Part shown: piece after piece, positions 1-64,000 of the stretch
How positions within the stretch are numbered: the first letter of the stretch is position 1
Layout of the letters: every line of letters begins with the position of its first letter
Assembly: GCA_951406725.2 (NCBI GenBank)
Contig: OX597818.1
Location: forward strand, 115,072,001 to 115,136,000
Reading direction: 5' to 3'
From: Octopus vulgaris
Taxonomy: Eukaryota
DNA: 64,000 nt
Made by a program: the position numbers and the translations under genes
Notes under the pieces: generated by a model
The model's input: the letters and a program-made list of their open reading frames with translations, nothing else
Databases searched by the model: none
Told to the model about the DNA's origin: nothing

Positions 1-58
1 TTTTTTTACGGCGAATTTTCTGACGGCAAAAATGTTTACGGCGAAATTTCCTGTAGCC
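1..58. repeat. Short tandem acggcRaa repeats, probably the end of an element cut by the window edge
   Basis: acggcgaa, acggcaaa and acggcgaa spaced about 15 bp apart. Confidence 0.35.
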
Positions 59-438
59 CTATTCAGAACCTACTCTTGCAGCTAAGTGTGAAATCACGAA
101 TCATCCTCTATGGGTGAGCAAGAGCAGCAACTGAGCCTTCCTTACATCCCCACCTCACTATGGCAACAACGAGATCTCCAGGATTACAAGACAGAACGAT
201 CAGTGGAGAGAATTAAACAAACCCAGATTACTTCACTAATCCCTATAGGATAAATTATTAAATGCCTGCGTATGTAGTGTGGTCCTCAACTAGTCGGATG
301 ATCTGCTAGAAATAGTAGTCAAGTTCTCTCATACGGTACCCCATCATCCTTGAAAAGCGTAGTCCTACATAAACAAAATAAAAAACAGATATTGACAGCT
401 GGAATACCTTAAATCGTAGGTCTTTAACCATAATCGAA

Positions 439-670
439 CTATTTCTTCACTACCCACAAGGGGCTAAACACAGAGGGGACAAATAAAGACAGACACACGG
501 ATTAAGTCGATTACATTGACCCCGGTGCGTAACTGGTACTTATTTATTCGACCTCGAAAGGATGAAAGGCAAAGTCGGCCTCGGCGGAATTTGAACGCAG
601 AACGTAACAGCAGATGAAATACCGCTAAGCATCTCGCCCGGTGTGCTAACGTTTCTGCCAGCTCGTCGCC
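439..670 (-). mobile_element. SINE family A (tRNA-like head ggcggcgagctggcagaa), full length
   Basis: A-box-like and B-box-like (gttcaaatt) motifs, central gcctttcatcctttcgaggtcga domain and a 15-bp TSD tttaaccataatcga (423-437 / 671-685). Other copies lie near 2052-2228+, 9690-10043-, 21802-21977+, 32862-32995-, 40456-40836+, 41577-41810-, 44952-45277+ and 51335-51980-. Confidence 0.9.
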
Positions 671-1150
671 TTTAACCATAATCGAGCTGGCTTGAGACTA
701 AACCACAAAATACCTTCAAAGATCAAGGCTGACTCTACCTGTACAATAATGATTAGACAATCAATTAAATCAGACACCAAGACATCTAAATTTGGGGGTA
801 TTTGTACCATTCTTTATATATTGAAGTGTTGCAAACTTGTACCGTCAGGTCTTCTGTGATCCATTGTCGAAAGAACAGCTGAATGGAAATATCAATGAAT
901 CGTATAAGAAAAAATATTGATCAAACATTTGAAGGGTAGAACATTGTTATATTGCTTCTCTTTTGTGGTAGACTAAAGTCATGGATCTTGGGTAAACATT
1001 GGCTGTTTGAACGTCCGGTATGCTATACGAAAAGATAGCCGTCATGATGTTAGAATCGTAAAAAGGACGAAATATTTCATTGGAATCTGGATGAAAAAAG
1101 TTGTTAACGCTGTATAAATTCCAGTCGGAAACGTCATTTTCTTTTCTTAA

Positions 1151-1374
1151 CCCATTAAGTCATACTGTTCTATAAATAGGACACTAGATGAAAACATTAA
1201 CTAAGATATATCACATTGTCTCAGTGTCCTATTTGTAGGACACTGAGTATTTCCATTTCTACTTGAAGTAAAGGAGTTTTAATAATTAATTTGTTTCATT
1301 TTAACCCGTTTTCATTCATCTGTAAAAAATTAGAAGTGATATTCAGAAATTTAAAAACTCTGGGACATAATGAG
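1151..1374. mobile_element. piggyBac-like MITE
   Basis: Flanked by TTAA at 1147-1150 and 1375-1378. Ends cccattaagtc / gacataatgag; internal inverted repeat ctataaataggacact / agtgtcctatttgtag. Confidence 0.6.
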
Positions 1375-2494
1375 TTAATATCGGTGAGAAAATAATGATA
1401 ACCACAACTATCCACTTGAACTATGCAAACTTGACACTTTTAGGTTTGCTGAGATCAAATTATAAGGTTTGTTTGCGAAACGCCAAAACAATGCAGAAGC
1501 AAATGAACGAAATAAACTGGAATAATAATAAAACTCGGTGTGGGGGCTGCAATCTATAATGTGAGGACAAAAACTTTCTCAAAAATATTCATAATTATAG
1601 CTACTAATGAGATTAAATAGAAAAAAAATTCTAAATAAAACCACAGCATATTTGTAATTATATAATACTCCACACGGAGACAAATACGGATGTACATATG
1701 TAAATGTAGGTATTTATGGAATGCCCTTGTGGTTTTTACATAAGTATGATGGCTTAGTTCCCTAGGAGAAAAGAAACACGATTTGTTTCCATAGTTCTCG
1801 AAGTGCCATTAATAGTATATGAGCACTGGTACCAATAGCTCATTGAAACCAGGCTTCAAACGTAAATTTACAGAGGTGCTCACATCTAATCAGACAGGTG
1901 ATTAGATGTGAACATTTCTATAAATGATGGTTTTCAAGTTTCCCAGGACTGAGTCTCACACTATGATTTAAGAACCATATTCAGCGACACATGTGACGCA
2001 GCATGAGGCAAACAGTAGCAAGTGAAGAAGTGGCAATATATTGCCATTGAAATGTGGCGAGCTGGTAGAATCATTAGCGCGCCAGGTGAAATTCTTAATG
2101 GTATTTCATCTGCCGCTACGTTCTGAGTTCAAATTCCGCCAAGTTCGACTTTGCCTTACTGGGGTCGATCTAATCGACTGGCCCACTCCCCGCACAATTT
2201 CGGGTTTTGTGCCAAGAGTAGAAAAGAATATATTGCCATTAAATCGATTACGTGCGGAATCGCACCAGCACGTCTGTCGGTGCCCTTATCCGACAGTTCA
2301 AACGTTACTGAAGTCAAATGTTAACTACTGCCGCAAGATCTTGAGACAGTTTTGGTCGTGTTCACTTTGGATCGTTTCCTTCGATCTTGTTACCATGGAT
2401 AACGCTAGCCAGAGTTCGGCTCTCGGCGACATTGCTCTCAGAGTTATTGAACCAAGCAAGCCTTCTCCTTAAGCACGAAACAACCATCATAGGA

Positions 2495-2562
<68 letters not shown>

Positions 2563-2844
2563 GTGTGTGTGTGTGTTTGTATATATGTGTTTATATAGAT
2601 GTGTATATATGTATATATTTGTGTGTGTGTGTCCTTGTTTTCGTATATATTCGCTGCTTCCTTCCAAGGAATCTAGTGCCAGATTGGAGCAATCTCGAGT
2701 ATAACCAGCCGAAATTGCAAAGATAATCTTGAACTTGACTGAGAAAAGAAAACTTCGAATGACCCGTCCGTGTTTTTTCTTGTCCCTTTTTTGTATCATC
2801 TAGCTGTCTGGATGCTTTGCATTCTTGTCCCATATTTTGTATTC

Positions 2845-2904
<60 letters not shown>

Positions 2905-2981
2905 ATATATATATAAATAGATGAGTGTATTTTTACCTTGTTAACAATTAACACGGAAAAATTTACGATTTTTACTGTAAG

Positions 2982-3025
<44 letters not shown>

Positions 3026-3182
3026 CAAAAAGAATATATATACAGACCAAATCAGCTATCTGTGCTGAATCAGAACTTCCATTCGTATATCGAAACTATC
3101 TGGTGTCTCTTTACGGACCCACAACTTATCATCAAATTTATATATAAATATATATACGAAAACATATATATATATATATAAT

Positions 3183-3227
<45 letters not shown>

Positions 3228-3429
3228 CTGCGTTTGTACCCCTACCATCGCTTGACAACCAATGTTGGTGTGTTTACGTCTCCGTAACTTAGTGGTTCGG
3301 CAAAAAGAGACCAATAGAATAAGTCCTGGGTTTGTTATACATGTCTGAGTTTCATCTTGTGAGGAAGTAACAAAATTTCCAAGTTCATAGTCATCACTAC
3401 ATTCGGATTTTATATATATATAATTATAT

Positions 3430-3499
<70 letters not shown>

Positions 3500-3660
3500 T
3501 CTGTGTGTTTATGTTTATTATAGATACATCTATTTATACCAGGAGTTCAAATGTCACTCAATAATTTCGCATTTCATTTTTTCAGGTATAAAACATTATC
3601 CATTCAAACCTCAGTGCCGGTTTAATCATTGTGTTGATCATTCTTTCTTCATAAGAAATA

Positions 3661-3877
3661 CGAGGGGCTGCTGAAAAGTTCCTGGCTCTAAGGGTGTCAC
3701 GAAAGGCATGTTAGGAAGTCCCAAAGTTCCGAGCTCTTTCACGGGGCTTATAAAAACTAAAGGAGCGCTGCAATAAGTGTGTGAATCAGGAAGGGGAATA
3801 TGTTGGATAAAATCTTAATTAACTGATCCTCCTGTATTTTGTTTTACTCAAACCCAGGAACCTCTCAGCACCTCCTC
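3661..3877 (+). mobile_element. Mariner-derived non-autonomous MITE; a partial inverted copy lies at about 32771-32862
   Basis: TA followed by cgaggggctgctgaaaagttcctgg, with a degenerate inverted end ccaggaacctctcagcacctcctc. The interior translates to ERCNKCVNQEGEYVG*, resembling a mariner transposase C-terminus. Confidence 0.75.
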
Positions 3878-5164
3878 ACACGTAGCCTTATACCTATGTA
3901 AGAAACCATTGTAAATATTATTTTAGCACTGAGACATCTGTCATTCAAGGCGAGGTATTTAGATTCTTTTGTACCACATTACTACCAACACCCTTTGTTT
4001 AACTTTACTGCCAAGACACATTTCCTCAAGACTTGGGTTTCGTAGAATAAAAACAATGTATTTTTAGTATATATTTTCTTTTGCCTGTTTTCCTTTTATA
4101 AGTGGAGGGAAGGACAATAAAATGCAAGAAGTACCAAACGACTATTTAAAAAAATACTAATTCTCCAAGCTGTTCACCCCTGTCCTTTGGCCCACATTAT
4201 GACTCCGAGATGTTTATAAACTGTCACGTAGAATCTTGTTATACATGTCTGTGTTTCATCTTGTGAGGAAGTAACAAAATTTCCAAGTTCATAGTCATCG
4301 CTACATTCGGATATTTGCGCTTACACATACTTCTTGCTCTCACCAACCCACCTCTTCATGATAATAATATCCGGCTTACCACGTTTTTGTATAATGTCGT
4401 TTAGACGGTTCGCTTTTGATTAACGATAGTCTTACATTCCTTTAAGAAATCCTTCGATCTTTGCTTTTATTCGAAGCACTTCTTAACAATAATGGTTATT
4501 ATTCCTAACAATTCTGTCTCTTCAGATCAGTCGCCATCGAGCAAATTTATGATCAAAATCATTCCATTCGCGACCATGCCATCTGCTGTGTGGCTGTGTG
4601 GTAAGACGCTTGCTTCGCAACCACATGGTTCCGGGTTCATTCCCACTGCGTGGCATCTTGTGTAAGTGTCTTCTACTATTACCTCGGGCCAACCAAAGCC
4701 TTGTGATTGGATTTGGCAGACAGAAACTCAAAGAAGCCCGTCGTATATCTATATGTATATAAATGTATGTATTTGTTATTTGTCTGCGTTTGTACCCCTA
4801 CCATCACTTGACAACCAATGTTGGTGTGTTTACGTCTCCGTAACTTAGTGGTTCGGCAAAAAGAGACCAATAGAATAAGTCCTGGGGTCGATTTGTTCGA
4901 CTCAAGCCGGTGTTCCAGCATGACTGCAGTCAAATGACTGAAACAAGTACATCTATAAAAGAATAAAGGAATATATTTGATTCTTTTACTTGTTTCAAAA
5001 ATTTGACTGCGGCCATACCGAAGCACCGACTTTGGTCGAACAAATCGACCCCGGGACTTATTCTTTGTAAGCCTAGTACTTATTCTGTCGGGTTCTCTTG
5101 CCGAACTGCTAATTTACGGGGACGTAAACACACCGACATCGGTTGTCAAGCAATGGTGGGGGCA

Positions 5165-5218
<54 letters not shown>

Positions 5219-6243
5219 TACATACATATATATATATATATAATATGTATGTATATAGTATGTATGTATGTATGTATGTATGTATGTATGTATGTATGTA
5301 TGTATGTATATTTGCAGTGATATGAAAGTGATGTGACTTCTATTTCTAGAAGGTTGAAGGAATTTATAGAGTCTCTCTCATACCGTCTGTGTTGGTGGCT
5401 TTGATTATTCTGTCGTTCATCACGTTGATGATGACGAGGATAACGTGGATGGTGTTGCTTAGCTCCATTTCCACCCTGATCAAGCGGACGTCTGTCAGTA
5501 AATATTACATCTTTTATTTAGACGTGGTGCACCCCGCATCACGGCATCAAAATATTCTAAATGCTTTAAATTCATTCGAGAGATATTTGAGGAAAATATA
5601 ACTACAATTTCAAACGGATTGATCTACTACGTAGAGGCTCCTTTCCCTGCTCATATATTCGCATTCTTTTAATCACGTGCAGTTGAATTACATTTGCAAG
5701 AACATTTTCTATTCTTTACTTTCCGTGTTTCTTTCCCATTTTGTTTTTTGATTTTCACAATTATTTATTTTCTAGTCGTAATCCGTCCTTATCTTTGATT
5801 TATTTTGACATTAACTTTCCACCTGCCGAGGTCGAATCTCATTTCCTTATTCTTCCTTAAAGCCATTTCTTTCTGCGTATAAATTCAAAAACACGACCTT
5901 ATATTTCTCATGCTCGTTAACTGCCAGCTGGTTTTTGTAAACCCTACAATTTTGATAATACACAAGCTTTACAATTATTGGTGCGGCTTTCTTACTTCTA
6001 GCTCAGCACTTTTTTGTGGGTCGGGGAGTCGGAAGAGAGGAAGGAACACAGCATGTTGAAAATGGTAAGATCAGATACGTTTCTCTACAGCACAACCGAG
6101 ATAAAAGTTCTCCAATTATCACTTGAATTTTAATGTGTACAACAAGTCTTTAGACTGCTGCATGAATATAAAATGTTTATAATCGTTAATCTGGAGTCAA
6201 ACTCCCAAACATCATCTGTAATATATTATGCATACGTGTGTGC

Positions 6244-6275
<32 letters not shown>

Positions 6276-6310
6276 CAAAGTGGAGTTGTAGGGTACCGCA
6301 CGAGTGGAAT

Positions 6311-6414
6311 TATATACGAAAGAAGGTTTGAAAATGCAATTTTAAAAGATGTTTATTTTTGTTAAAGATGTTTAAATAAACATCTTTTAAAATTGCATTT
6401 TCAAATCTTCTTTC

Positions 6415-6421
<7 letters not shown>
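6311..6421. repeat. Hairpin with arms of about 48 bp
   Basis: tatatacgaaagaaggtttgaaaatgcaattttaaaagatgttt / aaacatcttttaaaattgcattttcaaatcttctttcgtatata. Confidence 0.9.
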
Positions 6422-6482
<61 letters not shown>

Positions 6483-6486
6483 TATA

Positions 6487-6891
6487 TCATATAAATTGGA
6501 CATGGGCGATCGTTATATTATTTCTTGTCTTGAGGTTCACAGCCAAACGGCTTGATGGATTCGTACGAAAAATGACACACATGTGGAGACGTGTGCATAG
6601 ATTGGAATGCGGTTTGTATTTTTAGTTAGCCCCCATACTTACCAAGAAAACCGATTAAAACTTTTTCTAATGGAATTCCCCTCTTTCTTCCGCCATTAAA
6701 ACAACCAGTTGCTTAGAAGCTGTTTTCTAACGGGGTGGGGTCAAGAAATTTCCATACAGCTGGAGGCTCCAATCAAAACAAGGGACCCAAAATTATAAGG
6801 TTGAGAAACGCTGTTATAGATTATGCCTAACCGAAAACGATCACAGCCACATCATTCAAACAGATCGGGTGAAACCGGGATTAGCTGCTAG
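6487..6891 (+). mobile_element. Non-autonomous Helitron
   Basis: Starts A|TC and ends with a subterminal hairpin (tcgggtgaaaccggga) followed by CTAG|T; no TSD. Confidence 0.65.
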
Positions 6892-7063
6892 TATATATAT
6901 ATATATATATACACACATATATATATCGGGAGAGTTTACGAAAAAAACAAAAGACGAAGACAGGTGGTGTACAAAACAAACAGATGTATTAGTATAACGC
7001 TCAGGAATAGAAGTCTTTTATGTTTCGAGCCTACGCTCTTGTACAGAAATGGACACAGAAAAA

Positions 7064-7245
<182 letters not shown>

Positions 7246-7839
7246 CACGTATGTGTACATGCTGTCCTAAAAATATTCTCACACATTGAATGATTGCAGA
7301 CAGTGTTTATTAAATTACATTTCATTTTCAAATTTTGATGGAATCTTTAGACAGAATTTAACAATGGAATCGCAAGCATAAAGAAATATTTCATTCGATA
7401 TTAGTACGTATTTTCGTTTAATGGCTGCCACTAATTTGTCATCTGTTACCGGTTTTGTGACAAAAACTTTCTTTTAACAATCTCCATCAAAAAATCTACA
7501 TGTATAAGCTCCGGTCATCCTCTTTACCCGAACCACTTGTTTAGTAATGATTTAGTAATTGTTTAGTTATTATTTAGTAATGTAATGATTGCATTGTTCA
7601 ATTAAATGGAGTTGCATGAAGCGATGGTACTGCATTACCTCTGGATATCCTTGTTGCTTATTTTTATTTTAATCCTCTTACTTTGAAATTGTATGGATAA
7701 TACCGTACTAAATTCTAGTGCCTTAACTTAAGTATCATATTCATCTGAATCTAAATTTTTGCTATATATATGTAACACATGGTATAATTTTAAACAGGGC
7801 AAAATTTAGCCATTTCCTTGCAGACTGATATATATATAT

Positions 7840-7871
<32 letters not shown>

Positions 7872-8755
7872 GTATGTTTATTATTATTATTATTATTATT
7901 ATTAATATTATATATCGTTGCTATTATGTTAAACTGTCGTATGTCCAAATTTGGCCAAATGTGTGTTTTTTTTTCTTTTTTCTTTTTTTTTGATAGATTG
8001 CTTGCAATAACCGGTTCTTTCGGTCAAACTATCCCATCTCTGCTTCAGATACCAAGATATCACTCGCTCGATATAGGTAACCACCACCCTAAGCTATCTC
8101 CTTCAGAGACGAAACAAATTAACTGCCACAGGAAGAAAACTGAAGAGAGAAAAGAATTTGGTCAATGTGGTATTTCATAGAACTGGGATATCCGTTTTTA
8201 GCTCTCAGTCTTAAGCCATTGTAGGCTCTTATCATGGGTGAACAGTATAGAGATCCAGTAAAGAAATTTAATACACTGCGACCTCCTTATGGTCAGTGGC
8301 ATGTGGTTGGCGATTACTACTACATTTTGGAAAAATTTACAAATATACAAATGAAAAGGCAGCTCAGGTTACTACTTATTGTTTTAAACCTGAAGTATCA
8401 AAAGCTATTTATTTGCCACAGATTCATATAAGTATAAACAGTTAATTGTAATGGTTCTAACTAGTTATCGGAGATTATAAATAAACTCTAAGAGGTAAAA
8501 TGGCAATTAGACTACAATGTGATCCTAAAATATAGGACTAAGGTATCATTGGTGGTACAGCTGTAATTGCGAGGCAAAGGTTGCTTTTAAAGAGGGTAGA
8601 AGAGTAAATGAAACGAGTGCAAAGGGGAAAGAGATCACACATCTGTGACCTCTTCAGCGCCATTTTTCGTTTTCGTGTGTGTTCTTGCTCCACTTACTCC
8701 GTTCTGTTCTTCTAAGATGTGTATCCTTATGTTCGCACGTGCTTGTGTCCTTGTT

Positions 8756-8825
<70 letters not shown>

Positions 8826-10912
8826 ACTGTGCGTGTATGCTTGTGTGTGTGTCATAGCTTTTTGCAGCAGTATGGTCTTCCCCTCAGCCCCATCCGCTCA
8901 CTCCATCGTGCTGCATGGGGACTGGCGCATCAAAGAATAGACCCCGATGTTTCCCCTGCGAGTCGTAAAAGGCGACTAAAAGAGGCTGAGGTAGGATTTG
9001 CACTTTGACCTTGTAAAACGGTCACCAGCAACGAACACCCAAACAGACCCATGGGCTGGAGGGGTTTTGCCTGAGTGATGCAAAAGTTTCATCTGCCAGG
9101 AGTTATGGAATCACGTACAAATGGTGGATGCAGCAAAGCGCTGTTACAGCACATTCCCTCATACTACTACTACTACTACTACCACCACTACTGCTGCTGC
9201 TGCCGCTTCTTGGATTTCACCGTGAAAAATTCTTATATTGGAGCATCTCGTAGTTTGAGTTACATGCGTTTTCTCTGAAGTTAATGAGTTTTCGTGTGTA
9301 TATACAGTCTATGTAATAACAGTGGAGATGCTTCAAACCTAATTATAAGTCCTTCCTATTTACAGGAAGACATTTTATTTTCCTTTATTTCTGCCTGCAC
9401 CACAGGAATTCTCTTCAAAATGGCTACAGCGTTAATAGTGGGTGAGGAATCGTGAAAAAGGCGGCAGCCAATTTACTAACTTAAATAGCAGCAGTCATTT
9501 TTGTTTCTCTTTGTATTTTTTGCGAAAAGGCAATTAAAATCCCACGTCCATCGTTTAGAAATTCCCAAAAGCGTATTGTAATATTTCTGTTATTAGCAAT
9601 ACTCACACTACAAAACATTCTAACTGGAACAAAGACACGACAAAGAACGGTTTTAAATATTGACACATGGTCGGCAATTTGAGCAGGGTGGTAATTATTT
9701 TATTAACCTCGAAAGGGTGAAAGGCGAAGTGTACCTCGGTGGGGTTTCGATTTAGAATGTAATGAATTGAGGGAAATGCCGCAAAGTGCTTTATCCAACC
9801 CTCGCCTAAGAACTCTTTCGTTTTCTCCCACATGTGCAGGATCTGAAATTTGGGGAGACGAGGATAGTCGATCGCATCGACTCCACTGTTCCATTAGTGT
9901 TTACTGGTAATTTATATAATGAATCAGGAAGGAAGGAAAGGCAAAATCAACCTCGGCGGAATATGAACTCAGAACGTAAAACTGGAAGAAATGCTGGGAG
10001 ACATCTTGTCTGGTGTGCTAAAGATTCTGCCAGCTCGCCGCCTTAGATACTAGTAAGAATAAAGAGGAAAAAGACTGTAATCTTAATTTTGTTACTTGAA
10101 AAGCACGGCGCAACAACACTGACGACTGTGGCAATGAAATTACAGTCAACATTAAAAAAAGAAAAGAAAAACAAGAAACCAGCCAAAAGACACAAAGAAA
10201 AATAAACACACTTGCTGTGATATGGATTGTGTATGCTTAGACACCAACTGTCACAGATTTTAGAGAGAAGTTGGAGGTTGTAAAAGAAATGACAAAAGCA
10301 AAAACGAAACAAAAATCATTATTATTATCGTGATAGTGCGGTATGATATAAAAGACATCTCAAGCAAGCAAAGGCAGGTCGGAGGTTTATGAAAAATGAA
10401 TCTGATATCTATACTAAAATCATAAACCTCTTCTCTTGATGTCGTAGGCCCTTGATAAGGTAGGAACTTGATGAGGTAGGGCCTTGATTGCTTTTAGAGC
10501 GTGTTGAGTAAGTAACCATTTTGTTTATTGTTTCAGTCTCAGCCATAATATTATTGAAGGCCGGTTGTGGAAATACAAGAAGCCTTGAAGCGTGGTTATT
10601 TGTTATTGCCTTTTAAGTAACACGCATCAAATTACACGGTTTCGATCTGATACTCTTTAGCGAAATCAGATCTCTCTAGTACACATGTAAAATAAAAACG
10701 GCACACCTTCTGAGTACATTGTTTCTGCTCTAATTAACAGATGGCCTTGGAAAGAGGAAAAATGCATTGTTGATGTGCTGAGCTTCTAATTCTCAGCCGT
10801 AGGGTTGGTTTTGCAGATTCAAATGACAAAGTCATGCAGTTTAGTACGATCAACCGTGTAAATGATACACTAAGTACCTTGTCAGTTCTATTTGTTGTAA
10901 TTCATATCTTTG

Positions 10913-11275
10913 TGGAGGCGCAGTGGCCTAGTGGTTAGGGCTGCGGACTCGTGGTTGTAGGATCACGGTTTCGGTTCCCAGACCGGACGTTGTGAGTGTT
11001 TATTGAGCGAAAACACCTAAAGCTCCACGAGGCTCCGGCAGGGGGTTGGAGGCGAACCCTGCTGTACTCTTTCACCACAACTTTCTCTCATTTTTTCTTC
11101 CTGTTTCTGTCGTACCTGTTTCTTCCTGTTTCTGTCGTTGAATCTCCCCGAGAACTACGTTAAGGGTACATGTGTCTGTGGAGTGCACAGCCACTTGGAC
11201 ATTAATTTCACGAGCAGACTGTTCCGTTGATCGGATCAGCTGGAACCCTCGTCGTCGTAACCGACGGAGTGCCGT
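10913..11275 (+). mobile_element. SINE family C (tRNA-like head ggaggcgcaatggcctagtggttaggg)
   Basis: tRNA-like head and 3' end ccctcgtcgtcgtaaccgacggagtgcc. Other copies lie near 17435-17856-, 19226-19602+ and 24156-24435+; diverged relatives near 32995-33190+, 49425-49700- and 59480-60455-. Confidence 0.85.
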
Positions 11276-11661
11276 AGAAATTCATATCTTTAACATCTCG
11301 TATTGAAATATTTCACAAATATCATTTCTTATTTAAAACAGGTGATAGTAATTGTGTCAGCTACGTGTTCTCTGTATATGATTTGTTAGTCGGTACAACA
11401 TTTCACATTCATTTATCAGTAAAAATAGGAAAAATAGGAAAATGAGATGAGACGGGAAATAACAAAATTAGAAAATTAGATATGGAAATAGCTGAAGGAT
11501 GAATATGAAATTCCTTTTCGAACAGTGCTTTGCATTTTGGTAGATTACGATGTATTTCTAGAGAGAGATAAACAAAAAAAACTGTAACTGTATATGAATA
11601 CGTGTTTGCCCACACACCACTACGTGCACTTTTCTACGCATGTGTGTGTATGTGTGTGTGT

Positions 11662-11710
<49 letters not shown>

Positions 11711-11967
11711 CGTGTGTGTGTGTGATCATGCGTTTTTTTTTTGTTTCTGTATTTTGTTTTTTTGCTTTTTTTGCGAGGTGCGTATTTAGGTTTGTCTATC
11801 ATCGCTTGATAACCAATGCTGGTTTGTTTACGTTCCCGCAAATTAGAGATTCGTCAAAAAGGGAGCGATAAAATAAGTACTAGGCTTAAAATAATACTGA
11901 GGTCGATTTAATCAAATAAGATAACTCTAGTTAAGCAGGCATTCTAATACGTCAGGTACTTGTGTGT

Positions 11968-12024
<57 letters not shown>

Positions 12025-12562
12025 GCATTTGTTTATGCATGTGTACGCCTGGTGTATGTTCATATGTGAGCGCATGCGAGTGTGTGTGTGTGTGTGTGTG
12101 TGCGTGTGTAGCCAGTGGGTGTGAGTGTGGGCGGTGCCGAAGGAGGTGTTAGGATGTGGGTTAGAGTCTTTTTGCTATGTGTGTAATATACAGGTACAGA
12201 AACCATTCGTCTTATCGCGGTTCACCTCTCGCGCCCTCAGTCCATCGCAGATATTTCTGGCTAATATATGTATATTTATATCGCGAACTCCTCAATATAC
12301 CACGGGTTTCTGCGGCCGATAGCTATTTATATTTCCTTAGATTTTAATTATTTCTGAGGTATTATTTCACGCCTAAAATCCAATAAATAAAAATAAAGTA
12401 CAGTACTGCACGTATAACACATTAATTAAAATATGTTAAAAGAAAATACCTAGTGTACCATAGATGAGTAAACAAAGAATCGCACATATTGTATGGAAAA
12501 TGAAACTCGGGAGGCGAGTGTGTGGTGTGGTGTTTTGCATTTATAATAAAATAAATATATAT

Positions 12563-12726
12563 AGGCGTAGGAGTGGCTGTGTGGTAAGTAGCTTGCTTAC
12601 CAACTACATGGTTCTGGATTCAGTCCCACTGCGTGGCACCTTGGGCAAGTGTCTCCTACTATAGCCTCGGGCGGACCAAAGCCTTGTGAGTGGATTTGGT
12701 AGACGGAAACTAAGAGAAGCCTGTCG

Positions 12727-12783
<57 letters not shown>

Positions 12784-12860
12784 ATATATACATATATATA
12801 TGTGTATATATATATATATACACACACATATATATATGTATATATATGTGTATATATATA

Positions 12861-12928
<68 letters not shown>

Positions 12929-13585
12929 GTTAATCCAAACAAGAAAGCACAAAAAAAACACAACAACGCGAGGACGTGGAACAAATGTATTATTGGACGC
13001 TCAGGAAAGAATGAAAGAAGGAGGGTTTAACGTTTCGAGCGGAGCTCTTCATCGGAAACATAGGAGAAGGAAAGATCCAGAGAAGGGAAAACAGAGGAAA
13101 AAAAATCGCCAACGGTACACACGAGGTCAAATTTTGAATGACTGGAAGGAAATGTTAGAAAGAGTGGCGAGTTTTTTTAAAAAGTAAGTGAGAACGTTTT
13201 TGTGCGGGTTGCAAGCATTGGTGGGGGGAGCAAGAAAACGGCAAAGAAGGGATTGAAGGTGTTGGAGGAAAGAGTGCAAGTCAGGCATGTTGAGAAGTAG
13301 TGAATGTCTGTGTAGGTGTAAGTGGTGGCGACACAAGTGGAAAAGTGGAAGTAGAAGAAGAAAGGTAAAAAGAGGACGAGGAAAAAGTGGAAGAGTTACG
13401 GACAAATTTTTTTGATTTCCAATCACGATTTCAGTGGCGTACTCCGGAAGAATGGTAACAGTAATCCGTAGGTGTAAAAATCCAGGAATTGGTATCCAAG
13501 GCACTCAGAAGGCCGGGGTCCGTGTGAGCGTGCGGTATATAAAGTTATATATATATATATATATATGTGTGTGTATATATATATG

Positions 13586-13654
<69 letters not shown>

Positions 13655-13675
13655 GTATGTATATATATATGTATG

Positions 13676-13728
<53 letters not shown>

Positions 13729-13900
13729 TTGTGTGTGTGTGTTTGTCCCCCACTATCGCTTGACAACCGATGCTGGTGTGTTTGTGTAACTTAGCGGTTC
13801 GGCAAAAGACCCTGATAGAATAAGTACTAGGCTTACAAAGAATAACTCCTGGGGTCAATTTGCTCGACTAAAGGCTGTGCTTTTACAACAAGTAATAAAA
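12563..13900 (+). mobile_element. SINE family B interrupted in its central microsatellite by an insert of about 600 bp
   Basis: Head at 12563-12727 and 3' half at 13735-13900, separated by (TA)n, the 12929-13536 insert and more (TA)n. Confidence 0.8.
13025..13059 (-). ncRNA. Minimal type-I hammerhead-like motif
   Basis: Minus strand gttt-CCGATGAA-gagc(tcc)gctc-GAAA-C-GTT-aaac. Stem I covaries with the H1 copies. Confidence 0.6.
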
Positions 13901-14329
13901 GAATAAAACGCTGCTCTCTGCGAAGCCTGGAGTTCACGGTTCCATTGTGTAAAGGCCAAGCCAAACATGGTGAAATGATGTGTTGAGCGGTACATATTGA
14001 GACACAACATAAACAGCGATTTTGAGATTCTAGTATAAACATAACGTCAGACAGACGCACATATTTGCGGACGCGCACGCTCTCACGTGTTTGACGTGTG
14101 TGCGCGCGTGCTCGTCTGCGCGCGTGCTCGTCTGCGCGCGTCCTCGTCTGAGCGCGTGCTCGTATCTGCTTGATTGCAGCCTGTGCGTGTGTGTATGTGT
14201 ATATGCGTGCCCGCAGACTGCAGAGATACTGGGCTGTCCCCAGAATAACAACAATATCGTTTGAAACTAAAAGAAAAAAAAAAATTGATGAACAGTTGAG
14301 TAAGATGGCCATATGTACTTTATTGATAA

Positions 14330-14727
14330 CTAGAAGTTTGGCCCGGCGTTGCTCGGGTTTGTTTTCTTTTCGACTTTTTAGAATTGGAATTTTTCAAAAG
14401 TAAAAATTTTGCATTATGTAGCATGTTATTCTCTTTAAGTGAACATTTTACTGGTTGAAATACACCGAAAAATGGCGACACAGCAGTCAAAAGATTGTAA
14501 AAACTAGGGATTTTCATGGAAAAAAAGCACCTTTTTGATGTAAATAATTTTTGGTGTTAACATGGGCCGATTGAAATTATTTCTTCTACAGAATGAAGAA
14601 CAAGCCTTCTTTTATCATACTTTCAATTTTGGTCAACTTGCGCCGAAGGGTCTCGGAGGAGATAGTGTTATTTGAAGGCTACCAAACCTGCCACACACAG
14701 ACAACTTCAGCTTTATATATAAAGAGA
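14330..14727 (-). mobile_element. Non-autonomous Helitron, copy 1 of an inverted pair
   Basis: On the minus strand: A|TC start, hairpin cccgagcaacgccggg, CTAG|T end. Highly similar to 15877-16273. Confidence 0.85.
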
Positions 14728-15318
14728 TTTATATTATGGCTCGCGGAAGGAGATTAAAGACAAACACAGCCTTTGGAGATTTTGGTCTCAGAACAACGAG
14801 AGAAACAAGTAAGCATTAAGCTAGTTATTTTATCCGCCACCTAACGACCACTCACTGAACATGAATAATTTAATAATAAAAGAAAATGAATTCAAGTTTG
14901 TATCAAGTTGTTATAAGTGAGTGCTATACCTGCCGTCTGTTGAGGAGATGCTCGTCATAACGGAAGTTACTCTAGAATTTCCTGCACATAATACGACGTT
15001 GAGAAATATTTTAATGAGTTCTTAATCATTAACTTATTTTTCTAAGATATACTAACGCTTAATTAGCATGAATGAAACGTGGATCAACTTACAGGTTTTT
15101 TTTTTATTATTTTAAAGGAAATATTCTTTTAATGAGATTATTTTGAACTAGCAACAAACTGAATATGTATGTATGCGCACGCGCGATGTGTGCTTGTGTA
15201 TATCGTTGTGTATATTTATGTACGTACGTGCGTAAGCATGTAGGTTGATAGATAGGTAAGAAGGTAGGTTAGATAGTTACGTAGGTAGGTAGTTATGTAG
15301 GTAAGTAGGTAGATATAA

Positions 15319-15550
15319 GCCGGCGAGCTGGCAGAAACGTTAGCACGCCGGGCGAAGTGCTTAGCGGTATGTCGTCTGCCGTTACGTTCTGAGTTCAAAT
15401 TCCGCCGAGGTCGACTTTGCCTTTCATCCTTTCGAGGTCGAATAAATAAGTACCAGTTACGCACCGGGGTCGATATAATCGACTTAATCCGTCTGTCTGT
15501 CCTTGTTTGTCCTCTCTGTGTTTAGCCCCTTGTGGGTAGTAAAGAAATAG
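15319..15550 (+). mobile_element. SINE family A, full length
   Basis: Complete from head to tail, flanked by a duplication of about 55 bp of the (AGGT/AGAT)-rich target. Confidence 0.9.
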
Positions 15551-15876
15551 ATAGGTAGGTTAGATAGTTACGTAGGTAGGTAGTTATGTAGGTAGGTAGA
15601 TATAAGTAGATCTAATCAGTTCATGCCAGTCATGAGGCCAAACAACCAGCGGTTCTTGAGATATTTTGTCCACAGACAAACAAACACGACTGAAAATATT
15701 ACCTCCGCCTTAGCGAAGGCGAAGCAATAGCAAAGAAGTCGAATTGTTTGTTAATTTGAAAATAATGGTTTGTCATTTTCCCTGTTAGAGTTTCTGTTTG
15801 ATATGACTTCAAACAGAGAGGTACATGGAGTAACATTGAAACTTAAGAAGTCCGACGTTTCTTGTTCAACACTAAA

Positions 15877-16273
15877 TCTTTCTCTATATAAAGCTGAAGT
15901 TGTCTTGTGTGGCAGGTTTGGTAGCTTTCAAATAACACTATCTCCTCCGAGACCCTGTGGCGCAAGTTGACCAAAATTGAGTGTATGATAGAAGAAGGCT
16001 TGCTCTTTCTTTCGTAGAAGAAAACATTCAAATCGGACCATGTTAACACCAAAAATTATTTACATCAGAAAGGTGCTTCTTTTCTATGAAAATCCCTATT
16101 TTTTACAATTTTTTGACTGCTGTGTCGCCATTTTTCGGTGTATTTCAACCAGAAAAATGCTCACTTAAAGAGAATAACAAGCTACATAATGCAAAAGTTT
16201 TACTTTTCAAAAATTCCAGTTCTAAAGTGTCGAAAAGAAAACAAGCCCGAGCAACGCTGGGCTATACTGCTAG
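15877..16273 (+). mobile_element. Non-autonomous Helitron, copy 2 of an inverted pair
   Basis: A|TCtttctctatataaagc...gcccgagcaacgctgggc tatactgCTAG|T. Confidence 0.85.
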
Positions 16274-16781
16274 TATCAATCGTCTGGAAGCTGTTCAGCG
16301 ACGTGCAACCAAAAGAATACCCTCCATCAGGCATTTGCCATATCCTGAACGCCTTACCTCCCTGGGCATGGACACATTGAAACTCCGACGTCTGGCAGCT
16401 GACTTGGTAGACACCCATAAAATTATCAACCATCGCACAAACAATAACTCTGAGCACCTCTTCAAACTCCACCCATCTAACACCCGTGGACATATTTACA
16501 AAGTAAGAAAATAGCACAGCTCCCATGACTTCAGGAAACATTTTTTCACGCTGTGAGTTGCTGAAGCGTGGAACAAACTGCCGACATCGGTTGTTAGTTG
16601 TCGGAGCACTGCTTCCTTCAAGACTTCCATGCTTCCTGAGATTCGCCAACACTACACTTGATTTTCTCCCCTCCATACACCCAGACATTTCTACACTACT
16701 GCATGTACTTTATATGCACTTTCTGACAAGTTGTGGTGCACCTGAGCACTGTATACAATAATTTCATTATTATTATTATTA
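16274..16781 (+). mobile_element. CR1-like LINE 3' fragment with 3' UTR and (TTA)n tail
   Basis: LEAVQRRATKRIP...YPERLTSLGMDTLKLRRLAADL...TRGH...WNKLP, typical of the region after the RT domain in CR1 ORF2; ends in attattattatt. Confidence 0.9.
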
Positions 16782-18936
16782 TCTAAATATATATGGCTTC
16801 ATAGAAAAATACAAATTCAAACTTGTCATTATTTTTCCTATTAGCGGCTTGGTTCAAATGAAAACCTCGCAGTCGCAATGTCTTCTTGTTCTAGCAGAAA
16901 GTAGACTCTGACTTCAATTCATGCGACCTGGAATACATATAAGTTCACTAGGAACCGCAGCTCATTTAACGAATCTCATTTGAAACGATTCCATTTTACA
17001 CTATTTAACACTATTTCTCTTGCGTATATTCCTTGCGTTTCTGCACCATTGTGTTCGCATTTGCCCACTGCTTATAAACGAAACTTCAAAAGGAAAACAA
17101 AAACACCAAAACATTTCTTGCGTTACTTCATGTATTTGCAGAAAATAAATTAAAATGTAATATTAGCCATTGTCTATTTTGTTTTTTCCTCGCTGCATAT
17201 TTTATAATTTCACTGTTTAATTCCCCCATGAGTTAAATTTGCCGACACCCACTTACATACTGAACTATAAACGTGTCTTTTTTTTCTAACCAGTATTCGG
17301 GGAGATGTAAAACACCAGGGTTATATGTAATGTCATGTAATGTAATGTCATTATTTAATTACCTAATTTTTATCTTTTTTTTTCTGTTGTATCTCATTCT
17401 CTTGAAGCCTTTGTACGAACACTAACATCGGTTACTATTCATGAATATTTTCACAAACCATAGGTTGCTGCTTGTTTGTTTGTTTCTTTGTTTGTTGAGC
17501 GAAGCGGTATTCGTCCCAGTAGTAGGAGAAGTCAGTAACGTGGTCCCTTGCTATTCGTAAGACCCGCAGAAGAGAAAGCAGGTCAACCCCCGACACCGAG
17601 AGCATCGACGGATGGATGAATGCGCATCCAGGATCAGCGGTTGCGTAGGAAGTCGGGGACAAGAAACAGGAAGAAAGAGTGAGAGAAAGTTGGAGCGAAA
17701 GAGTACAACAGGGGTCACCACCACCCCCTGCAGGAGCCTCGTGGAGCTTTAAGTGTTTTCGCTCAATAAACACAGACAACGCCCGGTCTGGGAATCGAAA
17801 CCGTGATCCTCCGACCGCGTGTCCGCTGCCCTAACCACTGGGCCATTGCACCTCCACTGATGCTGCTGCTGCTGTTGTTGTTGTTGTTGTTAAGCAACAA
17901 GACGGGTAGGGGTGATTAGGTGATGGTCTAGGGCTTAGGGGCGGGAGACCCCAGACCTTGAAAAAAAACTTTGGTTGTCTTGTTGCTGTCGAGGGCACTT
18001 CGTTGACGCCCCTGGGAGGTGGCCCTCGAAGTCGCTGGAAATGGAGATCTCCAGGTCCAGATTCTTGGACGGCTGTTGCTGCTGCTGTTGTTTTTGTCTT
18101 TGTTATATTTTTCTCCCTAATACAGCCCTGCCCAAAACCTTTGGAGGGATTATCTAAAACATTTTGGTCACATGAATACCGTTTCTCCAACGCCCAGTCA
18201 TAATCCATCAATCACAAAATTATCTTTTCACTCATTCCTTTTTAAGATGCTAAATTGTAGTTTGGGGAAGACCTGGTTACTATTTCTAGAAGATCAAGCA
18301 ACCAGATAGAAGTTCTTTCATTGGTCAAACACGACCGAGTTGAGTTTCATTGTTACGTCAACAAACAAATCACGTGAACGTCTACCATAAAAATATTTGC
18401 GTGTAGTGGTACGAATCGTTTGTGTAGGACCTACGTTTCCCACTCCACTCACTGAAGATCGGACAGTCTTAAAGTTTTCTGGTTCAAGTTCGGTTTAAGT
18501 CATTTTAGAAGTCCACCCAGAACTGTTTCGAGGAATCGAGGTAAAAAGCAAAAACACATTTTGTTTTTCCTTATCTGTCTATCTGTTATACAAGCGTGTA
18601 TGTTCTCTTTCTCTTTTTAAATTTAGAATTAATTTTGGCGAGACACCTACTTGGGAGCAAGGCTGCGGAATAAAGTATCGCCCTTCAAGTTTTAGGAAAG
18701 TCTTGCAGACTTTTAGCATGTATGTATGTATGCATGCATGTATGTATGTACGTGTGTGTACGTATGTATGCCGGTCTGCTCTCCCCGTTAGTATATCTAT
18801 ATAACTAATATGGACTTAATCTCTCTCTCCTTTGCTCTTACCTTTTCTCTCCTTAACGCCTCTGTCTGTCTCTCTCTCTCTCTCTCACTTCTTCCTCTTT
18901 TTCTCTTTCCCTTCCTCTTACTTTTTCTCTCCTTAA

Positions 18937-19006
<70 letters not shown>

Positions 19007-19126
19007 CCCATATTACATGTAGCAGGTGTCTATGGACTCAATCAAGTTTCGAATATTCGATATATTAAAATGTTTCTTGGTTTATGGAACAGAGAAAATA
19101 TTTATTCACAAGCTGTTAAACAGTCA

Positions 19127-19228
<102 letters not shown>

Positions 19229-19673
19229 CGCAATGACCCAGTGGTTAGAGCAGCGGACTCGCGGTCATAGGATTGCGGTTTCAATTCCCAGAGCGCGCGT
19301 TGTGAGTGTTTATTGAGCGAAAACACCTAAAGCTCCACGAGGCTCCAGCAGGGGGTTGGAGGCGAACCCTGTTGTACTTTTTCACCACAACTTTCTCTCA
19401 CTCTTTCTTCCTGTGTCTATGGTACCTGTATTTCAAAGGGCCAGCCTTGTCACACTCTGTGTCACGCTAAATCTCCCCGAGAACTACGTTAAGGGTACAA
19501 GTGTCTGTGGAGTGCTCAGCCACTTGCACGTTAATTTCACGAGCAGGCTGTTCCGTTGATTGGATCAACTGAAACCCTCGTCGTCGTAACCGACGGAATG
19601 CCACGACGATATATATATCTGTTGATTTATCTATCTTACTTTCTCTCTCTATCACTCTATCTATCTATCTATC

Positions 19674-19725
<52 letters not shown>

Positions 19726-19764
19726 TGTATATGTAGTTATATATACACACACACACACACACAT

Positions 19765-19820
<56 letters not shown>

Positions 19821-19953
19821 GTATGCATGTATGTATGTATGTATGTATGTATGTATGTATATAGGGAGAATTCACACAAAAAACAAAAGACGAAGGCAGG
19901 TGGTGTAGACAACAAACAGATGTATTAGTATAACGCTTGGGAATTGAAAAAGT

Positions 19954-19989
19954 CTTTAACGTTTCGAGCCTACGCTCTTCCACAGAAAG
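19954..19989 (-). ncRNA. Minimal type-I hammerhead-like motif with a variant core
   Basis: Minus strand cttt-CTGTGGAA-gagc(gtag)gctc-GAAA-C-GTT-aaag. Confidence 0.55.
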
Positions 19990-20119
19990 GAACACAGAAA
20001 GAAACAAGGAGAGAATATAAAGAATGTGTAGTGACTAGCGATCTATCATGGCGAATGCCGGACGGAGGGGTCACACAGGATAGGCCTTGTGAATGCCACG
20101 CATCCATTTTCAAGTAAAT

Positions 20120-20162
<43 letters not shown>

Positions 20163-20171
20163 TCTCTCTGT

Positions 20172-20213
<42 letters not shown>

Positions 20214-20955
20214 CTGTTGATTTATCTATCTATCTTTCTTCCTCCCTCCCTCCCTCTCACTCTCTCTCTCCCTCTCTCTCTATCTATCTATCTATTTATC
20301 TCTATCTATATTTATCCATGTGATGCTCCATTTGTCGGAATTGTCGACAATTACTGATTTGTTTGTGAGTTTGTCTGCGTAATCTATTTTTTTAATGTCA
20401 CATTGTGTTCTATATATAATCTACTTTTATCATCACCTACTCCCCTAAACTCCTCATCCCTCAAACATACATTGTATACACACTAAATCCCATACCACAG
20501 AACACTTGTGGGGTTGCTGTGTGTGGTTCTAGAAACGCTGTAGATATTTCCGTTCTTCCCTTACAAAGGAAATTACTAGAAAATTTCAAACTCATAAACA
20601 ATAAGTTTCTATCACATCCTACCACCCCAATCACAACCACTACCACCACTACTACTCCTACCACTAGGCAACAAACGAGTCTCTACATGGTCACTCGCCT
20701 TTCTAGAAATAGTAGCTAAATTTCCCTAAAATTACAGCCTACCGTCTTAAAAAATAAGAACACAAGCATACCTCAACTTGCGTCAATAAATGTTTACAAG
20801 TTTCTTTATTAGCCACAAGGGCCCAAAATAGAGGGGGACAAACAAGAACAGACAGGACACCACAGAGGGGACAATACATAAAACGAATATGAATGAGATG
20901 ATTATATAACAATGAGGTTATGAATGGTTGCATGCGCCCCTCATCATATGCAGTA

Positions 20956-21196
20956 CCTATTTCTTTCCTATCCACAAGGGGCTAAACACAGAGAGGACAA
21001 ACAAGGACAGACAAAGCGATTAAGTCGATTACATCGACCCCAGTATATAACTGGTACTTAATTTATCGACTCCGAAAGGATGAAAGGCAAAGTCAACCTC
21101 GGCGGAATTTGAACTCAGAACTCAGAACGTAACGGCAGACGAAATACGGTTTCGCATTTCGCCCGGCTTGCTAACGTTTCTGCCAGCTCGCCGCCT
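20956..21196 (-). mobile_element. SINE family A, full length, 15 nt downstream of the tRNA-Glu-like sequence
   Basis: Same head, body and tail as the other family A copies. Confidence 0.9.
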
Positions 21197-21211
21197 TTAA
21201 ATAAGTACGCG

Positions 21212-21283
21212 TTCCCATGCCGCAAATCGAACCCGGGCCGCCTGGGTGAAGGCCAGGAATCCTAACCACTAGACTACATGGGA
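21212..21283 (-). tRNA. tRNA-Glu(TTC)-like gene, probably a pseudogene or retrocopy
   Basis: Minus strand reads TCCCATGTAGTCTAGTGGTTAGGATTCCTGGCCTTCACCCAGGCGGCCCGGGTTCGATTTGCGGCATGGGAA (72 nt). Acceptor and anticodon stems pair and the anticodon is TTC. Position 33 is C rather than U, the T-stem has a G-G mismatch, and there is no oligo-T terminator directly downstream. Confidence 0.85.
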
Positions 21284-21643
21284 AAGCTGATCATCACATG
21301 TAGTACCATTAATCTTTTTTTTACAGTCCCTTTTTATCATGTATTTACACAATTAACTATCGTATTACATACCATTGCAAGTATTTGAGCCGTTATATAA
21401 ATTCTCTACAATTGTTCTTCCATTTTGCAATATTTTTTAAACATAACATAAAGCACTTTACTCTTTCTTTTTTTCCTCCTTTTTCTTTTTTCCTTTTCTT
21501 TTCTTCCTCTCAATTTAACATACTTATTTTCTTTTTAGTAGTACTTCATCAATGGTTCAATTTCTATTAAAGCGTCAATAAATGTTTACAAGACACGCAA
21601 CCTAACTCTAAAACAGAACGTAACACACACACACACACGCACT

Positions 21644-21745
<102 letters not shown>

Positions 21746-22660
21746 ACAGTTTAAAATTTATATTAGCGTTTTTCCTGTTCTAATGAATGATTTGTACATA
21801 AGGCGGCGAGCTGGCAGAAACGTTAGGGCGCCGGGCGAAATGCTAAGAGGTTTTTCGTCTGCCGTTACGTTCTGAGTTCAAATTCCACCGAGGTCGACTT
21901 TGCCTTTCACCCTCTCGGGGTCGATTAAATAAGTACCAGTTACCCACTGGGGTCGATATAATCGACTTAATTCGTTTGTGGTGGTGGTGGTAGTTCTTTC
22001 TTTATTGGCCACCAATGCCGAACACAAAACCTTGAGGACAATAGACAGACGAGAGACAAACAGATTTCTTTCTAAGAAGTGAATCTGTAATTTGAGAGGA
22101 GGGTTTGTCTACTATTTCTAGCAGAATGAACGACCACGTAATAAATTCCTCATTAGCCTGTGGTTGCTGTTGTGCGGGGTGGGAGGCAACGGCGACGCCT
22201 GCAGTGGTGGAGGAAATGAGGGGCGGGAGATGGTGTCGATGGAGGGAAGCATTGTTTGTGAGTTGATATTTTCAAGATCCCATTCTAGGGAGGAACGAAA
22301 GCGGAAAGGTTTCAGAGCAAAAGTGATGAAGGAAGTAGAACGCAATTCTTACGCCATCGTCGACCACTAACACCATCACCACCACCACCACCACCAACAT
22401 ATTCTATTCTTTGTCGGTCCTCCCTCCCTCCCTCCCTCCCATTGCTACCATCACCGTCTCAACGAGCATTTCGTCACTTCAACAACAATGACAATACGAC
22501 TCTATTAATAGCAGCAGCAACAACAACAACAACAACAGCAGCAGCAGAGTTCATTACATAACCAACAAGAACGACAACAACAACAACAACTGAAAGAGCA
22601 GCAATAATAATAAAGAGAAAAAGACTAATAACAATAATAATAATAATAATACCGCCAGAA

Positions 22661-22930
22661 TGGCTGTGTGGAGGCACAGGAGTTGCTGTGAGGAGGCACA
22701 GGAGTGGGTGTGTGGAGGCACAGGAGTTGCTGTGAGGAGGCGCAGGAGTTGCTGTGTGGAGGCGGAGGAGTGCGTGTGCGGAGGTACAGGAGTTGCTGTG
22801 TGGAGGCACAGGAGTTGCTGTGTAGAGTCACAGGAGTGGGTGTGTGGATGCGGAGGAGTGCCTGTGTGGGGACACAGGAGTGGCTGTGTGGAGACGCAGG
22901 AGTGGGTGTGTTGAGGCGCAGGAGTGGGTG
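22661..22930 (+). repeat. Minisatellite of 20-22-bp units (ggaggcacaggagtKgctgtgt)
   Basis: About a dozen tandem units whose sequence matches the 5' end of SINE family B. Confidence 0.85.
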
Positions 22931-23001
22931 TGTGTATATGTATGTATGTATGTATGCATGTATACATATATATACATATATATATATACTTATATATATA
23001 C

Positions 23002-23135
<134 letters not shown>

Positions 23136-24120
23136 ACACACACATATATATATATTATGTATGTAACGGTTGAGGTTACCAGTTGTAAGCGATGAAAGAT
23201 TTGTTTTTGTAGCGAACCTTGTTATAGTGCAACGTCCGGATCGCCAGTTTGTAACGGTAGAGTTTTAAGTTGAAGTCGAGGGTCACCACTTGTAAGAGTT
23301 AGGTTTTAATTAGTGTAGTTACCAATTGTAACGGGTGAGATTGATTAGGTACACAAGAATATGAAATGTTAGAGTCAACAGTTATAACGATAAAAATTTG
23401 TTTTTAAAACGACAAGTTGTAGGATGTGAAAGATGAACAATGCATGAAGTTCTAAGGACGTATTTATTTACCGTTACGTTACAATACATTGCCTCGACGA
23501 GCAGGTTATGATAAATCCAAAAGCATGCGAAGTAAAGTTTGTGCTAGTGTTCTCTGCATTGTTTAGTAGTATATGCGGAGAAAAAATGATGTAAGAGAAC
23601 AGAATTAGAGCTAGTGAGAGTTGTAGGGTGTCGCCTCACAGTTGCTGACAGTAAACTTCATTTCTCCGTCTGACCAAGGTTCTAGCGGGTCAGCCAGATT
23701 TCGTTCTCACTGAGTTGTCACCGAGGTGACTGAACTGGTTGAGTCGTCACCATGTAACTGAACTAACTATTTGCTTGGTGTTTATGATTTTATGACTATC
23801 CAGAAGGATAGTCATATCATTGAGAACAATAGATTTAGTTGGTGGTTTTGCGATCTCTATTCTAGCTTTTGCTGAAATAGAAGAGGTTATAAGGGTCAAA
23901 TGGCGAAGTCATGATTTCGGCCTAAGGGCAATCTGACAAATGTAAAACTGCTGTCACAAAAAAACCATTGTTCCACCGTGGGAAAAGTTCTGCTGAACTG
24001 TTAATTTAAATTTGGTTATGGTGGATCGAATCCACTTCATGCTTGCAAGACCCACTACATCTATATATTTATATACATACATATACATACACACACACAA
24101 ACACACATATATATATAACG

Positions 24121-24157
<37 letters not shown>

Positions 24158-24436
24158 AGGCGCAATGGCCTAGTGACTAGGGCAGCGGACTCACGGTCGT
24201 AGGATCGCGGTTTCGATTCCTAGACCGGGCGTTGTGAGTGTTTATTGAGCGAAAACACCTAAAAGCTCCAAGGTGGTGATCCTTGCTGTACTCTTTCACC
24301 ACAACTTTCTCTCACTCTTTCTTCTGTTGGCCTGCTCGCCAGCGGGGTGGCGTCATTTGAAGGCTAAAACAATGCGAACGCATTGTGACCAGCGATGTGT
24401 AGCAACATCTGATAGCCTGGTCGGTCACGGTCACGG

Positions 24437-24489
<53 letters not shown>

Positions 24490-24914
24490 TATGTGGGCAC
24501 AGGACGTCATGAAACGTGTACAACAAAAAATAGGAAGTATGTGTACATAGAATTTAAGCTATTTTTTCGAACAACGAAAGACACAAATGGAAAACAAAAC
24601 AAACAACATATAGAACGACCCGTCATCAGTTGCTGGCTGTTTCTCTAGTCTCGTGTTTCGAGCATTTAACAACAATACACGCTTTCGATAAAACAGTTAC
24701 TCCCGCAAAGCAAATTAAATAAAATTTGGGATTTTGCAGAGGGTCAGAATTGGTAACACAAACAAGACAGTGAAAACAAACAGGAAGGGCTGCTAAGCAT
24801 AAACGAGGTTGTGGTAGAGAACGCGTAAATCAAGCCTGGACAGGAGACACAAGAACACGTCGTAAACACATATATGTATATAATGCTTGTGTGTGTGTGC
24901 GTCTGTGTTGCCTG

Positions 24915-24990
<76 letters not shown>

Positions 24991-26302
24991 TTGTGACTGT
25001 TTGTTAGATAGCTTTGACAAGCGTGCTCCAGTTTTATAATTTCTGCTGAAGACATTTTCTATTTTCTCTTCATAGAACCCTCCTCACACATGCAAAACTT
25101 CGCAATTAATTAATTACCCATTATTATACACGACACAATGAATATATCATCGCTCTGATAACATCAATTAACAACAAACCAAAAAAAGTATCCCCACCCC
25201 CGATTGCAGAAAGAAAAAAAAAACACGTCAACCAATTTTCAAAAGTTCAAACATTGCAGTAATAACGTCATTATTAAAAAGAAACACACCAACAGTTTTC
25301 TCCACGGATATAACGAACGGCAGTAATATACATCAACAGCAATCAATCACCAGTCACACACTTAACAAACAACATAGGTACTGTATACACAGATGGATCC
25401 CCCCCGACACCCCACCACAACCACCACCACCACCACCACCACTAGACATATGCATATGCCACTAGGCGACATAGAAACATACTGTACCAATTATCCATCC
25501 CAAAAAAAAATTTGCAAACTTCATGGGAAGGGAAACCAGGCAGGGTTAGATAACTCAAACATTTGACAAACATATGCGTAGGCTGGCTGTGTGGTAAAGC
25601 AGTTTGCTTCCCAACCATAGGGTTCCGGGTTCAGTCCCACTGCGTGGCACCCTGAGTAAGTGTTCCTTGTGTGTGGATTTGGTAGAGGAAAATTGAAAGA
25701 AACCTGTCAGATGTGTGTGTGCGCGCGCGCGCGGTGTGTGGTGTGTGTGTGGTATGATGTGTGTGCATACGACTGTATTTGTCCTACTACCACTGCTTTG
25801 CTTACATCTCCGTAACTTAGTAGTTCGGCAAAAGAGACCGATAGGATAAATACCACGCTTTAAAAAAAATACTGGCTGGATTCGTTCGACGAAAAAATTC
25901 TTCATGCCGGTGCCCCAGCTTGGCCGCAGTCAAATGAGTTGAAACAAGCAGACTATAGAAAATAAAACAACGCATAAGAGTGAAAAGAAAAAGCATCAAA
26001 TAAGTAAACGAAAAGAAACAAACAAACAAAAACAACATAAAATGAAGAATAACAAACACAGTAAAAGGGTAACAACAAAAACTACAAAACAAATTGTTTA
26101 ATAATATAGAGAAATTAGCCACGTCAACATCAACAACAGCAACACAGACGAACAGTAAATACTTCACACAGCGATAACAATCGGAAAGAATTATCCCACA
26201 CTTAACCCCCAAGTAAATTCGTTCATCTGATATTTCCTGAAAGTCAGCCACCAAAAGTCTCACAGAAAAAAAAAACTGCAAAGCAAAGCGAATCGTATTT
26301 AC

Positions 26303-27078
26303 CTATTTCTTTACTACCCACAAGGGGCTAAACAAAGAGGGGACAAACAAGGACAGACAAACGGGTTAAGTCGATTATATCGACCCCAGTGCGTAGACTG
26401 GTACTTATTTAATCGACCCCGAAAGGATGAAAGGCAAAGTCGACCTCGGCGGAATTTGAACTCAGAACGTAACGGCAGACGAAATACCTATTTCTTTACT
26501 ATCCACAAGGGGCTAAACACAGAGGAGAACAAACAAGGACAGACAAAGGGATTAAGTCGATTACATCGACCTCAGTAACTGATACTTATTTAATCGACCT
26601 CGAAAGGATGAAAGGTAAAGTCGACCTCGGCGGAATTTGAACTCAGAACGTAACGGCAGACGAAATACCTATTTCTTTACTATCCACAAGGGGCTAAACA
26701 CAGAGGAGAACAAACAAGGACAGACAAAGGGATTAAGTCGATTACATCGACCTCAGTAACTGATACTTATTTAATCGACCTCGAAAGGATGAAAGGTAAA
26801 GTCGACCTCGGCGGAATTTGAACTCAGAACGTAACGGCAGACGAAATACCTATTTCTTTACTATCCACAAGGGGCTAAACACAGAGGAGAACAAACAAGG
26901 ACAGACAAAGGGATTAAGTCGATTACATCGACCTCAGTAACTGATACTTACTTAATCGACCTCGAAAGAATGAAAGGCAAAGTCGAACTCGGTGGAATTT
27001 GAACTCAGAACGTAACGGCAGACGAAATACGGCTACGCATTTCGCCCTGCGTGCTAACGTTTCTGCCAGCTCGCCGCC
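26303..27078 (-). mobile_element. SINE family A tetramer: one head plus four tandem bodies of about 180 bp
   Basis: The unit ctatttctttact...ggcagacgaaatac occurs four times, flanked by the direct repeat caaagcgaatcgtattt (starting at 26284 and 27084). Confidence 0.9.
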
Positions 27079-27285
27079 TTAAACAAAGCGAATCGTATTT
27101 ACCTTCACCTAAACCAGTCATGGGCAACCTACGGCCGCCTTTTTTGTGAATTTTCTATCCAAAACCCAATCAAAATGCCCGAAATTTGATACGCCAATTG
27201 AATGCCAGCTAGCTGTATGTGATTGGTCGGAGATTTGGACAGTACTCGCGTGTATGTGCGCACGCACGCAGCTGTATATGCATGC

Positions 27286-27325
27286 ACTAGCACTATGACC
27301 CGGCAATGCCGGGTCATAGTGCTAG

Positions 27326-27326
<1 letters not shown>
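27286..27326. repeat. Perfect 41-nt palindrome resembling a mirrored Helitron 3' end
   Basis: actagcactatgacccggca-a-tgccgggtcatagtgctagt. Confidence 0.9.
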
Positions 27327-27409
<83 letters not shown>

Positions 27410-27436
27410 TGTATGTATGTATGTATGTATGTGTGT

Positions 27437-27524
<88 letters not shown>

Positions 27525-28379
27525 ATTACCATGTCAAGCCAGTCTCGCCAGAAGGAAAGACGAAGAATGAAAAGACAGGTTTTAGTTTTCCTATTGTTTT
27601 TTTATTCGCAATACAATAATCTTACAAAAAGATAGACACAGACGTTTAAATTCCGTCTCTGAAATTTCTCAAAAACAAACAAAACGTATGTATTCTCGTA
27701 AATCTTTGCCTCTCATTAAGACTAACAATCAGAGAGCAGAATTAAACGACAAATGGGGCGATATAGTGTCAGGCTGAGAGCAGCTTTTATCGACTTCCTG
27801 TCTCGCTTTTATATAGAATTATTAACTATCAACAGTTAAAATTTACCAGAAAAGAACACTAACCTCATTAATTGAAATATTTCACTCTAATTATCCCCAG
27901 GAATACAATAGGTATCTACCTCCATACATCATACTAAAGACGACGTTAAAAAACTCACCTGCTACTTAACTATCAATTCCAACTCTACCTGGTACTTTCT
28001 TAATATAAATAATATAAGCACACCTGAAACGATTAAACTAATTCGCTTCTGGCCTATTTTCTTCTGTCTCTTTGTATTGTTGCGTGTCATTTCTGAACTC
28101 ATATACTTGTGTGTCAGTATTAATGGATGGATACAAAGACGCGGAGCCTGGGGGTTAGGGCAAGATTCTGATTTCGATTCCGGGACTGGGCGATGCTTCA
28201 TGTTCCAAGTTGCTCTGTGTTTACTTCGACATATGACAGTGTTGCACAACGTTCACCAGCAGAAATCGATTTAATGGAAAAAGTGTGAGCTAATGCGCTG
28301 CGCAAACATTTGACCGCCGTAAACAATTTGCGCAGATCGACTCTTATCTGTCATCTGACAGAGTCCACGATTTATGAGT

Positions 28380-28487
<108 letters not shown>

Positions 28488-29233
28488 GCGTGTGTGTACG
28501 TGTGTGTGTAAATGTATATGCATATGAGTGTATATATGTATGTATGTATATCGTTATTCAATTTCATTTCAAGATTTCCTGCCAATAGAGAAAGAGTCGG
28601 TTTCTAACCCAGATCCAAGGCTCCTTCATTGGAATTTCAACGTCAACTGAGTATTTATGCATGCATGATTACGTACACATTTGTATGTATGTATGTATGT
28701 ATGTATGTATGTATGTATGTATGTATGTATGTATGTATGTATGTATGTACTCGCGTTTTTTTTTTTTTTATCGTGAATAACACTTTAGTGGTCGAAGCTG
28801 TTGAATTTGTTTCAGTTTATAATTCTTTGTGAAATGAATTTCTAAATTATCGAAAAGTGTTTCTTCTTTCTCGCTATAACAATTCTTTGCTCAGTTGTTT
28901 TGCCTGTCTTTTGTATTTTGAAGGTTCATTCCGTTTTCTGATCTTATCTTACATATAATAAAATGCAATGAGTCAGACATACTGGACGTTGAAAACTAAA
29001 CCAACAAAGTAGAACTGAGCAACAGCAAGCGATAATAAATGCAGGTGAAACTTAATGAGATATTTTGCTCTGAAATACTCGGTATTTTAATCAAAATCTG
29101 ACTAAATTTTGGTCGTAAATTACATTTACTCTATCAAATTCTCACACACACACAAGTGCACACACATAGATAGATATAAAATTTAATATTAAACCCTTGT
29201 TTTCAAAGTATTATCATCCACGTAACACACACA

Positions 29234-29289
<56 letters not shown>

Positions 29290-29380
29290 ATATGAATAAG
29301 AAATGGAAAACAAAACAATAAATTGAACAATTATAAACTCAATTCAATTTGAGTATTTTATACAAACAAATGACACATAC

Positions 29381-29429
<49 letters not shown>

Positions 29430-29455
29430 GCACACACACACATATATATATATAT

Positions 29456-30747
29456 AAAAAGAAGAAGAAGAAAAATAAAAGAATGCGGGAGTGGTATGAT
29501 AGTAGGAGGATGTTAAATGGTCAAGTGACCTAGAAAAGTGGATCGCTGTGGTTGATGGTAGTGGTTGGGACTGTTTTGAATGAATTCTTGGTCTCTTTTA
29601 AATGTATCGTTTTTAATATTTGCGTTTGTGTTATTCTAAGGTCGTGCTGGGCATGTTATTTGTTGTAGATGCATTCAAAAGGAGTCTGTATTTTGTGATA
29701 AAGAACGACTCTTTACTAATTCGTGGGCTACAGGTTGAATCGTCCCTGAATTGATAGAGGGGGAAATGTCGATGTGTTGGCTGAATGCTATTTTTCTGTT
29801 TTTCGGAATTTCGAAATGGGATCTGTGCAGAGCCATCCTTTGACGTAGACTGATTTTTGTTTGGCCTGCGTATTGCTCTTGACACCCAGAGCAGGTTAGT
29901 GCGTGTATCAGCTTCTCCGAAGTAATGTGAAGTTGCTTTTCACTGTGAAACGTTGTCCCTGTTTGAAGGAGAACTCTGATCCCTCAATTAAATTGACGCA
30001 TATCCCACAGTTGGGTCTTCGCATTTTTTTACTGACGTTGTTTTGATTTTCTTCTTTTCAGGAAGCGTGCTCTGTTTGAAAGATGGTTTCAAAGTTTGAG
30101 ACCAAAGTGGCCCTTTTCTCCCAGCGTTGGAGGGATTTCAGTTCTTTATCATAATGCTCTTTCCATGTTTAAAGATCTTCTCTTGGTCGGGGCCTTGGGT
30201 CATTTTGCTAATTTCTTGGTTGATCTCTTCATCGATGGATTTTACTTTATCTTCATTCGTCTAGGCCCTCAGTTTTAGAAGTTCTATTTCCTTTCTCATT
30301 ATTTCCAGTGCCGTTCTTTCCTTGAGGCGTCTTTATCTTTCAGGTTCCTCTGTATTGGCTTTGATCTGGAGTTTACGTGGGAGAATTAACGGTATCCGAT
30401 TGAATCATTTTTCGTATATATCCGCTTTGTTGTTATTTTGGATCATCTTCCAAAAGGCGAACTTTCTATCTCTGAGTGATTTGTTTCATCGTGATACTAT
30501 GTGGTGTTTCATTTGGTATGTTGTTAGAGCATTGATCCCATATGCTGCCTTATTTGGAGATCCTTGGTTCGAGTTGTTAGAGAAAAATGTCCTAATTGTT
30601 TCGCATAAGTTTCCAAGGTTTTCAACGAATTCGGAGGTTGTATTTTTCGAATCGATTTCCTCATTGTCCCCAACCATGGGTTCATGTGTCGAGTAGAATT
30701 TGTTCAAAAACGTTAATAGATTTCTGTTGATTTTTTTGAGTTCTATT

Positions 30748-30750
<3 letters not shown>
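29456..30750 (-). mobile_element. Degenerate Penelope-like retroelement relic: N-terminal ORF remnant, Cys-rich linker and GIY-YIG endonuclease, with no RT domain visible
   Basis: Minus-strand translation across frameshifts gives RPNCGICVNLIEGSEFSFKQGQRFTVKSNFT, TSEKLIHALTCSGCQEQYAGQTKISLRQRMALHRSH...FSQHID and FPLYQ...RISKESFFITKYRLLLN, which matches the Penelope-type GIY-YIG pattern. There are several in-frame stops upstream, and (TA)n borders both ends. Confidence 0.8.
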
Positions 30751-30804
<54 letters not shown>

Positions 30805-31181
30805 CATATATATACGCGCGCACACATATTTATATATTTATACACACATATTTATACACACACATACACATATGTATATATATATGTAAAACGGTTGAAT
30901 TATATTTCATCCTTTAATTTGGAGCATTCCAAGAAAGATTTCTAATATAGATTCTTCATATTTATTTATTTTCAACCATGAATTTGAATGATTTTAATAT
31001 CGCTGTTCAAAACGATCGTGTGCATGAATTGAAATAAAATCCTCTTAAATCTTAACATCTCTTCTCCATTTTTAACAAATTTGGTGAGTTTCATGGGCAT
31101 TCCTTTCCATAAATTCACGTTACACACCATATACAAATATATATATATATGACAGGAGTTGAAACTCTCTTGTCACAACCT

Positions 31182-31225
31182 GGGACCTTGAAGACTGCTG
31201 TAATGCAAGAAAGTATTCTAGTCCC
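31182..31225 (+). ncRNA. Possible minimal hammerhead-like motif in a TA-flanked insert (about 31151-31385)
   Basis: gggac-CTTGAAGA-c(tgc tgtaat gca)a-GAAA-gtat-TC-ta-gtccc. Confidence 0.4.
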
Positions 31226-31384
31226 TTAATATTTTATATTCAACATTTCATCTATTCAATAAGACAATCAATACTTCATTTCATTTTACTATATATATTA
31301 TTTATACTATATATTCTATATTCTACATTAATATTATAAAGAATATAAATAAATCATAAAAGACAGTTGGAATTTCTTTGGATA

Positions 31385-31436
<52 letters not shown>

Positions 31437-33191
31437 ATGTATGTATGTATGTATGTATGTATGTATGTATATGTATGTATGAATGCACGTATACACTTCA
31501 TTGGACATCATCATGTAAGCAAGCCTTTCCACCAGAATGACAATCCTCTAGATTGACATAATTGGAGAACTCCATTGATAATGACGGCAACAACAATAAC
31601 AAACAGAACGATAACAACAACAGCAACAACAACAGAGACAACAAACACAAAACTATGGTTACACCTACGGCTATATACCACCATCCCCGTTTTGTCAACG
31701 AGTCGAACACCAACATAAGTAATTGATGTAAATACTTACTATACATGGACATAATTTTAGAGGGAAAAAAACAAATACTTAATAAGTGTTAACCGCCACT
31801 CGTTGCCGCAATCTCAAAGCCATTCATTGGACGCACCTCTATCTGAAGGAGAATAGCTGCGCTGTGTGTACGCATAGCGATTCATATATACGTACATGTA
31901 CGTACGTACGCACGCACGCACAAATTTACATAGAGACATATATGTGCAAATATACACACACAAACATAAGTATATGTATGTATGTATGTACGTATGTATG
32001 TATGTATGTATGTATGTATGTATGTATGTATGTATGTATGCATGTATGTATGTATGTATGTATGTATGTATGTATGTATGTATGTATGTTTTATGAATGT
32101 GTAAATACATACAGATATATAAGTTGAGTTTTTTTAACCATGTATTTACAATCTATCATTTATAGGTTCATCTGCTCTGAAATTCCCGGTTCCGATGTGA
32201 AAAAACACATTTATTTCACGTTCTCAAAGTATCTATATTCCTATGACGTCGAATAGATGCAGATATATACATACGTACATACATACGTACAAACATAGAT
32301 ACGTACGTACATACATACATACATACATACATACATACATACATACATACATACATACATACATACATACATACATACATACATACATACATACATGCAT
32401 GCATACATACATACATACATACATACATAAATACATACATGCATACAAATTAGAATTCAAATCCAAGCTGGGTCCTCTTAAATCACGTGTGCTTATTTCA
32501 ATATTCCATACCCGTATGTAGACATTTTATTTGTATGAGGTATGTATAAGTTTTGAAAATACTGGAAAACATCTTCTGCAGAGTAATAATATCAAAACAG
32601 GAGGATCTTTACCTTTTGACCGACAGATTTAAAAAATAATTTTTTATAACTATATTATTATTAGGATAAGCTACCCCTATTTTGTAGAAAAAAATGTTGG
32701 CGGACGATATATATATATATATATATACATACATGCACACATACACACAAACAAATGCACGCACATAGACAAAGTTCCTAGCTTTGGGTAAAAAATGTAG
32801 GAGAAACAGTTAATTATGATTTTATTCAGCATATTCCCCTCTCAAATTCATATACTTATTCCTTTCTACTCAAGGCACAAGGTCCGAAATTTTTGGGGAG
32901 GCGGAAGTCGATTATATCGACCCCAGTACGTAACTAGTAATTAATTTATCGACCCCGAAAGGATGAATAGGCAAAGTCGACCTCGACGGAATTTGGTTTC
33001 AATTCCTGGACCGGGCGAAGCATTGTGTTCTTGAGCAAAACACTTCATTTCACGTTGTTCCAGTCCGCTCAGCTGGCAAAAATGAGTAACGCGGCGATGG
33101 ACTGGCGTCCCGTCCAGCTGGGGAACACATACGCCATTGAAACCGGAGGAACCGTTCCCTTGAGCCTGGCTAGGCTTTAAAAGGGCGCATT

Positions 33192-33239
<48 letters not shown>

Positions 33240-33485
33240 TGTAGATAAATGTTATATATGTAGTGGGAGAGGATGGATGGGAAAGAAGGAAAAGGAGATA
33301 GTGAGAGAGAGCAGTTCCTCCTCTTACGGAGCCTCTCCTTTTTTGTTTCCAATTACACTTCATTTTATTTGGTTGTTTTTATATCAAAGATGCTTTCCTG
33401 GCTCCTCTTCCGTCAATCCCGGTATTCTCACCCTTCCCACAAAAAAGCCTGTCATAACAAACAAATACAAGCATTCATATTCACA

Positions 33486-33603
<118 letters not shown>

Positions 33604-33634
33604 TAGATATAATTTTGATGTCCTTTTTACATAA

Positions 33635-34213
33635 ATAAGGATAAGATCGTTAATTTAAATTAAATAACAATCTTATCAAGTGGCCAGCATGGAAATATAA
33701 ACATTCAAAGTTAATAATTATTGTTAAAATTATAACTTAGGGTATGTACGAGATACCGCCATGAGGAAAATTTAAATTTCTTTCGTCACTGTATTTACTG
33801 CGGTCATGTTTTAACCATATTGCACAGGGAATTAAGAAGCGGTCATAGATATGTATGTATACGTTCGTATATGTAAGTATTCTTAGGTTGTATGTATGTA
33901 TATATGTGTTTTTATGCTACTTTCTGCGTATATTCCACTGACGAGGCAAAGCATTTCTAAATGCAAAGCTAGAAATCCGGGACCTGGAATTTTTTACTAA
34001 TTTTATTTTGTCTTTTTTTTTGTCTTCTCTCCTTGTGCTATATGAACATTTAATGTGGTTTTAGAGTTAGACCCTGGCTGCTATTTTCAGCATGGCGGTA
34101 TCTCGTAGATATCCTAAATTATAATTTTAATAATAATTATTACCTTTGAAGGTTTTTATTTCCATGCTGGCCACTTGATAAGATCGTTATTCAATTTAAA
34201 TTAACGATCTTAT

Positions 34214-34219
<6 letters not shown>
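33635..34219. repeat. Inverted repeat of about 135 bp (33635-33770 / 34083-34219)
   Basis: ataaggataagatcgttaatttaaatt...gagataccgccatg is mirrored by catggcggtatctc...aatttaaattaacgatcttatccttat. Confidence 0.9.
33932..33990 (+). ncRNA. Degenerate type-I hammerhead-like motif inside a fold-back insert
   Basis: attcca-CTGACGA-g(gc aaa gcattt ct aaatgc aaa gc)ta-GAAA-tccggg-acc-tggaat. Stem I is a perfect 6 bp, but the cleavage triplet is not canonical. Confidence 0.5.
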
Positions 34220-34258
<39 letters not shown>

Positions 34259-34259
<1 letters not shown>

Positions 34260-35529
34260 GAGGGGCGTTCAATAAGTAATGCCCCTGACCCACTTCCCAT
34301 TGCAGTAGAGCAACGACACCTGGCACAGTTATTAGTCTTTTTCTACATAGGAACCACCCAGAGTTATGCATTTCTCCCATTGTTTGATGCTGCTCTGGAG
34401 ACCGTTTTTGTAGAAGACCCCAGCTTGGTCCTCCAGCCATGACGTGACTTCAGGCTGCATCATCTAGGAAACGCTTTCCTTTCAAAAATAACTTCATGGC
34501 TGGGAAGAGGTGAAAATCAGAGGGTGCAAGGTCAGGAAAGTAGGGGGATGGGGGAGGAGTTCATAGCCGCACGCCTGTGCTTCTGATTTGACAACATGCG
34601 AGTTGTGGACTGGAGCATTGCAGAAGGAGGATGCATTTGCTGATCTTGCCCCGCCTCTTGATTTTGATAGCTTCTCTTAATTTCCTCAAAAGTGAAGCAT
34701 AGTAGGCTCCTGTAATTGTGGTACCCTTTGCCAGGAAATCTGTCATCACTACTCCGTCCTGTGACTGTGAGCATGACCTTGCCAGCGGAGGGCTGCACCC
34801 TTGCCTTCTTTGGAGGAGGTGAGTCACGGTGCTTCCACTGCATTGACTGGGCTTTGATCTCTGGATCATAGTGATTGACCCAGGTTTCATCCTGTGTAAT
34901 CAGTCTTTTGAAACATTTTTACTCATCTTCTTGGCACATCTCCAAATTCATCCTCGAGCACTCAACGCGTTCTTGCCTCTGGAAAGGTGTGAGCAACCTG
35001 GGAATCCATCTGGCAGACACCTTTTGCATATGCAAATGGTCATGAAGGATAGTTTCCACAGACCCAGTACTAATCTTGACCTCATGGGCAATTTGGCAAA
35101 TAGTTATGCGTCGATCTTCCAAAATGGCAGCCTCAACTTGACGGACAGATGCCTCATCAATGGCAGAAGGGGGGCGACCAGATCTGGGAGCTGTTTCCAC
35201 AGAGTTCCAACCATGTTTGAATTCCCAATGCCAGCATTTTACAAGGTCATATGATGGGGCATCATCACCATAAGTTACTTTCATTTCATCAAAAGTCTTC
35301 CGTGGTGTACGGCCTTTCAAATACAAAAATTGGATCACTGCTCGACACTCAACAGGCTCCATTTCACACTTGACTCAGTCCAAACACCTGTAAATCAGAA
35401 ACCATAATTAGTTCAGAGCTGTAATTTGCTACTTCATCTATAGAGATATGAATAATTGCACATACAAAATTTCAGCTAGATCAAACAACTGCAAGTGGGT
35501 CAGAGGCATTACTTATTGAACGTCCCTCG
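34259..35529 (-). mobile_element. Full-length but inactivated mariner (Tc1/mariner) DNA transposon
   Basis: TIRs cgaggggcgttcaataagtaatgcccctgacccactt / aagtgggtcagaggcattacttattgaacgtccctcg with TA on both sides; about 1.27 kb long. Confidence 0.95.
34330..35362 (-). pseudogene. Mariner transposase pseudogene with stops and frameshifts
   Basis: Translated pieces include MEPVECRAVIQFLYLKG...APRSGRP, KVSARWIPRLLT (WVPHEL-like), ITQDETWV, SAGKVMLTV and HPPTFPDLAPSDFHLF (YSPDL-like), spread over several frames. The low-coordinate end is approximate. Confidence 0.9.
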
Positions 35530-35576
<47 letters not shown>

Positions 35577-36216
35577 CTCTAGTTTCAGCTCAGAGCTGCG
35601 GCCATGCTGATGCACCGCCGTTTTGTGCTACACTGTTATTGCGACGAACTTCGTCTAATATGTGGCACTTGGTGAATATATATACTTGGTGAATATATAT
35701 ACGACGTGTTTCTTCCAGTTTCCGTCTACCAAATACACTCACAAGGCTTTGATCGGCCCAAGGCTATAGTAGAAGACACTTGCCCAAGGTGCCACGCAGT
35801 AGGACTGAACTCGGAACCATGTGGTTGGTAAGCAAGCTACTTACCACACAGCCACTCTTGCGCCTATGTGTATGTGTCTACAGGCATGTTCATACATACG
35901 TACATATGTATGCATGTATGTATGAATAATGTCCAATTTGTAACAAGTTCCCCCTACCAACCTCTCTCTCTCCTTTCGTTTTAATGCCCCCCCCACCCCA
36001 CCCCGCACCACCTCTTCTCTACTCATTCACTCTACCTCGAAGCTGAATGAAATGCTGCTATATTTAGCAAAACTACATTCTGGGTTGTTCTTTTGTGTTT
36101 CATCTATTACAATCTACTTTTCTCACCCACGTACAAAGACGCATACCAAATAGATATTAAAGTGTCACATAGACTAAAAGCTCACCGCCACCGTATCAAC
36201 ACCACCACCACCACAG

Positions 36217-36258
<42 letters not shown>

Positions 36259-36620
36259 TTACTACTACTATTACTACTACAACTACCACCACCAACACCA
36301 ACGATAAACCCCTTAATATCATCGCCAAGAAATCAATATTTGAGCCTCTACATCCGTGGTTCTATGGGCCCCTTTTATCTATGGACCCCTATGGACCACT
36401 TTTCATCTACGAACTTCTTTGATTGACATTTTATTCTGGTGGACCCCCACCCCATAGCCATTCGAATTTTTAAAAATTTGTTTTGTAGATGCTTGTTTCA
36501 AAATTGCTATTTTGTTTACCACACACGTGTAAGTTGAACTGTGTAAAACATTAGAGAAAGAACCCTAGCTGTTTCTTGCAATAACATCTAAATCAAATTT
36601 TTTCCATGGATCTTTAATAT

Positions 36621-37312
36621 CAGTGGCGGCTCATAGATAAAATTAGTGGTGGTCCTGCTTCGGAAAATTTTTAGCCGTTGTTTTAACATTTTGTAAAAGG
36701 AAACAAACTTATAAAAAGAAAATTTATACACAAGCTTGATCGGTTCGCGTTTTAACGGTTGCTGAGCAGTGTGTTTAATTTGTTCACTGAACACCATCGC
36801 GAATTTCCCTTTGTTTTTCAACCCCCCCCCCCCTAAATCACAAAATAAAGGTGGGGAGGGGGAATCAGCCCTATTTTTCAAATCCTGGAAGCAACACTGA
36901 AGCTGGAAGCAGGATAATAATCTAATTCTACACTTTATCACATTCAAGAATATAAACACGTTTTTAAGCACAACACACGCTTTCACCAGCACACCAGAGT
37001 CAGAGCTGCGTGAACAACAGTGCTCTCTCTTCCTAGAGTGCAGCTTCCTGTCTCGTACAAGTGAGCATGCTCACAACAGCCAAAACACCGCGTCGCTGGA
37101 ACTGCGAAGCGCACAGTTCTATACAAGGGTTTTTGTATTTTTTTCATAAACTAGGGGATGGCAACTGACATTAAGCTTAAGGATTATATAATGTACAAGT
37201 ATAAAGAAAGGATTAAAGGAAAAAAGGGATTCTATATTTAATGTTATCCATAATATCGAGTGGTAACAGGGGGTGCTCCAGTTCCGCAGTTCCTATACAC
37301 GAGCCTCTACTG
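36621..37312. mobile_element. hAT-like non-autonomous element nested inside another hAT-like MITE (outer element about 36354-37379)
   Basis: Ends cagtggcggctc / gagcctctactg with an 8-bp near-TSD (tttaatat / cttaatat). The outer element has ends ccgtggttct / gagaaccgctg. Confidence 0.65.
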
Positions 37313-37610
37313 CTTAATATACAACTGAGGATCCCAAATTTATTATTTTGCTTGCGTGGACTCCGGTTGAGAACCGCTGTTCTGCACGGTTATTACAGTT
37401 TCTCTCTCTCTCTCTCTCTCTCTCTTACTTGTTTCAGTCATTTGACTGCGGCCATGTTGGAGCACCGCCTTTAGTCGAGCAAATCGACCCCACGACTTAT
37501 TCTTTATAAGCCTACTACTTATTCTATAGGTCTCTTTGGCCGAACCGCTAAGTTACAGGGACGTAAACACACCAGCATCGGTTGTCAAGCGATGTTGGGG
37601 GTGGGGGACA

Positions 37611-37690
<80 letters not shown>

Positions 37691-39069
37691 AACATATATA
37701 CGACGGGCTTCTTTCTGTTTCCGTCTACCATATCCACTGACAAGGTTTTAGTCGGCCCGAGGCTATAGTAGAAGACACTTGCCCAAGGTGCCACGCAGTG
37801 GGACTGAACCTGGAACCATGTGGCTGGTAAGCAAGCTACTTACCACACAGCTACTCCTACTCCTATAACGAACGAAATTTTTATCAAATCACATTCTCAA
37901 AAACTATATGCAGAATTCACGACATAATGCAGTTCAGGGTACAGTATGCAAATAAATAAATAAATAAATAAATAAATATGGGTTGGTCGTGACTGAGATT
38001 TCTGCCGAGCAATAGAGAGTCAACAGAGGATTAGGAACGGCCATACTGACCGATCAACAATGAACGTGAGAAAAGTTCGAAGCCGACGATTTGGTGCAAA
38101 ATATACAATTAAGTAATCGCATAGCGAAGTGCACACTGGCATAATATTCTCACTCTCTCTCTCTCTCTCACACACACATACATATACACACACATATACG
38201 CACACGAATATATACACATTCATACAACTCACGAGCATATGCACAAACAATTACACAAACACACATATACACATACATACACACACAATCACTCAAAATC
38301 ACACACAAACACGACACATATACATACATGCACACACACACACACACATACATATGCACATACACTTGCATATATACGCACACACAAAAACAACAAACAC
38401 AAGACGAAACACAAAAACCTTAATTAAAAACCTTGAGCAGCTCACAGTAAAAACGTAGCGCGGCAGAAACCGGAAATGTCGCCATTATCTTTTGAAGTCT
38501 TTCAATCCCTACAATAATGAGTTTGTAGACGGAAAGAAAAGCGTGAACAAAGAAAACAATAGCAACAAACAACACACAAATGACGCGACGCTTATAAAGC
38601 ATCTAAGCGGTTACGTAATATACTAGAAATAGCAGGTAAACTTTTGTTAGTCATTTCCAACTGGCTTTGAAAACGAACACATTACATAACGTGGCCCGGA
38701 AATCCCAGTATCAGCGGTGGTGACAGTGGTTTGCTCAGAACATAGATATTTCCACTTTTCTTTGATCATGTGAGCGAAAATTCCAGTTTACAAATACTAC
38801 AAACAACATTCAAATAATAAATACATTACATTTGGGGAAAATTTTCGTCTATTTCTCTTCCTAGCAAACATAACACTCGTGCGCACGCGTGCATGTGTGT
38901 GCGTGTATGTATGTGCGTATCTACATGTCTATCCATATATATGTATACACACACATATATACATACACACGCACATATAATATATATATACATGGGCGCG
39001 GGAGTAGCTGTGTGGTAGGAGGCTTGCTTACCAACCACATGGTTCCAGGGTTCAGTTCCACTGCGTGGC

Positions 39070-39836
39070 GTTTTGGAAAGTTTTACAGATTTTTACAGTT
39101 CCAGTGATGGATTGGATCTGTAGTATTCGAATTAGCTTTCTCCTTTCTGGTTTTGAGAAGCCTAATTTCTGAAGACTGGTATTTAGGCAGTATGTTACAT
39201 ATCCCAGGGCCCCAATAACTACAGGTATAATCCTGAACTTGCAATCTGGGTAGAGTAACTGCAGATTTCCCAATAGTTTAGCGTAGATGTTCTCTTTTCA
39301 CTGATCTTCACCTGTTCTCTTCTCTATCCCAAATCATTATACCAGGTCTGTTGTGCTTACATTTTATTAAGTTCTTCGCTGGGACATTCCACTAATATTG
39401 CTTTTTATTATGAGTGGCTATGGCTTCTACCATACCGTAGGTTTATTTCATTGTCCTCGTGGTTATCTCTCCAACGGATTTCATTATAGAATGTCCTAGC
39501 TACAACATCATGTCTCATCGGTAGATAATACAGTGATGACAATTTCGAGCAACTGCTTATGATGTGGGTGATATCTTTAGTGTTAACTCCACAAAGTCTA
39601 CATAGGTTGTCACACTTTACGGCTTTTCTTGCATCTCTATTCCTTTTGTGCATCAGGTACTTGGTTGATGCTTCCTGTTCCTGTATTGTAAACGCATACC
39701 CTTCGAAGTGGGAGGTAGTAATCTGGCTATTCGTCCATGATAAACTGCTTTGATGATCGATGTTACTACCATCACGGAGCTTTCTACTAATATATCGATG
39801 CACGGTCTTCTACTCACATAGGCTCATCCTTTCATC
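39070..39836 (-). mobile_element. R4/Dong-like non-LTR retrotransposon fragment (restriction-like endonuclease, C-terminal part)
   Basis: CCHC knuckle CRLCGVNTKDITHIISSC, an RHD motif (MRHDVVA), KHNRP.IMIWD, and a C-terminal IIPVVIGALG segment; frameshifted. Confidence 0.85.
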
Positions 39837-40038
39837 TGATGATATATTGCCGTAGATTCGTGCGTATGTATGTATGTATGTATGTATGTATGTATGTATG
39901 TATGTATGTATGTATGTATGTATGTATGCATGCATATATATGTGTCTATTCTGTATATGTGCGTGTCTATGTATATATATATCTATGTGTATATATATTT
40001 ATGTATATATGTGTATGTATGTATTTATGTATGTATGT

Positions 40039-40140
<102 letters not shown>

Positions 40141-40269
40141 AGGTAGGTATAGGTAGGTAGGTAGGTAGGTAGGTAGGTAGGTAGGTAGGTAGGTAAGTAG
40201 GCTGACTTACTGGAGGAAACAAAATGGAATTCGAAAATCCTTTTCAAATAGGCAATGAAAGCAACTTCG

Positions 40270-40452
40270 AAAGACAAAATTGTTGCATATCTTTCCTGCC
40301 CTCACTCTAAGGAGTTGTGTTTTAACCTTTCCCTGTAGCTGGTCCGTTGCATTGAGGCAATATTCTTCGTGTATACGCGTTGGATTGCTTCATGTTCCAC
40401 CATTAGTTTTCCATTATGTGATGACCTTAATTGGGAGTAATAATCACAGAAC
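40270..40452 (-). mobile_element. Short degraded CR1-like fragment; a related fragment lies at about 45560-45680 (-)
   Basis: DYYSQL...EAIQRVYTKNIASMQRTSYRERLK. About 60 bp are shared with 45610-45665. Confidence 0.6.
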
Positions 40453-43400
40453 TCACTGGCAGAAACGTTAGTACGCCGGGCGAAAAGCTTAGCGGTGTTT
40501 CGTCTGCCGCTACGTTCTGAGTTCAAATTCCGCCGAGGTCGACTTTGCCTTTCATCCTTTCGGGGTCGGTAAATTAAGTACCAGTTTCGCACTGGGGCCG
40601 ATGTAATCGACTTAATCCTTTTGTCTGTCCTTGTTTGTCCCCTCTGTGTTTAGCCCCTTGTGGGTAGTAAAGAAATAGGTATTTCGTCTGTCTTTACATT
40701 CTGAGTTCAAATTCCATTGAGGTCGACTTTGCCTTTCATCCTTTCGGGGTCGATAAATTAAGTACTGGGATCAGTGTAATCGACTGGCCCCCTCCCCAAA
40801 AATTTCGGGCCTGGTGCCCAGAGTAGAAAAGAATATTTATTATTCTCCATGGCAACGTACCCAAATTTCCCGACTGGCAAAGTCATCCCGTTAGAAACTA
40901 AAGACAACTGCATACAGAACACGAAACAACAGCACCATTCTGCAGAAACAATCTATCAACAAGAAATATCACAAGAACAACCAGAACAGCAACAGAAATT
41001 AAGAACATCAACCAACAAGTATTACGAAATATACAGCAAAAGATCATCATCATCATCATCATCATTATAATCGCCGCCGCCGTCATCGTCGTCGTCGTCG
41101 TCACAACCATCATCATCATTATCTTCATCATCATCATCATTCTACTTCCTCTTCCCAGTATTGGCATCTACATCGACAGCTGTAACAAATCCCGCACGAA
41201 ATAACATGAAATAATGCTATAATGAATTCTCTTATCCTACATCAAACAGATTCTTTTATTAAATACTTTTCTGGATATTTACCATCAAATATCACACCCA
41301 ATTATAAAACACACACACACAAAAAAAAACTATAACTAAATTTTTTTTTTCTTTTTTACTCGAATACTAAAAGGACAATGCCAAATTTTTTTTAAACACT
41401 CCAAAGCTGAACAAATGAGAACTGTGCACCAACTACAAATAGTAACGGAAAAAGTTATTGCATTAATCAACGAACGAGTCCAAAATGCTTAGCAGCTTTT
41501 TTGTCTGTTCTGAGTTCAAATTCCGCAAAGATCGATTTTGCTTTTCATCCTTTCTGGATCGATAAAGTAAATAAATACCTATTTCTTTATTACCCACAAG
41601 GGGCTAAACATAGAGGGGACAAACATGGACAGACACAGGTATTAAGTTGATTATATCGACCCTAGTGCGTAACTGGTACTTAATTTATCAACCCCGAAAG
41701 GATGAAAGGCAAAGTCGACCTCGGCGGAATTTGAACTCACAACGTAACGGCAGCCGAAATACCGCTAAGCATTTCGCTCGACGTGCTAACGATTCTGCCA
41801 TCTCGCCGCCTTTAGTAAATAAATACCAGCTGAACACTGGGGTCGATGTAATCGACTTACCCATCTCCCGAAATTGCTGGCCTTGTGCCAAAATTTGAAA
41901 CCATTTCCTATAAAGCCTCGTCCTTAATAATATCAAGTATTTTTCAAGGTCGCAACATATACGGAAACCTCTACTTTAAACCACTACATTAACCACAAAC
42001 TTATATAAAAATAATATAGGCGCAGGAGTGGCTTATAGGCGTAGGAGTGACTGTGTGGTAAGTAGCTTGCTAACGAACCACATGGTTCCGCGTTCAGTCC
42101 CACTGCGTGGCACCTTGGGCAAGTTGTCTTCTAATATAGCCTCGGACCGACCAAAGCCTTGTGAGTGGATTTGGTCGACGGAAACTGAAAAAAGCCCGTC
42201 GTATATGTGTATATATATATATTATGCGTGTGTATATGTTTGTGTGTTTGTGTTTGTGCCCCCAACATCGCTTGACAACCGATGCTGGTGTGTTTGCGTC
42301 CTCGTAACTAAGCGGTTCGGCCAAAGAGACCGATAGAATAAGTACTAGGCTGCCAAAGAGTAAGTCCTGGGGTCGATTTGCTCGACTAAAGGCGGTGCTC
42401 CACCATGGCCATCGTCAAATGGCTGAAACAAGTAAAAGAATATACAGCGGTTCTGCTTTCGATCCTACTTCGTAGCAACTTGGGCAAAGTATCTTTTACT
42501 ACAGACTCGGACCTACCAAAGTCTTGTAAGTGGATTTCTAGACGGAAACTGAAAGTAGCCCGTCGTGTGTGTGCGCGCGCACGTGCGTGTGTGTGAGTGT
42601 GTGTGTGTGTGTTTGTGTCTGTGTTTGCCCCTCCACCTCCACCACCACCGCTTAATAACTGGCATTGGTGCGCTTACGTTCTCGTAACTTAGCGGCTCGG
42701 CAAAAGATACCGATAGAATAAGTACCAGGTTTTAAAAACCAAGCACTGCAGTCGATTCGTTCAACTAAAATTTCTTCAAGGCGTTGTTGCCCCAGCAGGG
42801 CCGCCGTTCAATGACTGAAATAAGTAAAAGATAAAAGAGAAGATAAAAGAATTGTTTAAGCAATAGCACGCAACAGCAACAACAACAGCAACAACAACAA
42901 CAACAAGGCCGCACCATTCTAAGTACGAATGACACGACCACCTGTTGTCTATTTATACATAAAATATCTGACACCTCTTTAAGAAAACGCATAAAACACT
43001 GGCGGGTGAATTGCCGCTTAGGTCGCCAAGAAATTGTATGATAAAATAACAATCTTTCCAAGAAGCGTAATTTCCAGTAAGATGTACAGCAATGATACAT
43101 TTTATCACCTAATCTTTTTATCTTATACGACCTGCTAACGCTTCAGAATAAGTATACAGTCCCATAGGTAGAATTATCGCCCTACATACAGATTGAACAA
43201 CAGTTGAAGCTTCTAGAAACTTGCTCCAAACAGGCTGAAATTTTCGCCTTCTGAACACGCCATTTCCGTTCTGGCCAGCAAAACCCAAATGACATTTATA
43301 ACAGCCGTAACTAATGTGGGTGTTTAAGAGATTGCTACGAGTCTCTTACAAGGACCCCCTGACAAATGACTGGGCGTTACATCAAGTAGATGAAAAGCGA

Positions 43401-43550
43401 CAACTCCTGAACATTGTGAAAAACTAAAGTTCATTTATCTATTAAAGCCATATAAAAATATAAAGGCAGGGGTCTAGTAAACATTGTCAGGGAAGGAAGA
43501 ATAGAGCGTATGAGGTCAAGAGGCAAGCAAAGAACACACTAAATGGAAAG

Positions 43551-43722
43551 GCCGTTCAAGAATTCGGACCTGGAGATCTCCATCAACGAAGAGCCCTCGA
43601 CTACAAGACGACCAAAGTTTTTTTCTTTTTTCTTTTCCAAGGTCTGGGGTCTCCCGCCCCTAAGCCTTAGACCATCACCTAATGACCCTTACCCGTCTTG
43701 TTGCTTAACAACAACAACAACA
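43551..43722 (+). mobile_element. Short retroposon with a (CAA)n tail; inverted copy at about 17874-18073
   Basis: Both copies begin gccgtYcaagaat and end cccgtcttgttgcttaacaacaac. Confidence 0.7.
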
Positions 43723-43782
43723 ATGGATGAAAAGAGTGACAAGGAAGCTGCTGAAGTCGCACTTAATCGGGAAGATTTTCGT

Positions 43783-44209
43783 TGTAGCGTCATCGTCACC
43801 AAGGAATTTCAACCGTGTTTCGTGGTCCGCTACCACAACACTTCCTTTATAGGATCCAGTTAGCTCAAGACATCATCAGGAGGAACCACGTCCGGTTTCG
43901 GCCCCTACTCCTCTACCGTTTTAACGTGGCGAGCCACGCCCCTTTCGGAGGTGTCTTCAGCTCTGGTGTTGGGTGCATGTCTTCTTTCTTCTGTTCTCTG
44001 GTATCTTCGATGTAGCGCCAACGTGTGTCAACGGGCGACTGACTGCCTTGTCAAATTTTCTCCCTTTAAATACCTGCCGCTAGGCTCCAGCAGGCAGCCC
44101 CAGCAAGTTGTCACGTGACACTGTCTCAACTCTAACTGACCAATGAAGGCGCGTAGTCTTAGCTCACGCATTCTCACATGACGATGACAACGAGCGAGTC
44201 GTCCCAACA
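43783..44209 (-). mobile_element. Probable solo LTR
   Basis: A 427-bp island richer in GC than its flanks, with TG...CA ends. On the minus strand it has ATTGG, CACGTG and TATTTAAA in promoter-like order. I could not see a TSD. Confidence 0.45.
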
Positions 44210-44320
44210 ATACTCCAAAGGAGAAGAGCCAACAAGGATTTGTTTTTTCCTCCAGTTTTGCCTAAGCACTCAACATCCTGATATAAAATAACACAATAAA
44301 CCATTGCAGATTATAAATTA

Positions 44321-44719
44321 CTGGCAGTATCACCCGGCGTTGCTCGGGTTTGTAAGGGAAATAACTATATAAGCATTTTTAGAGAGTTATAGCCAAAAAA
44401 TAGCAAGAAAATGCATTAAAAATGGAAAAAAAATTATGGTAAATTTTTTTTTAAATCGTTGACTCATCGTAGACATTTTTAGAGAGTTACTTCCCGTATA
44501 TAATAGCGAAAAAAATGCATTAAAATGGAAAAAAATTGATGGTAAATTTTTTTAAAATCGTAGACTCATCGTAGACTCGCGCTAATACCCAGAAGGGCTC
44601 GATATGAATCACGACTATAAGATACCCGGTTTTGGTTAAACTGCACCGCAAAATGTGGGAGTGGTTAGGAATCTAAATCGTAGGAAACAGACACACAACC
44701 ATACTTTTATATATAAAGA
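44321..44719 (-). mobile_element. Non-autonomous Helitron of a different subfamily, with an internal tandem duplication of about 100 bp
   Basis: Minus strand A|TCtttatatataaaag start, hairpin cccgagcaacgccggg, and CCAG|T end (mutated CTAG). The internal segment gcatttttagagagtta...gactcatcgtagac occurs twice. Confidence 0.75.
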
Positions 44720-45763
44720 TTTAAAACAATGTTCTTTGCATGACGTTGCGTAATTTGAACTCCGGTTTGAAATACAGCTGAGTTACTCATACGTGTATGC
44801 GTGTGTGTGCGCGCGCGTGGGCACTAACCGCATACACCCATGAACCACCTCCACACAATAATATTCAAAATGATATTCAAAATAAAAACAAAAACTTTCC
44901 ATCAATTTACACTGCCCAACTACATATTTAGCATTCTCTAAATTGCTTTAAGGAGGTGAGCTTGCCTTTCATCCTTTCGGGGTCGATAAATTAAGTACCA
45001 GTTTCGCACTGGGTCGATGTAATCGACTTAATCCGTTTGTCTGTCCTTGTTTCTCCTCTCTGTGTTTAGCCCCTTGTAGGTAGTAAAGAAATAGGTATTT
45101 CGTCTGCCGCTAACGTTCTGAGTTCAAATTCCGCTGATGTCGACTTTGCCTTTCATCCTTTTGGGGTCGATAAATAAAGTACCAGTTTCGCACTGGGGTC
45201 GATGTAATCGACTTAATCCGTTTGTCTGTCCTTGTTTGTCCTCTCTATGTTTAGCCCATTGTGGGTAGTAAAGAAATATAAACACCTACCAAGACGTAGA
45301 GAATACGACGTTTACCTATCCTTATTGGTCTGTTATTAATGTGCTTCTCTAACAACACAACTATTTCTTTCACTGTTTGAGTAGGTGTACCTTATCAAAC
45401 TATCACCCGCTTTCTCTGGAGACATGCGTAGAGGAGAGAGAGAAATATATATACATATATGTGCGTACGTGTATATACATATATGTGTGTGTGTGTGTGT
45501 GTAAAAATTTCTCCTATGTATCTTCTGCATGAAAAACGCGTACCTCCAGGAACTTCCAGACACGTATTGCATATCTCTACTGCATATCTTACCTGTCCTC
45601 GCCCTACGGAGTAGTGTTTTAACCTTTCCCTGCAGCTGCTCTGTTGCACTGAGGCAATAATTCTTTGTTCTTTGTCTCAAAACAAATTTTCCCTCCCAGA
45701 GAATTTTATTCTCGTGCAACTTAGTTTATCTATCGACCACAAATGTTATGCAATTGGCTTGCA

Positions 45764-46163
45764 CAGGACTGGATTAAGGCCTATAGCGGCCCGAAGCGAT
45801 TAAAATATTTTTGCGCATCTTGTATATGCAATTTAAAATATAAACAATAATAAACCAAAAAATAATTTTCTAGTTTTCAAAATGAAACAAAACTAACAGT
45901 AAGATAGAGAATTATGTTTATTTTTGTATAATTCCACTTTATTTATATTCGTTTTTCAATTGCAAAGTATTTGATCAGATCCTCACTATGACACCATCAA
46001 CACTTCGAAATTATACTTCCGTTCATATAAACTTCGACTATTATTTTAGTAAGTTTAAAGTGATTCTTTTGTATCGTAAACCATTTACCATCACTGTGAT
46101 ACCTCCTCCTTCCCTTGATGCCCTAAGTAGTACTTATTTTGCTTAATGGTTAATCCAGCGCTG
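45764..46163. mobile_element. Possible TIR MITE (hAT-like)
   Basis: Ends caggactggattaa / ttaatccagcgctg; no TSD recognised. Confidence 0.4.
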
Positions 46164-46844
46164 TCAGTGTCACTTTTCTATTGGATGAGTTAAATGATAT
46201 TCTTACAACAGATATCCAGACTATTATTTGCCCCCTTTTCATTCAAGTGCCATTTGCTCCATAAATATCTTGCTGGTGAAGTTGAGCAGAGAACCACCTT
46301 ACTTTTGTTGAGGCCGTGTTATTCGTAAGAGTTAGTCGCATTCGGGTCATCAGACGTTGCGTAGGTTGAGCACTTATCGTAGGAAGTACGCTAATGTGTT
46401 GATCATACCTGTATGAGTGTATATAGGTGTGTGTGTGAATGTATGTATACATGTCCATAATTACGTGTATATGTATATTCGTGTGTATGCAGTGAATCAA
46501 CCGTCTTCCGAATGATTTCTTTATAATCTATTATGCCTACATTTCTATGTAAAACGTAAGTGAGAGTGAGTGTAAATATGCCGACGTATGACTCAATGTA
46601 TCTCTGTTTACGAGTAAATGTGCTTTCGCAATAGAGAAAGGTAAAGAGAATCAGCCGTTTATTGAATGGAGCTGTTTCATGTTTAACAACGTTTTTGTTT
46701 TGTATAGATTTATGTAAGTAAAGAAATACAAGTTATGTGTGTTCACTGAAGATATTGAAAATAAAATTTACAGAGAATCGACAACGGTGAGCAAAAAGAA
46801 ACCCGTCCATTATTTTAGACAATTATAAACTTCACACACATACA

Positions 46845-46909
<65 letters not shown>

Positions 46910-46914
<5 letters not shown>

Positions 46915-47100
46915 ACCGTTAGCTCCTACACGCATTTTTTTTCTCTCCTTGTTTCTTTTCTGTGTATCTTTCTGTCGAAGAGCGTAGGCTCGAAACGTAA
47001 AAGACTTGTTCTATTTCTATTCCTGAGCGCCATACTAATACATTTGCTTGTTTGTACTCCACCTGCCTTCGTCTTTTGTTTATTTTCGTAAACCTTCCCG
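46910..47100 (+). mobile_element. Short non-coding insert in (TA)n, family H1, Penelope-pLTR-like; copies at 6927-7063(-) and 19864-~20085(-), diverged relative at 12929-13536(-)
   Basis: The three copies share one end that abuts (TA)n and differ in length at the other end. All carry a hammerhead-like motif. Confidence 0.75.
46967..47004 (+). ncRNA. Minimal type-I hammerhead-ribozyme-like motif with a variant core
   Basis: tcttt-CTGTCGAA-gagc(gtag)gctc-GAAA-C-GTA-aaaga: 5-bp stem I, 4-bp stem II, palindromic ACGT in place of stem III, and a GUA triplet. Confidence 0.6.
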
Positions 47101-47107
47101 TTATATA

Positions 47108-47157
<50 letters not shown>

Positions 47158-47244
47158 TATTGTTACCTCTATGGTAAAAAAGATGAAACTTGCACGTGTT
47201 TTTTCGGTACGTATTAAGCTACATAATTATGCAATGTTCTAGCG

Positions 47245-47314
47245 ATCCGACTGATGAACTATGGGTGTCAAATTAATTTATTTGCTCATTAATCGGGAAA
47301 TTCGAGTATGGGAT
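47245..47314 (+). ncRNA. Type-I hammerhead-like motif with a canonical CUGAUGA core
   Basis: atccga-CTGATGA-(atgggt...gctcat hairpin)-GAAA-ttcgag-TA-tgggat. Stem I pairs at 5 of 6 positions, stem III is near-palindromic, and the triplet is GUA. Confidence 0.55.
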
Positions 47315-47389
47315 TAACTAATAATAAGAAGAGTTTTCCATATGTAGATTATTACATATTTGTCGCGCTTTGGCTCTAGGGAGTAAAGT

Positions 47390-47725
47390 TTTCTCAGCCT
47401 ATCCCTGTAGCTTATCTGCAGCACCGTTTCAATCCTTTTAGCGTAGAGGCGTTGGATTGCTTCGAGTTCCACAATTGTTTGGCTTTAAGTGGTGACCATA
47501 ACTGGGAGCAGTAGTCCAGGCGGCTGAGAACAAAGGTTCTCCACAGGATCGACATAGTTTCTTGTTCTCTTGTTTTGAAGGACCTCAATAACCATCCAGC
47601 CAGTTGTTTGCACTTTGCTCCTATCTTGGTAATGTGCATATGAAAGGATGCGTCATTGCACTTACTGGCCCCCAAGTCTTTCACTGCTTGTGAATTTGGG
47701 ATTGTAGTGCCTTCGGGTCCTGAAT
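47390..47725 (-). mobile_element. CR1/L2-group LINE ORF2 fragment
   Basis: VKDLG...HITKI...LWRTFVLSRLDYCSQLWSP, then (after a frameshift) LEAIQR...SYRDRLRKL. Confidence 0.85.
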
Positions 47726-47759
47726 GAGCAAGTTATGAGTTAGTGAGTTTGTCTATCTT

Positions 47760-48075
47760 GGCAACAAGATCAGCTAATCTTCGGCCGGTATGGAAGTCCA
47801 CTGCCATCTCAACTCGAACTAAACTCAGCTTATTTAGTTCAAACGTAAAATCTGTGCTTTTGTATGGCTCTGAAACATGGAGAGCCACCTGCAGCAAATA
47901 CAAGAAGATCCAGACCTTCATCAACAAATGTCTCCGGCAGATCCTCCATCTGAAGTGGTTCGACAGAATGCCTAACACTGACCTGTGGGAAAGGGCCAAC
48001 TAAGAGCCCATACATGTTCAGATTAGACGAAGGAAATGGAGATGGATCGGACACACACTGCGGAAAGAACCCGCA
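47760..48075 (+). mobile_element. RTE-clade LINE fragment
   Basis: TKLSLFSSNVKSVLLYGSETW...FINKCLRQIL...W, a stop, then IRRRKWRWIGHTLRK. Confidence 0.9.
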
Positions 48076-48727
48076 AAAAGATGTATTTGACCACTCAATT
48101 GTATTAGTCTGCGACAAGTGAAAGTGAAAGTGGTTTCATTGTCATTTGTCAAGAGTGTTCACCTCCAGCCGTTCATTATGTCAGTCAGCTCACATACACT
48201 GATACACCATTCCGTTGCCGTGGTCGAAAAGGCGGAAAGTTGCCGATGCCTAATGTTGTTCACATTAGCATATAATTAGAATTAAAAGTGAAACAATATT
48301 GTATAACATTACAATATAGATGTTATTCTTTCACTTTTGACATGTAATGCCGAACCATTGCCAATGTTGTATTGTTTTCATGCAAATGAAAAAAAAATTA
48401 CATGTTAACACTCACGCGGTCTGATACTATTACCATGTAAAATTGTATTTGATTTGGTTGAGCCGTTTGAGAATGCATTGGGAACAGACAGAGAGACAAA
48501 TAATTTTATATGTGTATATATGTATAGACAGATCACATAATTGCCATTACTTTATTAATAAATATAATAACACATACAACTCATTTATTATGGTCATATA
48601 ATAAACAAACAGAAGTTCATGCATGAAGTTGATCTTTTTTTAATTCAATTATTATATATTTTCTATTATAAAAAACACACATATAGGAGGAGTAAGTTAT
48701 ATATAATAATAATAATAATAATAATAA

Positions 48728-49283
48728 ATGCCCTGATGCAGTACCAGGCAGTGGCTCTCATGGCTTCTGATCTTAACTGATTGCAAGTGTTATCATGTAC
48801 ATTGTTTTGTCTTGGTATAAAAGATGGGCTACAGCAAATATTCTGCTCAATACCACAGATTTGCTTGTCAGTTGTTTGACCTTAACCAGTTGACCATGTC
48901 CCTTAGTGACTGACGATATGTGCATCTCTGATCACGAGCAGAAGTAGTGGGGGAGCATCATAGCCATGTGTTGAGAGGGATTCTTTGGGGTTTGAATATT
49001 TCACCTTTGGAAACAGGGGTGTTTCGTTCAACATCCTTAAACAACCCTTATTCAGGGGCCTTTTGAGCGAGATGGGCTACTCGACCAGAACAAAATTCTA
49101 ACTGGGCCCCACCTGCAAGATCATGTGCTGTTTATCTTGATATGAGATCACCATGTCGCGCACATATGGTTGTGATCCATGTGCCTAGTGTACCGTTATC
49201 AGACGTGTAGTCATGATGGGTATACTGGGCTTCGCATATTTTACCCCAGTGTCATTTTGATGGCATGCACTGCTCTCTCACTC
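48728..49283. mobile_element. Non-coding insert of about 555 bp flanked by (TAA)n on both sides
   Basis: Complex sequence, richer in GC than its flanks, with sharp borders at (aat)n tracts (48703-48727 and 49284-49298). Confidence 0.5.
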
Positions 49284-49358
49284 AATAATAATAATAATTG
49301 TAATGTGGCTCCCGAGAAAGAGTAAAATTACCCAATCAACGACGGGTATTACTGCTAA

Positions 49359-49426
<68 letters not shown>

Positions 49427-49985
49427 CACTCTGTCGGTTACGATGACGAGGGTCCCAGCTCATACGATCAATGAAACAGCTTGTTGGCTGAGAACTCGAC
49501 GCACACGTATACCTTTAATGCAGTTGTCAGGGAGATTCAGCGTGGCACAGAGTGTGACAAGGCTGGTCCCTTTGAAATACAGGTACTACTCATTTTCGCC
49601 AGCTGAGTGGAAATAAAGTGTCTTGCTCAAGGACACAACGCGTCGCCGGGAATTGAACTCACGACCTTGGGATCGTGAGCGGAATACCCCTAACCACTAT
49701 GAGCTTTACAAACTAATAACTCGAATCAGGCGCAGAAGGGTCAATATTTAAGGTTGTGTGAGATAACAGTCTGGTACGATTTAGATTTTTGTAATTTTTA
49801 ACACATGGCTTTTATAGCAAGATGTAAGTGCGTTTATATTTCGACTAATATATGTGCGTATATATATATATATATATATATATCTGTGACGTAATCAGCG
49901 TCACGCTAACATGCAGATGTGCTTCAAGTGGACACATGTTGGATTATAACCTCTTAAATACACAACATAAAATACTGTGTTTATG

Positions 49986-50050
<65 letters not shown>

Positions 50051-50280
50051 ATATACATACATAGATGTATACATGTGTGTTTGTGTGCAGTGTGTGCGTG
50101 TGCCTGTATGTATGTTTATGTATGTTTGTGTACACATAGTATACACACATGTGCATGCATATATAAATATGTGAACCAGAAGTAAATGGAAAGCATTCTC
50201 ATAGAGATTGACAGATACACTCACACAAACGCATTTATATATTTTTGTGTATATAGGTTATTCCAAGAATAGACTCTCTA

Positions 50281-50327
<47 letters not shown>

Positions 50328-51542
50328 GCAGAAATGACGGATAAATAATATTAGGCATAAGGAATGTATCTACTTAGAAACATGCGTTTACAAATGACTG
50401 AAGTAATCAACCCTATCTTTACAGCTGTTTCGGATAATTGATGTGTATGTGTTTTATGTATACATATTGATACATACCTATATATACCTACGCATTCAGA
50501 GATATATTTGTTGTTGTAGACGTAGTAACAATGACACTAAGTACAATATATTTTGAGAACTTGTTTTCCTGGTCAGCCGTTAGAAAAGTGCTCTCTCGTA
50601 GCAAAGAGTTGTTTTGACTCTTATTTCTAGCAATGCAGGTGCTGACTATCACCCTCCGTCACTTTAGCGACGACTATACTTCTGCTTTTCGTTTCTTAAT
50701 TGCAAATTGTCAGCTTAATGAGATACATATATATGTATGTATGTATGTATGTATTATGTATATATTATGTATGTATGTAAGTATGTATGTATGTATGTAT
50801 GTATGTATGTATGTATGTATGTATGTATGTATGTATGTATGTGTGTATGTATGTATGTATGTATGTATGTATGTATGAATGTGTGAATGTATGTATGTGT
50901 ATGTATGTATGTATGTATGTATGTATGTATGTATGTATAGGCGTAGGCGTGGCTGTGTGGTAAGTAGCTTGCTTACCAACCACATGGTTCTTGGTTCAGC
51001 TCCACTGTGTGACACCTTGGGCAAGTGTCTTCTACTATAGCCTCGGGCCTACCAAAGACTTGCGAGTAGATTTGTTAGACGGAAACTGAAAGAAACATCT
51101 CTTACTTAATTGTGTGTCTGTTTGTCTGTGTCTGTGTGTTTGTGTGTCTTTGTGTCTGTTCGTCTTCCACCACCGTTTGACAACTGGTATTGGTATGTTT
51201 AAATCTCCGTTACATAGCGGTTCGACTAAAGAGACCGATTGCATAAAAGCCAGGCTTAAGAAAGAAAAGTTCTCCAGGGCAGAGCCCCAGCATGGCCGCA
51301 GTCTTATTACTGAAACAAGTAAAAGATAAAAGAAACTTCTTTCAGATGTTGGCACAAGGTCAGCAATTACGGAGAGGGGGTAAGTTGATTACATCGACCC
51401 CCCTCCCCAGTGCTCAACTGGTACTTATTTTATCGAACCCGAGAGGATGAAAATCTAAGTCAACCTTGGCGAAATTTGAACTCAGAACGTTAAGACAGAC
51501 GAAATGCCACTTAGCATTTTGCCAATCTGTTTGTAAAAAGAA

Positions 51543-51937
51543 GGCGCGGGAGTAGCTGTGTGGTAAGTAGCTTGCTTACGAACCACATGGTTCCGGGTTC
51601 AGTCCCACTGCGTGGCACCTTGGGCAAGTGTCTTCTACTATAGCTTCGAGCAGACCAAAGCCTTGTGGGTGGATTTGGTAAACGGAAACTGAAAGAAGCC
51701 CGTCGTATATATGCATATATATATATGCATGCGTGTGTATATGTTTGTGTGTCTGTGTTTGTCCCCAGCATCGCTTGACAACCGATGCAGGTGTGTTTAC
51801 GTCCCCATAACTTAGCGGTTCGGCAAAAAGAGACCGATAGAATAGGTACTAGGCTTCTAAAGAATAAGTCCTGGGGTCTTCAAATAAAGGCGGTGCTCCA
51901 GCATGGCCGCAGTCAAATGACTGAAACAAGTAAAAGA
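51543..51937 (+). mobile_element. SINE family B (head ggcgcaggagtggctgtgtggtaag, CORE-like accttgggcaagt, internal TA/TG microsatellite), nested in a family A copy
   Basis: A-box-like and B-box-like head. Other copies lie near 4585-4975+, 4980-5170-, 25575-25955+, 35695-35865-, 37420-37865-, 38995-39070+, 42018-42440+, 42445-42830+, 50940-51330+, 57890-58110- and 61660-61808-. Confidence 0.9.
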
Positions 51938-52012
51938 GTTTAAAAAAATCATGCTAACGTTTCTGCCCGCTCGCCGCCGTTAATGAAACGAAATATATTA
52001 ACAGGCATTGGT

Positions 52013-52781
52013 CTGTTTCTTTACTACCAACAAGGGGCTAAACACAGAGGGGACAAACAAGGACAGACAAATGGATTAAGTCGATTACATCGACCCAGTG
52101 CATAACTGGTACTTAATTTATCGACCTCGAAAGGATGAAAGGCAAAGTCGACATCGGCGGAATTTGAACTGAGAACGTAACCGCAGACGAAATACCTATT
52201 TCTTTACTACCCACAAAGGGCTAAAACACAGAGGGAACAAACAAGGACAGAGAAACGGATTAAGTCGATTACATCGACCCCAGTGCGTAACTGGTACTTA
52301 ATTTATCGACCCCGAAAGGATGAAAGGCAAAGTCGAGCTCGGCGGAATTTGAACTGAGAACGTAACGGCAGACGAAATACCTATTTCTTTACTACCCACA
52401 AAGGGCTAAAACACAGAGGGGACAAACAAGGACAGTCAAACGGATTAAGTCGATTACATCGACCCCCGTGCGTAACTGGTACTTAATTTATCGACCTTGA
52501 AAGGATGAAAGGCAAAGTCGACTTCGGCGGAATTTGAACTGAGAACGTAACGGCAGACGAAATACCTATTTCTTTACTACCCAAAAAGGGCTAAAACACA
52601 GAGGGGACAAACAAGGACAGAGAAACGGATTAAGTCGATTACATCGACCCCAGTGCGTAACTGGTACTTAATTTATCGACCTCGAAAGGATGAAAGGCAA
52701 TTTGAACTCAGAACGTAACGGCAGATGAAATACAGCTACGCATTTCGTCCGGCGTGCTAACGTTTCTGCCAGCTCGCCACC
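52013..52781 (-). mobile_element. SINE family A tetramer
   Basis: Four tandem bodies with a 15-bp TSD tattaacaggcattg (51996-52010 / 52783-52797). Confidence 0.9.
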
Positions 52782-54507
52782 TTATTAACAGGCATTGATC
52801 ATCGCTAGCAGACAAACAATTCGTGAGAGCGAGGAAGGAAAGCGGGGAAGAAAAAGAAAAAAATAGAGAGAGGTGAGGGAAAGAGAGAGAGAAAATGAGA
52901 TATAGAGGAGTGAAATAGAGGAAGAGAAAATACAAAAGGAAAGTCCGAAAGAGAAACCCGGAAGAAAGAGATTACGTTGTTTAACGAAAATAGGAAAAAA
53001 CAATAAAAGTTCGTAAGTCGCTGTTTAAGCCCCAAGAGATGCTCTGATCAAGCGAAGCAAACCTATGATTAAAGATGTTCCAGCTATGAATAAGCTGTTG
53101 TTTAAGTATATCTATTAGTATCGTTGTCCTTTTCTTTTTTGTAAGGTGATAAGGTAATGATCTGAAGAAGATGTAGCTGTTATTTCTAGCATGACGAGCG
53201 AGTGGCAAGCGCGTACAGATTACTCGGCCTGAGTAAAAGTTTGGGAATATCAAACCTCAATTGTCCGTATTTTTTTCTTCTTTTTTTCCTTTTTTGCTTC
53301 TCGACTGTCAGTGATCTACCTACCTCTGTGTGTGTGTGGGTATGCATATAGGGCGGGAAGGGTCGACGTATGTTAGTGTTTCTGTACGCATGTATGCGTG
53401 TGTACATTATATACATGTGTGTGTGTGCGTGTGTGTGTGTGTGTATACACATATAACTTAGATAAACTTAGATATGTTTCGACCAAAGATTGGTCCAGGC
53501 CATGTCTACCTTAATAGCACCACCTGTACATTTGTGTAATCTATTTATGTATTGTGCGTGTGTGCGTGTGTATGTGTGTCTCTACTTATAAATATATACA
53601 TACATACTTACATACATACATACATAAATACATACTTACATACACACATACAGGATCTAAATACATACATACATACATACTTACATACATACATACTTAC
53701 ATACATACACACACACATACACACATACATACACACACACATACATACATACATACACACATACATACATACACACACACATACATACATACATACATTC
53801 ATAAATACATACATACATACATACATACATACATACATACATACATACATACATACATACATACATACATACGCACGTCACACACTGTAGTATTTTTGTT
53901 TGGCCGTAACTGTGTATTTATAAATATATATAAAAATATATATATATATATATATGCATGCGTGTGTATGTATGTACGTATGTATACATGGTAGAATTGA
54001 TGTTCGTATAAATATCTGTCCCTTTATCTTATTTGCCCTTTAGTCTCTCTCTCTCTCTCTCTCTCTCTCACTTTCCCTCTCCCCCCCTCTCTCTCTCTCT
54101 ACTCTTCTCGCCTTTCTCTCTCTCTCATTCACTTTTATCTCTTTCACATGTTTTCCTCTCATATCTCTTTCCAAAGAAACCTCCCCCTCCTACTCTCTCT
54201 CTTCTTCTTTTTCCTCACACACACACCACACTATCACTCGCTCTCTCCCCTCTCTCTCCGTCTCTCTTTCTCTCTCTCTCTCTCTCCCTTTCTCACACGC
54301 TCTACCTACTTATCTATCTGTCTATCTATCTATGTATTTATATATATATTTTTTCTCTCTTCCTCCCGTTCTGATAAATCCAATTTTTGCTTTTTCCTGT
54401 CTTTTTTTATTATTATTATTTTCTTTCTCCTATCTTTTGTGTTTTCTTTTCTCCCCCCTTTATAACCAGTCAGGTCAGTTCAGCGGATCGACTCGAACAG
54501 AGAAGAA

Positions 54508-54724
54508 ATGTTTACAGTGCGGCCTTTGCACATAGTTTGTGCGTGTATGATCATCGGTGCTGTTGCAGTTTTGCAGCCAGAACAGCTCCAATATTCCGGA
54601 TACACCCTCAATCTCACGTCTACACTAATCGTACTGGGTTTGGTTTCGATTCTCGCCTTCGCCGTTTTGCCTCTCGACAACGACCTACCCGTGAGCAGTC
54701 ACCAGAAAGCAGTCGTAATAACAG
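54508..54724 (+). CDS. First coding exon of a membrane-anchored short-chain dehydrogenase/reductase (BDH1/HSD17B2/HSD11B2/RDH-like); no downstream exon found in the window
   Basis: ATG at 54508 opens 72 codons (MFTVRPLHIVCACMIIGAVAVL...LIVLGLVSILAFAVLPLDNDLPVSSHQKAVVIT) with two hydrophobic segments. It ends in KAVVITG, the start of the TGxxxGxG Rossmann motif, with a canonical phase-1 donor ACAG|GTAAGA inside the Gly codon. I recall this intron position as typical of the subfamily. Confidence 0.85.
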
Positions 54725-56261
54725 GTAAGACAAGCAAGTTTAATTGTCAGTCGTGTTTGTAATTGCAGAGTTGGCATACCTACACGACTGGGCCCCCACC
54801 CCGATTTTGTTTCTTCATAGCTTACAGAAAAACGGATATTTTAATATGAAATTGTTTACAAACATGCTTCATTCAAATGGTGTAGATTCCGATTGTATAA
54901 GAATTTATAAGGGTAAAGGTTTCCCGAGGGTGAGGAGAGGAGTTTCGGAAAATTCACACGAGCCGGCTTTGTTCCCTCGTAACTTCCAGAAAAATGGGTA
55001 TTTTTAATACAGATATATTTCAGATAATGTAGAGTACGATTATATCAGAAATTATGAAAATATTTCTTTTTATATAAATACTGGAAGGCTTGCACACATA
55101 CGTACTGAAACACATCACATATGTCTACAAAATAAAACTTAAAATTTCGAAAGAAAAAAAGTTAATCACCCCTTGGAAAACTTCTCTTTTTTTTCTACAG
55201 AAATTCCCATATAATCGGAAGCATGTTTGCAGAAAATTTCATTAAAAAATATCCATGTTTCTACAAATTATGAAGAATCGAAGTCGGTGGGGGCACACTT
55301 GTGTAGTTATGCCGCTGATTTTACTGTTTTAAAAGTGGTTGATATGGATTTGGCTGTTATTTCTAGCAATGTTTACGTTCGAGCGTGTGAGCTTAAGAGT
55401 CTAAGTATGCGATTTGTTTACACTTTATATCTACTTAAACAGTGCCCCAGTAACCTCGCAGCATGTGTAGAATATGATACAGGCCCCAAACATTCAAGGG
55501 ACCTTATATTAAATGCTTTTGCTACTCTATTAATGTACTGTCTTCAACTTTTGGTGAGCGAGCGGACGTTTAAAGTTGATCCAATAATCAGAATATTTTT
55601 AGAGATCCAATAACTTTAACGTTAATATCCACAAACTTTTACGATTCAGTGATTCCGTACTTTGCTGTTGTCCTATATTATGCCTTCGACTTTTACGTGA
55701 CTATGGGTTTGGTCCCAAATAACTCGGAACACTTCCGCTATCAATACACTTTAAATTAAACAAAAACAAAACAGTCTTCAAGTTGATTAAGAACGGTGAA
55801 TGACATAAAAATTACTTCGTTTTTCTCGAAAACAAATAGACATGTCGATCTGTTTATCTATTCCGTTGCATTAAAGTCGATATACATGCTACGATAAATC
55901 TGTTTGGGCCGGAATTATTATTTCCTTGCGAATACGTGTTTGAACAAAACAAATTGTAACGAAAATATTAAACACCGTGATATTAAATGCCCTTATGAAA
56001 ACAAATCGAAACTTTTTAACAGGTGAAAAGTATTTACGACTTCCGCTAATGCTTACACCAGTAAATAACGTTGTATGTAGGCATGTCAATGAGTGACTGA
56101 GGTTCGCTTGGCAAGCACGTGTTTTCTGGTGCGGTCCCACAGGGGGGCAATTTGTGCAGGTGCCGACTCCGAGGGATTAGGTTGGCGGAAGATGTGTAGA
56201 AAGGGTGGAAGTATGTTATTTGTTTACACATTATATCCACTGTATACAACAATTTCATTAT

Positions 56262-56756
<495 letters not shown>

Positions 56757-56891
56757 CCCATAATGTAGGGAAACAGTTGAAAAATCAAGTACCTGCACAC
56801 CTAGAAAACAACATTGCGTTGAAACAATTGTAGTGAGTAAAAAATAAATTTCCAACAGTACCCCTTCTTGTTGGATCCAATTTTTAAGATC

Positions 56892-56923
<32 letters not shown>

Positions 56924-57209
56924 CGAAAGGCGGAGTAGGTGAAACACGGACAACTGAAGAAAGGGAATATTCTTTATGTTGTTTGTCTCGTTTCTCTGTT
57001 TGTTTGTTTTTTCGTTGTCCCCCGCCCCCCAGAAATGTTCGTTTCTATGTTTTTGTTTTTATGTTTTCGTTTCTCATTGTGTTTAGCGTTTTTTTTTTTT
57101 TTTTTGGTGGCCTGTACCCATATATGCATGTATATATATACATATATATGTAGGTATGTACATATATGTGCTGGTTTGTTTACGCTCCCGTAAATTAGTG
57201 GTAAGTGTG

Positions 57210-57267
<58 letters not shown>

Positions 57268-57445
57268 AATATATATATATGTATGTATATAAATATATAT
57301 ATATGTATGTATATAAATATATATATATGTATGTATATAGATATATATATATATATATATGTATGTATATATATATATATATGTATGTATATAAATATAT
57401 ATATATGTATGTATGTATATAAATATATATATATGTATGTATATG

Positions 57446-57528
<83 letters not shown>

Positions 57529-58354
57529 TCACATACACATTCATATACGAATTTCCAAGCAAGGCGACAACTTGTAAGAGTTGTCACATGCGTGTATTTA
57601 TATATATATGTGTCAGTCTGCTTACATAAACAAATAGATATAGCCATACGTACACACAAACATACATATATATGTATGCATGTAATGTATATTTAGAGGG
57701 TTGATTGTTATGGCCTGTCCAAGGTTAACTATTTGTTTTGCACCTATAAAGCACTTTGCTGTATTTGGCGGATCTTCCGACTCAAATGGCCTGAACCATG
57801 TGACCTCGCTGCAACTGGGGGGGGGGGGGGAGGCGCAGAAAACACCTAAGTCAATTCGTTTTGTAAACAAAAAAATATATATCATGCATTCTTTTATTCT
57901 TTTACTTGTTTCAGTCATTTGACTGCGGCCATGCTGGAGCACCTCCTTTAGTCGATCAAATCATACCCAGGACTTATTCTTTATACGTCTAGTACTTATT
58001 CTGTCGGTCTCTTTTGTTGAACCGCTAAGTTAAGGGGATGTAAACACACCAGCATCAGTTGTCAAGTGATGTTACGGGGGGGAAGACAAACACAGACATA
58101 CACACATAGACACACATACATACATACATACACACATATATATATATATATAAATTAATAATTAATTAAAACATATGCATATGTACATACATATATGTAC
58201 GTACCTACCTCTACATGTATATATACATGCATATATGGGTACAGGACACCAAAAAAAAACGTCGAACACAATGAGAAACGAAAACATAAACACAAAACCA
58301 AGGAAATGGTTTTATTAACTCTTTATGTATATATATATATATATATATATACAA

Positions 58355-58518
58355 ATATGGGAGAGAATCCACTATGTGGACGCTTTTACGCTAAAGAGAA
58401 ATCCGCATGAGTCTCAACCACTAAGAATTGTTCTCAAGAAAAAATTAGCACACTGTGAAGACTCATGCGGATCTCTCTTTAGCGTAAGGGCGTCCACACA
58501 GTGGATTCTCTCTCATAT
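58355..58518. repeat. Hairpin with arms of about 60 bp
   Basis: atatgggagagaatccactatgtggacgc...ccgcatgagtct / agactcatgcgg...gcgtccacacagtggattctctctcatat. Confidence 0.9.
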
Positions 58519-58622
58519 TTATGTATTAACAATATTTTCTGAATCTCAGTTTTTTATGCACTAAACCATTGGTGCTAAATTGATGTTATTAAATTAATAT
58601 CCAATTTTTTCACCCTCATTTT

Positions 58623-58663
<41 letters not shown>

Positions 58664-59569
58664 TATATATATATATATATATTATTTATATTATTATATG
58701 ATTGAATGTCACACATCCGCTTCCAAGTAAGTTTTATCTCTCTATATATATTTATATATTCATGTACGTACGTATGTATAGGTATGCATATATATATATA
58801 TGTATGCATGCATCTATATAGATGTTTGCATACATATGTGTATGTATACATATATGTATGCATTCATATGTGTATGTATACATATATGTATACATATCTA
58901 TATATGCACACATACATGCACAGACACAAACACATATAGTGGAGAAAAATGGTAGTTCTCATGTTGACAGGTCCTCATAGACAGGTGAGATTACTCTTTA
59001 TTAAATGTTCCTCTTGAATCAAACCCTACAGGTAAGACATGGGGAGGTAAGGATTTTCAGGGTCTGATAGTCTAGAGGAGAAGGATGGGGTGTAGTAATT
59101 AGTGAGGTGCTGGGACAATAGACTCAACAAGGGTGACTAGAGAAAGAGGGGTCAAGTGGATGAGAAATACCTGTGCTCAGCCAGCTTGAACCCAGGTTAG
59201 AAATGAGGACTTTTACACTTGTGTGCCAAAGACTAGAGCATGCCTGTGAGTGATTTAACACTTGTGTCTTGGGTGGTTCTTATTAACTCTTTAAGTATGA
59301 AACTAAATTTCTTAGTATCCAGTAATGATGTGAAATATCTACCCCAAAAATAGAGAATTGGTATTTTGTGCTAGTCACGTTGCCTTAGTAAATTTCACAT
59401 ATCTCAGCAGAAAATAGTTTTGAACATGACATTCCTCAACAGGACAAAAATCTAGATAAACTAGGACTTTGTTGGTCAGGATGATGAGCGTTTCAGGTGA
59501 TCCGATGAATGAAACAACCTGCTTGTGAAATACTTGATAAGCACGCCATACACACGCATACCCTTAAGC

Positions 59570-60262
59570 CTTAAGCCTTTCATTACTGTATTTATTTTGA
59601 CAAAAAATTCAGCAAAACAACTTAGTTATCATTCAGCTAGTGTTAAGGACATAAATTGTGACTAAGGTTTGGTGGAAGATTTTAATTTAAAACTTATGAA
59701 AACAAGACATTTGCACTCAGAGCCAGAGGCAGTTTCAGCCGGGTTGGTATTGAAAGGGTTAAAAATTGTTTCTCTATTATACATTCTAACCCTTTTGTGA
59801 CCATATTTTTGTTGAGATGCTCTGTGCTTCTTTCAATTACTTTAAATATAACAAAGAAATTAGTAAAATAACTTAGTTATCATTAAGCTAGAACTTAAAT
59901 TGTGACTAAGGTTTGGTGGAGGATTTTAATTAAAAACTTATGAAAACAAGACCTTTGTACTGCAGAGCTAGAGGTGGTTTCAGCCAGGTTGGTATCGAAA
60001 GGGTTAAGAATTGTTTCTCTATTATATATTTTAACTCATTTGTGACCATATTTCTGTTGAGATGCTCTGTGTTTCTTTCAGTTAATTTTTAAAATATAGC
60101 AACGAATATAGTAAAATAACTTAGTTATCATTAAGCAAGTGTTAGGAAGATAAATTGTGACTAAGGTTTGGTGGAAGATATTAATTCAAAACTTATTGAA
60201 AACAAGACATTTGTACTACAGAGCCAGAGGTGGTTTCAGTCGGGTTGGTAACGAAAGGGTAA
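59570..60262. repeat. Three tandem copies (about 200-245 bp each) of a piggyBac-like MITE, inserted into an old SINE
   Basis: Units run from (t)taacccttt to gaaagggttaa and share the core taacttagttatcatt...aaattgtgactaaggtttggtgg. The flanks 59480-59568 and 60263-60455 are two halves of a minus-strand SINE. Confidence 0.75.
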
Positions 60263-60579
60263 ATGCAGTTCTCAAACACACAATGTGACGAAGCTGGGCG
60301 CTTTTGAATTACAAGTTACAATTCACTTTTGCCAGCTGAGTGGACAGGAGCAATATGAAATAAAGGGTCTTGCTCAAGAGTAGCAAATGCCATTGAGAAT
60401 TGAACTTATAACAGTATGATCACCAGCTAAGTACCCTTACCACTAAGCCACATGGGCTTTATAGATTGTGATACAAAACTGTTTTCTACAGTCAAGGGTA
60501 ATGAAATTTTAAATGGATCTACCTGATTTCTGCAACAAAAGGATTAAGATGTGTGTGTGTGTGTGTGTGTGTGTGTGTC

Positions 60580-60797
60580 AGCGTTTCCTTGTCTTGACAT
60601 AGTTTGATAGTTGTAAAACGAGATTCCCTGTCATGCAAGCAGTGTCCTTCATTTTCAAACTCCCATGTAAACATATTGACCATTGGGAAATATTACCTTA
60701 TTTGGAAACAGGCGAGGTTGGTGACAGTAAAGGTATCCAGCTATGGGAAATCTGCTTCGAAAAACTGATGTTAGCATGGGAAAGTGGATGTTAAAAC

Positions 60798-60828
<31 letters not shown>

Positions 60829-60838
60829 GTGATGACGA
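60580..60838 (+). mobile_element. Old SINE or LINE 3' portion with a (GAT)n tail; the same tail occurs at about 61355-61455
   Basis: Both end in catg..aaagtgga..ttaaa followed by (gat)n. Confidence 0.55.
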
Positions 60839-60861
60839 CACTATTCAAAGATCAGATAACT

Positions 60862-61128
60862 CAGTGGTTCTCACCTATTGTTGTTTTCCTTACCTCTGGA
60901 CCTGTTTGAATCTTATTTTGCTTGGATAGTCTCCCCTAGCCATTTGGTGTTGAAAACATCCTGCTGCACATTTATAATTAAACATTATTAGAAATTATAC
61001 AAAAATAATTGTTAAAATATTTTGTGTATTGTAAAAGTATAACCTTTTTATTGCACACAAAGTTTATTGGCAAAATCTTATATTGACACTTAAGGGCCAA
61101 ATGGACGGACTCTGGTTAAGGACCACTG
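60862..61128. mobile_element. hAT-like MITE related to the outer element at 36354-37379
   Basis: TIRs cagtggttctcacc / ggttaaggaccactg; flanking 8-mers agataact / aaataagt match at 6 of 8 positions. Confidence 0.6.
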
Positions 61129-61317
61129 AAATAAGTCTTAGTGTACCCATGCTGATGGACAGTATGACAGGAGCTGTCCAAGTCAGGAGCCATAGTAGGT
61201 TCCAGAGTCTGATTTCTACCGTTGGATTCCATGCCTAATGCCAACCATTCTACAGAGTGGATTGGGTGATTTTTATACGGCACCAGTACCACTACATTTT
61301 ACATGGCACTATATATT

Positions 61318-61349
<32 letters not shown>

Positions 61350-61545
61350 CATAATTGGAGCCTGGTGCAGCCTTCTGGCTTGCCAGTCCTCAGTCAAACC
61401 ATCAAACCCATGCTACCATGCAAAGTGGACATTAAACAATGATGATGATGATGATATATATATATATGTGTGTGTGTGTGTGTATATATATATACGTGTT
61501 TGTATATATATATATATATGTATGTATATATGTATGTATGAACAT

Positions 61546-61594
<49 letters not shown>

Positions 61595-62117
61595 AATATA
61601 CACACACACACACGCATATATATATATATATATACATATATACACACACATATATCTATAATATTCAGTTTCCATCTACTGAGTCTGCTCACACTGATTT
61701 GATTGGGCCATAGCTATAATAATATAAGACACTTCCTCAGGGCATCATGCTGTGGGACTGAACCTGGAGCTATGTGATTGAAAAGTAAACTCCTTACCAC
61801 ACAGCCGCCAGACAATTGTCTACAATTATGAGGAACTGAAGTATCTTCTGGCATTGGAGAGAAGTGCTGGTCATTGAGATCCATCCCATGTTGAAAAGCC
61901 ACTTTTGTAGAGACAGATCCACGGTGACAGCAAAACTCCACAGCTGAAACAATTACAATGGATCTGTTTGAGTGTTGTTCATTGTTTCGGAGGGAAGGGT
62001 TTTGTGTGATGATGTTTCCTTGAATATGAGTGATAAGAGTGGTGTTTGTGTTTGGTTGCTTTTGGAAGAAACAACATTAGCATTTCCCCAATGAAGAATG
62101 CTTTTGGTGGGGTATAT

Positions 62118-62157
<40 letters not shown>

Positions 62158-62573
62158 ATGTATGTATGTATGTATGTATGTGTGTCGCTTCTATTTTTCA
62201 TTATTATAAATCTTCTTCTGCGGAGGGAGCCGGTTTCCAATAAAGATACAAGGCTCCATCTTTGGGATGTAGTTAACTCACACAAATTCACATTTGGAAC
62301 TTGAGAAAAGTCTTGCATATCTTTACTGTTCCACTCACAGATTGCACGTGTAATGTATGAATTAGTCAGTTGGTTCCTCTTTCTAAAAATCCCAGTTTAT
62401 CCAGATTCTCATTTAAGCATTTATTAACAGAACCTAGTGCTCCAATTATTTTTAGTATGAATATGAATTCATAGTCTGGATATAGAAACTGGAGATTTCA
62501 AAGCAGCTGTTCATAAATATCCTGTTTTTCTTTGATTTTCAAAGAGTTATTTATATCTGCAAGGCAACCAACC

Positions 62574-62672
<99 letters not shown>

Positions 62673-63119
62673 GTCTGTCTGTCTGTCTGTCTGTCATGTA
62701 TGTATGTATGTATGTATGTATGCATGTATGTATGTATGTATGTATGCATGTCTATGTCATTAAAGCATCTACTTCCTAAATGAGTGCTTTCAGTTTCAAT
62801 CTCACTTCAGAGCACCTGCGACAAGTGTTTTCCATTTTAGCCACAAGCTTATCAAAGCCACATGTGAATGCACGTTTGCATATATACATATGTACGTTTG
62901 TACATATTGATGTATTGTTCATGTTGATGTGTGTGTTTACATTTGCTTATACAAAAGCTGTAGGCTATGAGAAGCATCATTCACTTTCTTCTCACCTTCA
63001 AAGTTTCTAAGTTCTACATATATATTCTTTTATTCTTTCACTTGTGGCCATGCTGGAGTACCACCTTTACTTGAACCAGAACTTGTTCTCTGTAAGCCTA
63101 GTACTTATTCTTACGTTTA

Positions 63120-63522
63120 GCCCCACATGGGGCTAAACACTGAGGGGACAAACAAGGACAGACAAAGGGATTAAGTCGATTACATCGACCCCAGTGTGTA
63201 ATGGTACTTAATTTATCGACCACGAAAGGATGAAAGGCAAAGTTGACCTTGGGGGAATATGAACTCAGAACATAGCGGCAGACAAAATACCTATTTCTTT
63301 ACTACCCACAAGGGGCTAAACACAGAGAGGACAAACATGGACAGACAAAGGGATTATGTCGATTATATCAACCCCAGTGCATAACTGGTAATTATTTAAT
63401 TGACCCCGAAAGGATGAAAGGCAAAGTCGACCTTGGCAAAATTTGAACTCAGAATGTAGCAGCAGACGAAATACTGCTAAGCATTTCGCCCGACGTTCTA
63501 ACGATTCTTCCAGCTCCCCACC
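63120..63522 (-). mobile_element. SINE family A dimer with CpG decay, nested in a family B remnant
   Basis: Two tandem bodies plus a head, with many CG>TG/CA changes relative to upstream copies. Confidence 0.85.
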
Positions 63523-63927
63523 TTGTTACCACACAGCTACTCCTGCGCCTGTATATATATATATATAAATAAGAAAAAGAGATGACATTGGAAAAACAAT
63601 GGTTATGTCAATAACTTCACTGGCTTGCAGCTGTTTCTGCTATAAGTTGCAGTGTTCTCTTACTTGAGTGCCTGAATAACATCTTGGAACTTCAAATATG
63701 CAGTGCAATTTATTTGGTGGAAATGAATTACAATTTTGCAGTATACTTACTTAAAAAGAAGTAAAGACTTGTGACAGGAAGGGTGTCTAATTGTAGGACA
63801 ATACTTCATTATACATCTCACCCATACTCACATCACACACACACACACACACACACATGCCCAAACTTATTCTCTGTAAGACTAGTACACTCTAACACAC
63901 ACATGTACATATGTATAAATTATATGT

Positions 63928-64000
<73 letters not shown>

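Follow-up and report, generated by a model that had tools for sequence, protein, structure and literature searches.

A fixed A6U change in the hammerhead motif of a Penelope-like retrotransposon from Octopus vulgaris

A dispersed repeat of about 200 bases, which occupies TA microsatellites of the Octopus vulgaris genome in tens of thousands of copies, is almost certainly the 3′ end (pseudo-LTR) of a Penelope-like retrotransposon (PLE), probably of Neptune type, and the pattern of conservation suggests that the hammerhead motif within it is probably an attenuated ribozyme still under selection in an autonomous element, rather than a relic. The A6U change is fixed in one lineage (H1), and U4C has been amplified in a sister lineage (H2). 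Residual cleavage, by analogy with a related element, is possibly protein-assisted.

Almost all canonical PLEs carry hammerheads; these cleave poorly, and in the one in vitro system they were dispensable for insertion. A single genome here offers a natural series of canonical A6, A6U, and U4C cores on close relatives, including a young intact element, so that cleavage rate can be compared with amplification success. A6U would join the list of natural core variants. Minimal hammerheads in PLE repeats, the (TA)n bias, and solo truncated copies are already known. Lunse et al. reportedly described about 150,000 PLE hammerhead variants in 2017, a collection that may list A6U. The literature searched, including the 56 representatives in PMC4209133, showed no case of A6U throughout a lineage of an element with recent amplification.

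Copies in the analysed window

The window, that is, the whole 64,000-nucleotide stretch analysed (contig OX597818.1, positions 115,072,001 to 115,136,000), holds three H1 copies and one H2 relative, all four of which lie where the first-pass annotation had placed them. The features are as follows.

46910..~47103, + strand: H1 copy of the C7 subfamily, a 5′-truncated 3′ end of a probably Neptune-type PLE, starting 62 nt upstream of core C3
46968..47003, + strand: minimal type-I hammerhead motif of this copy, core 46972-46978, U6 at 46975
46848..46909, no strand: (TA)n on the 5′ side of the 46910 copy, target remnant
47102..47154, no strand: (TA)n on the 3′ side of the 46910 copy, fused to the fixed element end
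19864..~20080, - strand: H1 copy of the G7 subfamily, core CTGTGGA at 19985-19979, 5′ end ~95 nt upstream of C3
6927..7063, - strand: H1 copy of the A7 subfamily with a decayed motif, core CTGTACA at 7046-7040
12930..~13547, - strand: H2 mini-element of the sister lineage, made of a tandem-junction remnant, 5′ UTR, ORF start, internal deletion, and 3′ end
13024..13059, - strand: H2 hammerhead motif, U4C core CCGATGA, loop TCC, stem I GTTT/AAAC

Pairwise identity among the three H1 copies is 81-86% (E 1e-38 to 1e-43), and (TA)n terminates all copies in the window; the fixed element end joined to (TA)n would represent the start of reverse transcription. The 36-nt H1 motif consists of stem I, CTGTN(G/C)A, an extra A, GAGC(GTAG)GCTC, GAAAC(G/A)T, H, and stem I′. 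In the 46910 copy, these elements appear as stem I (46968-46971), CTGTCGA (46972-46978), the extra A, GAGC(GTAG)GCTC, GAAACGT, A (46999), and AAAG, with cleavage predicted after 46999, and in the 6927-7063 copy the motif is decayed by G8C and by ACAT instead of ACGT. The relative had been delimited as 13025-13059; its motif, loop, and stem I were correctly recognised, whereas its extent was not, since the element reaches ~13547 and includes a 5′ UTR and an ORF start (ATG at 13288). Rfam returned no hammerhead among the best 150 of 343 window matches listed, which are mostly microsatellite noise, or within the 131-nt stretch 46930-47060, and no piece of a PLE ORF was found in the 64-kb window with the H1 protein as query (tblastn, E 0.01).

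Several other features of the window were observed. A short sequence shared by three loci (20090-20110 on the - strand, L348, and L183) lies before the 5′ end of an H1 copy in two of them, the copies being unrelated, and stands alone in the third; it is probably another repeat fused to the truncated end. Related tandem arrays with a 181-185-bp unit, about four copies each and 95-96% matches, occupy 26300-27030 and 52016-52700; the unit looks like a SINE-type repeat and recurs in many of the fetched loci. A tRNA-like Rfam match at 21212-21283 (- strand; 46.8 bits, over the gathering score) may be a tRNA or a SINE head.

The parent element

The Penelope-like origin proposed at first reading is supported by extension of the longest copies, the check suggested for it. 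Upstream, these copies lead to a GIY-YIG domain preceded by CSRPRCRTC, and the parent is a unit of ~4.5 kb in which reverse transcriptase (RT), a CX4CX2C linker, and a GIY-YIG endonuclease (EN) are encoded in a single ORF. Pfam recognises RVT_1 above its cut-off (E 1.4e-7) and GIY-YIG below it (E 0.0065). The ORF contains the motifs YIDD, DKG, and IYC...YIGQT, and the linker CSRPRCRTC is followed by YCISC...LC...EH...RHF, in agreement with the CX2-5CxxC linker and the CCHH endonuclease residues. This architecture is common to 741 homologues, the best of which are 55-57% identical.

The protein search listed 150 near-identical matches, of 17,485 candidates, from which 17 loci were fetched, selected for long open frames. 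These long copies constitute a young subfamily with a mean pairwise difference of 0.45% across the ORF; 10 of them have an open frame that begins with the first Met and continues without interruption through RT and EN, and every motif in all 17 carries U6. Two motifs lie ~4.5 kb apart in 14 of the 17 loci, forming a partial tandem with a hammerhead in each repeat, and the tandem junction, which contains a short TA run, is identical in 15/15 loci.

Long ORF-bearing members with the same 3′ end occur in every subfamily checked (young U7, C7, G7, and H2), and the short copies are therefore 3′ ends of autonomous elements. C7, to which the 46910 copy belongs, is an older subfamily; among 20 loci fetched, L210 retains the whole ORF, frameshifted, with a 3′ end 94.7% identical to the 46910 copy, and the H2 whole-ORF members (L353, L351, and L356) are likewise all frameshifted. 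The suggestion that the family is non-autonomous or retrozyme-like does not hold, given intact full-length elements with U6 in both repeats and copies that are dispersed, not arrayed; partly in its favour, ~85-90% of copies form a discrete ~200-nt class, and H2 recurrently yields ORF-less mini-elements (minis). H1 and H2 are ~65% identical in the RT-EN region and form one clade (100/100) against 18 unnamed homologues, in a tree with one distant row (L360) on a long branch. The linker and the by-eye likeness of the RT rows to Neptune1_Ap, not to the Nematis rows, point to Neptune as the clade, the tree containing unnamed homologues only and the CX2-5CxxC linker being common to Neptune and Nematis (PMC8557442).

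In L121-L137, a stop codon is absent right after the endonuclease; the ORF goes on for 110-150 codons, entering a repeat region rich in pyrimidines, and measures from 1059 to 1102 aa in the intact copies. In addition, L216 (G000:C2:77213000-77220000) combines the upstream repeat and ORF (96% aa) of the young subfamily with a C7-type 3′ end, a chimera that suggests template switching or recombination between subfamilies.

Abundance and distribution of core variants

The 2.8-Gb genome (227 contigs) was searched with exact 30-nt patterns and reversed-pattern controls. The H1 pattern gave 15,487 matches, comprising 14,944 with U6, 158 with A6, and 385 with C or G, compared with 0 genome-wide for the reversed pattern of the 14,944. 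By-eye counting of the first 100 non-U/A matches listed gave 87 C and 13 G, and the C/G/A spectrum at position 6 is that of post-insertion mutation from U. A downstream 20-mer, which has 19,440 matches, supplied a sample independent of the motif, namely its first 100 matches, all in the first 14 Mb of one contig: 15 of these copies end before or inside the motif, 6 align with gaps, and 79 were scored, with U at position 6 in 76, A in 2, and G in 1 (a misaligned copy), while N7 was U in 34, A in 23, C in 15, and G in 7. The A6U change first noticed in the window copies is thus family-wide by both counts.

U4C, correctly read in the window relative, might have been a private change of that copy, an idea abandoned in view of 7,813 exact H2 matches, which make it a lineage trait. 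The minimal type-I assignment with a palindromic ACGU likewise stands, except for the canonical CUGANGA box, which is replaced by U6 in H1 and C4 in H2 in the numbers given above; stem I, the extra base after A9, stem II with G10.1-C11.1, GAAA, the palindromic 15.1-16.1, and a non-G17 are all present. With positions 4, 6, and 7 and the loop left free, the stem family amounts to 32,763 exact matches, of which descriptors requiring CUGANGA miss at least 22,757.

In a tree of 170 copies, A6 is spread over all subfamilies. An ancestral A6 subfamily within H1, suspected from this tree, was rejected, as the 30 nearest loci were mostly U6; A6 is considered ancestral because the outgroups H2 and H3 show it, which is the sole basis for this polarity. 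Hammerhead-like motifs with canonical CUGANGA and other stems, along with a third GAGC-stem family, H3 (CUGAAGA), were seen in L068, L234, L247, L051, L027:626, and L200, and could serve as natural activity controls.

Conservation, covariation, and folding

Conservation was assessed in 198 H1 copies of six subfamilies, 1.0-13.6% from their majority lines and in part collected with motif-requiring patterns; a clustering with K=8, which gave two single-copy clusters, was set aside. Across the six consensuses, the 36-nt motif varies only at N7 (U, C, A, G) and H17 (A, U), and 0 of the 30 other core and stem columns vary versus 62 of 143 flanking columns (Fisher p 4e-7). Since N7 and H17 are the free positions of the hammerhead consensus, this pattern is that expected of a hammerhead under selection. 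Invariance equal to that of the core extends to loop GUAG and to several blocks downstream, and the conservation could therefore also stem from a bound protein or a promoter role. Position 6 is heterogeneous in the oldest subfamily (24 U, 6 C, and 3 A; n=33), which relaxed constraint would explain as well.

Stem covariation, on which the first-pass annotation had placed weight, was recovered in part: among 10 sequences, stem I shows one swap (C-G to G-C), a single inherited event common to H2 and H3, and stem II is invariant. In folding models, the U6/U7 core pairs in cis with the ACGU palindrome at a probability of up to 0.97, whereas the same helix reaches at most 0.33 for natural CUGAUGA copies, but ~0.9 for CUGACGA copies. 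Such a helix would block dimer formation. The catalytic dimer is predicted to lie 10-17 kcal/mol above the minimum, and above it in 8/8 sequences. At 47021-47032 of the window, ~25 nt downstream of the motif, all three lineages (H1, H2, and H3) preserve a second GAGCG, a possible competitor for the GCUC strand of stem II.

Target sites, 5′ ends, and repeats

The proposed homing to (TA)n is supported by the flanks, where TA runs adjoin 83/100 3′ ends and 49/100 5′ ends versus a background of 8% and 7%, respectively, at random window positions. The 3′ end is fixed, ~100 nt past the predicted cleavage site, and from the identical TA-run junction we infer that reverse transcription begins internally, at a site matching the target.

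The 5′ ends were placed for 34 of the 100 copies, those that could be assigned to a subfamily with a full reference. Seven of these copies end inside or after the motif; among the other 27, 22 have 5′ ends 21-87 nt upstream of C3, one lies at -101, and four lie beyond -500, with none between -102 and -500. The 5′ ends thus form a wall ~85 nt upstream of the core, and ~200 nt is the commonest copy length. By eye, 0/100 sampled copies start at the cleavage site, and a focused count, also by eye and covering the first 100 of 1,115 matches listed, gave no excess there (~5 of 33 distinct loci within -2..+1, near the uniform expectation). Most copies read past the cleavage site, suggesting that the RNA templates were mostly uncut.

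Upstream repeats in 14 long copies measure ~520-1610 nt, not ~220 nt, and their length varies freely, to more than one unit in L136. Within one insertion, the 5′ and 3′ repeats differ at 1.07 positions on average, compared with 2.83 for repeats of different insertions (467 columns, 14 loci, p 5e-5). Among 20 H2 loci selected by likeness to the window mini-element, 13 are minis in which a 5′ part of variable extent (unit positions 245-929) is fused to a 3′ part beginning 68-140 nt upstream of the motif, with 7 of the 13 at 88-89 nt on a single reference. Splicing was considered as the origin of these minis and ruled out, as breakpoints differ among loci. Short ORF-less monomers do not form retrozyme-type tandem arrays here, occasional pairs and two-motif H2 minis being the only approach to them.

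Contigs from four runs (four organism labels) cover the stretch, with neither ends nor level visible in them; no alternative letter is listed for position 6 or for the known-variable N7, which makes this listing uninformative on the core. A loose end in contig X1 resembles a template-switch adaptor; it lies on the antisense strand of this one contig and was left out of account. In L013:1350-1700, L015:1340-1700, L012, L018, and L006, H1/H2 3′ ends are stacked head to tail with a short TA run between them; later insertions hit the TA tail of earlier ones, so that adjacent hammerhead pairs arise ~210-230 nt apart. Elsewhere (L038/L039 and L049:1-230), 3′ ends form inverted pairs, as described for other Penelope-like elements.

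Proposed mechanism and alternative explanations

In the mechanism that we favour, the GIY-YIG endonuclease would nick (TA)n, and the nicked strand would prime at the internal UAUAUA ~100 nt downstream of the hammerhead. The RNA would begin ~85 nt upstream of the core, such that the numerous solo copies of ~200 nt would come from priming at its first TA run and the long copies from priming at the second TA run, the upstream repeat of the long copies being then regenerated from the same template via strand transfer or a circle. Because the upstream repeats are ~520-1610 nt rather than ~220 nt, this start-site model requires the added strand-transfer step; folding considerations indicate that an RT-blocking hairpin could create the ~85-nt wall instead of an RNA 5′ end. 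Efficient cleavage would remove the message cap and separate the priming site from the ORF, a cost for which slow cores may be tolerated or favoured, and residual cleavage, probably protein-assisted or dimer-dependent, would hold the remaining core under selection. The fixed TA junction, the 85-nt wall, and the repeat regeneration offer testable predictions on how pseudo-LTRs are regenerated. A more far-reaching version, which we put forward tentatively and regard as doubtful, is that the two sister lineages independently toned down the U-turn (A6U and U4C) and became predominant in the genome as a result, the core being protein-gated or self-locked and off during translation and internal-TA reverse transcription, with the ~200-nt copies and minis as raw material for retrozymes. 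If true, this version would present a natural A6U hammerhead under selection and a direct handle on why PLEs retain hammerheads.

Among the alternatives, a hammerhead dead in both lineages, with its fold or sequence retained as a binding site for an element protein or as part of an internal promoter, appears rather unlikely to us. It would accommodate two independent core changes in the two most abundant lineages, the unseen genomic footprint of cut RNA (0/100; ~5/33, near uniform), a loop II equal to the core in invariance, and a predicted cis helix that locks the core; it also agrees with the dispensability of cleavage in vitro in PAc (PMC11167929) and with the success of Naiads, which thrive without hammerheads (PMC8557442). 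However, the variable sites are exactly the hammerhead-free N7 and H17, with their immediate neighbours fixed and H17 restricted to A or U in all six consensuses, a pattern not obviously expected from a purely sequence-specific DNA or protein site and one that argues for the attenuated but selected ribozyme.

That the ~200-nt copies propagate themselves as a non-autonomous, SINE- or retrozyme-like family with mobilisation in trans is improbable in our judgement, although ~85-90% of copies are short and share an upper length, a working promoter is present in solo 3′ ends of D. virilis Penelope, and the 13 ORF-less minis among the 20 examined H2 loci include some with two hammerheads. The long ORF-bearing members with the same 3′ end in young U7, C7, G7, and H2 speak against such a family, as do the scattering of short-copy 5′ ends below the wall, mini breakpoints that vary by locus, and the fact that long tandem arrays of short monomers were not seen. 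We consider it very improbable that U6 is fully competent in its context, with dimers that cleave, monomers that circularise, and circles that are copied beyond one unit from the internal TA. The circle model was already proposed in PMC4209133 and would account for the identical junction (15/15), for an upstream repeat of free length exceeding one unit in L136, for private variants common to the repeats of one insertion, and, through religation, for the missing 5′-end footprint. An endless circle nevertheless fails to explain the sharp ~85-nt wall unless RT stops there, every CUGA change tested lowers activity (PMC9901934 and PMC3088659), and the repeat data are equally explained by homology-guided strand transfer or gene conversion.

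Comparison with known elements and ribozymes

The closest counterparts are the Neptune PLEs described by Craig et al. in 2021 (PMC8557442; Neptune1_Ap and Neptune1_Nv), which share with the octopus element a single ORF with RT plus GIY-YIG at its C terminus, DKG, the CX2-5CxxC linker, CCHH, partial tandems, a hammerhead near the 3′ end, and the (TA)n bias. Unlike in those elements, the core here is non-canonical throughout (A6U, and U4C in the sister lineage). The minimal type-I hammerheads that Cervera and De la Pena described from metazoan PLEs in 2014 (PMC4209133) likewise have a short stem I, an extra base 9/10.1, G10.1-C11.1, and a palindromic ACGU replacing stem III, and are found mostly in solo copies of truncated elements; stem II of the Acropora digitifera Neptune motif in that paper is nearly identical to that of H1. 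All 56 representatives in its Fig. S3 are CUGANGA or UUGANRA, with U6 and C4 absent, in contrast to H1 and H2; the descriptor used there demanded canonical boxes, which placed U6 and C4 motifs beyond its reach.

The Poseidon element PAc of Anolis carolinensis (Frangieh et al. 2024, PMC11167929) resembles the octopus element in its internal RT initiation ~100 nt past the hammerhead, its uncut RNA template, and its AT-rich targets. The PAc priming site is non-homologous to the target, whereas the presumed TA-run start site here matches (TA)n, and PAc has a canonical core overlapping the start codon, whereas the ORF here starts ~600 nt past the junction. According to the same study, the Poseidon hammerhead is protein-assisted and unnecessary for insertion in vitro. 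In D. virilis Penelope, transcription starts at 371, upstream of the hammerhead at 496 (the same numbering being assumed). For the octopus, a 2026 repeat annotation describes recently active Penelope families, the word "ribozyme" being absent from its main text.

Natural A6C (phage Bcep176) and U4C (a viroid) affect the same U-turn positions (PMC3088659 and PMC7151607), and the latter is identical to the H2 change. These are slow yet active hammerheads (PMC3088659), and CUGA mutants have low activity (PMC9901934). They are single rare ribozymes, whereas here an element with recent amplification has A6U fixed in at least six of its subfamilies. Non-LTR retrozymes (PMC7229834; bioRxiv 10.64898/2026.07.22.740005) are also short, ORF-less, hammerhead-bearing, and derived from PLE repeats; in them, short monomers are arrayed in tandem and the type-I motifs are typically canonical and active, whereas H1 consists of scattered 3′ ends from an element with an ORF. 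The H2 minis look like retrozymes of this non-LTR kind in a nascent state.
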